Source of the DNA: an uncultured Alphaproteobacteria bacterium
GTDB lineage: Bacteria > Pseudomonadota > Alphaproteobacteria > RF32 > CAG-239
Direction of reading: 5' to 3'
Assembly: GCA_949282205.1 (NCBI GenBank)
Contig: CASDOS010000023.1
Location: forward strand, 2,023 to 66,022
Length of the DNA stretch: 64,000 nt
The notes beneath the pieces were generated by a model. It saw only the letters and a list, made by a program, of their open reading frames with translations. It was not told the DNA's origin and ran no database searches. The position numbers and the translations under genes are program-made. Shown here in pieces: positions 1 through 64,000 of this stretch (positions within the stretch are counted from its first letter, which is position 1; each line of letters begins with the position of its first letter).

Positions 1-383
1 TCATCGGGGATAATGTCACGATGTATCACGGCGTAACATTGGGGGGAACCAAATCTTATGGCGGAAAGAAAGGCAAACGCCACCCGACAGTGGAGGATAA
101 TGTGGTCATTGGTGCGGGAGCAATGGTATTAGGCCCGATAACAATAGGCAAGAACGCCAAAATCGGCGCAAATGCGACAGTGGTTAAGGATGTAGCGGAA
201 AACACGACGGTGATCGGCACGGCGGCAATACCTGTCGAGAAGTCAAAGAGCAAAGCGTTTATGCCGTATGGTATAGATGCGAAGAGCGAGGATCCGTATG
301 AGAAGAAGATAGCCGAGTACGAAGAACGCATCAGAGCTTTGGAGAAACAACTAGCCCATTTAAGCAAAAAAAACAAAGAATAA
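1..383 (+). CDS. cysE: serine O-acetyltransferase, C-terminal part (5' end lies outside the window)
   Basis: The frame is open to the window edge. It carries the hexapeptide-repeat sequence [44 protein letters not shown] typical of CysE, followed by a charged coiled-coil-like C-terminal tail. The stop is TAA. Confidence 0.8.
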
Positions 384-408
384 ACAACGAAACATACTAA
401 TTTTTGGA

Positions 409-666
409 GTGTGGAGAAGAACATCTGCAAGATTGACACTAAGTGAGCTTCACCCTACGCTCCCCATAATGGTCAAAGAAAAGGATACGGCTATGTTAAA
501 AAAAATATTTGATACAATCAAAAAATACCACAGAATAATTTTCCCCATTATCGCCGTAATATGTTACAGCCTAAACTCACGGTTCCCATATAAAGACTAT
601 AGCTTCACCCTAGATTTGCTTTTTATCATTTCTTTAATCATCTCCGTAGTATCAATAGCTTTTTAG
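409..666 (+). CDS. small membrane protein; the N-terminal piece of a reading frame that continues in-frame into 715..1248 across one TAG
   Basis: The C-terminal half is hydrophobic. A more likely start is the ATG at 493, preceded by AAGGA. TAG at 664-666 is followed by 16 sense codons in the same frame up to the ATG at 715. Confidence 0.35.
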   Translation: MWRRTSARLTLSELHPTLPIMVKEKDTAMLKKIFDTIKKYHRIIFPIIAVICYSLNSRFPYKDYSFTLDLLFIISLIISVVSIAF

Positions 667-714
667 CTAAAAAAATACCCATGGATATATTATCTATGTG
701 TCTTTTTTGCAAAT

Positions 715-1248
715 ATGGCTCGTTTGCCGATACAATACATAGTGCTCTTAATGTTTCCGATAATCAACGGGAAAGCATACCTAAATAACACCACCCTGAC
801 CTGCCTTTTCAAAACGGCCTTAAAACACCAACCCACCAGTGCCGATAAATACAAAAAGTTTCACTCGCTGGTTGTCTATTATACCACCCTCATCTTAATA
901 TCAATACCGTTAACACCTCTTTCCTTATCCCATTTTTTTGAAATTTTGCCGGTTGGCCGCACAATTATCAATCCTTTGTATATGTTTCTAATCTCATACT
1001 GGCCAATCTATTTGATTTTCTGCATAATCACCCTGTGCGCTCATCTTGCTCTCTTTCGCATAAAAAAAACGAATAAGCAGATGAAACAGGAGGAAACTTC
1101 CACATCAACACCTGAGGAAACAAAAACCCTAAAGAGCCCGCTTACTTGGTTTTGGATTATTGTTTACATCTTGATAACGTTTATGCTCTTACCGACTAAT
1201 TTTATGATACTCTCAGACTTTTATCATACCGTCGATGGCTTAATGTAG
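715..1248 (+). CDS. polytopic membrane protein, unknown function
   Basis: This is a 177-aa ORF with several hydrophobic segments and a charged S/T/E-rich loop. It shares the motif IINxxAY...FKTAxKHxP with the neighbouring copy at 1295..1756. Confidence 0.5.
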   Translation: MARLPIQYIVLLMFPIINGKAYLNNTTLTCLFKTALKHQPTSADKYKKFHSLVVYYTTLILISIPLTPLSLSHFFEILPVGRTIINPLYMFLISYWPIYLIFCIITLCAHLALFRIKKTNKQMKQEETSTSTPEETKTLKSPLTWFWIIVYILITFMLLPTNFMILSDFYHTVDGLM

Positions 1249-1294
1249 AACCACGAACCATAAACACATACAACTTTTAAATTGAGAAAACGCC

Positions 1295-1756
1295 ATGAAT
1301 AAAAAATTATCAGAAACGAACAAACAAGACAATGATTTTATACTTAACTTGATAACCACATTTGTTTTGACAAAGTTGTGGTACATCGGCTGGGCATTTT
1401 AGTGGGAAATAGTAAATATCAACACTTGCGCCATAGCCACTATCCTCCTACTCCTCGCCTACTTTTTATACAAAAGTTTAAGAAATTCATTAAGCATCAT
1501 ATATTTAGGCTTCATAGAGTATTTTACATTTTTACCGTATGTATCTGTTTTCAGCTCAACCTTTCCCTACAGCAAAGCCTCAGCTCATGATGCCATTGTC
1601 TATCTGAGCATTTTCGTCCTCATCTTAACCATGATAATATTGCCGACAATTATAAATAGTGCCTATAAGAGCCAAGCCAGCTTAATAAATATAATCAAAA
1701 CCGCGTTCAAAAAGCATACCCCAGCCAAGAAGAATACCATATGTACCTGCCTTTGA
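1295..1756 (+). pseudogene. membrane-protein reading frame interrupted by an in-frame TAG at 1400-1402
   Basis: ATG at 1295 is followed by 35 codons, then TAG, then 117 further sense codons in the same frame ending at TGA 1754-1756. The product is hydrophobic and paralogous to the 409..1248 frame. It is not in the ORF track because it is split. Confidence 0.4.
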
Positions 1757-2241
1757 TTTTATCGTCATTAATTTTATCTTGTATATATTACCCCTTATTT
1801 GAACACATACAAAACTACACCTTAAATATAACATCAAAATATAATACAACACCTCTAATTGTCATGAGCAACATCTTGCAGTTATCAGTCATCGTGTACT
1901 ATACCTATTGCCTTCTAAATCTATGCTCACTATTTGCTCTAGGCTGCATAAAGCAAAAGGGCATGACATTTCAACCGATGGAAAAACTTCCACTAACCGA
2001 GCCAAAAGATAATGCAAACAATTCCTCCCTCCCCGCTTCGGTAAATAAAAAGCAAGTCAGCCAGGACATTCCACAAAACACTTCAAAATCAGAAGTAAAA
2101 AGTTCTCGTTCAATGCAAATACTGCACAAATTCATTATAATCATCTTAGCCGGATTATTGCTGATTATGTTGCTTTTCATCATTGCCGAATCTCATTTTG
2201 GATGCGGCAACATCGGTGAAACAATAGAACGCCGCTTCTAA
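1741..2241 (+). CDS. membrane protein, unknown function (paralog of the C-terminal part of 715..1248)
   Basis: This is a 166-aa ORF with the same layout as its neighbour: TM segments, a polar S/N/K-rich loop and a C-terminal TM. It overlaps the preceding frame by 16 nt in a different frame. Confidence 0.5.
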   Translation: MYLPLILSSLILSCIYYPLFEHIQNYTLNITSKYNTTPLIVMSNILQLSVIVYYTYCLLNLCSLFALGCIKQKGMTFQPMEKLPLTEPKDNANNSSLPASVNKKQVSQDIPQNTSKSEVKSSRSMQILHKFIIIILAGLLLIMLLFIIAESHFGCGNIGETIERRF

Positions 2242-2329
2242 TATACGATGAAAAAAACAAAGAACATACCCAAAAGGCACCGTCAACTCGGCGCCTAAAA
2301 AAGCCTTTTATCAACAAGATAAAGAAGGA

Positions 2330-3049
2330 TTATTTTCCATCACTTAAGATATTGACAATACCGTAAAGCGAGTTTAGTTCTTGCTCAGTGATTTGCGCGC
2401 GTGTAAAAATATTGCTGATGTTGCGAAGTAAACTCTTGGTATGTTCCTCATCTTTAAGGCGTGGACTTTGTTTAATTCGTCCGTTCAGGTTTTCGATAAA
2501 TTTAAACAACTTTTCTTTATCGGCGACAAGACCTCCGTTGGTAATAAAACGCCGTCCCTCGGGAGAAATAGTTGTTTTATAATACTCATATCCGATAACA
2601 AGCACCGCTTGCGCAAGATTGAGCGAACAATGTTCGGGATTAAGCGGCACTTCAATAATCGCATCGGCTAAAGAAATATCTTCATTTTCCAGCCCCGTGC
2701 GTTCGCAACCAAACATAAACCCGACTTTTGCGTTTTGAGGCAAATGTTGCGCGGCATATTCCGCGGTAAATACCTCTTTAACCTGATGACGCGGACGAGC
2801 TGTAGCGGCATAAACCATTGTAAGGTCAGCCAAAGCCTCTTGCGTGGAAGCATAGATTTTCGCATTAAGGAGGATTTCTTCGGAATTGGAAGAAGCGCGC
2901 AGAGCCATCTCGGAAGTTGGCGACTGTTCGGGTTGCACGATACGGAGTTCTTTAAGCGCGCAATTTTTCATTGCTCTCGCGGCCATACCGATATTTTCCG
3001 CAAGCTGAGGTTTAACCAAAATAACGACCGGTGCAAACTGTTCACTCAC
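2330..3049 (-). CDS. trmJ: SpoU/TrmH-class RNA 2'-O-methyltransferase (TrmJ-like)
   Basis: The N-terminus VVILVKPQLAENIGMAARAMKNCALKELRIV and the motifs FGCERTGL and PLNPEHCSLNLAQAV are typical of SpoU-family methyltransferases of about 240 aa. Confidence 0.7.
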   Translation of the reverse strand: MSEQFAPVVILVKPQLAENIGMAARAMKNCALKELRIVQPEQSPTSEMALRASSNSEEILLNAKIYASTQEALADLTMVYAATARPRHQVKEVFTAEYAAQHLPQNAKVGFMFGCERTGLENEDISLADAIIEVPLNPEHCSLNLAQAVLVIGYEYYKTTISPEGRRFITNGGLVADKEKLFKFIENLNGRIKQSPRLKDEEHTKSLLRNISNIFTRAQITEQELNSLYGIVNILSDGK

Positions 3050-3228
3050 TAATCAAGCCTCCTACAAAAAACAAAAAAGCTCACCCGAGCCACAAAAACT
3101 TTTTTCCTCATAAATCAAAGAACAAACTTTGTCAAGCCATCACGAGCAAACAACAAGCATCTCATTGGAATTAAAATTCCAACCACTAACACTATATCAG
3201 CGTTAAAAACCCAAACCACAAGTTCAAT

Positions 3229-3360
3229 ATCGTCTTAAAGTCACAGAGCATCCTCAAACTTCCCTCCAATTGACCACGCCCCTCCGAGCCAAGTTATCGT
3301 CTTAAAGTCACAGAGCATCCACAAATTTTCCGCCAATTGACCACGCTCACGAGGCAAGTT
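3229..3360. repeat. direct repeat of about 67 bp, two copies
   Basis: atcgtcttaaagtcacagagcatcc..ccaattgaccacgc..caagtt occurs at 3229-3295 and again at 3296-3360, followed by a partial restart atcgc. Confidence 0.75.
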
Positions 3361-3883
3361 ATCGCAAATATTTGCCCATACTTTTGAAATCCACACCGGT
3401 TGCACGTTCAAATTTCTGAATAAGACCGGTCGCACTCGGCAGCTGCGGTAATTTCAAACTATTCTGCAAATTCCCGAAATTAAACATAGAACCGGAATCA
3501 GCCTGTTGCTGCTGTTGTTGTTTTTGTCTTGCGATAGCCTGCCGATTAGCCTGAGTATTCGGCACCAATGTCTGTTCCTGCTCATCATTATTACCACTCA
3601 TCAAATTTTTGACAGAATCAAGAAATCCCCCATCATCGTCACTTTCCTCAGGCTGAATATAGGCGTGTGTACGGTCGATAGTAGTAGCCCCCTCAGTTTG
3701 ATAGTGAAGAGTAGAATGTCGACGAGCGCGTTTTTGTTCTTTTTGATAAACGGCCTCAATAGCCTCCTCGTCATTAGCCTCGAGCCAAGGATTAGAGCTT
3801 AATTCCTGCGCATTAATTTGCGCCATATTGAGCCACAACGCAATCAGCACCGTCAAAACGATAATGATTTTTTGCAACATCAC
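3359..3883 (-). CDS. secreted protein with a poly-Gln tract, unknown function
   Basis: The N-terminal signal-like peptide is MMLQKIIIVLTVLIALWLNMAQINA. There is an acidic region and a QQQQQQQ run. Confidence 0.5.
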   Translation of the reverse strand: MMLQKIIIVLTVLIALWLNMAQINAQELSSNPWLEANDEEAIEAVYQKEQKRARRHSTLHYQTEGATTIDRTHAYIQPEESDDDGGFLDSVKNLMSGNNDEQEQTLVPNTQANRQAIARQKQQQQQQADSGSMFNFGNLQNSLKLPQLPSATGLIQKFERATGVDFKSMGKYLR

Positions 3884-4003
3884 AACAATCCCATTTAAAT
3901 CAACAACAATAAGATTTTAGGAAAAAACAAATAAAAAATCATTAAAAAAGCGCATTATCCCCAACAAAAGAAACCTAAGTAATCACAGCAAAAACGCCCC
4001 GAT

Positions 4004-6520
4004 TTATCGTCCTTTATCTTTTAACATCGAAAGCTCCAAGTTTCTATTCTGCCCGCTCTGATATTTTTCAAGATCCTCTTGCATTTCATCTTTAAAGAAG
4101 ACCTGTCCGTTCCAATTTTCAGGCAACGTCAAGGAAGAACACTCCTCCATTTGTTTTCTGTCTCTAAAAATAAGACGTTCGGTTCTATGCCAATCAGCTT
4201 TTTCTAAATCGACTTCAGCACAACCGGAAACATCAACGATAGGCGGCAGATTTTCAGCTCTGCACAACGAAACATCAGCGCCCTGTCCAAACCTCAACTC
4301 ACACAAATTATGCAAATCGCACAACGCCAAATTAATGCTACGACAAGCGGAAACATTAAGATGTTCAGGCAAATTAGAAGCATTTCTCAAACTGACATCT
4401 ATTCCGCTTTTAAAACGCAGAGCCTTAGGAAAAGGATTATCATAATCATCAAATTCGGCTCTGTTCAAAGTAACCGAGCGACATTTAGAAAAATCCGTTT
4501 CGGGATGTAAATGAGTAACCCCATCCATTGATACATGAGCATTTTCGGCAAACGTAAGCGGCTTAACCTGCGCCAAACAAGAACTATCAAAGTTAATATT
4601 TGAACAGTGTGAAACATCAACTCTAGCCGGCAATGTTTTCACATGGCGAACCATAACCTCAACGCCATAAGCAAATTTCAGTTCATCAAGTTCGCCCAAA
4701 GCACAAAAAGATAAATTAACCTGTTTACAGTAAGAAAAGTCATAATTACCATGTAAATGAGAAGCAGCTTCTAAATTTACCTCCGCCTGCGGAGCAAACT
4801 TCATACCGTCATAATTTTGCAAATCACAGTAGGATAAAGCGACCTTAGCACATTGAGAAACATCTAAATCTTTAGGTAAATTAGAAGATTGATAGAAATC
4901 AACTGTCGCTCCTTCTGCAAATTTAAGCTTACTTAGTTTACGCAAATTACAGCGGCAAAAGACCACATCAGCGCATTCGGAAACATCAATTTTATCGGCA
5001 ACATCAGAATCCATCAAGAACACGGCACGAGAACCTTTAGCAAATTTAATGTCACTCTGTTGCGGCAAACTCGTATGATCAAACAAAACTTCGCAACAGC
5101 GAGAAACATCAAAATCTTGAGGAAGATTGCTTGCTTCATAAAAAGAAACTTTCGCCCCTTGAGCAAATTTCAAAGCTTCTACCCCGTCAAAATCAATATC
5201 TTTAAATTTCACGTTAGCGCAACCAGCAACATCTACATCATGAGGCATTGAAAAAACATTTTCAAGCTCCACCACAGCCCCGTCATGAAATTTCAATTTA
5301 TCCAGTTGTTCCAAATCACAATGAGCCAGTTGCACATAACAACAACCGGAAAAATCGGTATCATGAGGAATATTTTGGGTTTCATTTAAGATAACCTTAG
5401 AATTTTCGGCAAACTTCAAGCAACACCCATCCGACAATTCGCAAAAAGATAAATCCACTTCCGAGCAAGGAGAAAAATCAATTCCCTCAGGCAAGTTAAA
5501 ACATCCCGATAAATTCACCTTAGCCCCTTTTTTAAAAGAAAGAGCATCAAGATTGGATAAATAGGATTTAGATAAATTGACTTCATCGCAATTCGCAACA
5601 TTCAACTTCTTAATTTCCCCTCCCACGTTACTTAAATCAACCGCCGAACACATAGACAAGTCCAAATTTTCAGGAATATGATAACACCCGCTTAAATTAA
5701 CCTTAGCGCCCTTTTTAAAGCGCAGATGAGAGAATTGCGACAAATCACAACCGGATAAATTGACCTCATCACAATGGCTTAAATCTAAATTTTGAGGAAT
5801 ATTGCTGCATTTACTCAAATCAACCTTAGCCCCCTCAGCAAAACGAAGATTATCCCATCCGTCCAAATCCAAACCGGAAAGCCCGACCTCTGCGCATTGC
5901 GAAAAATCTAAATCATGCGGCGGATTTTGCACATTATCAAAAATAACCTTCGCCCCTTTTTTAAAGTGCAACGGAGCCACATTTTTCAAATCGGTACCAC
6001 TCAAATTGACTTCCGCGCAATTAGAAACATCAATAACCTGAGGAAGTTCCGTTTCCGGACGTCCGCTCCATCCGTCTTTTCCGCAAGATAGATCAACCTT
6101 TGCCCCCTCTGCAAACGTGAGCTTTTGCACATTTTTCATTTTACATCTACGCAAAACAACTTCTGCGCATTGTGACACATCAAAGTCTTGAGGAAAATCG
6201 GAAACATGCTCCAAATATATTTTAGCCCCTTTTCTGAATTGCACTTTATCAAAATTATCAAATTTAAAGAGCAACATCTGAAATTCAGAAAATTTAGTAA
6301 AATCCAAATCATGCGGTAAATTGTAAGACAAATCAAAATTTGCTTTAATACCGTCCCCCAACCGTAATTCCTGATAGTCCGCAAATTTACAATTACGAAA
6401 CGTCACTTCGCGACACCGAGAAACATCAATAACCGCCGGCAAATTCCCCACATCATTAAAATCAATTTTATCTTCCACGGCAACCAATTTGGAATATGAC
6501 GGAAGATATATTCGGCTCAT
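4004..6520 (-). CDS. MFVDI-family repeat protein, repeat and C-cap part only (split gene)
   Basis: The 838-aa product consists of roughly 40-aa repeats (F[KA]xGAKVxL...P..LD[FV]SxCxEVxLSGxDL). It carries the family C-cap LIFRDRKQMEE..LPENWNGQVFF and ends ..KDKGR. Its ATG overlaps the stop of 6517..6924 as ATGA. Confidence 0.85.
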   Translation of the reverse strand: MSRIYLPSYSKLVAVEDKIDFNDVGNLPAVIDVSRCREVTFRNCKFADYQELRLGDGIKANFDLSYNLPHDLDFTKFSEFQMLLFKFDNFDKVQFRKGAKIYLEHVSDFPQDFDVSQCAEVVLRRCKMKNVQKLTFAEGAKVDLSCGKDGWSGRPETELPQVIDVSNCAEVNLSGTDLKNVAPLHFKKGAKVIFDNVQNPPHDLDFSQCAEVGLSGLDLDGWDNLRFAEGAKVDLSKCSNIPQNLDLSHCDEVNLSGCDLSQFSHLRFKKGAKVNLSGCYHIPENLDLSMCSAVDLSNVGGEIKKLNVANCDEVNLSKSYLSNLDALSFKKGAKVNLSGCFNLPEGIDFSPCSEVDLSFCELSDGCCLKFAENSKVILNETQNIPHDTDFSGCCYVQLAHCDLEQLDKLKFHDGAVVELENVFSMPHDVDVAGCANVKFKDIDFDGVEALKFAQGAKVSFYEASNLPQDFDVSRCCEVLFDHTSLPQQSDIKFAKGSRAVFLMDSDVADKIDVSECADVVFCRCNLRKLSKLKFAEGATVDFYQSSNLPKDLDVSQCAKVALSYCDLQNYDGMKFAPQAEVNLEAASHLHGNYDFSYCKQVNLSFCALGELDELKFAYGVEVMVRHVKTLPARVDVSHCSNINFDSSCLAQVKPLTFAENAHVSMDGVTHLHPETDFSKCRSVTLNRAEFDDYDNPFPKALRFKSGIDVSLRNASNLPEHLNVSACRSINLALCDLHNLCELRFGQGADVSLCRAENLPPIVDVSGCAEVDLEKADWHRTERLIFRDRKQMEECSSLTLPENWNGQVFFKDEMQEDLEKYQSGQNRNLELSMLKDKGR

Positions 6521-6924
6521 AGGTTCCGCCCCACACCCAAACCGGTACTGTAATACTGAGCAGAATCAATAATAATTCCCTCTTTAAGTTTCCGCGCCTC
6601 ATCAAAATCGGCCAGATAACCGGAATTTTTAGCCAAAGTTTCCCCAATTTGAGGAATAGGATGCGGCTGTTCACGATTAGAAAAAACAGCCAAAACAACA
6701 TCTTTAAACGGCAACTGTTCATCAATAGGGAGCATGGCAATACAATCTAACATATCTTTGATATTTCGCGCGCAATTTGTAGATAAGAGCACCTCCCGAC
6801 AAACCTCTGGTGTAATTTTTTGTTTTGGCTGTCGCACGCCTCTCACCACAACACCTTTTTTATAAGGTGTAAGTATATTTTCCACGACAATTGGCGATTT
6901 AAGAGCAGAAATATCCACAAACAT
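6517..6924 (-). CDS. stand-alone MFVDI N-terminal domain protein
   Basis: The 135-aa product begins MFVDISALKSPIVVENILTPYKKGVVVRGVRQPKQKITPEVC..STN..IKDML..LP..EQ..FKDVVLAVFSNREQP. This aligns with the N-termini of the fused paralogs. Confidence 0.85.
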   Translation of the reverse strand: MFVDISALKSPIVVENILTPYKKGVVVRGVRQPKQKITPEVCREVLLSTNCARNIKDMLDCIAMLPIDEQLPFKDVVLAVFSNREQPHPIPQIGETLAKNSGYLADFDEARKLKEGIIIDSAQYYSTGLGVGRNL

Positions 6925-6953
6925 AAGCCTTCTTCCATAAATAATATACTAAA

Positions 6954-6982
6954 AGAATAGCATAAAAAAGAAAATTACGCAA
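6954..6982 (-). promoter_or_regulatory. candidate sigma70-type promoter for 6517..6924
   Basis: In gene sense it reads TTGCGT, a 17-nt spacer, then TATTCT preceded by tatgc. The same architecture occurs upstream of 11747..13582 and 13663..16368. Confidence 0.4.
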
Positions 6983-7106
6983 CAAGAAAAAAACTATTTT
7001 TCCTCCACCGGCAAATTAAAGCCGCCCTCAGCCATAAAGAAAGAAAAAAAGCCCCCTTTTCACGCCCCTTTTCACCCTCTGGGGAGCATTCCGCCAAGCT
7101 AAAGAT

Positions 7107-8318
7107 TTATAAAGCGGAAGCGATTTCCGGATCTTTAAAGTACCTGACCACGGATTTAGTAATCGCCTCACCTAATTTTTTACGATATGCGGGTTGTCGC
7201 AAAAATTTCTCTTCGGAATAATTAGAAAGATATCCCAATTCAATCAAGACGGAAGGAATATCGGGAGCTTTAAGGACGGCAAACCCTGCAAATTTATGCG
7301 CATTGCTGACAAGTTTAACCCGTTGTTTCATCTCGGTCACGACATAACCTGCAAATTTAGAAGATTTGTTCCGACTGTCATTTTGGGATAGAGAGATAAG
7401 GACATCATTGATTTCGGGCGAATTATCAGAGAAGTCCATACCATCAATAATATCGGCTTTATTTTCACGTTCAGCCAGAGCTTCGGCTTCTTTATCGGAA
7501 GCGGTTTCGGAAAGAGTATAGACTGAAAGTCCGCGCGCATTACGGTTCAAAGCGCTATCGGCATGAATACTGATAAACAAATCGGCATGATAATTACGCG
7601 CGATAGCGACACGTTTACGCAGCGGAATAAAGATATCGGTAGAGCGTGTCATATACACTTTAAAGCCTTGCGCCTCCAGTTGTTTTTGCAATTCTTTCCC
7701 CATAGAGAGGGTAATATTTTTCTCGTACGTTCTGTAAGAACGCCCGATAGCCCCGGGATCTTTACCGCCGTGTCCGGGGTCAAGCACGACAATTTTCTTA
7801 CGTTTAACCGCACCGTTATATTTAGAATTAAGATTAGACTTTGAGGATGGATCGGAAAGTCCCTGCGAACTCAAATCAATAACCAAGCGCCAATTTTTCT
7901 GTCCCGCCTGAGGTTCGATAGTAAATTTCTTTTTGATATTGACATTATTATTAAGTTCAAAGACCAACCGTTTACCGTCAATTTTCGCCTGATTACCGAT
8001 TCTAAAATCGCTGATAAGTTTATTTTTGGCAATTTTCGGTGTACCCGAGATTTGTGTATTTTTCAAATCAATCACCAAGCGATTGGGAGAATCAAGCAAA
8101 AAGGCGTCATAATCAAAATCCTCCGTTCCGTCCAAAACAATTCGGATACCATCGACCTGTTGACCTGTTCGCACATCTTTAATTGTATTCTGCGCCCAAG
8201 CATCGGCAACAGTCATTGCAACAAGCACCCCCCAACAGAGAGCCGAACAAAGCCCGCCCCGTACAATTTTATCAAAGATTTTTTTAATATTCAGATTGCG
8301 CGTTATCATAAGTCCCAA
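7107..8318 (-). CDS. amiC: N-acetylmuramoyl-L-alanine amidase with N-terminal AMIN domain
   Basis: It has a signal-like N-terminus. The AMIN-like segment is IRIVLDGTEDFDYDAFLLDSPNRLVIDL. The Amidase_3 motifs are VVLDPGHGGKDPGA and DLFISIHADS. Confidence 0.9.
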   Translation of the reverse strand: MGLMITRNLNIKKIFDKIVRGGLCSALCWGVLVAMTVADAWAQNTIKDVRTGQQVDGIRIVLDGTEDFDYDAFLLDSPNRLVIDLKNTQISGTPKIAKNKLISDFRIGNQAKIDGKRLVFELNNNVNIKKKFTIEPQAGQKNWRLVIDLSSQGLSDPSSKSNLNSKYNGAVKRKKIVVLDPGHGGKDPGAIGRSYRTYEKNITLSMGKELQKQLEAQGFKVYMTRSTDIFIPLRKRVAIARNYHADLFISIHADSALNRNARGLSVYTLSETASDKEAEALAERENKADIIDGMDFSDNSPEINDVLISLSQNDSRNKSSKFAGYVVTEMKQRVKLVSNAHKFAGFAVLKAPDIPSVLIELGYLSNYSEEKFLRQPAYRKKLGEAITKSVVRYFKDPEIASAL

Positions 8319-8534
8319 AGTATCGTTATCAAAAAACAGTTACAACCATAAAAAAAAATAACTCACAACTTCTTAAGATTGGTTTAAGAAGAAGATTTAC
8401 ATACCAACAAGTAAAAAATATTCTCTGAAAAAGGCGAAAACATATTAAGACTTTATTTAATATTTCATATTATACAACTATATAAGAACAGAGAAAGAGA
8501 AAGAGCAAAAGCAAAAGACAGGGAGTTAAAATAA

Positions 8535-8894
8535 ATGTCGGTAGGAAAGAAAGTAGGAATTATCGCGGACAAGATGTTGCACATAACCGAAAAAGCGGTT
8601 AAGAAGTTAGAAGATTACGGCGCAAAATCGGCAGAAGAAAACAACAATGAGAACGCGCGCAAGCTATCAAAAGCGATGAACAAGCTAGGCAAGAAATTAG
8701 AAGAAAATCATGATGCGTATATAACGAGCGTGGAAGAAAACGCCGATGAATTAACCGAACGCGGCAAAGAAGCGATCAAAAAGCTAAAAGAGGTATATAA
8801 AGAAATGAAAACGCGCGCCGACGTAGCCAAAGAAAAAGCGGCCAGCGACGCACAAAAAGACAGCTCTCCAACTGAGGAGAAAGAAAAAAAATGA
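8535..8894 (+). CDS. Lys/Glu-rich coiled-coil protein, unknown function
   Basis: This is a 119-aa ORF preceded by GGGAG. The composition is highly charged and consistent with a helical protein. Confidence 0.5.
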   Translation: MSVGKKVGIIADKMLHITEKAVKKLEDYGAKSAEENNNENARKLSKAMNKLGKKLEENHDAYITSVEENADELTERGKEAIKKLKEVYKEMKTRADVAKEKAASDAQKDSSPTEEKEKK

Positions 8895-8978
8895 AGCATA
8901 AAAAAAGAAAATAAAGCGTAAAAATAAAAAAAGGCCTCTCTCATAAAGAAAGAAGCCTTTAATTTTTCCCGCCCTTCA

Positions 8979-9335
8979 TTAAGGACGCTGTCTCCAACGT
9001 GCCACCACATGAATAATCAGAAACCATAACACAATAAAACACAGACAAAACAAGATGAAGGCCAAAAAATTCCGCCCGACATTCTCCGCCGCAAACGCCA
9101 ACACAAACAAAAGATCGCATCGCATGAGCCACATAACGGCCGGAGAAAAAATTTTTTCTTTTTGGTTACGACATTCGCAATACCCAAAAGCGGCAAATGA
9201 GCCACAGGCAGTTCCCCAAGCGGTAGCATTAATAATCCAATCATCGCTTTTTAGGAAAAACAGGATAAAAGCGCAGAAAGCGCAAATACCGCCAATAATA
9301 AGCGCCCAATAAACAAACAATCTGTTATTTTCCAT
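8979..9335 (-). CDS. small membrane protein, unknown function
   Basis: This is a 118-aa ORF with about four hydrophobic segments. Confidence 0.45.
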   Translation of the reverse strand: MENNRLFVYWALIIGGICAFCAFILFFLKSDDWIINATAWGTACGSFAAFGYCECRNQKEKIFSPAVMWLMRCDLLFVLAFAAENVGRNFLAFILFCLCFIVLWFLIIHVVARWRQRP

Positions 9336-9357
9336 AGTTGTTATTTTTTAAGAAATT

Positions 9358-17158: not shown

Positions 17159-18826
17159 TTAAGCGACTTTCTCGGTCTGCTCTTTTTTAGAACTTTCGCG
17201 CCAAGCCACCACTTTGGCAATCAAAGCACTGGTGGAGCTATCATGTTGAGCCGAAGCCGCCCCTTCCAATTCGGGTAGAATTTTGAGAGCCAACTGCTTA
17301 CCGAGTTCAACGCCCCATTGATCAAAGGAATCAATTTCCCAAATAACCCCTTGCGTGAAAACTTTATGCTCATACATAGCAATCAACATACCGAGCGCAT
17401 AAGGCGTGATTTTCTTCAACAAGAACATATTGGACGGACGATTGCCGTCAAAGCTCTTATTAAGTTTCAATTTTTCAATTGTAGCCTCGTCTTTACCAAC
17501 CGCACGCAATTCTTCGGCAGCTTCCTCAACGGTTTTACCTTTCATCAAAGCCTCGGCCTGCGCCAAAACATTGGCTATAAGGATTTCGTGATGTTTGCCG
17601 TTTTCGTTATGCGAGATAGCCGGAATAATAAAGTCTACCGGCACCGGCTCCGTTCCTTGGTGCAACAGTTGGAAGAACGAGTGTTGAACATCTGTCCCAG
17701 CCCCGCCAAAGAGCGCCGGACCTGTGGCATAGTCGGTAATTTTCTTATTATCCAAACGCACGGATTTGCCGTTACTTTCCATATCAAGCTGTTGCAAATA
17801 AGACGGCAAGAATTTGAGATATTGGTCATAAGGGATAACGGCGTAACGGTGAATATTGTAATAATCGTTATACCAAATGCCGAGCAATGCCATAATGACC
17901 GGAATATTTTTATCCAAAGGCGCGGTGCGGAAGTGATTATCCATAGCTTCCGCCCCTTTTAGGAGTTCCATAAAGTTATCAAACCCAACCGCCAACGCGA
18001 TAGACAAGCCAATCGCAGACCAAAGGGAATAACGCCCACCGACAAAATCCCAAAACTCAAACATATTATTGACATCAATACCAAACTCTGCCACGGCTTT
18101 CGCATTGGTAGAAAGAGCCACAAAGTGATGTTTAACCGCCTCTTCGCCAAGCGCCTTAACCAACCAATCGCGGCAAGTACGAGCGTTTGTCAAAGTTTCA
18201 ATCGTGGTAAAGGTTTTGGAAGCAACAATAAAGAGAGTTTCTTCCGGATTAACGTTATTCAAGACTTCAGCGCAAGCCGTTCCGTCAATATTAGAAATAA
18301 AGAAGCATTGAATATCTTTCGCCCAATATTTTTTAAGAGCACATGTAACCATATACGGCCCCAAGTCAGAACCGCCGATACCGATATTAACGATATTTTT
18401 TAATTTTTTACCGGTGGCGCCTCTGAAAGTTCCGTTACGAACAGCGTCCGAAAATTCCTTCATCTTCGCCTGAACTCTAAGAATTTCGGACATAACGTCT
18501 TTACCATCCACAAAAACCGGTTTGCCGGAGAAATTGCGTAGCGCGGTGTGCAAAACGGCGCGATTTTCGGTGACATTAATTTTCTTACCCGAGAACATAT
18601 CTTCAATACGTTCTTTCAAATGATGTTCTTCGGCCAATTCAAACAAAGCCTTTAAGACTTTATCATCAAAGCGGTTTTTAGAATAATCAAACGTCAAATC
18701 GCCAAAGTTGAGCGTATATTTTTGAGCGCGTTTGCTATCTTCATTAAACAAATCTTTCATCTGTACGGAATTAAAGCGTTTATACTCCTCTAAAAGAGCA
18801 GCTACGGCATTAGACACAGCCATCAT
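17159..18826 (-). CDS. pgi: glucose-6-phosphate isomerase
   Basis: There is full-length similarity to PGI, including motifs IGIGGSDLGP, GGRYSLWSAIG and DQWGVELGK. I prefer the ATG at 18826, which has AGGAG 7 nt upstream, over the track start at 18892. Confidence 0.95.
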   Translation of the reverse strand: MMAVSNAVAALLEEYKRFNSVQMKDLFNEDSKRAQKYTLNFGDLTFDYSKNRFDDKVLKALFELAEEHHLKERIEDMFSGKKINVTENRAVLHTALRNFSGKPVFVDGKDVMSEILRVQAKMKEFSDAVRNGTFRGATGKKLKNIVNIGIGGSDLGPYMVTCALKKYWAKDIQCFFISNIDGTACAEVLNNVNPEETLFIVASKTFTTIETLTNARTCRDWLVKALGEEAVKHHFVALSTNAKAVAEFGIDVNNMFEFWDFVGGRYSLWSAIGLSIALAVGFDNFMELLKGAEAMDNHFRTAPLDKNIPVIMALLGIWYNDYYNIHRYAVIPYDQYLKFLPSYLQQLDMESNGKSVRLDNKKITDYATGPALFGGAGTDVQHSFFQLLHQGTEPVPVDFIIPAISHNENGKHHEILIANVLAQAEALMKGKTVEEAAEELRAVGKDEATIEKLKLNKSFDGNRPSNMFLLKKITPYALGMLIAMYEHKVFTQGVIWEIDSFDQWGVELGKQLALKILPELEGAASAQHDSSTSALIAKVVAWRESSKKEQTEKVA

Positions 18827-19005
18827 AAATCTCCTACAAAAATTATCACTAATGGGCATAAAATAAGCCTCTGCGCGCGGCGTGTCAAGCATTTCGCGCG
18901 CTTATCCGACAATTTTATTGACTAATTGCGCCCCATCGGTTATTCTAAGAGAATAAAAGGAGCTAAAAAGCTAAAAGGCACAGAGGAAAGGCGCAAAGAA
19001 AAGAC

Positions 19006-20184
19006 ATGGCATTTGTTGATATAACCGATCCGAAATCTCCACTAGGCTGCGGCACGTTGATGTTGCCGTATACACGAGTGAGCGCGCCTTTAGTCATCAC
19101 CGATGAAGCCGGGATAGAGATATTAAGCCACACCAATGCGCCGGTGATTATCAAACGCCTGCTCCGATTAATAGAAGATACCAATCGCCCTGAAGACTTT
19201 ACGAAAACCTTATCGGCCATGAGCACCAGACGCGAGCAGCCGCAAGAAATCTGCAATCGGCTCAAGCGCTTGGGCTACCCGATAGAGTTTGATTATAGCG
19301 AGCGCCACGCCAAAGAATACATTTTGCGTTCATCCAACACCAGACAGACGGCGTATTTAGTCCCCGATGAAGTAACCTTTTGGTATCCGGAGTGGGCAAC
19401 GGTAGACAGCCTGATGCTCAATCCGCACGGCAAAACCGCCACCATCATCGGCGCGCTTTATAAAACCCCGGATGCAGAAAGCGATGGCTTACCGCAAAAT
19501 CTGGATTTAACCAGCGGCAAAAGATTAACCACGCTCCAATTAAAAGGGCTTGACTGGACCAAACATGATGTCGTCTTTCCAAAAGAGCTTGAAACATTGG
19601 AGCTGCAAGACATCAAGAATTTCCCGAAGCACTGGGACATTTCCAACCTTCCCAACTTAAAAAAACTCCGCTTAAACAACATAGACTTGCACAATTTTGA
19701 GTTTAACACGCTACCTCTGACAATAGAAACCTTAGAGTTAAACAGTTCCACCCGTCTCACGAACCTTCACCAATTGAGTATTCGTCCGAAACTACAAAAC
19801 TTACGCATCGGCAAAGGCAATGATTTAAGCTATTGCAAACTTCCACGCCTTGCGCGACTGCGCACGTTAGAGATACCGGAATGTCAAAACGTCAACACCG
19901 ATAAATCCATAGCAACATTATACCCGAATTTATATGGGCTAAACATTTCGGGGATGCGTATAAAAAATGAAAGATTTATGGAATTACCGAAGACATTAGG
20001 GATTTTGTATATGAATCACACCAAATTTCCGCCGTCATTTGACCTACGCACATTACCGCTCAACCAATTAAAAACAGTCAAATGGAACGATAAGACACTC
20101 ACCGGCAGCAAATTAGATGCGATGCTATACACCCAAAATGTATTAAAAAGCCAACACTTGGATTTAAAAAATAAACACCGATAA
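19006..20184 (+). CDS. divergent MFVDI N-domain fused to classical leucine-rich repeats
   Basis: The N-terminus MAFVDITDPKSPL...SHTN...RREQP aligns with the family N-domain. The C-terminal 230 aa carries LxxLxL-type repeats of about 22-24 aa (LETLELQDIKNFP, LPNLKKLRLNNIDL, IETLELNSS). The protein ends ..KNKHR. Confidence 0.8.
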   Translation: MAFVDITDPKSPLGCGTLMLPYTRVSAPLVITDEAGIEILSHTNAPVIIKRLLRLIEDTNRPEDFTKTLSAMSTRREQPQEICNRLKRLGYPIEFDYSERHAKEYILRSSNTRQTAYLVPDEVTFWYPEWATVDSLMLNPHGKTATIIGALYKTPDAESDGLPQNLDLTSGKRLTTLQLKGLDWTKHDVVFPKELETLELQDIKNFPKHWDISNLPNLKKLRLNNIDLHNFEFNTLPLTIETLELNSSTRLTNLHQLSIRPKLQNLRIGKGNDLSYCKLPRLARLRTLEIPECQNVNTDKSIATLYPNLYGLNISGMRIKNERFMELPKTLGILYMNHTKFPPSFDLRTLPLNQLKTVKWNDKTLTGSKLDAMLYTQNVLKSQHLDLKNKHR

Positions 20185-20255
20185 CAAAGAATCCCCAAAC
20201 GCCGGATAGGCTCTGTCATTTTCCCATAAATAACCAAGCGCCGCATATAAAGTCA

Positions 20256-20281
20256 TCAAAAAAAGGGAGCAAAAAGCTCCC
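20256..20281 (-). terminator. intrinsic terminator after 20313..20711
   Basis: On the minus strand, gggagc-ttttt-gctccc is followed by ttttttt. This is one of three near-identical hairpins in the array. Confidence 0.7.
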
Positions 20282-20312
20282 TAAAAAAAAGAAATAAAAG
20301 AATTGTCCCCTC

Positions 20313-20711
20313 TCAATAAGCGATTTCAATAACGGTACTTCTGGATATTACCCGAGCTTTTACAAATTTCCGCCACATAAAATACATCCACCCGCCCCAA
20401 CAGAGCGACAAGAAGAGTAAAAACAAGATACAATCATTAAAATAAGGCGCAAAATTCGGAAACAGAAACATACCGACCGATTGCGTAACAATCAATATGA
20501 CAATCAACACCGGCATCTGATAGGCTCTCTCAAAAAACGCGTTAAGTTTAACAGCGGTTTGATAAGCCTCAACGACTTCATCGTTTTTACCAAACAAGAA
20601 AAGAGAACGTTGAGAACAAACGCCGATAGCGGGATAACCGAATTTTTCGGGCGACACGCCATACTGAGCGATAAACATCTCAATAGCTTGAGCTTTAATC
20701 AGCCAATCCAT
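20313..20711 (-). CDS. small 2-TM protein, member of a four-gene tandem paralog array
   Basis: I prefer the start at MDWLIKAQAIEMFIAQYGVSPEKFGYP (ATG at 20711). It has a ~50-aa soluble head, two TM segments, a basic stretch, and ends ..VIEIAY. Confidence 0.65.
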   Translation of the reverse strand: MDWLIKAQAIEMFIAQYGVSPEKFGYPAIGVCSQRSLFLFGKNDEVVEAYQTAVKLNAFFERAYQMPVLIVILIVTQSVGMFLFPNFAPYFNDCILFLLFLSLCWGGWMYFMWRKFVKARVISRSTVIEIAY

Positions 20712-20819
20712 AAGCAAAATAATTAAATTGAACCACAAAAAAATAACCAAGTTTCTGCAGGATAGCACCAAAGAATTAATCTGTCAACGCCGAAACATCC
20801 CCCTCCACACACATCACAA

Positions 20820-20844
20820 CAAAAAAGGGAGCCGAAAAGCTCCC
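20820..20844 (-). terminator. intrinsic terminator after 20880..21251
   Basis: On the minus strand a gggagc/gctccc hairpin is followed by a T-run. Confidence 0.7.
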
Positions 20845-20879
20845 GAAAAAAGAAAATAATGCAAGCCAATGAGGCAGCA

Positions 20880-21251
20880 TCAAATTTCATAATGCATTTT
20901 AAACATTTTTTCGCGGCATTTTTTCTTAAGTTTTTTGAAATATCGCACCACGGCCCAATAGCCTTCGATACACAAAAGGACGCACACGACATACACCACG
21001 GCCAAAATCCACCATTGCGGCTCCAAAGTAAAGCAATAAAACATTGCCAACGCAAACGCGATAATAACGCCCCACAAGATAAACTGTGCAAGAACAACCC
21101 GAACATCATAGCTGATATAATCACTCACATCGGATCCGATGGCAGCATACAAACACACTTTATTTTTTTTATCCACACCGATAAAAAACAAACCATCATC
21201 TTCGGGATATCTCCCCAGATGATTAAAATAATTTTTATTTCCATCAATCAT
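20880..21251 (-). CDS. small 2-TM protein, divergent member of the paralog array
   Basis: This 123-aa ORF has the same layout: soluble head, two TM segments, KKLKKK, and an ending ..MHYEI. It lies 20 nt downstream of 21272..21670. I chose it over the overlapping ORFs 20723..21124 and 20859..21266. Confidence 0.55.
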   Translation of the reverse strand: MIDGNKNYFNHLGRYPEDDGLFFIGVDKKNKVCLYAAIGSDVSDYISYDVRVVLAQFILWGVIIAFALAMFYCFTLEPQWWILAVVYVVCVLLCIEGYWAVVRYFKKLKKKCREKMFKMHYEI

Positions 21252-21271
21252 AAGTACGAGTATTAAAAGAT

Positions 21272-21670
21272 TTAGTAACCGATTTCAATAACTTTATCCT
21301 GAGCTATTCTCCTTGCGACAAGAAATTTCCGCCGTAAGTAAAACAAGACACCGCCCCACCCCAACAACGTGCAAAAAAATACGCACAACACAGCAAATAA
21401 CTGCCATTTATATTGAGGAAAGACACATATTCCCCCACCTGCCGCATACATAAGTAATACAAACAGAGGCGACAACCACAAAGTTTTTCTGGCAAAAGCG
21501 TTAAGCGCATCGGCTTTTTTATAAGCACAAAGCACATTTTCATCAACACCAAACAAGAAAGTGTTCTGCTCCGCCCCGACATCAATAACCGGAAAGCCTT
21601 TATCATAAGGCGTAACACCGTAATGAACGACGAATAAATCAATCGCTTGTTTTTTAAGTTTTTCGTCCAT
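21272..21670 (-). CDS. small 2-TM protein, member of the paralog array
   Basis: It begins MDEKLKKQAIDLFVVHYGVTPYDKGFPVIDV, has two TM segments, and ends ..VIEIGY. Confidence 0.7.
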   Translation of the reverse strand: MDEKLKKQAIDLFVVHYGVTPYDKGFPVIDVGAEQNTFLFGVDENVLCAYKKADALNAFARKTLWLSPLFVLLMYAAGGGICVFPQYKWQLFAVLCVFFCTLLGWGGVLFYLRRKFLVARRIAQDKVIEIGY

Positions 21671-21797
21671 AAAAAATAAGAATTAATTGTAAAACAAAAA
21701 AATAAACCAGTAAGAAGAAAGTATCAGGAAACTATATTTTTGTCAAGAAAAATTTTTTTAGACCATAATTTCATCCACGCGCCAATAACCGCACAGA

Positions 21798-21822
21798 TAA
21801 AAAAAGGGAGCGAAAAGCTCCC
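21798..21822 (-). terminator. intrinsic terminator after 21871..22272
   Basis: On the minus strand a gggagc/gctccc hairpin is followed by a T-run. Confidence 0.7.
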
Positions 21823-21870
21823 TTTCAATCAAACAGCGACAGCAGAAAAAAGCGCTGTAAAATCACACAT

Positions 21871-22272
21871 TTAATACGCATAATTAATGTAAAGCACCTT
21901 ATTTTTGCACTTTTTATCTTGCCTCAGACCATAAAAACAAAGCCCTAACACCAAAGCGCACCACGCAAAAAAGAACACCACCGCCGCAATAGTAATCGCA
22001 TCAAATTTCGCCCCATTCTGCACAAAATTAGGAAACGAATACCCCAACAAAATGAGTAACGGAATAGCAAGCGGCCATAAAGCCCATTTAAACATCCAGC
22101 GAATAAGCCCTTGCGAGCACTTATAGGCTTTGGCAATTTTTTCGGTCGGCGCATAGATATAAGCTCTCTGCGGTTTAAAAACATCCACCGCCGGCACGCC
22201 ATATTCTTTAGGCGTTTGGCGATACTTCACAACAAACAAATTGATTGCCTGTTCACGTTGTTTCTTGTCCAT
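21871..22272 (-). CDS. small 2-TM protein, member of the paralog array
   Basis: It begins MDKKQREQAINLFVVKYRQTPKEYGVPAVDV, has two TM segments, and ends ..YINYAY. Its 5' flank is near-identical to that of 21272..21670. Confidence 0.7.
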   Translation of the reverse strand: MDKKQREQAINLFVVKYRQTPKEYGVPAVDVFKPQRAYIYAPTEKIAKAYKCSQGLIRWMFKWALWPLAIPLLILLGYSFPNFVQNGAKFDAITIAAVVFFFAWCALVLGLCFYGLRQDKKCKNKVLYINYAY

Positions 22273-22359
22273 AAAAAATAAGAATTAAATTGTAAAACAA
22301 AAAAATACCACAAACACAAAGTCTGCGCTCAAAGCAAATATACCGCCAATCGTGCAGAC

Positions 22360-22944
22360 TTACTTTTCCTTAAAGCCGGAAAAATCAGCCAAAGACGAAT
22401 GTGTGGCAAAATACTTCCAAAACGCGCACGCGTGCACCGATTGGATAATATCATTTTGCTTAAGCAGCTCCAACACTTGTTCAACCGAGAGCAGATGGAC
22501 GGAAATATCTTCCCCTCCGTCGAGATGTTGTGTTCCGATAGGTTCAACATCTTCGGCAATAAAGTTGTAGGTCCAATTGTTGGTTGTACTGGGGTTAGCG
22601 GAAAGTTTAAGATTAAACGTCCACTTGCCGTTACCATAACCTGTTTCTTCCAACAGTTCGCGTTGCGCCGCATGAAGAGGAGAAGCGTCCGTTGGATCGA
22701 CACACCCGCCGCAAAGTTCATAGTTGACGGTTTGTGTACCATGCCGATATTGGCGTATCATCAAAAACTTTTTATCTTTTGTAATCGCCAAAACGTTCAC
22801 CCAATTCGGATATTCCAAGACATAATAGTTTGGAACAATCACGCCGTTAGCAAGCTGAATTTTATCTTCGCGAAGCGTACACCAAGGTTCTTTCATCAAA
22901 TATTGAGAAGCAAGAACTTGAGCTGATTTTTCATCTTTCTGCAT
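22360..22944 (-). CDS. NUDIX hydrolase (ADP-ribose pyrophosphatase-like)
   Basis: The Nudix box GGCVDPTDASPLHAAQRELLEETG is present. Confidence 0.85.
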   Translation of the reverse strand: MQKDEKSAQVLASQYLMKEPWCTLREDKIQLANGVIVPNYYVLEYPNWVNVLAITKDKKFLMIRQYRHGTQTVNYELCGGCVDPTDASPLHAAQRELLEETGYGNGKWTFNLKLSANPSTTNNWTYNFIAEDVEPIGTQHLDGGEDISVHLLSVEQVLELLKQNDIIQSVHACAFWKYFATHSSLADFSGFKEK

Positions 22945-23118
22945 AAGACATATACTTAAAAAAGTTAAACCTCAAAATAATTCAATAACGCCACAAATTT
23001 ATCATCCCGCCGCCGAAAGTCAAGCAAAAAGGCCATAAACATCTAAAACCCCCGCAAAAAAGCGCTATATATTAACCATGCATTAACCGAATACGAGTAA
23101 CAATAACAGCGAGTATGT

Positions 23119-24225
23119 ATGTCAACACGAAAGGATAAAAAAATGCCGAAAACCCCAAAGCGTAAACCTGCGGCCGCCGCTCCCGTTAGAGCCAAAAAAA
23201 CGCCGGCAAAAGCCGTCAAAAAAGCCCCTCTTGCACCAGAGTCCGAAGCACCTGCTGCCGTTGAAAAGAAAAAGGTGATAGCCCCTGTCGCCGAAAAGAT
23301 AAAGAAACTTCCGGCCGCTGCCAAAGCCGCTCCGAAAAAAATCGTTGAGCGCACGATAGAAACAACCTTAAAGACAGTAGAAAAAGCCGCCGAAAAAGAA
23401 GCGCAAAAGGCCAGCAAAAAGGCCCTCAAAGCCACGATAAAGGCCAAAAAGGCATTGCGTAAAATGGTAAACGCGAAAAAGGCCGCGAAATCCGCCGCTG
23501 AAAAAGCCGAAGCCTCAACCGCCGAGCTTAATCAAGAGCTAAACGAGGTCACAACCACAGAAGCAGCCGTAAGCGAAAGCCCAATAAAGCGTGTCAAAAA
23601 ATTACCTGTCGGCGCAGCGATAGCCGCATCAGGGATAAAAAATGCAACCACCACAGCCGCCAAACGCGCCGCTAAAGAAATCAAGGACAAGTTCAAAGAA
23701 CTCATTCACCCGAGTGAAGAAAAAGTCTTTTATTACGAGCGCCGTCAAATCGTAGCCTTAACCCTCGTCTATGCGGCCGTTTCATACTTTGTATGGTTGC
23801 TGACCAAGTGCCTGATGTGCTGTCATCTGATAACTTCCATGACTATGGTTGCTTTGATGATAGCGGTAATGACATTAAGTTTATTGGCCTTAGCATCGGT
23901 TGTTTTCGTTTTAATCTTTCCGCAGCCGCTTGCGGTAACCAATCAAGAAGGAATAAAGATAGACCATAATGCGATGTTGAGTTGGAACGACATAGCGTTA
24001 GCGGAAGAAAAGTACACCAGTTTCATCAGTCGTCGTCCGATAATAGCGTTGCATTTAAGCGCGGAAGCGAAAGACAAGTACAAACTGACGTTTATGCAGC
24101 ATTTGTGCAAACACAACGTATTTACGGAATTTTCGATACCGTTATATGCAATGAGTCCCGAAGCTGCGCAAGAAATAAAAAACATCATCAAGCGCCGTTG
24201 CAAATACGAAGACAACCGGAGATAA
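23119..24225 (+). CDS. membrane protein with a histone-H1-like Lys/Ala/Pro-rich N-terminal region
   Basis: The N-terminal ~190 aa is rich in KKxAxKA and PAAAAP-type repeats. Two or three TM segments follow, then a ~110-aa C-terminal domain. Confidence 0.6.
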   Translation: MSTRKDKKMPKTPKRKPAAAAPVRAKKTPAKAVKKAPLAPESEAPAAVEKKKVIAPVAEKIKKLPAAAKAAPKKIVERTIETTLKTVEKAAEKEAQKASKKALKATIKAKKALRKMVNAKKAAKSAAEKAEASTAELNQELNEVTTTEAAVSESPIKRVKKLPVGAAIAASGIKNATTTAAKRAAKEIKDKFKELIHPSEEKVFYYERRQIVALTLVYAAVSYFVWLLTKCLMCCHLITSMTMVALMIAVMTLSLLALASVVFVLIFPQPLAVTNQEGIKIDHNAMLSWNDIALAEEKYTSFISRRPIIALHLSAEAKDKYKLTFMQHLCKHNVFTEFSIPLYAMSPEAAQEIKNIIKRRCKYEDNRR

Positions 24226-24304
24226 GAAAAGAGAAATTGAATAGAACAAGGGGCTAAAACCAGCCCCTTAATTTTTGCCCTCAATAGCGATTAGAGCGAG
24301 GTTA

Positions 24305-25507
24305 TTAAAGCAACGGCGCCACCACTCTATCTAAAACGCCCATCATTTTAGAAATCAAGATACCATAATTCGTAACCTGAATATTCTGCCGCGCACATTC
24401 GTTAATACGTCGCCGCATTTCCGCCCGATTAAGCATGCATCCGCCACAATGAATAACAAGAGCGTAATCACCAAGATTATCGGGAAAATCGGTTCCTTGC
24501 GCGTAATCAAACTGGATAGTTTTACCGGTATAACTCAAAATCCACTTTGGAATTTTCACCCGTCCGATATCATCGCAAGTAACGTGGTGCGAACAGCCCT
24601 CGGCGATTAAAACTTTATCACCGTTTTGCAACGTATCGATACTATTGGCACCGTTAAGCTGCGCATAAAAATCCCCTTTATAGCGAGCAAAGAGGGTTGA
24701 AAACGTGGTCAGCGGAATAGTGTCAGGAACAATTTTAGCCACATCTTTAACGGCCTGACTGTCAGTAATCACCAAATCGGGAGCAAAAGAAAGTTTACGC
24801 AACACATCTTCGACTTCACAAACTTTAGCGACAATCGGCACAGCATTAGCATCTAAAATTTCTCGCAACGCCTGCACTTGCGGAAGAATGAGTCGTCCTT
24901 TCGGGGCGGCCAAATCAATCGGAACGACGAGAAGGACCACATTTTTCGGTTGTATCAAATCCGCCAAGAGAGGCGGTTCTTGAGCAAGCGGCGTTAAAAC
25001 ATCAATCATCCGTTGTTTAAGTTCTTCAATACCTTGCGCGGTTTTAGCGGAAACAAACACGCCTTTAAAGCGTTCAAATATTTTGCGGTCGCCCTCATTA
25101 AGTTGCCGCGCATCTCTGAAATTAAAAACCGGAATAAAGGGAATATTTTTTTCTTTCAATAAAGCCAAGTGCTGACGTGTCAAATCATCAACACCGTTTT
25201 TACCGATAACCAAGAGCGCCAAATCGGCTTTACGAATAACCTTCTGCGTAGCACAAATTCTCTTTTCTGCCAGTTCTGTATTATCATCAAGACCTGCGGT
25301 ATCATAAAAGCAGAGCGGTCCGACGGGAACAAGCTCATAAGGTTTCAAGACAGCATCGGTCGTCGTACCGGCAACAGCGGAAACGATAGCGGTATCCTGC
25401 CCGACAATTTGATTTAAGAGAGCGGATTTACCGACATTGGCATTACCGATAATTGCCACCGTCAAGCGCATACCCGCCGGAGCCGAAGAATTTAATTGCG
25501 TTGCCAT
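24305..25507 (-). CDS. hydF: [FeFe]-hydrogenase maturation GTPase HydF-like
   Basis: The P-loop is GNANVGKS and there is a DTAG motif. The C-terminal cluster-binding signature CSH followed about 45 residues later by HCGGC matches the HydF pattern CxHx(44-53)HCxxC. Confidence 0.75.
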   Translation of the reverse strand: MATQLNSSAPAGMRLTVAIIGNANVGKSALLNQIVGQDTAIVSAVAGTTTDAVLKPYELVPVGPLCFYDTAGLDDNTELAEKRICATQKVIRKADLALLVIGKNGVDDLTRQHLALLKEKNIPFIPVFNFRDARQLNEGDRKIFERFKGVFVSAKTAQGIEELKQRMIDVLTPLAQEPPLLADLIQPKNVVLLVVPIDLAAPKGRLILPQVQALREILDANAVPIVAKVCEVEDVLRKLSFAPDLVITDSQAVKDVAKIVPDTIPLTTFSTLFARYKGDFYAQLNGANSIDTLQNGDKVLIAEGCSHHVTCDDIGRVKIPKWILSYTGKTIQFDYAQGTDFPDNLGDYALVIHCGGCMLNRAEMRRRINECARQNIQVTNYGILISKMMGVLDRVVAPLL

Positions 25508-25532
25508 ACAAACCTCCTACAAACAAATCCCA

Positions 25533-28490
25533 TTACCAACCGCCAAGCGCTTTATCGAAATCGACATTTTTCAAGTTCTGCGGCAAGACCAGCCCATAAG
25601 GATGCCTTTGAGTAAACAGCACGGAGAGCGGCGGATAAAAATGTTGATAACGTTTCAACCAATATAATGCCTCATGTGGATATTTCGACACATCGACAGC
25701 AAAAACCTTCACCCCATCTCTTTTCAATTTATCCACCACCTCGAGATTAAACAAAGAGCGCGGAGAGTAAGGAGCGCCGAGAGTAACCAAAACCGGCTGC
25801 GACAAAGGACGATTATTCACATACTGAATTGAATCCGCCTCGGTATAGTTTAAAGGCTTTGGATATATCGGCGACAAAGCGAATAAAATTCCCCCCGCAA
25901 GCAAAATAAAGCAAGTCAACAAGAAGAGCCAATGTTGTTGCACTTTAAAGAAGATTTGCGCTTGCACCAAAGCAGAGCGAGAATGTTTAATAGCCTCGCC
26001 GACGGCACGAGGGAACCAATACCACAAAGCGGCTATCAAAACCAAGAAGGTCGCCATAACCACCAGAGCGGCAAACGAATAAACCGCCCCGCAAATCCAC
26101 AACAACCAACCGAGCAGCAACGCGGTATAAAACAGATTCACCCTCTGACACAATAAAAGGAAATAAGGTGTACGCGGCACCCACAACAGAGCCATAAGCG
26201 GCAAGAGCATCATACCAACCCAAATCAATCCCCCCGCTCCCAAGCGATAGGAAAAAGAGAGCATATCGGCGTTTCTGCCCAAGAGATCAAGGACTTCGGA
26301 TTTATAGGGCATCGGCACGAACACAAACAGCACCGCCACGAACAGAGCGGAACAAACGCCGTATTTCAAGAATCGCCGCAACGGTCGAAACAGAGCAAAA
26401 TCGACATAACCGAGATTTTCCATAATCAAAGCAACGCAAAGCGCTCCAACCGCCGTTAAGATAGGGGCGGACAAATAGACCTGTGGCAAGAGGAGATATT
26501 CTGCGCCCCAAATCAATCCCCCCGTTCCGAGAGCCGTCATAAACGCAAAACGCGCCAAAATCCACCAGCGTTCATTTTTCGTCCACAACAACGCCATCAA
26601 ATTAAAATAGACGGCAAAAATCGCCGGCATCAAACTGATGAGCACTCCAAACACGAAGAACATCCAAACATCGAAACGTTTTTGGCTCTCGACGGTACTG
26701 AAAGCATCCACCGAGCGAGGTTGCATTACCGCCCGCAAAAATTCTTGATTATCAAATGATGCGCTGACAGCAACTTCGGGTAAAGGAGCACGTCCGTCAA
26801 CTGCCACCGAAGGTGTAGATGAAGATGAAGATGAAGGTGTAGATGTAGATGAAGACGCAACCACCCCGCCTTTGACCGTCGAAGGTATAGAGGTTGGTGA
26901 AGAAGATATATCCCGCCGAGCAAACGAGTTATTGGATGATTTCAAATCAAACACAGCCTTTCCGCGCCATTTACCGCCGCTATGAAACATTTCATAACGC
27001 GGATTAATAAAGTTAGAGCCATAAGCATCCTCAACCATCACCGCCATATTACTGACATCAATAGTCCCCTCAAAAAGGACGGTAAGCTGTTTTTTATCAG
27101 CACTATAAAGCGCGTCAGTAACTTTAACATGTTTACTTTTCGCCGAGGGAAGTTTCATAAATCCCTGAGTGATATAATTAACAAAGATAGACGATTCGGC
27201 GGGTGTTCCCTGTCGCAAGGTTAATTCGTGATAAGAAACAATGGGTTTACAATCGCCGTTAGCGGCGCAAAGCACAAAACGCAACGCTCCGGAAACACGC
27301 ATGGATTTAGAGGTATCCGCACGTTCAAATTCAATCGGTATGCGCACGCGCCCGCTCAACACGCGGTGTACTTGTTGATTTTTATCTTGGATACCGTCGG
27401 CCAAAGGCTGATAAATTTGATATGCGCCGACGTTCTGACTGGGACGATAAACTTCGCCTTTATCGGTTTCGAATTTAGTTTCGGAGAGTAAGAATCCAAG
27501 TTTATTTTTTGGGTTAAGCACATCACCGTTAATATAAAATCCCTTAGGAAGCAATATATCAAAGACGGCGTGAATTTTCTTTTGATCACCCAAAAGCGAG
27601 CTATCGGCGAGCAATCTGATTTCACCTTTATCGTCAAAAGTCTGAAAAACTTCGCCGGCGCCGTCGGTAGAAGCGGGAATTTTCTGCCACGCCTTAGCAA
27701 AAGCACCCACATCAAATTTCAAGAGAGCCAATAAGATTTCGGCATAAGTAACCTCATCGGTGGTAACATAATTTTTATCCATACGCCGCACGGGTTCGCC
27801 ATATTGTCCCGCATCATATTCAAGAAATTTATAGGGTTTATAACGAATCAAATATTCCCCCTCTGCGGATTGTTTGGTAAGATCGACTTCCGAAGGAGCG
27901 TATTCACCGTCTTGAGCGACAATCGGCGCGTCTTTCGGAAGCATTTTAGCGGCTTTAATTTCGTGTTCCAAGCGTTTGACGACATAATCATATTTCCGTT
28001 TCCACCGCACAAAGAAGCGAATGGTATCGGCAAATTTCCGCACGGTACTTTCTTGGGCATTCGGATAAAAAAGCAGAATAAGTCCGGACAAATCCCCGTT
28101 AATTTTATCTCCCTGATAAACTTTATCAGCCACAAAGGGCAAGAAGAACAATTTAGCGATTTCATTATGAATATGTTGCGCCGTTGTTTCGGGTTTTATT
28201 TGCGCCTGTGCTGTATCAGCTTGCGTCAGGGCTGTATCTGTTTGCGGCAGAGGCGTATCTGTTTGCGTCAGAGGCGTATCTGTTTGCGTCAGAGGCGTAT
28301 CAACGATTTTATCAACAACCTCGTCATGAGCATTGCGAGTAAGATTGTTTGCTTTGCGTTCAAATACCTCGCTGTCAGAGATTTCGCCAACAACCTTATC
28401 AGCCCCCGTTACGATTTGCGCCCGCGATGCAGAAACAAAGAGGTTGAAAAGCAACAAAGCGCATCCTATATAACAAATAAAACTCTTCAT
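25533..28490 (-). CDS. DsbD/ScsB-like membrane protein with degenerate redox motifs
   Basis: It has a signal peptide and DTPLTQT repeats. The DsbD-alpha-like domain retains the C-x5-C pair (LCAANGDC). After an S/T-rich linker comes a polytopic domain with LISLMPAIF where DsbD-family proteins have LMPCV. The C-terminal thioredoxin-like domain has YSPRS in place of WCxxC. Confidence 0.6.
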   Translation of the reverse strand: MKSFICYIGCALLLFNLFVSASRAQIVTGADKVVGEISDSEVFERKANNLTRNAHDEVVDKIVDTPLTQTDTPLTQTDTPLPQTDTALTQADTAQAQIKPETTAQHIHNEIAKLFFLPFVADKVYQGDKINGDLSGLILLFYPNAQESTVRKFADTIRFFVRWKRKYDYVVKRLEHEIKAAKMLPKDAPIVAQDGEYAPSEVDLTKQSAEGEYLIRYKPYKFLEYDAGQYGEPVRRMDKNYVTTDEVTYAEILLALLKFDVGAFAKAWQKIPASTDGAGEVFQTFDDKGEIRLLADSSLLGDQKKIHAVFDILLPKGFYINGDVLNPKNKLGFLLSETKFETDKGEVYRPSQNVGAYQIYQPLADGIQDKNQQVHRVLSGRVRIPIEFERADTSKSMRVSGALRFVLCAANGDCKPIVSYHELTLRQGTPAESSIFVNYITQGFMKLPSAKSKHVKVTDALYSADKKQLTVLFEGTIDVSNMAVMVEDAYGSNFINPRYEMFHSGGKWRGKAVFDLKSSNNSFARRDISSSPTSIPSTVKGGVVASSSTSTPSSSSSSTPSVAVDGRAPLPEVAVSASFDNQEFLRAVMQPRSVDAFSTVESQKRFDVWMFFVFGVLISLMPAIFAVYFNLMALLWTKNERWWILARFAFMTALGTGGLIWGAEYLLLPQVYLSAPILTAVGALCVALIMENLGYVDFALFRPLRRFLKYGVCSALFVAVLFVFVPMPYKSEVLDLLGRNADMLSFSYRLGAGGLIWVGMMLLPLMALLWVPRTPYFLLLCQRVNLFYTALLLGWLLWICGAVYSFAALVVMATFLVLIAALWYWFPRAVGEAIKHSRSALVQAQIFFKVQQHWLFLLTCFILLAGGILFALSPIYPKPLNYTEADSIQYVNNRPLSQPVLVTLGAPYSPRSLFNLEVVDKLKRDGVKVFAVDVSKYPHEALYWLKRYQHFYPPLSVLFTQRHPYGLVLPQNLKNVDFDKALGGW

Positions 28491-28593
28491 AAAATTTTAG
28501 GTTGATTTAAAGATAAAATTAAGATATGCCTAAGATAATAATATCAGGTCAGACAAAAAGCAACAAACTTTTTAAGGAAAGACACATATAAAA

Positions 28594-29277
28594 ATGAGAA
28601 AAAAAACCGATATGTTCGACTACGATGAGCTATTCAGCGAGAAGTTGCCGCAACCGCGCCGTAAAAAGAGCGCTCGAAAGAAAAGACGTTCATATATGCA
28701 AGAGGAAGAAGATACGAACACATTAGTCGGAAAATGCCTTGTATATATCGGTCAAGACGGAAACGACACCTACAATCAAGCAGTGATATACATAACCGAG
28801 TGTTCGCCGGAACGAGTAAAAGGGATTATGATAAACAAGTTATTGTTCGGGAGTGCAGTGGTTGAGTGTCACAGCAAAGAGGACGGAGTGGAAAAAGAAA
28901 CACGAGGCGTGTATGAAGATTTATACCAAGGGGGGCCTGTCAATCCTGCGAACGGTTTTGTATTATTTCCGAGCAAAGGGAGTTTTTACAGTGATCCGCA
29001 CGCGGAGATACACGGCGATATAGCGATATCGAGTTCGTTTGGCGTATTGCAAGACATTTTAGACGGAGAAGGACCGGAAAAGAAGATAATAGCGATGGGT
29101 CACTGTGTATGGAACCGCGGCGAATTGGAATGGGAAATATTCAACAATCGTTGGTTAATTGTGGAAGGCAACAGCAAATTGATTTTCGATACCAAATTTG
29201 AAGACAGGTGGGAGCAAGCCAAATTAGCCAGTGGATTAAACCTCGGCAGTTATATTCCGCATATCGGCTTAGCCTAA
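28594..29277 (+). CDS. YqgE/AlgH-family protein with a basic N-terminal extension
   Basis: The core LVGKCLVYIGQDGNDTYNQAVIYITECSPERVKGIMINK and the segment GHCVWNRGELEWEI resemble the UPF0301/AlgH family. Confidence 0.65.
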   Translation: MRKKTDMFDYDELFSEKLPQPRRKKSARKKRRSYMQEEEDTNTLVGKCLVYIGQDGNDTYNQAVIYITECSPERVKGIMINKLLFGSAVVECHSKEDGVEKETRGVYEDLYQGGPVNPANGFVLFPSKGSFYSDPHAEIHGDIAISSSFGVLQDILDGEGPEKKIIAMGHCVWNRGELEWEIFNNRWLIVEGNSKLIFDTKFEDRWEQAKLASGLNLGSYIPHIGLA

Positions 29278-29851
29278 AAGAACATCACCACCGCCTACAC
29301 CAACTTTGCCAAGTCAATGGCAATACATTGCCAGCAGGCACGGCAAGAAGGAGAAAAGTGGGTTATTTAAGGATATAAGCGCGCTTTTCGAGCAATGATA
29401 TATAGCAGAACAGAGCAAGTTCAAGCATTAGGCAATAAAGATAGCCGCTTTGCGCTCTCCGCACGCGTATAAGCAAAACGACGATATTGTTTTAAGACAT
29501 TCTATGGCGATTCGCCGTATTCATTGGATTGGGAGCAAAGTTTGCCGATGTTACTAAATTGCCCCTTGCGCCGGAAGTTCGAAAAGAAGCAATAACGCAA
29601 CTATCCTCACGTCATGAGGAAGAGCATCGGGATTTTCTGAGCATGGAAGATTTGGCAAGCTCACGGAATTAAAAAACGACTTGGTCGAAAATTGGCGTAA
29701 GCTGTTTGAATAAGAAAATCTACATCAAATCAAAACAATCCCCTACTCCGTATAGCCGTTAAGGTCATAAAAAAGAGCGGAGGATTTTTTTATGCACGAA
29801 AAGAAAAAAGGCTTGCGTTTTAAAGATTAAACTGTTAAAGAGAAATACATT

Positions 29852-29927
<76 letters not shown>

Positions 29928-30039
29928 GAATAAGAAAGAACCGACAAAACGAAGGTCTAGGAGAAACAATAAGAGAAATCCCTTCGCCGCGTCGGTTCTT
30001 TTTTTTAATCGTATGCCGTTAGTTTCAGTCTGAAAAATT

Positions 30040-31089
30040 TTAACTATAATCCCCAAGCGGTTTCCAATACGTTTGATACTCGCCGTTAACCAGATATTTA
30101 AGAATAAAATTATCCAAATCAATCGTTCCTCTCCAATAATACGAAGACGACGTACCGATGGTAAAAGTTTCACCGCCGACAAAAACATCTTGATTCATAG
30201 AAATTTGTTCAGTCCAACCGTCAGCAGGCAACGAAGACAAGCTATATCCGTCATCATCTAAAGTATAGAGTGTCGATATATACCCAGTATCATACGATTG
30301 CACCACTTTAACCCAATACGTTTTAGAAGTTTCGACAGTTCCGCCGACATATCTTGATGCCCCGTCATACAAACACCAGGACGTGCCGTATGTTCCAAAG
30401 TATCTGTTACTACCGACACTTCTGACAATCTGCTTATACGAAGACAACGAATCGGGCGTAGTAACCTTAACAATGCACTCATAACCGGATATGGAAGTTC
30501 CGACATCTGAACTGCCATAAGACACGGCAAAAAACTTTTTATCTGCGGTCAAATACGTTCCCGTCTTAGAAAAAGCAACCAAATGACCGTCAAACGAAGG
30601 ATTCCCGCTAATAGTAAAGTTACACCGATTAGCATTATTAAAAAATCCCATATTTCCCAATTCACCCTGCCATAAGAAGACATAGTCGCTCAAAACATCA
30701 CCATCAATAAAATTAACATCACCTGAAGTATAATTATACATCAACGAAGCCTTCATTGTACCATGAATATTATCCGTAGAAACATTAACAACATCATAGC
30801 TGGAAATAACACCTTTATAAATAGTTCCGTCATACAAATATAAATCACCGTAATTACCGAAATAGCCGACACTTCCATTATATTCACTGCCATTAGGCAA
30901 TATACCTGCATTAATCAGCACAAGCGGATAAGAAAAACTAACCGTAATACCGTTATAAGGCACGAGAGTCACATTTGAAACCGTATCTTCATAAATGACG
31001 GTTGAGAGATAATAATCATAAAATTTCGCAGTTGTAGCCTTAACAAAAAAAGGCTGTCCTTTATAAACTTTTTTAGTAAATGTATTCAT
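30040..31089 (-). CDS. Tyr/Asn/Ser/Thr/Gly-rich protein, unknown function (tail-fibre or lectin-like composition)
   Basis: This is a 349-aa ORF. GGAGG lies 6 nt upstream of the ATG, and the ATGA overlaps the stop of the upstream gene. There is no signal peptide and the coding sequence is AT-rich. Confidence 0.7.
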   Translation of the reverse strand: MNTFTKKVYKGQPFFVKATTAKFYDYYLSTVIYEDTVSNVTLVPYNGITVSFSYPLVLINAGILPNGSEYNGSVGYFGNYGDLYLYDGTIYKGVISSYDVVNVSTDNIHGTMKASLMYNYTSGDVNFIDGDVLSDYVFLWQGELGNMGFFNNANRCNFTISGNPSFDGHLVAFSKTGTYLTADKKFFAVSYGSSDVGTSISGYECIVKVTTPDSLSSYKQIVRSVGSNRYFGTYGTSWCLYDGASRYVGGTVETSKTYWVKVVQSYDTGYISTLYTLDDDGYSLSSLPADGWTEQISMNQDVFVGGETFTIGTSSSYYWRGTIDLDNFILKYLVNGEYQTYWKPLGDYS

Positions 31090-32438
31090 TGCACACCTCC
31101 ACTCAATTCAAAAGTTTCAACATCAGGAGTAAAAGAAATAGAAAAAGTAAGCACTTCAGGTAAGGCGGTACGAATTTCTGCGCGTCCCAATCCATCGGTT
31201 TTCCCTGTACAATAACCGGTAAGCGAATAAGCATTAACCTGCGCATAATTTTCTGCATACCATTCATCATCATCAGGTGTCGTCAATTTCAACACATTAA
31301 ATTTTCCGGAAGAAACAGAGGTTTGAGCTTGAATAGCAATAGTTGTTCTATCATCTGAAACGCTAAAATTATAGCTTCCCTCATAAGGAACAATTAAATT
31401 AGTTTTATCAAAATCCAAGGTTTGCAAAACAAAAGTTGTCCCATCAAATACAAACATATAAAAATCCGCATCATTAGAGATATACAATCTTTTAGTTCTT
31501 TTATCATAACGAACCAGACACGGTTTATCGATAAGATTATGCAAATCGGTCGGCAAATCCTGAGCAATCACCACACCGTCATTGGTAATTTTATAAATAA
31601 TCAAGTTATACCTTTTATTCCAAGAATCATCAATAACACTGGAAGTTGTAATCAAATAATCGCCATTATCGATACCTGTAAAATATTTAATAGTCGGCTG
31701 AGTGATATAAGGTTCCACGCGAGGATATTTCCCCAAAGGTGTCAAAAGGAGCCAATCAGTTTTATTCCAACAGATTTCTGTTTTTCTAAATCGCACCTCA
31801 TTATCAATTTCACTTTTAGTAATAAATAAAAACTCATTATCATTATCGAGCAAAACCGTATAAATATTTTCCTGATATTCAGAAAAATTAAACGAGATAT
31901 GAGGTCTTGAAGTATTTATTCTATCCACCACTTCAAAAACATAATCGGTATCAGTTTTTTTAAACGCCCACTGTTCGGACAATACAATTTCATCCTCATA
32001 AGTTTTAACCGTAAAATTACCATCGACGGTAGCCGAAGCCATAGATTTGACGGCCGTATTATTAATATAAAAGCCATAATAACAATTTTCCGCCTCAATA
32101 AAATTATTATAGGCCACAAGATTATTTAAGACACTAGGCGTAACAGAAACTGTATTTAAGGTCCAAGTTTTATCATCATTATCGTATAAAGCGTAAAAAG
32201 CGGTTGCAGCACGACTAAGTGCCAAAAAATTATTATTCGCATTAAAAAAAAGCGCAAATCCACTAATATAAGAAGAATATCCGCCACTTATCCAACTGGA
32301 TTCCAAATCAGTATTATTATGTTTATTAAGCCATACCTTTTGCTGCGCCAGAATATCGCCGCCGGTATTATTAACGGCATAAACAACATCACCTTTTGCG
32401 TCATTTGAGGTATTAGTAGCATTCGTCAAGCCCTTCAT
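31086..32438 (-). CDS. Asn/Tyr/Thr-rich protein, unknown function
   Basis: This is a long ORF. I prefer the ATG at 32438 (MKGLTNATNT), which has GGGAGA 7 nt upstream, over the GTG at 32465. It is co-oriented with and coupled to 30040..31089. Confidence 0.7.
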   Translation of the reverse strand: MKGLTNATNTSNDAKGDVVYAVNNTGGDILAQQKVWLNKHNNTDLESSWISGGYSSYISGFALFFNANNNFLALSRAATAFYALYDNDDKTWTLNTVSVTPSVLNNLVAYNNFIEAENCYYGFYINNTAVKSMASATVDGNFTVKTYEDEIVLSEQWAFKKTDTDYVFEVVDRINTSRPHISFNFSEYQENIYTVLLDNDNEFLFITKSEIDNEVRFRKTEICWNKTDWLLLTPLGKYPRVEPYITQPTIKYFTGIDNGDYLITTSSVIDDSWNKRYNLIIYKITNDGVVIAQDLPTDLHNLIDKPCLVRYDKRTKRLYISNDADFYMFVFDGTTFVLQTLDFDKTNLIVPYEGSYNFSVSDDRTTIAIQAQTSVSSGKFNVLKLTTPDDDEWYAENYAQVNAYSLTGYCTGKTDGLGRAEIRTALPEVLTFSISFTPDVETFELSGGVQ

Positions 32439-32801
32439 CACAAATCTCCCAACAAAAAAAGACACCCGATCTAAGGTGTCCGATTAATTTCCAAACAAAG
32501 AAACCACCAAAAGTTTCTCCGCGATACAAAAAGAGCCTGTAGGCCACGAAGTCACAGGCAAAACAAAAACGGATTTGCACAAACAAAACCGCCATTATAG
32601 AGAAGAGATAACACACCCCCGACAGGATGTCAATAGATTTGGCAACAGTAAAAAAAATATTTTTTTCGCCCAAATTTATCCCATAACAATTCCGCAAAGA
32701 GAAGATAGAGATAGAGAGAGCGAAAGCAAAACACTTCACAATACACACATAAACAGAAGATAAGAGGCAAAAAAAGCTACCCGAGGCGAAAAGGATATCT
32801 T

Positions 32802-32839
32802 AAACAAAAAAAGATACCCGAAGCATCCCGAGTATCTTT
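32802..32839 (-). terminator. intrinsic terminator downstream of the 22/23-bp repeat array
   Basis: On the minus strand an 8-bp stem aaagatac/gtatcttt with a 14-nt loop is followed by tttttgttt. Confidence 0.6.
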
Positions 32840-33018
32840 CAGCGAACTTCATCTCTCCGCCGGCACACACCAAACAGAGAAAAGATTGCTTTTTCTTCTG
32901 ACTCCGCCCGCCTAAATTCCGCCGACCAACATCAGCAGAAAATTCTCATTTCACCCCACAGCTCAGACAAATAAAAAGCCCGCTGCAGCGCCACAACACC
33001 AAACCAAGAAACCGTCCA

Positions 33019-33463
33019 CACCCAGCAACAATTCTCAACACACCCAGCAACTATTCTCGACACACTCGCAACAATTCTCCGCCACACCCAGCAACAATTC
33101 TCCGCCACACTCGCAACAATTCTCCGCCACACCCAGCAACAATTCTCAACACACCCAGCACCAATTCTCAACACACCCAGCACCAATTCTCAACACACCC
33201 AGCACCAATTCTCAACACACCCAGCACCAATTCTCCGCCACACCCAGCAACAATTCTCCGCCACACCCAGCACCAATTCTCCGCCACACCCAGCACCAAT
33301 TCTCAACACACCCAACAACTATTCTCGACACACTCGCAACAATTCTCCGCCACACCCAGCACCAATTCTCAACACACCCAACAACTATTCTCGACACACT
33401 CGCAACAATTCTCCGCCACACCCAGCACCAATTCTCAACACACCCAGCAACAATTCTCCGCCA
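33019..33463. repeat. tandem array of 20 units of 22-23 bp
   Basis: The units are head-to-tail with no spacers. The variants are cacccagca[a/c]caattctcaaca, cacccagca[a/c]caattctccgcca, caccca[a/g]caactattctcgaca and cactcgcaacaattctccgcca. A 66-bp higher-order block (units 13-15) repeats as units 16-18. Confidence 0.95.
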
Positions 33464-33490
33464 CATCCGCAAACATAATTATCTTTGCTT

Positions 33491-34090
33491 TTACAATTGT
33501 TTCAATCGTAAAATCAAACCATTATACTCCGCCACGAAATCAAATTCCTCCTGAGAAATATCTTTTCCGATAATCGCATCACGTTCACTTTTAAGAATAT
33601 CGACCTGTCCGTGGATAGAATACGGCAATCGCCCCTCATCAACCTCAGCGCTTAAGAAAGCAATAGTTTCGTCCAAGCGAACAATTCTGTCATAAACATC
33701 ATACATTTCAAAGAGTTTCTGTGTTCTGACCAAAAACGCCGACGGGTCCCAATTCATACGATTAAGTTGTTGTTTAAGATAAGGAGGGCATTTCCCGGGA
33801 AACGGTCCGTTCACAAAATCAATCAACTGGGAAGAAGCCTTAGGCATTTTCAAAAGTTCCTGAGCCGTCAAAAGGAGGTGCATAAATTCGGTTTCATCAA
33901 ATGTTTTTGAAATTCTGGTAATAAGGAATCTGGGAGATTGTTCTTGTATAACCTTTCGTTGCATCACCACATTACCGACAACCAAATAAAGAAAAAAGCT
34001 CAAAGCCACCGCATACAGAATCGGTTTAAGCAATTTCCGTTTCACAACTCTAAAAAACTTTTTCCTTCTGGTAATCTTCGTCATCAGCAA
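33491..34090 (-). CDS. N-terminally membrane-anchored protein, unknown function
   Basis: This 199-aa ORF has a basic N-terminus, one TM segment (ILYAVALSFFLYLVVGNVV) and a soluble domain. Confidence 0.55.
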   Translation of the reverse strand: MLMTKITRRKKFFRVVKRKLLKPILYAVALSFFLYLVVGNVVMQRKVIQEQSPRFLITRISKTFDETEFMHLLLTAQELLKMPKASSQLIDFVNGPFPGKCPPYLKQQLNRMNWDPSAFLVRTQKLFEMYDVYDRIVRLDETIAFLSAEVDEGRLPYSIHGQVDILKSERDAIIGKDISQEEFDFVAEYNGLILRLKQL

Positions 34091-34221
34091 AATTCCCTGT
34101 TAGATTCGAAAACATCTTACGGTAAAAAAATAAAATATGCAATAAAAAATAAATACAACCTTCGCGATAGCAATCAAGTGGAACAAAAAGAAAATCAAAC
34201 ATTTACCAACTCCGCCATGCA

Positions 34222-34923
34222 TTAAACAAGTTCACGACGAAAGCCCTGAGCAACCACATAAGTTTCCGGAGATTTTTCACGACTGGCATCGGGTTTATAA
34301 TGAGAAACCTTGGCAAAACATTTCTTCATATCAGCCAGAAGTTCGCCCTCAGCGCCCCCTTGAAAGACCTTAGCGATAAAGATACCGCCTTCGTTCAAGA
34401 CGGTTTTGGCAAATTCGTAGGCACCCTCAACCAGAGCGATAGTGCGTAAGTGGTCGGTTTGTTGATGACCGGTCGTATTAGCGGCCATATCGCTCATCAC
34501 GACATCAGCGCGAGCGCCGTTCAAGAGTTCCAACAATTTCGCATCGGCATCGGGTTCTGTAAAATCCTGACAAACAAAGGTAGCGCCATCAAGCGGTTCG
34601 GTCGGCAAGATATCCAAACCGACAAGTTTACCAGTACCTTTAAGTTTAAGAGCGGCGATTTGCGACCAACCGCCGGGAGCGCAACCGAGGTCGACAATAA
34701 CTTTATTTTTGCCCAAGAATTTATATTTTTCATCCAGCTGAATAAGTTTGAACGCCGCGCGAGAACGATATCCCTGCCGTTTAGCCTCCGCCACATAAGG
34801 GTCATTCAGTTGCCGTTCCAACCAGCGATTGGAAGAAGAGGTATGATACTTTGCCTCTTTAAGTTTAACGGTAAGCATTTTGCGCCCCCGAACTTCCTTA
34901 GCCGATTTCGTTAATTTAGCCAT
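34222..34923 (-). CDS. rlmE: 23S rRNA (uridine-2'-O)-methyltransferase RlmE/FtsJ
   Basis: It carries SSSNRWLERQLNDPYV, the SAM motif VVDLGCAPGGWSQ, and VMSDMA. Confidence 0.92.
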   Translation of the reverse strand: MAKLTKSAKEVRGRKMLTVKLKEAKYHTSSSNRWLERQLNDPYVAEAKRQGYRSRAAFKLIQLDEKYKFLGKNKVIVDLGCAPGGWSQIAALKLKGTGKLVGLDILPTEPLDGATFVCQDFTEPDADAKLLELLNGARADVVMSDMAANTTGHQQTDHLRTIALVEGAYEFAKTVLNEGGIFIAKVFQGGAEGELLADMKKCFAKVSHYKPDASREKSPETYVVAQGFRRELV

Positions 34924-35102
34924 TTATTTGCTCCAAGCCGTTTCAATAAAAAATTACCTTTCTGTATAGCGACAAACACATCTCAGCCATGCCGGATAGG
35001 ATGGCTGAAAGCATTGCCTTGGTTGTTCATGTATAGTGACAAACACATCTCAGCCATACAGGATAAAATAACCTAACGTTTTTAAAAAGTCACGCATTAA
35101 TT

Positions 35103-36059
35103 TTACGCAGCCAATTCGGCCACAATCGCCTCCTGAGCGCTTTTAAGCGAAGCGGTCATTTTCTTTTGTTTAAGCGCGCGATAAATTGTTCTGAAGATGA
35201 CGCAAGCGGCGACAAAGATAGGTGCGCGGTTCGGACCGATATAGGGCGATTCGGAGCGTTCTTTCAAATCAAGTTTCAAGATTTGGTCAATAGTATCATC
35301 AACAACATCGAGAGGTACGGTAACCCCATCGGAAGCAAACTTATCATATTTAGGGTGTTTATTAATCCAAGACACCAAGCGCAAGGGCATGGAAGAAGTA
35401 GCGATAAGCGCCGCATTATCAAGATAATCAAACGCTTGAATTTTCTGCAAAAACGGGGTCAAGTATTCCAAAACTTTCTGTTCCAATGCATATGCGCCAT
35501 TATCGTTATATTCGAACAGGTTAAACATTTCAGAGGAGTTACGAGCGCCCAAAGGGACGGAAACGGTCGCCAAGATTTCGGGATTATCGGAATTCGTAGC
35601 AAGAGTAACCTCGGTAGAACCGCCTCCTAAATCATAAACGAGCAAATATTTTTTATCATGAGGAGCATTTAATTTTGCGCCCAAGAGGGTTAAGCGCGCC
35701 TCTTCAAATTCGCTGATAACATCAATATCGATACCGGAAGCCTGTTTAACATCGTGAACAAAATCTTTGGTATTAGAGCTCATACGGCAAGCGGCGGTAG
35801 CGATAGCGCGGTATTTTTTCACATTATAGAGTTTCATCATTTCGGAAAAATCCATAAATGAGCAGATAGCGCGTTCCATCGCCTGCGGGCAGAAGCAATG
35901 ATTTTCGGCCAATTTTTCGCCCAAAGCCACATGTCTGACATCACGATAGACAGGTTCGCCCTTATCATCAACAATCAGCAAGCGATTAGAATTCGTCCCC
36001 AAATCCATAGCCGCGAAATAAGTTTTTCCATCTATTTTTTCATCTTTAAGATCAGCCAT
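35103..36059 (-). CDS. Ppx/GppA-family phosphatase (short form)
   Basis: It carries AAMDLGTNSNRLL and DLGGGSTE, the ASKHA-fold motifs of Ppx/GppA. I prefer the ATG at 36059, which is preceded by GGAGG. Confidence 0.8.
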   Translation of the reverse strand: MADLKDEKIDGKTYFAAMDLGTNSNRLLIVDDKGEPVYRDVRHVALGEKLAENHCFCPQAMERAICSFMDFSEMMKLYNVKKYRAIATAACRMSSNTKDFVHDVKQASGIDIDVISEFEEARLTLLGAKLNAPHDKKYLLVYDLGGGSTEVTLATNSDNPEILATVSVPLGARNSSEMFNLFEYNDNGAYALEQKVLEYLTPFLQKIQAFDYLDNAALIATSSMPLRLVSWINKHPKYDKFASDGVTVPLDVVDDTIDQILKLDLKERSESPYIGPNRAPIFVAACVIFRTIYRALKQKKMTASLKSAQEAIVAELAA

Positions 36060-36340
36060 AAATCCTCCGCACAACGCCAAAAAAACAAATTTTTACAATC
36101 TTATACCATTAAATTTTACAAAACAACCTCAACTTTTCTTTTATACACCATCTCGACACAAGTGCCCCCCTTTTGCCGAGCTCGAGGAAATACCCGCAAC
36201 CAAGACCAAGCCCAAGGCTTTAACACCCCAAAATACAAACTACACAAATTCAGAGTGCTCAAATTCAGAGTGCTCAAGTGCCCCCCCCTTTTGCCGAGCT
36301 CGAGGAAGCGCCCTAAACAAGCCAACGTATATTTGATAAG

Positions 36341-37660
36341 CTATTGCATCACCGTTTTTTGTGAACGAAACGCATTGTTTTTATGCGCCCGTCGATCAAA
36401 AGGAAACCGACCACCCCTGCGATTCTTTTTATGATGATGCGAAGCGTTAGATTTTGGGGCATGCATCAAGTCGAGCAAAATACCTTCGCGAATACCACGA
36501 TCGGCGACGGTAATTTCGGAAATCGGCCAAAACGACATAAGTGCTTCAATAATAGCACACCCAGCGACGGTCAAATCGGATTTGGATTGCCCGATACAAG
36601 GATGTTTGCAACGCCCTTCGACGCCCATGGTTTTAATTTTGTTAATTGTAAAATCGATATCAGGAGCAGAAATAGCGATACCATCCACGGCAGAACGGTT
36701 ATAGCGAGGCAGTTTCAAGTGCACGGCGCCGATAACGGTGACGGTTCCGGAAGTTCCGATAACTTGAATTTCCTGATTAGCAATAGCCTGATAGATTTGG
36801 TGTTTTTCCTCAAATTCCTGCAAAATCGCCTGCGTACGTTCGACCACGGTAGAATATTCGAGCGTACTCATTTCGTGTCCGGCAAACGCCTCTGAAATAG
36901 TAACCACGCCATAAGGAAGCGAAACAAAACCTTCAATAAAGGTTTTACCATTATCGGTAACGCGCGCCAATGAGATTTGCGTTGAACCGCCACCGATATC
37001 AAACACCAACACTCGTTTAATATTTCGGTTTAAGAGCGGCAGACAGCCGACAACGGAAAGTCTAGCCTCTTCTTTAGAAGAGATAACTTCCAAATCGATA
37101 CCGGCCTCACGTTTAGCCATTTCGACGAATTGAGCGACATTTTTAGCTCTGCGGCAAGCAGCGGTAGCAACAAAGCGGCTGGCGGCAATCGGCATATATT
37201 CATCAATCACGCCGCGACAGATTTTAAGCGCTTGAATAGTACGCCGCATCGCCTTTGAAGACAGTTCATTATCTTGAATAATTCCCTCCCCCAAGCGAAC
37301 GACTTTAGAGAAAGTTTCGACCACACGAAAAGAAGTCGTCGTCGGTGTAGCAACCACCAAACGGCAAGAATTGGTTCCCAAATCGATAGCGGCATAATTA
37401 TTTTGCGTTAAAGTAGGATTTCTATCACCTTTACAAATTTCGCCACGAGATTTATCGTTTAATTTGCTTTTCGTCACACTCTGCAACGCCACGTTAGCAT
37501 TATTCAAAAACACCTTTTCCGCAAATTGAAAGACAGCGCGTTCATCAGCCCCGCCGCGCCCGTCGGTAATTTTAGTATTTTTATCGTTAAACCGACGTTT
37601 TTTCGGTTTACCGGCATTATTTTTATTATCGTTCTCCGGTTGTCCGTTAAATTTAATCAT
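36341..37660 (-). CDS. Ppx/GppA-family phosphatase with basic N- and C-terminal extensions
   Basis: It carries AAIDLGTNSCRLVV and FDIGGGSTQ. There is a basic N-terminal ~80 aa and the tail is HHHKKNRRGGRFPFDRR. Confidence 0.8.
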   Translation of the reverse strand: MIKFNGQPENDNKNNAGKPKKRRFNDKNTKITDGRGGADERAVFQFAEKVFLNNANVALQSVTKSKLNDKSRGEICKGDRNPTLTQNNYAAIDLGTNSCRLVVATPTTTSFRVVETFSKVVRLGEGIIQDNELSSKAMRRTIQALKICRGVIDEYMPIAASRFVATAACRRAKNVAQFVEMAKREAGIDLEVISSKEEARLSVVGCLPLLNRNIKRVLVFDIGGGSTQISLARVTDNGKTFIEGFVSLPYGVVTISEAFAGHEMSTLEYSTVVERTQAILQEFEEKHQIYQAIANQEIQVIGTSGTVTVIGAVHLKLPRYNRSAVDGIAISAPDIDFTINKIKTMGVEGRCKHPCIGQSKSDLTVAGCAIIEALMSFWPISEITVADRGIREGILLDLMHAPKSNASHHHKKNRRGGRFPFDRRAHKNNAFRSQKTVMQ

Positions 37661-37710
37661 TTACACTCCAAGCACCTGCCATGACATTTCGCCGTTGCGA
37701 GTTCAAAGCA

Positions 37711-38823
<1,113 letters not shown>

Positions 38824-38956
38824 CTACTAATATCTCAATGCTTGCAGTATAGTTCGGATTAGTTAGCATAATCTTAACAAGCAAAAACTTTTTTTTCGAG
38901 ATTTAATAGCCCTCTGAAAATGAATCAAAAAAAATTTCAAAGCCTTTTTTCCTCAT

Positions 38957-38991
38957 AAAAAAAAAACGGAAGAGGTTTGACCCTTTCCCGT
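38957..38991 (-). terminator. intrinsic terminator after 39012..39956
   Basis: A 10-bp stem acggaagagg/cctttcccgt with one mismatch is flanked by an A-run and a T-run. It is homologous to the terminator at 40184-40215. Confidence 0.65.
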
Positions 38992-39011
38992 TTTTTTGTT
39001 ATAAAGCCGAT

Positions 39012-39956
39012 TTACATTGTAAAGTTAGCGCAATCCGCATACCCTTGCAAAACACTCATACAAATGACACTATTTACAATCTCTGCGTCAGGAGTACGCT
39101 GTTTCGCCCCATGAGCCAAAAACTTCAAACTACTGTTGATTTGCGCATGCGGGCGTTTTTTTCTCTCAATAAAGAGCTCCTTACCACCGTCCCATTTGAG
39201 TTGTAATCCCGTCACTGCGGTAAAAACCTTTTTGACGGCATCAGCATTCGCATATTTTTTATCGGCAAAGAAAAGTCGACATTTAAGCCATTCCTTTTCA
39301 ACCCCGACAAGTCGGATATCCGCTCCGGTATCAACCATGCTGTCCGCTATTCCCTTCAAGATGAGAAGCGTATCGGGTTTCATATCCAAAACGCCTTGGA
39401 ACTTCTGCCAGACACAATCATCTTGCTGAATAGCACCGCCAACCACGTCAAACAACAAAAAATTCTGAAGTTCACTCACGGCTTGAAAGAAATTTTCTTT
39501 CGTTTTCTTGCTACAATCACGGCCGACATAATACCCCAATTCAAAGGTAACCACGTTATCTTCACAAGAAAAATGACGTAAGAACACCCTTGAAGAAAGC
39601 AAAACCCGAACAACATCATAAAGACCGCTAATTATAAAAGACAAAGAGGAATTGCGCTTTTCGTAATACTTGGACTGCATCTTGTCAGCAATCTGCTTTT
39701 TATAAGCCAAAGATTGCTCATAAGCTGCACCGCCGATACAAGGCATCGCAATAGTTTTATACATCTTTTCTACAGCTTGTTTATCTTGCAAATCTGCATC
39801 CTTGCGTATTGCATCCTGAATGCAAGCCTTAGGATCAAAGCATCGTCTAATCCCATCACGTTCAATGTTCCTTTCAAAAATTTTTTCAAAATTTTTTTCA
39901 AGGTTTCTTTCACAATTTTGTTCAAGGTTTCTTTCAAAAGTTCTGAAATCTCCCAT
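39012..39956 (-). CDS. hypothetical protein with N-terminal ERNxE-type short repeats
   Basis: This 314-aa ORF begins MGDFRTFERNLEQNCERNLEKNFEKIFERNIER. I recognise no known domain. Confidence 0.6.
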   Translation of the reverse strand: MGDFRTFERNLEQNCERNLEKNFEKIFERNIERDGIRRCFDPKACIQDAIRKDADLQDKQAVEKMYKTIAMPCIGGAAYEQSLAYKKQIADKMQSKYYEKRNSSLSFIISGLYDVVRVLLSSRVFLRHFSCEDNVVTFELGYYVGRDCSKKTKENFFQAVSELQNFLLFDVVGGAIQQDDCVWQKFQGVLDMKPDTLLILKGIADSMVDTGADIRLVGVEKEWLKCRLFFADKKYANADAVKKVFTAVTGLQLKWDGGKELFIERKKRPHAQINSSLKFLAHGAKQRTPDAEIVNSVICMSVLQGYADCANFTM

Positions 39957-40185
39957 AATTTTAAACCGGCATTTTTATAGAGACGCTATCCCACAGCATT
40001 CCGGTACACTCTTTTTTGGTTAAACATTTAAGATATAAGAAGTTATTACCGTAGTCATAAGGTACACGCCCTAAGTCCACAATAATAAACAGATTTTTAT
40101 GAATACGAAACGGATAATAGCACACAATTTAGACAGAATCAACAAAAAAACGCATCATAAAACAAAAAATACGAAATTAACCACA
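39957..40185 (-). promoter_or_regulatory. duplicated promoter and ~150-nt leader, copy 1
   Basis: This segment is near-identical to 40674-40901. In gene sense it contains TTGATT (40137-40142), a 17-nt spacer, then TGcTATTAT (-10 at 40114-40119). Confidence 0.6.
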
Positions 40186-40215
40186 AAAAAACGGAAAAGG
40201 TTTAACCCTTTCCCG
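40184..40215 (-). terminator. intrinsic terminator after 40242..40673
   Basis: On the minus strand the stem cggaaaagg/cctttcccg is followed by a T-run. Confidence 0.65.
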
Positions 40216-40241
40216 CTTTCAAAAGGAGCGCATTCAGAAAT

Positions 40242-40673
40242 TTAATCTGAAGCAGAAACAGTCTCATACCATTCATCACCAACAGGACGAGCATTTTCGG
40301 GAGCATCCTCCTCATCCGATGCGGTCTCATACCATGTATCATCAACTGGACAAGCAGTTTCTAGAGTTTCCTCCTCATCCGATGCGGTCTGATACCATGC
40401 ATCATCAACTGGACAAGCAGTTTCTAGAGTTTCCTCCTCATCCGATGCGGTCTGATACCATACATCATCAACAGGATGAGCATTTTCGGGAGTCTCCTTA
40501 GAAGCGCCACTCTGCCCACGTTCGTTTCCGACAAAATTCTTATTATTTCTCTTTTTTCCGGATTTCACCTTAAAGGGTCGGTTAATAGATTCTTCAAATT
40601 CATAAGCAGGATTGTCAAATCCCTTAAAATTTTCCAAACCGTTCAAACCTTCGAAATTTTCAGAATTTTCCAT
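40242..40673 (-). CDS. acidic protein with four ~21-aa Trp-Tyr repeats
   Basis: This is a 143-aa ORF. The repeats read E[TA][LP]E[TN]A[CHR]PV[DG]DxWY[QE]T[AV]S..EE, encoded by ~63-bp tandem units. Confidence 0.6.
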   Translation of the reverse strand: MENSENFEGLNGLENFKGFDNPAYEFEESINRPFKVKSGKKRNNKNFVGNERGQSGASKETPENAHPVDDVWYQTASDEEETLETACPVDDAWYQTASDEEETLETACPVDDTWYETASDEEDAPENARPVGDEWYETVSASD

Positions 40674-40901
40674 AATTTCTCACCGGTATTTTATAGAGAG
40701 GCTATCCCACAGCATTCCGGTACACTCTTTTTGATTAAACATTAAGGTTAAAAAAAATTATTACCGTAGTCATTAGGTACACGCCCTAAGTCCACAATAA
40801 TAAACAGATTTTTATGAATACGAAACGGATAATAGCACACAATTTAGACAGAATCAACAAAAAAACGCATCATAAAACAAAAAATACGAAATTAACCACA
40901 A
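40674..40901 (-). promoter_or_regulatory. duplicated promoter and leader, copy 2
   Basis: This segment is near-identical to 39957-40185. The -35 TTGATT is at 40852-40857 and the -10 TATTAT is at 40829-40834, with a 17-nt spacer. Confidence 0.6.
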
Positions 40902-40975
40902 GAAAAAATTTTCTTAATTGCAAAGTAAAAGAAAGAATCTATAATAAAGCTGATTAGAGCGAAAGGAGCCGATAG

Positions 40976-41668
40976 ATGAACAAGTATTTATTATTGCTAA
41001 GTTTAAGTTTGCTGGCAACCCCGACAATGGCGCAAACCAGCGCGCCGACACCGGAAAAACATCTTCCGACCATAACCACGCCCGCCCCCGAACAAGGGAT
41101 AGCGGCAAGAGCCTCGGAAAACAAGCGATATGCAACAGCGCCTCTGCCTGAAAAAGAGTTAATAGACAATAAGATATACTTTTTTGCGCATTCGATGTGT
41201 CCGGCCTGTAAAGACGCGTTTATATATTTTGAAACATATCATCGCAATTTAAATATACCGATAACGGATGTAAAATATCATGAAAATCTGGAGTTATACA
41301 AACAATGCGTAAAGAAGTTTAACATCAGCAATGACAACCTACACCTACCGTTAATCTGCATGGGGAATCATTATATAATGGGTTGGGACGATATGCGCGA
41401 CGGTCAGCGCTTTGATGCATATCTGCAAGATTTTCAAAAGAAACAACAAGACGCCGAACACGTTGCGATATCGGATGCGGTAGACGAGCGAGTCGGCAAA
41501 GACAGCCCGCAACCGAAAGAAATGCTACCTGCCGGAAAAATGCCGATAGAAGTACCGGCAATAGAACAAAACAGCGAAAAGAGCGAAAGCGTTGCGGAGA
41601 GTCTGGAAAAGCTGAAAGGTTCCGAACCGATAGAACCGACGGCAATCGTACGCGAAGAAAATAAATAA
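40976..41668 (+). CDS. exported thioredoxin/glutaredoxin-fold protein with a CPAC motif
   Basis: The signal peptide is MNKYLLLLSLSLLATPTMAQ. The motif FFAHSMCPACKDAF is present, and there is an acidic C-terminal tail. Confidence 0.6.
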   Translation: MNKYLLLLSLSLLATPTMAQTSAPTPEKHLPTITTPAPEQGIAARASENKRYATAPLPEKELIDNKIYFFAHSMCPACKDAFIYFETYHRNLNIPITDVKYHENLELYKQCVKKFNISNDNLHLPLICMGNHYIMGWDDMRDGQRFDAYLQDFQKKQQDAEHVAISDAVDERVGKDSPQPKEMLPAGKMPIEVPAIEQNSEKSESVAESLEKLKGSEPIEPTAIVREENK

Positions 41669-41734
41669 AATGCATATAGCGGTCAAAAGAGCCCTCAAAA
41701 TAAGCCCGAAAAAAACAATAAGAGAAAGGACGCC

Positions 41735-43423
41735 ATGTTAAGCGACATAGAGATATCGAACCAAGCAAAACCGTATACAATCAATACGATAGCCAAAAGG
41801 ATTAATTTAACATATAAAGATTTGGAGTGCTACGGCAAATATAAAGCCAAAGTAACACGCGCCAAATTGCGTGAAATAAAGAGCAATCCGAAATATAGCA
41901 ACGGCAAATTGATATTGGTAACGGCGCTAACACCGACGTCGGCGGGCGAAGGCAAATCGACGGTATCCATCGGCTTGGCGGATGCGCTTCATAAATTACA
42001 ACAAAAAGTATGTTTATCATTGCGAGAACCCTCTCTGGGGCCGTGTTTCGGGATAAAAGGCGGTGCGACCGGCGGCGGAATGTCGCAAATTGTGCCGATG
42101 GATGAGATAAATTTAAACTTCACCGGAGATATTCATGCGATAACCGCGGCGAATAACTTGCTGTGCGCGATGATAGACAATCATATCAAATTCGGCAATG
42201 AGTTGGATTTTGATATTAAGAAGATACGTTTCCGTCGTTGTGAGGATTTGAACGACCGCGCGTTAAGAGAAGTAACGATAGCACAAGGCGGCACGCTAAA
42301 CGGTATCCCGCGAGAGGAACATTTTAATATATCGGTCGCCTCGGAAATCATGGCGATATTGTGTTTAGCGGAAGATTTGAGCGATTTAAAAGCGCGCATA
42401 GATAAAATCGTAATCGGCGAGAACAGCAAAGGCGCACCGATATATGCGAAAGAATTAAGAGCCACCGGCGCAATGGCAGCGATATTAAAGGATGCGATAC
42501 TGCCGAATTTGGTACAAACTTTGGAAAGAACACCTGCGTTTGTGCATGGTGGTCCGTTTGCGAATATAGCGCACGGCACCAGTTCGGTCATTGCGGCGAG
42601 AACGGCGCTGAAATTGTCGGATTATGTAGTAACGGAAGCCGGATTCGGAGCGGACTTGGGAGCTGAAAAGTTTTTTGATATATTCGGCAGAAAGAGCGGG
42701 GTATTTCCGAATGCGGTTGTATTGGTGGCAACGGTACGCGCGTTAAAGATGCACGGAGGCGTGAAAAAGGAAGATTTATCGGAAGAAAATATCAATGCGA
42801 TAAGAGCAGGTTTTGCCAATTTACGCAAACATATCGAGAATTTGCGTCAATTTGGGGTAGAACCGATAATAGCCATCAATCGTTTTACGAGTGACAGTAT
42901 AAGAGAACTGCGCGTTGTGCAAGGATTATGCATGCAAGAAGATGTGGAAGGGGTTATTTCGGAAGGTTGGGAGAAAGGCGGCGAAGGCTGTATAGATTTA
43001 GCCAAATCAGTAATTAAGCGCATCAAGTTGAATCAAAAGTTGAACAACAAGCCGCACGTTTTGTACGAAGACAAGTTGTCATTAAAAGCCAAGATAGAAA
43101 AAATCGCCACCACGATATACGGTGCGAAAGATGTCAGTTACACGGCGGCGGCGGAAGCCGAGTTGAACAAATTGACCGAATGGGGATATGGCGATTTGCC
43201 GATATGCATGGCCAAAACGCAAAATTCGATATCGCACGATAAAAATTGGTTAGGAGCGCCGAGCGGATACACATTTCCGATAACGGAGATAAGATTATCC
43301 GCCGGAGCCGGTTTTGTGGTAGCGTTATCGGGTGAAATAAGCACGATGCCGGGATTACCGAAACATCCCGCGGTACTGGATATAGATGTAGATGATAACG
43401 GCGTAATAAGCGGTCTGTTTTAG
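41735..43423 (+). CDS. fhs: formate--tetrahydrofolate ligase
   Basis: There is full-length FTHFS similarity, including the motifs TPTSAGEGKST and GPFANIAHG. The protein ends ..VISGLF followed by TAG. Confidence 0.95.
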   Translation: MLSDIEISNQAKPYTINTIAKRINLTYKDLECYGKYKAKVTRAKLREIKSNPKYSNGKLILVTALTPTSAGEGKSTVSIGLADALHKLQQKVCLSLREPSLGPCFGIKGGATGGGMSQIVPMDEINLNFTGDIHAITAANNLLCAMIDNHIKFGNELDFDIKKIRFRRCEDLNDRALREVTIAQGGTLNGIPREEHFNISVASEIMAILCLAEDLSDLKARIDKIVIGENSKGAPIYAKELRATGAMAAILKDAILPNLVQTLERTPAFVHGGPFANIAHGTSSVIAARTALKLSDYVVTEAGFGADLGAEKFFDIFGRKSGVFPNAVVLVATVRALKMHGGVKKEDLSEENINAIRAGFANLRKHIENLRQFGVEPIIAINRFTSDSIRELRVVQGLCMQEDVEGVISEGWEKGGEGCIDLAKSVIKRIKLNQKLNNKPHVLYEDKLSLKAKIEKIATTIYGAKDVSYTAAAEAELNKLTEWGYGDLPICMAKTQNSISHDKNWLGAPSGYTFPITEIRLSAGAGFVVALSGEISTMPGLPKHPAVLDIDVDDNGVISGLF

Positions 43424-43473
43424 GCAACAAGAAGATAAAGCAAGAGATAGCAGAGTAAAAAAAACATCCGAGA

Positions 43474-45141
43474 TTAACGAGAACGAGGCATAGCTCTATA
43501 TCGTCCACCGATAAAGACAACCTCGCCGCTCCAATTAAGCGCCTTGCCGAAACCAAAACGTCGCATCTGCGTTTCATCCCAGAAAAAGACTTTTTTAACC
43601 CCATCCATATCGCATTGAGAAAAACTCACCGAACCACAATAAGCAAAATTCATTGTTTGAGGCAGATCGTGCGCATACTCTAAAGACACTTCCGCCCCTC
43701 TGCGAAAAGATATATCCTCATACGGCGACAAATCGCAATTTTCGAGCGATAAGAAGCGGCAATCATGAAAATTAACTTGTTCAGGAAGATTTTTCGCCCC
43801 TTTCAAGGTAACCGAAGCGCCCTCCATAAAAGTAAGATTATCAAATTGCATCAAATTACAATCTTCCAAAATCACATTGGGCGATTTGGAAACATCAAAC
43901 TGCTCGGGAAATAAAAATACGCGAAAGAAGTTAATAGTAGTCCCCTCCAAATCAAACTCGGCATTTTTAGGAAGTTTGGTATTGAGAACCGAGAGTTTTT
44001 TGGGTTTAACCACGCGCATCCGCTTGGGTAAAGCAAACATAGAGCTAAAACTAAGTTCCTCGATATTTTGAAAATTAAAATCCGTACATTTTGAACAATC
44101 AACCGCCGAAAAGCGCAATGCGGTCAAATTCTCGTAATGCGTACGCGGCGGAATATTGAAAGCCCTAAAAAAACGCACCTCAGCCCCTTTTCTGAACTTA
44201 AGTTCCTCAATTCCATCAAAATTCACCTTAGTAAAAGACAAATATTTACATCTGGAAACATCAAAGGAACGAGGCAAATCGGATATAGTATCCAAAGTAA
44301 CCTTTGCGTTATGCTGAAAACGCAGCCTATCCAAACCGGACAATCTGCAATCTTTAATCGTAACATCCGCGCAATTATAAAAAGAAGACTTTGGGTGGAT
44401 ATGTCGTACGCCATCCATTACGACTTTAGCGCCAAGAGCAAACATCAGAGGCTTACAATTTTGGATATCTGTATTTACAATTTTAACATCTGCGGGATTA
44501 GCCAGATTAAACGAGTGAGGCAAATTTTCGACTGTATGAAATTCCACTTTTCCGCCTTTTTTAAGGAAAATCTGCTCCACTGCGGACAAATCTGGATAAA
44601 TCAAAGTAGCGTCATCGACTTCAGTCAAATCAAGAAACCGCGGAAAATCTATTGCAGCTTCCAATTCCGCTTTTTTATCGATAATCCGCACACCGGTATA
44701 AGCGGATAAAAAAGGATTTTTGCGCACTTCGTCCATTGTTAATAATTTAAGTTTATCGGCTTTATCGCGATGAGAAAAAATCCAATAAGATTTTTTTGTA
44801 TCAATAACTTTAGCAAAAGCGGGCATATAAAGCCCGTCAAACGCCAACTCACGTCCGATTTGCAAAATATCGTCAGGTTGTTCACGTTCATTAAAAGTCG
44901 CCAGCACCAAATCTTCGAACTTAACCTGTTCGGAAACTGGCAGTTCTTTGATACATTGGAGCATATCTTTGATATAACGCGGATTATTTGTAGATTTAAG
45001 GACTTCCAGACAAACATCCGGAGTAATAGGATCTTTAGGGAGGCGTGTTTTTTTATCAGGAGAGAGTCTCCCTTTTTTATAGGGCATAAGGATATTTTCC
45101 AAAGCCAAAGAGGATTTAAAATTTTCAATATCAACAAACAT
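43474..45141 (-). CDS. MFVDI-family repeat protein (555 aa, degenerate repeats)
   Basis: The N-domain is MFVDIENFKSSLALENILMPYKKG..ITPDVC..STN..IKDML..REQP. The repeats are divergent. The cap is VFFWDETQM..NWSGEVVF and the protein ends ..PRSR. Confidence 0.85.
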   Translation of the reverse strand: MFVDIENFKSSLALENILMPYKKGRLSPDKKTRLPKDPITPDVCLEVLKSTNNPRYIKDMLQCIKELPVSEQVKFEDLVLATFNEREQPDDILQIGRELAFDGLYMPAFAKVIDTKKSYWIFSHRDKADKLKLLTMDEVRKNPFLSAYTGVRIIDKKAELEAAIDFPRFLDLTEVDDATLIYPDLSAVEQIFLKKGGKVEFHTVENLPHSFNLANPADVKIVNTDIQNCKPLMFALGAKVVMDGVRHIHPKSSFYNCADVTIKDCRLSGLDRLRFQHNAKVTLDTISDLPRSFDVSRCKYLSFTKVNFDGIEELKFRKGAEVRFFRAFNIPPRTHYENLTALRFSAVDCSKCTDFNFQNIEELSFSSMFALPKRMRVVKPKKLSVLNTKLPKNAEFDLEGTTINFFRVFLFPEQFDVSKSPNVILEDCNLMQFDNLTFMEGASVTLKGAKNLPEQVNFHDCRFLSLENCDLSPYEDISFRRGAEVSLEYAHDLPQTMNFAYCGSVSFSQCDMDGVKKVFFWDETQMRRFGFGKALNWSGEVVFIGGRYRAMPRSR

Positions 45142-45157
45142 TTATATCCCGTCCCCA

Positions 45158-46909
45158 CTATCTTCGGTCTTTAATTTTTGCCGTCGCCATCGCCAAGTTT
45201 AAGTCATGTTGTTCATCGGCAAAAACAATTTGTCCGGACCAATTTTCAGGTGTTTTAAAATTAAAAGAGTTCATCTGTTGTCGATTTTTAAAGATAAATT
45301 TCTTGGAATTTTGAAACATATCGTCGGAAACATTTTCCGCAAAATAAACATTTTTACAGTTAGAAACGTCAAGTACCTGCGGATAGCTTTCGACATAAGA
45401 AAAATCAACAAACACCGCATTATCAAAATGCACCTTATTAAGATGTTTCAAATCACAACCTCTAAAATTGACCTTTGAGCAATTAGCCACATCAAGTTCA
45501 TCCGGCAGAGCGGTAGAGTTCAAGAACGAAACCTCTGCACCGTCTTTAAACTTTAAGTTATTGCAAGCAGATAAATCATAACAATTAAACTCGACCTTAG
45601 CGCAAGGAGAAACATCAAGATTATAGGGCAATCTGTATTTTTCTCTATCCTTAAGAAGACTTCCGAAAACATTAAAAGAAACAGAGGCATTTTCTTTAAA
45701 TTTCAAATGTTTCAGATGAGAAGCGTCCGTATACTCAAACGTCACCTTATCACATTCGGAAACATCAATATTTTGAGGGAGTTCGGTAACCCGAAACGTC
45801 ACATTGGCGCCTTGAGCAAACTTCATCTGCTCAAACTTCCTCAAATTCATATAGCTAAACTCCACTTTAGCACAAGAAGAAACATCAAGGACATCCGGCA
45901 CATCTTTCACATCGGATAACGACACATCTGCATCTTTACAAAAGACAAGTCTATCAAAATTATGACAACCGCACTCTAAGATACTGACCTTATGACAAGA
46001 AGAAAAATCCGTTTTGGGCAACTGAGGAATATACGCAAAATTAACCGACTTCACATCGGTTAAGATAATCTGTTCAACCGAAGTCAAATCAGTTCTGCCA
46101 AAACTGACCGAAGAGCAATTAGCGACATCAAGCACACGCGGCAACCCACGTGTTTCATCAAAAGAAAGCGCAGCATTTGGAGCAAAGCGCAGATTTTTCT
46201 GTCCGCTTAAATCGCACTCATCAAAAATCACCGACTCGCATTGAGAACAATCTAAATTTTCAGGTAAATTTCTTGCTCTCTGAAGAGCTAATTCTTTATT
46301 TTTCCCCAAAACAAATTGTTCCACACCAAAAAAATTCGCATCAGCAGCCCAAATGCGTTCACATCGGGAAGCATCCAAAAATGGAGGGAATTTAGAAACA
46401 CCTTGCAATAAAATCGCATCATATTCATTTAAGAAAATAATGCCGTCGCAAAAGATTTGTTTATCACCTTCATCGTCAAAGAACTTTTGTCTTTTAAAAT
46501 CACTTTTCCTAGTCACCATATAACGTCTACAAGTCGGTGAAGATGGATAAAACCATCCTTCTTGAATCTCGGCATCCACATTATAATCCGGCAAATTCAC
46601 ATCTTTGATAGCAATTTTCTGCGCCAAATCCAATAGCTCTTTAGGTTGTTGACGATTAGAAAAACACGCCGACACAATATCTTTAAATTGAGCTTGCTCG
46701 GAGGGAGGCAGTTCTGTGATACATTCGAGCATATGTTTAATATTAAGGGGATTATTAGTAGATTTAAGAACTTGCATACAAACATCTGGAGTAATGTGCT
46801 CTTTTGGGAGGCGAGATTTTTTATCGGGCGCCACCCGCCCTTTTCTATAGGGCATAAGAATATTTTCAACTCCGATTGCACTCTTAAAATTTTCAATATC
46901 GACAAACAT
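45158..46909 (-). CDS. MFVDI-family repeat protein (about 583 aa)
   Basis: I prefer the ATG at 46909 (MFVDIENFKSAIG), which has GGGAGAA upstream. The cap is FIFKNRQQMNSFNFKTPENWSGQIVF and the tail is ..LNLAMATAKIKDRR. It lies 16 nt upstream of the next member. Confidence 0.85.
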   Translation of the reverse strand: MFVDIENFKSAIGVENILMPYRKGRVAPDKKSRLPKEHITPDVCMQVLKSTNNPLNIKHMLECITELPPSEQAQFKDIVSACFSNRQQPKELLDLAQKIAIKDVNLPDYNVDAEIQEGWFYPSSPTCRRYMVTRKSDFKRQKFFDDEGDKQIFCDGIIFLNEYDAILLQGVSKFPPFLDASRCERIWAADANFFGVEQFVLGKNKELALQRARNLPENLDCSQCESVIFDECDLSGQKNLRFAPNAALSFDETRGLPRVLDVANCSSVSFGRTDLTSVEQIILTDVKSVNFAYIPQLPKTDFSSCHKVSILECGCHNFDRLVFCKDADVSLSDVKDVPDVLDVSSCAKVEFSYMNLRKFEQMKFAQGANVTFRVTELPQNIDVSECDKVTFEYTDASHLKHLKFKENASVSFNVFGSLLKDREKYRLPYNLDVSPCAKVEFNCYDLSACNNLKFKDGAEVSFLNSTALPDELDVANCSKVNFRGCDLKHLNKVHFDNAVFVDFSYVESYPQVLDVSNCKNVYFAENVSDDMFQNSKKFIFKNRQQMNSFNFKTPENWSGQIVFADEQHDLNLAMATAKIKDRR

Positions 46910-47118
46910 AAACGTTTCTCCCTGATATTCAGCATATAAAAAGGATATCATAAATTAAAAAATTTAACAACAAGAAATTTCAGCATAAAAGAGATATTGC
47001 GGCATCATAAAAAACATCAAGCCAGCAAGTTTACATCGGAAACTTACCCAATAAGGCAATTACGCATTTACCACAAGCACAATACAATCGGCATTTAAGC
47101 GCCCAATCTCCATCCGAT

Positions 47119-47425
47119 CCCCCTTGGTGAGGAAATAGGAAACGCTCGGCAACAAAAGAGGAGTTGCGATTTTCAATCACACACCGCCCCCACTCCCCCT
47201 TTGGTGAGGAAATAGGAAACGCTCGGCAACAAAGGGGGAGTTGCGATTTTCAATCACGCACCGCCACTACACCCCCTTGGTGAGAAAATAAGAAACGCTC
47301 GGCAACAAAAGAGGAGTTGCGATTTTTAATCACACACCGCCCCCACTCCCCCTTGGTGAGGAAATAGGAAACACTCGGCAACAAAAGAGAAGTTGCGATT
47401 TTTAATCACACACCGCCCCGTCCCT
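47119..47425. repeat. tandem repeat of about 76 bp, 4 copies
   Basis: The unit is cccccttggtgaggaaataggaaacgctcggcaacaaaagaggagttgcgattttcaatcacacaccgcccccact. Copies start at about 47119, 47195, 47272 and 47348. The unit is related to 16848-16905. Confidence 0.9.
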
Positions 47426-47667
47426 GCCACAACCCAAAGTCGACACCCCCAAGTGCACCGCCGCAGCCTAAAGTAAACGCAATAAAGTACATTGTCCGCA
47501 CTCGCCCCCCGTCCCCAAAGGACTAAGTCCATGTGTGCAAGCATACCAACAAGTAGCCCATGACGTTGTTTTAGCCTCCAATAACAGGGGATAAAATAAG
47601 CCAATCCTTTGACAGCCGCCAATACTTTCTTTTAAGATGAAGAAGAGAATAAGCAAAGGAAGATACG

Positions 47668-49458
47668 ATGAAAAAATCGATACTATATCTGTTAACCGCG
47701 GTGATGAGTGGTATCATCATCAGTTTAAGCTGTATTATTTCGTCCCGATATGGGATGAATATATGCATGACAACATCCGTAACGTTAGGTATAATCGGAG
47801 CGACGGTTGTATTCTGCGTCCTCACGCCGGAGATAAGAGCAAGCATCCGGCATATATGCTGCGATTTAGATTGGGCAGACGAATGTGTCAAAGGCTATAA
47901 CGCCATCCCCAAATTATACCGCAAGAGTTTCTGGCAATTATTCGGTTTCATCAATCTGGCATTTTTGTTCCATACGATAAACTTCATGTGGGGGAACCGC
48001 GACTGGGAAGCGATAAGATATGCGGTCAATCCGGAAGTTGCGATAAGCGAAGGACGCTTTTCGGCATTTTGGTTGCAAGAGCTGTTATTTGACGGCAAGA
48101 TATTACCTGTAATAAACAATCTATGGTCGTTTGCGGGGTTAAGTATAGCGGGAGTATTATTGGGTGTGTATTGGAAACTACCGCAAAAGACGTCGGCGTA
48201 TGTTGTTACGGGATTATTTTTCCTCATCACGCCGTATACGCTGAGTTGGTTATATTTCGCACAAAACACCTTAGGAAATTTATGGTTACCGGCACTGGTA
48301 TTAAGCGCCTTATTGTTATCAGAAAAGCGGAGCAAGAGTTTAAATGCGACATATTTATGCAACATCATATCGGTTTTGCTGTTTGTAATAGCGCTGGGAA
48401 CGTATCTACCGGTATTAAATTTCATTTTGGTGGCGATATTAGGCAAAGTTTTTTTACAAACCGTATTCTCGGATATAGAATTAAAATGCGGTTTCAAGAG
48501 AAATTTACAAAGTTTCGTCAATTTGACAGCAGGCTTAATGATATACGCGTTTATCATCATCGTTTTAAAAGACACGAACGTCATCCACCCCTCATACAAC
48601 ACGGTACTGGCGCCGTTATGGAGCTATCCTGCGAAACTTCCGACACTACTGCTGATAATGTTCACGCAATTTGGGACAACAATGCCGTTTATGGACGGAA
48701 TATATAAAGGCGGCTATCTTTTGATGTGCTTAATCGGTTTATTTTCGCTGATAATTTTGAGTCCGAATGCCAAAGCATCAACACGCGGCTTAATTTTAAT
48801 ACCGCTGATATTAATCGCCTCGAAATTAACATATATGCTGTCGGTTCCGTCAACAGAAAATCCGCTACATCTTGCCAGGATAGATTTTTACGGATTACCG
48901 ATGATATACGCCCTATCGCTGGCGATTATTCTAAAGCTCGGAGGGAATTATCTGAAGCGCATCGGCTACGGACTGGCGCTATTGATAATATTTATGGGTT
49001 TTGTTCGTGTGAGCTATGCGCAAAAAGTATGGAAGTTTGGCTGGGAAGCGGAAACAAAATTAGCGGAAAGGATTATCACGCGTTTAGAGAAGTTGGAAAA
49101 TTTCAACATCAACGGTCACTACAAATTATTACAAATCGGCAATCAAAGCCTACGGGAAAAATATTACCTAAAGCGCCCGAACGAAAGCGCGAGCGGCGAG
49201 TTGCTCGGGTGGAGTTACTACGAAGCGGGCAGAAGCAAAGACGCCTATAATTTTTATTATCAAGCGGACTTTTTGGAATCGGACAGTGATTTGAAGAACG
49301 CGATAAAGGACAACCCGACCATTAAGGAATATTTGCTGAACAAAGCGCGCGCGTGGCCGGCCAAAGAAAGTATATATATAAGCGGCGATTACATCGTGCT
49401 TGTGCTGGAAGAGAGCGAGTTAGCGAAAGCGCAACAAATCATCAATCAAAGCGAATAG
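47668..49458 (+). CDS. large polytopic membrane protein with a soluble C-terminal domain (possible GT-C-like glycosyltransferase; unverified)
   Basis: This is a 596-aa ORF with AAGGAAG upstream. It has at least 10 hydrophobic segments over about 450 aa, then a hydrophilic C-terminus. Confidence 0.6.
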   Translation: MKKSILYLLTAVMSGIIISLSCIISSRYGMNICMTTSVTLGIIGATVVFCVLTPEIRASIRHICCDLDWADECVKGYNAIPKLYRKSFWQLFGFINLAFLFHTINFMWGNRDWEAIRYAVNPEVAISEGRFSAFWLQELLFDGKILPVINNLWSFAGLSIAGVLLGVYWKLPQKTSAYVVTGLFFLITPYTLSWLYFAQNTLGNLWLPALVLSALLLSEKRSKSLNATYLCNIISVLLFVIALGTYLPVLNFILVAILGKVFLQTVFSDIELKCGFKRNLQSFVNLTAGLMIYAFIIIVLKDTNVIHPSYNTVLAPLWSYPAKLPTLLLIMFTQFGTTMPFMDGIYKGGYLLMCLIGLFSLIILSPNAKASTRGLILIPLILIASKLTYMLSVPSTENPLHLARIDFYGLPMIYALSLAIILKLGGNYLKRIGYGLALLIIFMGFVRVSYAQKVWKFGWEAETKLAERIITRLEKLENFNINGHYKLLQIGNQSLREKYYLKRPNESASGELLGWSYYEAGRSKDAYNFYYQADFLESDSDLKNAIKDNPTIKEYLLNKARAWPAKESIYISGDYIVLVLEESELAKAQQIINQSE

Positions 49459-49533
49459 AGTTCCGATTAAACCTAAGCCTAAAAAAGCGGAGAAGAGCAA
49501 GAAGACCCTCCGCTATTTAGATAAAAAGAAGAT

Positions 49534-50070
49534 TTAAGGGAGTATGCCTCGCAGATATAAGGAACGCCTCATATTATAAAGGAGCGCCCAAACCGAGATA
49601 TAGCCGAAAGCAAAACCCAAGGCCCCCCCGAGCAAGAGATGCCCGAGCAAGACACACTCAAACAACGCCAAGATATAGAGTTGCTCAAACAAGAATATCG
49701 TCAACAGTACCTCAGTCAGCAAGCCAAAAACACCACCGGCAAACAAAAAAAGATTTCGTCCCCAGGAAAGATAAACAATTCCAAGAGCCCAAACAAACAC
49801 GCCAGCCAGCAAAAAAGGCTGCAAAAAAAAGAAAAGTTCGCCACAGCACAACCAATAGAGTTGTAACAGCCAAGCTCCAGTCAGAGCGAGCAAAGCGAAC
49901 ATCAAACAGCGCAATGCCGTCCATCTCTCCGCACCGTTCCAAGCCATCAGTCGGAAGAGTTGCGGATGATTTTGAAACTGCGCCAAATACGCCTCATCAG
50001 CTTTAAGCCAATGATACCAGCGGGAATTTTTCAATTTTCCCCAGCAAGCAAAGCATTTTTTCATATACAA
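49534..50070 (-). CDS. membrane protein, one of a tandem paralog pair
   Basis: It begins MYMKKCFACWGKLKNSRWYHWLKADEAYL and has about four TM segments. It is paralogous to 50231..50773. Confidence 0.6.
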   Translation of the reverse strand: MYMKKCFACWGKLKNSRWYHWLKADEAYLAQFQNHPQLFRLMAWNGAERWTALRCLMFALLALTGAWLLQLYWLCCGELFFFLQPFLLAGVFVWALGIVYLSWGRNLFLFAGGVFGLLTEVLLTIFLFEQLYILALFECVLLGHLLLGGALGFAFGYISVWALLYNMRRSLYLRGILP

Positions 50071-50230
50071 AAAAGTTTAAGAATAATACAAAAGAGGAGA
50101 GAGGATAACACCGCAAGCGTAAAAAAGCAAGAAAAAACCTTTGCAACCGCAAAAGCCCCCTCACATCTGATACGAAAATTTCCACCAAGAAAAAGGCGGA
50201 AAGTGTATAAAAACACATTTCCGCCGAAAT

Positions 50231-50773
50231 TTAATCCTGTGCATTAGGGAGCTTAATAGCAAGAGGCGAGTTTTTATACACCCACCAAATGACCCCAGCA
50301 GCCAAAAGCATACCCAAAATAGCTCCACCAAAGACAAAATTGCACATATCATTCCCCAGCAGCATCTGCAAATAAATTTGCAAATCAAACGGCATAATCA
50401 GCAAAAACGCCCAAAGCAGCAAACAAATGCTATATCCCAACATCAGCGAGCGTCTGAAAGCAATACTTGAACCAGCCGCAAAGCAAACAGCCGCCGCCAA
50501 AATAGAGGCGTTAAGCACAAAATAGACGGGATTATCCTGCTCCAAGAAACTCATACGAAAGAATTGCAAAAAAGAAGAAGCAAAGAAGCATACGACGCAC
50601 GCGACATAACACCAAAAACCGAGCCAGCGACCTGCGCCTTTTCGTTTTTCTTCCTGAAGCAAATCGGGAAAATTTTGATACGATTTTAAATACACATCAT
50701 CGACTTTGAGCCAATGATAGAAGGAAGAATTCTGAAATTTATCCTTCCAAGAACGAAATAATTTCATATACAA
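50231..50773 (-). CDS. membrane protein, one of a tandem paralog pair
   Basis: It begins MYMKLFRSWKDKFQNSSFYHWLKVDDVYL and has about four TM segments. A hairpin terminator lies at about 50188-50225. Confidence 0.6.
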   Translation of the reverse strand: MYMKLFRSWKDKFQNSSFYHWLKVDDVYLKSYQNFPDLLQEEKRKGAGRWLGFWCYVACVVCFFASSFLQFFRMSFLEQDNPVYFVLNASILAAAVCFAAGSSIAFRRSLMLGYSICLLLWAFLLIMPFDLQIYLQMLLGNDMCNFVFGGAILGMLLAAGVIWWVYKNSPLAIKLPNAQD

Positions 50774-50849
50774 AAAAGTTTAAGAATAATACATAAGTGC
50801 ATAAGATGTAGCTTATTTTTGTCCACCTGTCAAGTAAGATTTAAGCCGG

Positions 50850-51010
50850 CAACAATTAAAGTAGCGCGTGCATATCCGCCCCTGCCCCATAAAGGACTAA
50901 ATCAGCGTATACAAGCACATCGACAAGTTGCCCAAGCGTAACTTGCAAAACTCCGCCCCATAAGGAACGAAGTCTACGAGCACAAGTTGCCCACCAAGTT
51001 GCCAAATTTT
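50850..51010. repeat. copy of the dispersed intergenic repeat family (approximate bounds)
   Basis: It contains ccgcccctgccccataaaggactaaatc and ccgccccataaggaacgaagtc, plus the motifs caagttgcc and gcacaagt that are shared with 16960-17090 and 47470-47570. Confidence 0.5.
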
Positions 51011-51086
51011 AGTGTACACAGAAGTACATGAATTTCATCCGACCCGCAAAGACCGCTCTAGATGCCGAAATTTTCCCCTTTAAGAC

Positions 51087-51114
51087 TTGACAATTCAACA
51101 GTTTTCACTATACT
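51087..51114 (+). promoter_or_regulatory. candidate sigma70 promoter for argS
   Basis: It reads TTGACA, a 16-nt spacer, then TATACT, about 40 nt upstream of the GTG start. Confidence 0.55.
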
Positions 51115-51155
51115 TTCTGCCGAGATTAAACAAGATAAATTAAGGAGAAGACACA

Positions 51156-52937
51156 GTGCAAACGGTGATAGAAGAATTAAATCAAATCTTTGCGCAAGCA
51201 TTCACAAAAGCAGGCTACGATGAGCAGTTAGGTCGCGTCGTCGTATCCGCCCGACCGGATTTATGCCAGTTTCAATGCAACGGCGCGATGTCCGGGGCGA
51301 AACAATACCGCAAAGCACCGTTAATGATAGCCAATGACGTCATAAACAACATCGCCGAAAATGATGTGATAGAGAGTGTAAACGTCGTTGCTCCGGGATT
51401 TATCAACATCATGGTCAAAGACGCGTTTATCGGCAAATACCTAAGCGAAATGGATACAGAGGCAGACTGTGGCTTTGCCAAGACAGAAAACCCGAAAACA
51501 GTCGTAATAGACTACGGCGGACCGAATGTAGCCAAACCTCTGCACGTTGGTCACTTACGTTCAGCCGTAATTGGAGAATGCTTAAAGCGCTTAAACCGCT
51601 TTGTCGGCAATAAGGTCATCGGCGATGCGCATTTGGGCGATTGGGGCTTGCAGATGGGCTTGATTATTCATGAATTAAGCGTCAGAAAGCCGGATTTAGT
51701 TTATTTTGATGAAAATTACACTGGCGAATATCCCGCAACTCCGCCATTTAGCTTAAAAGATTTGGAGGAGATATATCCGTTTGCCTCTGCCAAATCCAAA
51801 GAAGATGAAGCATATTTAGAAGCCGCCCGTTTGGCAACCAAAGAGTTACAAAAAGGAAGAGCCGGCTACCGTGCTTTGTGGAAACATATCTTGAGCGTAT
51901 CTTTGGCGGATTTGAAAAAGAACTACGGCAGATTGGATGTGGATTTTGACTTATGGCTTGGCGAAAGCGATGCGGATCCGTATGTTCCTGATATGGTAAA
52001 GATGATGAAAGACAAAGGCTTTGCCTATGAGAGCGAAGGTGCGTTGGTAGTTGATGTAAAAGAAGAAAGCGACACCGCGCCGATACCGCCGTGCATTATA
52101 TTAAAGTCTGACGGCAGTGCAATATATGAAACAACCGATTTGGCGACATTGGTTCAAAGAGAAAAAGACTTTGCGCCGGATAGAGTGATATACGTCGTGG
52201 ATAAGCGTCAAAATTTACACTTTGAGAGAGTGTTCCGTTGCGCCAAAAAGACCGGCGTGGTTAAACCGGAAACAGAATTATCGTTCATTGGTTTCGGCAC
52301 CGTAAACGGCAAAGACGGCAAACCGTTCAAGACCAGAGCCGGCGGCACAATGAAGTTGTCCGAACTATTGGATACGGTGGAAAATCAAGTAAATATTAAA
52401 GACGGCGACAAATTAAGCGAGCAAGAGTTGACCGAATTGCGCCAAATTATCAGCTTAGCGGCAATAAAGTACGGCGATTTGATGAATCCGTGCGAAAGCA
52501 ATTATATATTTGATATCGACAAGTTCGCGTCATTTGAAGGCAACACGGGTCCATATATATTATATACGATGGTTCGGATTAAGTCGATATTGGCAAAGTT
52601 AAGCGAGCACCATACGGATATAATGAACAAGTTGGAAAAGAGTCCGATGCGAATTGACGGCAAATTTGAAACGGCAAGTCAAAGAGATTTGGCACTAACC
52701 TTAACGCGTTACAGCCACACGATAAACGAGGCCTACAAGAAAGACGCCCCGTCAATAATTTGCTCTTACATATATGAAATATCCAATAAATTCAACGTAT
52801 TCTATCATGATAAGAAGATATTGGCAGAAACCAACGAGCAAATTTTAAGTTCGCTGATTGCATTGATAACCCTAACTTTAAGAGTTTTGGACATTTGCAT
52901 TAACATCTTGGGCTTCAAAGCACCGGCGAAAATGTAA
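51156..52937 (+). CDS. argS: arginine--tRNA ligase
   Basis: There is full-length ArgRS similarity, including the HIGH-type motif PLHVGHLRS and the anticodon-binding C-terminal domain. The start is GTG with AGGAG upstream. Confidence 0.95.
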   Translation: MQTVIEELNQIFAQAFTKAGYDEQLGRVVVSARPDLCQFQCNGAMSGAKQYRKAPLMIANDVINNIAENDVIESVNVVAPGFINIMVKDAFIGKYLSEMDTEADCGFAKTENPKTVVIDYGGPNVAKPLHVGHLRSAVIGECLKRLNRFVGNKVIGDAHLGDWGLQMGLIIHELSVRKPDLVYFDENYTGEYPATPPFSLKDLEEIYPFASAKSKEDEAYLEAARLATKELQKGRAGYRALWKHILSVSLADLKKNYGRLDVDFDLWLGESDADPYVPDMVKMMKDKGFAYESEGALVVDVKEESDTAPIPPCIILKSDGSAIYETTDLATLVQREKDFAPDRVIYVVDKRQNLHFERVFRCAKKTGVVKPETELSFIGFGTVNGKDGKPFKTRAGGTMKLSELLDTVENQVNIKDGDKLSEQELTELRQIISLAAIKYGDLMNPCESNYIFDIDKFASFEGNTGPYILYTMVRIKSILAKLSEHHTDIMNKLEKSPMRIDGKFETASQRDLALTLTRYSHTINEAYKKDAPSIICSYIYEISNKFNVFYHDKKILAETNEQILSSLIALITLTLRVLDICINILGFKAPAKM

Positions 52938-52963
52938 AGATACACAAAGCCGAAAATAAAAAA

Positions 52964-52999
52964 GGGAGATTTTCAGTTGACGACTGAACTCCCTTTTTT
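52964..52999 (+). terminator. intrinsic terminator after argS
   Basis: The outer stem gggag/ctccc encloses an inner stem ttcagt/actgaa and is followed by tttttt. Confidence 0.7.
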
Positions 53000-53040
53000 A
53001 AAGCCGATAAAGCGTCGTAACGGCTCAAGTCAAACTCACG

Positions 53041-53277
53041 TCACGATCTGCCAAACTTTTTGCGTATCATCGGAGTAATACCGCACCCCCAACGATATAT
53101 TAGGCTAACCAAGAGTAAAAACGCCCCGCCAATAACCCCGTAACCACCGATAAAAACCAAGGTCTGCCAACAGGCCCAAACGCCGATATACTCTAAAAGC
53201 ACGCAAAAGCATGTAAACATCAGCAACCACGTTACCGCGTCAAGTTTTCGGCAACAAGATAAAAATTTCTTTTTCAT
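53041..53277 (-). CDS. small 2-TM protein, unknown function
   Basis: This is a 78-aa ORF with two hydrophobic segments and basic termini. It lies just downstream of the six-gene family array. Confidence 0.45.
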   Translation of the reverse strand: MKKKFLSCCRKLDAVTWLLMFTCFCVLLEYIGVWACWQTLVFIGGYGVIGGAFLLLVSLIYRWGCGITPMIRKKFGRS

Positions 53278-53433
53278 AATAGTAACGCTAATTATTTATA
53301 ACCGCCTTTAAGCATACTTCAAAAAAAGAATACGTCAAGAAGAATAAAGTAAAGAAGGCCGTCGATACATCTTGACCGAGGCAAAACAAATAAACGCCTC
53401 CAACCATATGAAAAAGTCATTGCATTTTTTGAA

Positions 53434-55638
53434 TTAACGTTCGAATTTGCCCCACCATCGTTTCCAAATTGAAGCAGAAGTTTTCTCTGAAGTGGAAGTT
53501 ATCTCTTCAGAAACTTTAGCTAGCTCCCCTTTCAATTCATCAGAGCGAAGTTTAAGTTGTTGCAGAGCAAAATTTCTTTTCGCTTTAAATTCTTTTAACT
53601 GCTCCTCGTTCATCTGTTCGGTAAAGAGGAGTTTATTGTCTTTCCCGTCAACATCAAAATACTGATTAATCTGCGCTTTATTACGCAACAGCAATGTTTT
53701 TGTATCTTTAAAACCTTCTTTCAAGATATCGTAAATATCAATTTTTTCGCATTCAGACATATCGACAAACGCCGGCATATTATCCACCCGTTCTAAATAA
53801 ACTTTAGCCCCTTTACCAAAATAAACGGCAGACAACTTTTCAAAATCACACAATTCAATCGAAACATCGTCGCAAGGAGAAAAATCCACACACTCCGGCA
53901 GATTAGAGATAGACTTCAATCGCACGTTTGCGCCCTGACGAAATCCCAACCAGCGGAGTTCTTGCATATTGCAATTAACAATTTCGAGTTCTGCGCAGTT
54001 AGAAAAATCCGCTCCATTTTTTAAGTTTTTGACATCAATCAAATGCACCTTAGCCCCGTCCCTAAAGCGAAGTTGAGTTTGCTTCGTCAAGTCACAACTT
54101 TGCATTTCCACCTTTGCGCAGTTGGAGAAATCGACATTTTTTGGGAGATTACGCGTACTCAACATATGGACGACTGCGCCCTCCCCCAAAGAGAGAGAAG
54201 TTACCCCCGCCAAATCGCTTCCGTTAAAATTAACTTCGGCACAGGGAGAAACATCAAGATTTTTCGGCAATAAAGTAACATTGCTCAACACCGCCTCCGC
54301 CCCTTTCATAAACCGAAGGTGCGATTGTTCGCTCAAGTCACAGTAACTCAAATTCACTTCCGCACACTCGGAAAAATCGAGATTCGGCGGTAAATTCTCT
54401 GCCCTTGCCAAAACCACTTTTGCGCCTTTTTTGAAACGAAGATTGGAGAGAGAAGCTAAATCACAACTCGATAAATTAACATCATCGCACTCGGAAAAAT
54501 CGAGATTAGGCGGCAGGTTGTAAGATTTTTCCAATTTAATTTTCGCCCCATTTTTGAAACGGAGGTTCGGCTGATTGCATAAATCACACTCGATAAGATT
54601 AACTTCATCACATTCGGAAAAGTCGATATCGGGCGGCAATTTCTTCACTCTTTTGAGGGTAACTTTTGCTCCTTTTTTGAAGCGTACGTTTTTAAGGTAA
54701 GACAAATCTTCCATATCAAGCTCCACTTGAGAGCATTCCGAAAAATCAACCTCATCGGGAAGTTTCGGTTCAATTCCGCAAAAATGCACCTCTGCATCTT
54801 TTCGAAAGACAATTTTCGCATCTTGTCCAAGAAAACATCTCTTTAAGACCACGCGCCCGAAAGCTGAAAAATCCAAATTTTCCTCCGACAAATCCAAATC
54901 GTGCTCCGAACAAGTGAGCACATTGGGTCGATATTTCCACTCTTTCGTGTATTTCAAATCATAAAACCCGATAATCACACGTTTACAAGCAGTTAAGTCA
55001 ACACGCCTCGGCAAAGGATTAACATCTGTCATCGCAACCGAACCACCTTCTTTAACGATGATTTTGCGAAGTCTTGAGCCGTCACACGCTTCTTTACCAA
55101 AAAAGTTAATAAATTCGCTGTTCGGCGCTTCAATAATCGGCGGCAAAATTTTCTCAGCATGCAAAACACGCCCCAAATGTATCGTATTATCGCTCCAACA
55201 AATCAGACGATCGTATCCGTCAAAATATTCCGTTTCCAAGTGCCCCGTATTTTTTTCAATCGTCAAAATGCGTTCCGGAGCGGAAGATAAATAAGTAGGA
55301 TGTTCGTCATCTTTACGTTGCGGAAGAATAAGGCCATGAGCATCGGCAAAATGACACCCCAAAGTCAACACACTGTGAGGTTGTTCCCGCTTATAAAATG
55401 TCGAGAGCACCACATCTATGAATTGCGCCTGCTCGGTTTTAGGAAGTTCGGCAATACATTGGAGCATATCTTTAATGTTGCGTGCATAGTTGGTAGATTT
55501 AAGAATTTCGAAACAAACCTCAGGGGTAATCTTTTCTTTAGGTTGCCGCACACCTTTGATAACGCGTCCTTTTTTATAGGGAGCAAGGATATTTTCAACG
55601 GCGAGCGGAGATTTAGGATTTACAATATCAACAAACAT
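53434..55638 (-). CDS. MFVDI-family repeat protein (734 aa)
   Basis: Its N-domain is identical over 63 aa to that of 55644..57755. It has canonical repeats such as NLRFKNGAKIKLEKSYNLPPNLDFSECDDVNLSSCDL. The C-terminus is a coiled-coil-like tail ending ..IWKRWWGKFER. Confidence 0.9.
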   Translation of the reverse strand: MFVDIVNPKSPLAVENILAPYKKGRVIKGVRQPKEKITPEVCFEILKSTNYARNIKDMLQCIAELPKTEQAQFIDVVLSTFYKREQPHSVLTLGCHFADAHGLILPQRKDDEHPTYLSSAPERILTIEKNTGHLETEYFDGYDRLICWSDNTIHLGRVLHAEKILPPIIEAPNSEFINFFGKEACDGSRLRKIIVKEGGSVAMTDVNPLPRRVDLTACKRVIIGFYDLKYTKEWKYRPNVLTCSEHDLDLSEENLDFSAFGRVVLKRCFLGQDAKIVFRKDAEVHFCGIEPKLPDEVDFSECSQVELDMEDLSYLKNVRFKKGAKVTLKRVKKLPPDIDFSECDEVNLIECDLCNQPNLRFKNGAKIKLEKSYNLPPNLDFSECDDVNLSSCDLASLSNLRFKKGAKVVLARAENLPPNLDFSECAEVNLSYCDLSEQSHLRFMKGAEAVLSNVTLLPKNLDVSPCAEVNFNGSDLAGVTSLSLGEGAVVHMLSTRNLPKNVDFSNCAKVEMQSCDLTKQTQLRFRDGAKVHLIDVKNLKNGADFSNCAELEIVNCNMQELRWLGFRQGANVRLKSISNLPECVDFSPCDDVSIELCDFEKLSAVYFGKGAKVYLERVDNMPAFVDMSECEKIDIYDILKEGFKDTKTLLLRNKAQINQYFDVDGKDNKLLFTEQMNEEQLKEFKAKRNFALQQLKLRSDELKGELAKVSEEITSTSEKTSASIWKRWWGKFER

Positions 55639-55643
55639 CGAAC

Positions 55644-64000: not shown

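Follow-up and report, generated by a model that had tools for sequence, protein, structure and literature searches.

The closest described relatives of P0001, the protein analysed here, are the LRR and FNIP proteins (clan LRR with LRR_4/LRR_8, including internalins, SDS22 and TLR ectodomains; FNIP, PF05725), with which it shares LxxLxL repeats of 21-24 aa and a predicted curved solenoid with one strand per turn. Compared with the known LRR proteins, P0001 has no signal peptide, no LPXTG anchor and no other known partner domain. It adds an undescribed N-terminal domain, here called the N-domain, and a basic tail ending in arginine, and it stays below the Pfam thresholds. The LRR fold is already known; new is its combination with this lineage-specific N-domain and this tail.

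The layout of a helical domain at the N-terminus and a variable LRR-type solenoid behind it, in a family of many paralogues, is also found in the GALA proteins of Ralstonia, the eukaryotic FBXL proteins and the F-box-FNIP proteins of giant viruses. GALA proteins, however, use a type III system, which is lacking in the genome that encodes P0001, and sequence and fold searches revealed no F-box similarity of the N-domain. The substrates of VirB/D4 (type IVA) systems, such as Agrobacterium VirF, VirE2 and VirD2 and the Bartonella Beps, offer another comparison. P0001 likewise comes from an alphaproteobacterial host with VirB4, VirB8 and VirD4, and it has a net-positive, Arg-rich tail and no signal peptide. 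In contrast to these substrates it contains no BID or other known signal domain, and its translocation is putative. In VirB/D4 substrates of Alphaproteobacteria a positively charged C-terminus serves as the signal. The known type IV signals, being C-terminal, do not explain a conserved N-terminal domain, which is a feature of P0001 foreign to them.

Within the same genome P0001 has paralogues with 41-aa Cys repeats (e.g. those encoded at 11747-13582 and 59763-61304), with which it has in common the N-domain, the basic Arg tail, the absence of a signal peptide and a profile-level kinship of the solenoid. The repeats of P0001 are irregular and 21-24 aa long, whereas these paralogues have a strict double unit with Cys ladders. 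P0001 also lacks their FKNRxQM cap, and it has a putative promoter of its own instead of the 5' cassette of the family. Unlike the 41-aa paralogues it is a single-copy syntenic orthologue outside any tandem array.

The gene lies in a stretch of 64,000 nucleotides, referred to as the window (C23:2023-66022), of a genome of 1.98 Mb in 59 contigs that is 99% complete. The features of the locus are listed in Table 1. The product begins with MAFVDITDPKSPL..., and its highest Kyte-Doolittle value over 19 residues was 1.17. As the first-pass annotation had stated, P0001 is the sole plus-strand family member within the window. A comparison of upstream regions confirmed that the cassette common to the 41-aa-type paralogues is missing in front of it. 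Orthologues of P0001 occupy the corresponding position next to pgi in three other MAGs; their identity to P0001 is 73-88%, that of pgi 94-98%.

Table 1. Positions of P0001, its parts and adjoining features in the window.
Feature	Position	Strand	Evidence and remarks
pgi	17159..18892	-	adjoins the P0001 gene divergently; spacer 113 bp
Promoter-like site TTGACT-17 nt-TATTCT	18918..18946	+	consensus scan, 9/12 matches; consensus match only, putative
Complete ORF, P0001	19006..20184	+	intact; ATG at 19006, TAA at 20182-20184; 392 aa; without signal peptide, without transmembrane helix
N-domain, residues 2-105	19009..19320	+	HMM 36.8 bits, E 3.6e-10 genome-scale; alignment; predicted helices
Linker and irregular N-terminal solenoid cap, residues 106-165	19321..19500	+	AlphaFold2 strands 116-119, 135-138, 144-148, 165-167; pLDDT 61-89
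LRR solenoid, residues 166-366	19501..20103	+	nine LxxLxL registers, pLDDT ~90, Foldseek LRR matches
C-terminal helix and basic tail, residues 367-392, ...KSQHLDLKNKHR	20104..20181	+	AlphaFold2; net charge +3 over last 20 residues

A profile HMM of the N-domain was built on residues 1-115 of nine paralogues encoded in the window, P0001 being left out. It matched P0001 residues 3-89 with 36.8 bits and an E-value of 1.1e-10 among the 690 six-frame ORFs of the window, while the best unrelated ORF of the window reached only 0.87. When the search was extended to the whole 1.98-Mb genome, with its 9,013 six-frame ORFs, the E-value of P0001 was 3.6e-10. The sequence is diverged: the N-domain of P0001 is ~30% identical to its paralogues, whereas the other paralogues are mutually 48-87% identical. 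An earlier proposal that P0001 starts with a divergent but alignable N-domain, to be scored with an HMM of the family, was therefore borne out by a significant match. The alignment of P0001 with the paralogues contained 19 invariant columns, including F2, V3, D4, K9, S10, T49, N50, R84, Q86 and P87, and the FVDI, KS, TN and REQP motifs by which the ~110-aa N-terminal domain of the family is recognised were all found in P0001. An extended FVDIxxPKSPL head comes first, and the TN and REQP motifs lie in the helical core behind it.

For the N-domain of the paralogue at 59763-61304, AlphaFold2 predicted six helices (residues 11-22, 39-46, 52-63, 67-81, 88-100 and 104-111) with pLDDT values of 84-91, and a disordered linker at residues 113-136 behind them. 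The helices predicted in P0001 at residues 45-58, 62-73, 80-88 and 99-108 correspond to helices 3-6 of this six-helix domain. Model confidence at P0001 residues 1-44 was low because the alignment held just 11 sequences. Among the orthologues of P0001 the N-domain is the best conserved region, with identities of 59-100% compared with 32-90% for the LRRs. It had no match in Pfam, NCBIfam or PADLOC, and its profile likewise found none among all PDB sequences. Sub-threshold similarities to CCDC22_N and the Cns1/TTC4 Wheel domain were the sole hints, and the helical bundles found in the Foldseek search with a full-length 41-aa member (Fis1, talin VBS, LEDGF IBD) had E-values above 4. On profile similarity the N-terminus of P0001 and the N-domain of the family are truly homologous, and this domain is an undescribed, lineage-specific one.

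The nine LxxLxL registers of P0001 start at residues 174, 195, 218, 240, 263, 285, 309, 331 and 355, with a spacing of 21-24 aa. The repeats alternate between two flavours, LPxxhExLEL and NhPxxhDhSxLxxLKxLxL, and have the LxxLxLxx(N/C) core and the length in the range of 20-30 aa that characterise tandem LRRs. Over residues 115-365 the AlphaFold2 model had a pLDDT of ~90. Each repeat contributed one short strand, at intervals of ~22 aa, in agreement with a curved solenoid in which every repeat adds a parallel beta-strand; a C-terminal helix was predicted at residues 367-390. When the model was compared with the PDB using Foldseek, only LRR proteins were found (TLR8, internalins C2, F and A, SDS22, LRRC8 and a Roco LRR), with a probability of 1.0 and E-values between 8.5e-5 and about 1e-3. 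P0001 itself remained below the Pfam LRR cut-offs (best 17.7 bits compared with 27), but two of its orthologues exceeded Pfam cut-offs, P0011 for LRR_4 (35.6 compared with 27) and P0010 for FNIP (22.5 compared with 21).

The HMM of the 41-aa unit, on the other hand, found no unit in P0001 at E-values up to 10, and P0001 was never recruited in five iterations of this HMM against the family and the whole genome. According to the predicted structure, the C-terminal part of P0001 is thus a bona fide LRR solenoid and not a 41-aa repeat, and the statement of the first-pass annotation that LxxLxLxxN-type LRRs replace the Cys repeats proved correct.

The same annotation had noted that P0001 lacks the FKNRxQM cap yet ends in arginine, and both observations hold. 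A regex scan did not find the FKNRxQM motif in P0001. The cap is not universal, however, as the same regex fails on slightly more than half of the listed 41-aa members. An alignment of the P0001 segment LKTVKWNDKT on VKxLIFKNR was considered as a sign of cap homology and rejected, the best profile alignment not being significant (E 0.025, probability 2%). The tail of P0001 is basic and Arg-ended (...KNKHR, +3 net over the last 20 residues). An Arg-ended tail was present in 29 of 40 members from the same genome, in 83 of 120 representatives and in 15 of 19 LRR-type members, compared with 6.9% of 1,313 background ORFs. Ten of the 11 P0001 orthologues end in arginine, and the tail is otherwise their least conserved part (16-58% identity, with the exception of P0002, 100%). 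The tails of the family carry a net charge of +1 to +6, mostly +3 to +5.

The structure of the 41-aa repeats was predicted for the member at 59763-61304. AlphaFold2 gave one 5-residue strand per ~20.5 aa with pLDDT values above 90, so that each 41-aa unit would comprise two turns. This solenoid had no significant PDB match by Foldseek, the nearest structures being LRR proteins (best E 0.054). Its neighbours in BFVD were LRR/FNIP proteins of giant viruses, with a best E-value of 5.5e-3 and a probability of 0.97. Pentapeptide repeats were also considered for the 41-aa units and were rejected: Pfam PF00805 gave E-values of 0.17-0.2 and ~12 bits compared with a cut-off of 20.2, the NCBIfam Qnr models reached 18 bits compared with 460, and no such structure was among the Foldseek matches.

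The two repeat types were compared directly by hhalign, with the LRRs of P0001 and its orthologues on one side and a profile of 694 41-aa units on the other. The match had a probability of 93%, an E-value of 2.7e-7 and a score of 44.6, while none of 40 column-permuted unit profiles scored above 17.8 and the reversed unit gave 15.0. In this alignment NFPKHWDIS is paired with NLPENLDFS, and LETLELQDIKNFPKHWDIS...LKKLRLNNIDL is placed on GAKVNLNGVCNLPKNLDFS...EVNIGDCDL. Intermediates were found as well. P0141, P0101 and the gene C52_1125-2528 of the same genome matched both repeat types at scores of 40-55, while three genes of contig C24 and P0095 matched only P0001-type LRRs, at scores of 60-75; the maxima obtained with 30 unrelated proteins as controls were 14.7 and 19.3 for the two repeat types. 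At the level of profiles, the LRRs of P0001 and the 41-aa Cys repeats of the family are homologous, the 41-aa unit being a regularised pair of ~20.5-aa LRR-like turns. This link comes from the profile-profile comparison and the intermediates, and short solenoid repeats can converge.

A tree of the N-domain was calculated from 157 rows. P0001 and its orthologues formed a clade of 12 rows with 99% support. Rows without 41-aa units were mostly deep, and the rows with 41-aa units formed one crown (137 rows, support 92). When the repeat type was mapped on this tree, 7 label changes were needed compared with 22.6 in shuffles, and none of 500 shuffles was as low. Two sister genomes, G011 and G138, contain a single family gene each, which was detected with a broader N-domain profile (A4); it encodes ~370 aa and is of the LRR type. 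This gene is 52% identical to the LRR-type gene C24:24298-25449 of the genome studied here, which exceeds the LRR_4 cut-off (33.8 compared with 27), and it is collinear with P0001 over 331 residues, from the N-domain through the LRRs (E 7e-8). Contig C24 carries three LRR-type genes inside a tandem array of 41-aa-type genes. The LRR-type members probably came first, and the 41-aa proteins expanded later; as the tree was midpoint-rooted without an outgroup, we infer this order rather than read it from the root.

The N-domain had been suggested to be a portable module that was attached to interchangeable scaffolds by domain shuffling, in which case a mobile N-domain would have been joined in P0001, by recombination, to an LRR scaffold of separate and unrelated origin. 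Reuse of the domain does occur. A profile search of 1.84 billion protein cluster representatives retrieved only 223 that carry the N-domain; it starts at residue 1 in nearly all of them, and most bear 41-aa units. In P0105, P0121 and P0132, which fall into three distinct clusters, the core (FTPE...TN...REQP...LA) is located C-terminal to an unrelated ~270-aa domain, and P0105 is encoded on a MAG contig of 74.7 kb in a chromosomal context. P0100 and P0110 contain two tandem cores and no solenoid, and P0116, P0130 and P0137 are proteins of ~200 aa with the N-domain only. In P0031 the N-domain precedes a partial GNAT domain. This fusion was confined to a single scaffold of 1,369 bp and hardly differs from P0030 over the first ~175 residues, so that it may be a chimera. 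The survey for other fusions that the first-pass annotation had called for thus lends the portability of the N-domain some independent support, from architectures that are rare among the 223 representatives.

For P0001 itself the failure of the 41-aa HMM to detect it would also fit a foreign scaffold. Yet the profile-profile similarity of the repeat types far exceeds the controls, the N-domain phylogeny co-varies with the repeat type, the LRR-type members are joined by full-length collinear homology and the P0001 orthologues are syntenic. Moreover, the N-domain of P0001 (~30% identity) is as diverged as its own repeats, and a recent swap would not leave such divergence. We therefore regard a swapped scaffold as improbable. 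From repeat homology, tree, collinearity and synteny we conclude that the architecture diverged as one unit, i.e., that the solenoid and the basic Arg tail diverged along with the N-domain and that no unrelated scaffold was swapped in. P0001 is a vertically inherited, syntenic, deep-branching family member. The N-domain core forms a module of its own and is reused now and then, but P0001 is not a case of reuse; to this extent the portable module of the first-pass annotation is retained and the shuffling is not. We hold the anatomy and the evolutionary relationship of P0001 given here to be very probable.

The genome contains 44 copies of the family, which occupy about 4% of its 2 Mb according to a rough estimate. 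The N-domain profile of the window found members in 12 of 25 genomes of the genus (0-62 copies each) and none in 16 genomes of other genera. With the broader profile, 9 of the 19 genomes sampled from the genus had members, and the 132 genomes of 19 other genera of the order had none. The family is confined to a single genus of uncultured Alphaproteobacteria of the gut. In the literature nothing was found on this family or on the secretion system of this lineage.

As an explanation of this architecture, we propose that the fast-evolving solenoid may serve as a variable binding surface and that the conserved N-domain and the basic Arg tail may be constant parts, which would be read by a shared machinery. 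The overall reading of P0001 as a co-diverged protein of N-domain, LRRs and Arg tail, i.e., a binder with shared handling, is given a probability of roughly 0.6. The only candidate machinery found was the genus-wide VirB/D4 type IV secretion system. The genome encodes VirB4 (45.3 bits), VirD4 (131 bits) and two VirB8 proteins, and VirD4 was present in all 25 genomes of the genus, while neither a T6SS sheath nor a T3SS/flagellar export gate was found in the genome itself. As there is no Sec signal and no T6SS sheath or T3SS gate, and as VirB/D4 genes and a basic tail are present, export by the type IV system is tentatively favoured. It might deliver the family proteins to a neighbouring cell, either eukaryotic or bacterial. 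The tails of the family are net positive, although a basic C-terminus is a weak criterion for type IV substrates. The co-occurrence of VirD4 and the family does not discriminate, because VirD4 occurs in all genomes of the genus and the family in part of them, and no recurrent partner gene was found beside the family clusters. That the family proteins are type IV substrates is a tentative assignment, less likely than not. A more far-reaching proposal would be that N-domain and Arg tail form a new two-part recognition module, by which the chromosomal type IV system of a commensal exports fast-diversifying LRR-derived binders, with P0001 as their conserved single-copy LRR-type member; we consider this unlikely.

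Variable binders could also remain in the cytoplasm, as sensors or adaptors in defence or regulation, with the N-domain as an oligomerisation or signalling domain. The missing signal peptide of P0001, the tandem arrays with their fast-changing repeats, the patchy occurrence of the family within the genus and the lack of co-variation with the type IV system would all agree with this. No PADLOC model matched, however, and the proteins are devoid of the NTPase or nuclease domain that is usual for LRR-type immune sensors. A conserved Arg-ended basic tail is also hard to explain in a cytoplasmic sensor, and the clusters have no recurrent partner genes. Such a role is less likely than not but is a serious rival. 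Far less probable is a third explanation, in which the N-domain is a cryptic F-box-like adaptor and the proteins hijack host ubiquitin ligases by F-box plus LRR/FNIP mimicry, as in Ralstonia GALA. The parallel layout of a small conserved helical N-terminal domain and variable LRR/FNIP-like repeats is in line with it, and so is the score of the orthologue P0010 above the Pfam FNIP cut-off. The BFVD neighbours of the 41-aa member include a giant-virus 'F-box and FNIP repeat' protein (E 0.31), and the segment TPEVCFEILKSTN resembles LPxEhhxxIhxxL by eye. None of the 11 N-domains was matched by an F-box model (PF00646, PF12937) at E-values up to 1, however, and the N-domain profile retrieved no F-box protein among 177,635 PDB sequences at E-values up to 10. 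Foldseek retrieved the Skp2, FBXL and TIR1 structures with neither model. The N-domain consists of six helices over ~110 aa and not of three over ~45 aa. An F-box identity of the N-domain was rejected on the profile, PDB-sequence and Foldseek searches.

With variable binders handled through constant parts as the preferred reading, P0001 is informative for the family as a whole. Its repeats show, at the level of profiles, that the 41-aa Cys repeats derive from ordinary LRRs by regularisation, and its ends, the N-domain and the basic Arg tail, show which parts of the family are constant. For a family of 44 copies that is confined to one genus, this gives a testable picture in which the binders vary and the signals for their handling stay the same. 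Should type IV secretion be the machinery behind this handling, the family would be an effector repertoire in an uncultured human/animal gut bacterium, with a signal domain that has not been described before.

The LRR-type form of the family was also found outside the window, on contig C24 of the same genome, where three N-domain genes of this type stood in tandem and were flanked by 41-aa-type members. Counted as stop-to-stop frames, the three genes comprised 384, 466 and 475 aa, and the first passed the Pfam LRR_4 cut-off. An orthologue of this first gene (52% identical) was the sole family gene in two other genomes of the genus, G011 and G138. In one MAG (L035), the orthologue of P0001, the LRR-type protein of the window, matched residues 1-374 and 306-390 in two different frames, which could reflect a frameshift or a duplication of the C-terminal repeats.

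The N-domain also occurred apart from the repeats. At the left of the window a separate N-domain ORF lay directly upstream of an 838-aa repeat ORF; the family gene is therefore split at this site. The N-domain-only pattern recurred at the right end of the window. The database proteins P0105, P0121 and P0132 ended in the N-domain's helical core, which followed an unrelated domain of about 270 aa; both the solenoid and the Arg tail were absent. On its 74.7-kb MAG contig the P0105 gene had chromosomal surroundings, with rsmB, two uncharacterised genes and ftsK as neighbours. The metagenome representatives P0100 and P0110 (about 255-268 aa) carried two helical cores in tandem without a repeat region. 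In P0031 a partial GNAT acetyltransferase was fused behind an N-domain and linker almost identical to those of the family member P0030; the protein ended in NKNRR. As P0031 is known from a single 1,369-bp scaffold only, this fusion may be a chimeric assembly.

Elsewhere in the genome, VirB4 adjoined type IVb-pilus-like genes (T2SSE, T2SSF, PilO-like, secretin), two VirB8 paralogues and several secreted coiled-coil proteins, one of 1,811 aa. VirD4, conserved in all 25 genomes of the genus, lay apart from this region, beside a 698-aa ORF which, read by eye, we take to be ligA.

Locations of the loci described (C, contigs of the source genome G000; L, contigs or scaffolds carrying relatives)
Feature	Location	Parts
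LRR-type trio	C24:24298-28360	
P0001 orthologue	L035:4001-5378	
Split family gene	window 4004-6948	repeat ORF 4004-6520; N-domain ORF 6520-6948
N-domain-only ORF (143 aa)	C23:65982-66410	
P0105	L038:5001-6155	
P0031	L037:388-1314	
VirB4 region	C34:29392-56486	
VirD4	C50:59488-61707	
41-aa-type genes	window 11747-16368	

The repeat period was exactly 41 aa in the genes at window 11747-16368 and in other 41-aa-type genes. The unit can be divided into eight x[DN]Lxx pentapeptides with one residue left over. Against Qnr/pentapeptide models it gave matches that were far sub-threshold only. The fold predicted for the 41-aa-type members resembles that of LRR/FNIP proteins, unlike a quadrilateral helix.

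Follow-up and report, generated by a model that had tools for sequence, protein, structure and literature searches.

A hypervariable 22-bp tandem array, probably a minisatellite, beside a candidate structured RNA in an uncultured gut alphaproteobacterium

Background

Alphaproteobacteria with small, repeat-rich genomes are textbook cases of variable intergenic tandem repeats. The closest described loci are the Wolbachia repeats VNTR-105 and VNTR-141 and the repeats of Ehrlichia ruminantium. As described by Riegler et al. 2012 (PMC3287509), they are intergenic, non-coding units arranged head-to-tail between conserved flanks; for the variable-copy repeats of E. ruminantium, that paper cites Collins et al. 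2005 (PNAS). The array analysed here shares these properties. It also shares the differences in copy number and internal structure between very close strains and, again as described there, the raised repeat load of the host, the breaks in assemblies and the proposal of slippage aided by hairpins (PMC3287509). Stable hairpins beside repeats favour slippage, a point discussed for both the Wolbachia VNTRs and E. ruminantium (PMC3287509). There are also differences. The Wolbachia units are 105-141 bp long (PMC3287509), while those of the present array are 21-23 bp and contain no internal hairpin. Unlike the Wolbachia and E. ruminantium loci, the array lies between a stop codon and a putative structured RNA, in an uncultured gut bacterium with a genome of about 2 Mb.

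Short intergenic direct repeats, TAACTGA, are also abundant in marine Beggiatoaceae, and a post-transcriptional regulatory role has been proposed for them (PMC4679880). There, a single 7-nt motif is reported at 169 genome sites (PMC4679880), whereas the present array is a single locus with a 22-bp unit.

Three other types of system resemble parts of the locus. The protein-sponge RNAs CsrB, RsmY and RsmZ likewise end in an intrinsic terminator that comes after many short, single-stranded-sense repeats of a GGA-bearing motif. Iterons and centromere-like arrays likewise consist of tandem direct repeats of about 22 bp, with a spacing of roughly two helical turns. Finally, CpxQ, SroC, DapZ and MicL are enterobacterial small RNAs that derive from 3' untranslated regions and share the terminator of the mRNA.

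Structure of the tandem array

The window analysed is a 64-kb stretch of one contig from a 59-contig MAG (1.98 Mb, 99% complete, 37.7% G+C). The array occupies positions 33019..33475 and is read here on the minus strand, on which its neighbouring gene lies. TRF places its bounds at 33016/17-33458/72 and calls a period of 22 (19.9 copies, 86% matches, score 553), a period of 66 (6.6 copies, score 633) and a period of 111. Cutting the minus strand at the invariant motif GAGAAT, which is present in 20/20 units, gives 19 full units and one cut unit from 33475 down to 33019. Both approaches confirm the twenty-unit, head-to-tail array described in a first-pass annotation of this DNA, with units of 21-23 bp.

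The unit consensus on the minus strand is GAGAAT[T/A]G[G/T]TG[CTGG/CGA/TTGG]GTGTG[TT/GCG/TC]. Four sequence variants had been reported; eight distinct full-length units are counted instead, and these are combinatorial differences at about five positions. The higher-order 66-bp periodicity that had been described is real where units 5-7 form an exact copy of units 2-4 (2 x 66 bp), but it does not extend across the array and is a local feature only. Units 11-14 are four identical 22-mers. The presence of identical units side by side (4 x 22 bp and 2 x 66 bp) points to recent duplication within the array. The exactly periodic stretch is about 155 bp long, which is the length of a short read; consequently, the unit count on MAG contigs, in this assembly and in others, may be a lower bound.

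The array is strongly biased in composition, with 45% G, 33% T, 15% A and 7% C on the minus strand. GGA occurs ten times on this strand and never on the plus strand; it is found in 10/20 units, which agrees with the earlier estimate of about half.

The repeats are far above chance expectation and are confined to this site. The 11-mer core CACACCCAGCA has 14 copies in the array and none elsewhere in the 1.98-Mb genome, against 0.95 expected. Further genomic copies of the unit, for which a search had been suggested in the annotation, were not detected: all unit variants were searched genome-wide with up to 3 mismatches, and no match lies outside the array. BLAST of the array against its own genome likewise returns the self-match only. 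Among JGI metagenome contigs, a 20-mer from the unit has five matches and none of them is in a tandem array; a multi-copy sequence in a single unrelated assembly accounts for four, and the fifth is solitary.

A period of 66 bp would correspond to 22 codons. A coding reading is ruled out because unit lengths of 21, 22 and 23 bp occur together, because the differences between strains amount to whole units and because there is no start codon on the plus strand, although it is free of stops in every frame. Each minus-strand frame contains three to five stops. The 84- and 86-aa Trp/Cys-rich minus-strand open reading frames in the array are therefore repeat artefacts, as had been thought; the unit length is not a multiple of three.

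Three sites of the form TTGAGA-18-GAGAAT in the array resemble sigma-70 promoters. The idea that the array is a string of such promoters was rejected, since the region holds five sites against 2.4 +/- 1.8 in shuffled sequences, which is not significant. At 33505-33478, across the stop codon of the upstream gene, there is one more sigma-70-like site, TTGAAA-16-GATAAT, which is a consensus match only.

Upstream gene and genomic context

The gene upstream of the array (33491..34090, minus strand) is an open reading frame whose translation is predicted to have an N-terminal membrane helix followed by a helical bundle. It may start at a TTG at 34090, giving 199 aa, or at an ATG at 34084, giving the 197 aa called in public assemblies. 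Its stop codon is at 33491-33493. The GAGAAT of the first unit begins at 33458, about 30 nt later, in keeping with the onset about 28 nt past the stop codon given in the first-pass annotation. The intervening sequence is a unique post-stop spacer (33476..33490, minus strand) that grades into a degenerate proto-unit, TGTTTGCGGATGTG, bordering the array.

The 199-aa protein was found in 21/41 relatives searched. All 21 belong to the genus, and none of 16 genomes outside the genus has it; a scan of a genome collection with the protein returned the sister species alone. On these homology searches the gene is genus-specific. The protein belongs to no Pfam family. Its AlphaFold model (pLDDT 87) is membrane-anchored and helical. 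Compared with PDB folds, the model has no match at E <= 0.001 and no DNA-binding fold, and it consequently yields no functional lead.

The minus-strand genes upstream of the array encode a CcrM-like DNA methylase, two Ppx/GppA proteins, RlmE (FtsJ) and the 199-aa protein. A Pfam search of ten open reading frames around the array (25533-38814) identified rlmE, the two ppx/gppA genes, the CcrM-like methylase and an AlgH-like gene; the Rep, ParA and ParB families are absent from these ten. Cumulative GC skew is monotonic and falls steadily across the 64-kb window, which indicates that no origin or terminus lies at the array. The locus thus shows no sign of being part of a plasmid, a replication origin or a partition system.

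On its other side, the array is followed by a second spacer (32955..33018, minus strand), which is also present in strains L023-L025 and L064. Within it lie a decayed unit, GGACGGTTTCTTGGTTTGGTGTTGTGG, and, near 32975-33000, a weak 3-bp hairpin with a T-run behind it, GCGCTGCAGCGGGCTTTTTATTT; this hairpin and T-run were not among the terminators called by the scan.

A conserved structured RNA element downstream

A minus-strand hairpin with a T-run had been noted about 180 nt beyond the array. The terminator scan recovers it as a stem of 14 pairs (32840-32809) followed by a T-run; with its 4-nt loop, the predicted intrinsic terminator spans 32802..32840 on the minus strand. The first-pass annotation missed that, judging from sequence comparison, this hairpin is the 3' end of a conserved RNA element of about 156 nt (32799..32954, minus strand). 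The element is defined by alignments (A1, A2 and A5), by its fold and by covariance. Three parts are predicted: a 5' stem-loop (stem-loop 1), a multibranch domain that contains the invariant GGCGGGCGGAGUCAGAAGAAAAAGCAAUCUUUUCUCUG, and the terminator hairpin. The 38-nt block GGCGGGCGGAGUCAGAAGAAAAAGCAAUCUUUUCUCUG is almost invariant across orthologous spacers, and the element also carries an invariant loop, AAAAGCAA, and a CUUUUCUCU tract. It is kept even where the neighbouring protein is only 66% identical.

The predicted fold is more stable than expected, with an MFE of -52.9 kcal/mol (z = -4.36). With a covariance model built from five species, each genome searched in five species of the genus yields a single copy, and further metagenome contigs carry copies as well. 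Across 10 distinct sequences, 91% of cells are paired, compared with about 50% when the partners are slid. In the alignment as fitted to the model, 19/49 pairs change on both sides, a value reached by none of 500 shuffles; four of the pairs with changes on both sides are in helix 6, the terminator.

Two more distant species give weak matches (E about 2-3e-4) in which GGCGGG..UCAGAAnAAAAGCA is retained; both begin right behind the stop codon of the same gene. In another species, G016, the gene on the far side of the element is different and convergent, from which it appears that the element travels with the 199-aa gene and not with the gene that follows. The ancestral layout, as reconstructed from these comparisons, is the gene, a spacer of 0-100 nt and the RNA element; the array appears as an insertion in that spacer.

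At gathering thresholds, the only Rfam match in the whole window is a tRNA-Thr. With Rfam 15 at E <= 10, the region 32400-33600 gives two matches at chance level (13 and 10 bits, against gathering thresholds of 170 and 440). The element is a candidate small RNA, either derived from the 3' untranslated region or independently transcribed, or alternatively a candidate 3'-UTR domain of the 199-aa gene. Like the small RNAs derived from 3' untranslated regions, it is conserved, apparently structured, about 150 nt long and ends in the putative intrinsic terminator of the gene; it is always found 3' of one gene, and immediately after the stop codon in distant relatives. It differs from them in being a candidate predicted from sequence, in having no Rfam kin and in its narrow distribution, which covers a few species within a single uncultured genus.

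Variable intergenic tandem repeats are an already known kind of locus, whereas the RNA element is a new candidate. It is backed by covariation, belongs to no Rfam family and has a fixed position 3' of an apparently genus-specific membrane protein gene. As a potential new small RNA or 3'-UTR domain from a clade without a cultured member, it is biologically worth more than the array.

Variation among strains

The array is present in every assembly of the species that reaches the site. Its surroundings are fixed: at least 23 public contigs encode the 197-aa protein with 100% identity, and in 11 assemblies the 48-nt flank after the stop codon is, like the upstream protein, 100% identical. The first array unit nevertheless occurs in four variants among those 11 assemblies. 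Comparing unit number between strains, as had been proposed, gives 20 units in the window assembly, about 10.5 in L064, 9 in L023, 9 in a different order in L024 and 4 in L025. Since these comparisons are between short-read metagenome assemblies, in which tandem repeats may collapse or be placed in the wrong order, the absolute unit counts are soft; only differences in the first unit or two beside the unique flank are robust. Of the ten conspecific contigs shown, seven break off inside the array, and the array explains the assembly breaks of this lineage at the site.

Strain L064 has a deletion that removes the stop codon and the flank, so that the coding sequence extends 17 codons into the array. 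This indicates that the region tolerates gross change. Free drift of unit number and sequence among close relatives had been named in the first-pass annotation as an argument against a functional role, and such drift is what the strains display. As a VNTR, the array is chiefly of practical value, since it can serve to tell strains of this uncultured gut alphaproteobacterium apart at high resolution.

Variation among species

In the sister species, G023 (92% protein identity), the array is missing and a single-copy proto-unit is all that the site contains. The site reads GCGGATGTG, array, GACGG in the window; in G023 it is unbroken, with GCGGGTGTG running directly into ACGGGG (GCGGGTGTGACGGGG). 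The unit aligns to this single-copy stretch of the G023 spacer (p = 0.03) and matches part of a 43-bp repeat of G009 (p <= 0.006).

Other lineages have other repeats at or near this position. In the same spacer, G009 has 2.2 copies of a 43-bp unit, L063 has degenerate repeats of about 43 bp and G016 has 2.3 copies of a 14-bp unit. Beyond the terminator, G009 has 4.4 copies of a 64-bp unit and G023 has 2.2 copies of a 46-bp unit. The spacers of G019 and L061 contain no repeats, and the same is true of the more distant species. Repeats have thus grown in this spacer again and again, and the units differ from lineage to lineage.

The 46-bp repeat of G023 contains exactly GAGAATTTTCTGCTG, which is found at the 5' end of the RNA element; this was the reason why an origin of the unit from that end was first suspected. 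The likeness between the unit and the RNA element is not significant (p = 0.11-0.28), and this origin was rejected.

Origin of the array

The array is best read as a VNTR produced by slippage or recombination, probably co-transcribed with the upstream gene and without a sequence-specific function; the probability of this reading is put at roughly 0.65. The repeats are non-coding and head-to-tail, they vary among strains while the flanks stay fixed, and they are specific to the lineage. The high repeat load of the genome and the lack of structure in the array RNA also speak for this reading.

The array would have arisen after the split from G023, through in situ amplification of a short G/T-rich spacer segment that lies just behind the stop codon of the 199-aa gene. 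The proto-unit would have resembled TGTTGC(T)GGGTGTG(G/A)CGG(A/G)GA, which is apparently still single-copy in G023. Amplification was probably due to slipped-strand mispairing and unequal recombination on two scales, 22-bp units and 66-bp triplets, and slippage may have been favoured by the hairpins of the RNA element beside the array. The array would still be growing, shrinking and reshuffling among strains, and in some strains the terminator arm itself has apparently been amplified.

The terminator scan found no convincing terminator between the stop codon and the hairpin at 32809-32840; read-through transcription of the array is consequently plausible and is the default expectation. The array would then ride passively on a transcript that ends at the terminator of the RNA element, and its own sequence is probably neutral.

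Several points weigh against this interpretation. The array is fixed in the species. The invariant GAGAAT could mean constraint and not recent common ancestry. Hypervariability is also compatible with function, by analogy with contingency loci. Repeats have expanded in at least four lineages, as expected of a mutational hot spot; selection for a long G-rich spacer would have the same outcome.

Alternative functions of the array

In a contingency-type role, array length would govern the output or processing of the RNA element, or mRNA stability, and expression levels would accordingly differ among strains with between 4 and 20 units. The position of the array is suggestive, as it lies exactly between the stop codon and a putative structured RNA that adjoins the stop codon in distant species, and no convincing terminator separates them. 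Several lineages have expanded repeats in this spacer, and within the species the array is fixed yet variable in length. Given the nature of rut sites, G-rich, C-poor RNA would disfavour the loading of Rho. Rho is present in the genome, and the G-rich sense strand with its 7% C would keep it off a long untranslated stretch. On the other hand, G019 and L061 have the small RNA candidate without any repeats, the likeness of the unit to the RNA element is within chance, and similar arrays are abundant elsewhere in the genome, which argues for a mutational cause. Tuning by copy number is unlikely, although it is the main rival to the minisatellite reading. Its narrower form, in which the array is a transcribed spacer of variable length that tunes a previously undescribed RNA of about 156 nt from the 3' end of the 199-aa gene, is a long shot. 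If it were true, spacer repeats would be a heritable, strain-level expression dial gained independently by several lineages with different units. Any effect of array length on the RNA element would provide a natural example of repeat-driven expression tuning.

The first-pass annotation had loosely likened the array to CsrB, that is, to an RNA sponge which would titrate a CsrA/RsmA-like or other protein, or a small RNA, through its GGA or GGAGAA motifs. All ten GGA motifs are on the transcribed strand, Hfq is present, and the CGGAGAA of the unit can pair by eye with UUCUCUG of the RNA element over 7 bp. The comparison does not hold up well. In this 99%-complete genome, the best match to the CsrA family (PF02599) scores 18.7 bits, below the Pfam cut-off of 27, in a search that detected the controls from E. 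coli, B. subtilis and T. maritima. The minus-strand array RNA is no more structured than shuffled sequences (MFE z = +1.3; 91/100 shuffles fold at least as well); consequently, GGA is not displayed in hairpin loops as it is in CsrB, RsmY and RsmZ. Half of the units do not contain GGA, unit type and number vary freely among strains, the sister species keeps the RNA element without the array, and the array has no Rfam match. A sponge is therefore very improbable.

Less credible again is a role on the opposite strand, in which plus-strand array RNA would load Rho and halt antisense transcription into the 199-aa gene and rlmE. This idea is pure inference from composition. The plus-strand RNA is 45% C and 7% G, it is hardly folded (MFE only -13.6 kcal/mol over 481 nt, z = +0.8) and it would be a near-ideal loading site for Rho, which the genome encodes. 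Genome-wide, 78% of spacers between co-directional genes have a sense strand with more G than C, although this bias is far milder than that of the array. However, no promoter was identified that would drive plus-strand transcription into the array, and the sister species and other relatives manage without it.

Least probable of all is a set of DNA binding sites for a protein of replication, partition or titration, comparable to datA or to the iterons and centromere-like arrays that the first-pass annotation had proposed: the 22-23-bp direct repeats have iteron-typical spacing and the TT-type unit TGTTGAGAA fits the DnaA box TGTGGATAA by eye at 7/9 positions, but the unit is unique in the genome, its neighbours are housekeeping genes with no rep or par gene among the ten open reading frames scanned (25533-38814), the GC skew is monotonic, the upstream protein has no DNA-binding fold match, and the array is missing in the sister species and varies among strains.

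Repeats beyond the array

The source genome has a high repeat load. With basic settings, TRF returns 153 rows covering 1.22% of bases, and 16/118 contig ends are in repeats; E. coli K-12, with a genome more than twice as large, has 89 rows covering 0.38% of bases (PMC3287509). Other short-unit, non-coding arrays in the source genome include C53:24177-24498 (22 bp x 14.6) and C49:1-385 (16 bp x 24). Relative to the sense strand of the adjacent genes, these arrays are G-rich as well.

Strains L023 and L024 have an additional array of five 18-bp units just past the terminator, which is absent from the window, and a longer CTATCTT run than the window. By eye and unscored, the 18-bp unit, GCCTCGGRGGGATTTTTT, resembles the 3' arm of the terminator and its T-run.

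Tandem repeats in the genome and the window

Tandem-repeat load is high across the whole genome: Tandem Repeats Finder (TRF) returns 153 rows, covering 1.22% of bases. Of the 118 contig ends, 16 lie in repeats; the assembly is therefore limited by repeats, and the true load is higher than that measured.

Two further non-coding arrays with short units are found in the same genome. The first, on C53 (24177-24498), consists of 14.6 copies of the 22-bp unit TCAGCCRCCACKCTCGCAATCG and occupies the spacer between two co-directional genes; the second, on C49 (1-385), consists of 24 copies of the 16-bp unit ATCRGYCRCTCRCCTC. Both resemble the 20-unit array of the window (33019-33475, minus strand) in being rich in G on the strand that is sense for the adjacent genes. 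All three also have a core similar to GCGAG(N)GTGG, which in the window array is seen in the GCGAGTGTG units.

Elsewhere in the window, long 123-bp (41-codon) repeats lie within large minus-strand genes (12047-15794 and 54363-56349). There is also a 76-bp repeat in four copies (47118-47419) and a 63-bp repeat in 3.8 copies (40261-40498).

Repeats around the RNA element in related genomes

An array of five 18-bp units, GCCTCGGRGGGATTTTTT, lies directly after the terminator of the RNA element in two other strains of the species (L023:4040-4150 and L024:2170-2280) but is missing from the window. Judged by eye, the unit resembles the 3' arm of this terminator plus its T-run. A duplicated GTTT(C/A)AGATATCCTTTT borders the array, and a nearby CTATCTT microsatellite is also longer in both strains.

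The sister species G023, which lacks the window array, carries a different repeat (L003:1127-1228). Its 46-bp unit comprises the 31 nt preceding the RNA element and the first 15 nt of the element; one copy is in the native place and 2.2 further copies lie beyond the terminator, as if the 5' region of the element had been duplicated without its body.

In one conspecific strain (L064:2080-2150), the stop codon of the gene preceding the array is deleted together with the 48-nt flank. The gene is extended from 197 to 214 aa, the added 17 codons coming from the repeat array. Alternatively, this deletion and fusion could be a scaffold artefact.

Methylation motif and neighbouring conserved block

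A GANTC site, the CcrM methylation motif, falls within the invariant core of the RNA element (32900-32904; GAGTC on the minus strand). A CcrM-like methylase gene is located 5 kb upstream (37711-38814). There is no GANTC within the tandem array of the window itself.

A second near-invariant block, AAAATATTTTTTTAACCGTTGCCAAATCTATTGACATCCTGTCGGGGGTGTG..TAT(A/C/G)ATGGCGG, is found 5' of the 450-aa gene (31086-32438) on the minus strand (32440-32690) and is kept in five species. Block and leader could be a promoter with operator and attenuator, or else another small RNA. The leader, about 150 nt following the AAAATATTTTTTTAACCGTTGCCAAATCTATTGACATCCTGTCGGGGGTGTG block, has two hairpin-plus-T-run sites, the last of which (32481-32460) is immediately 5' of the ribosome-binding site.
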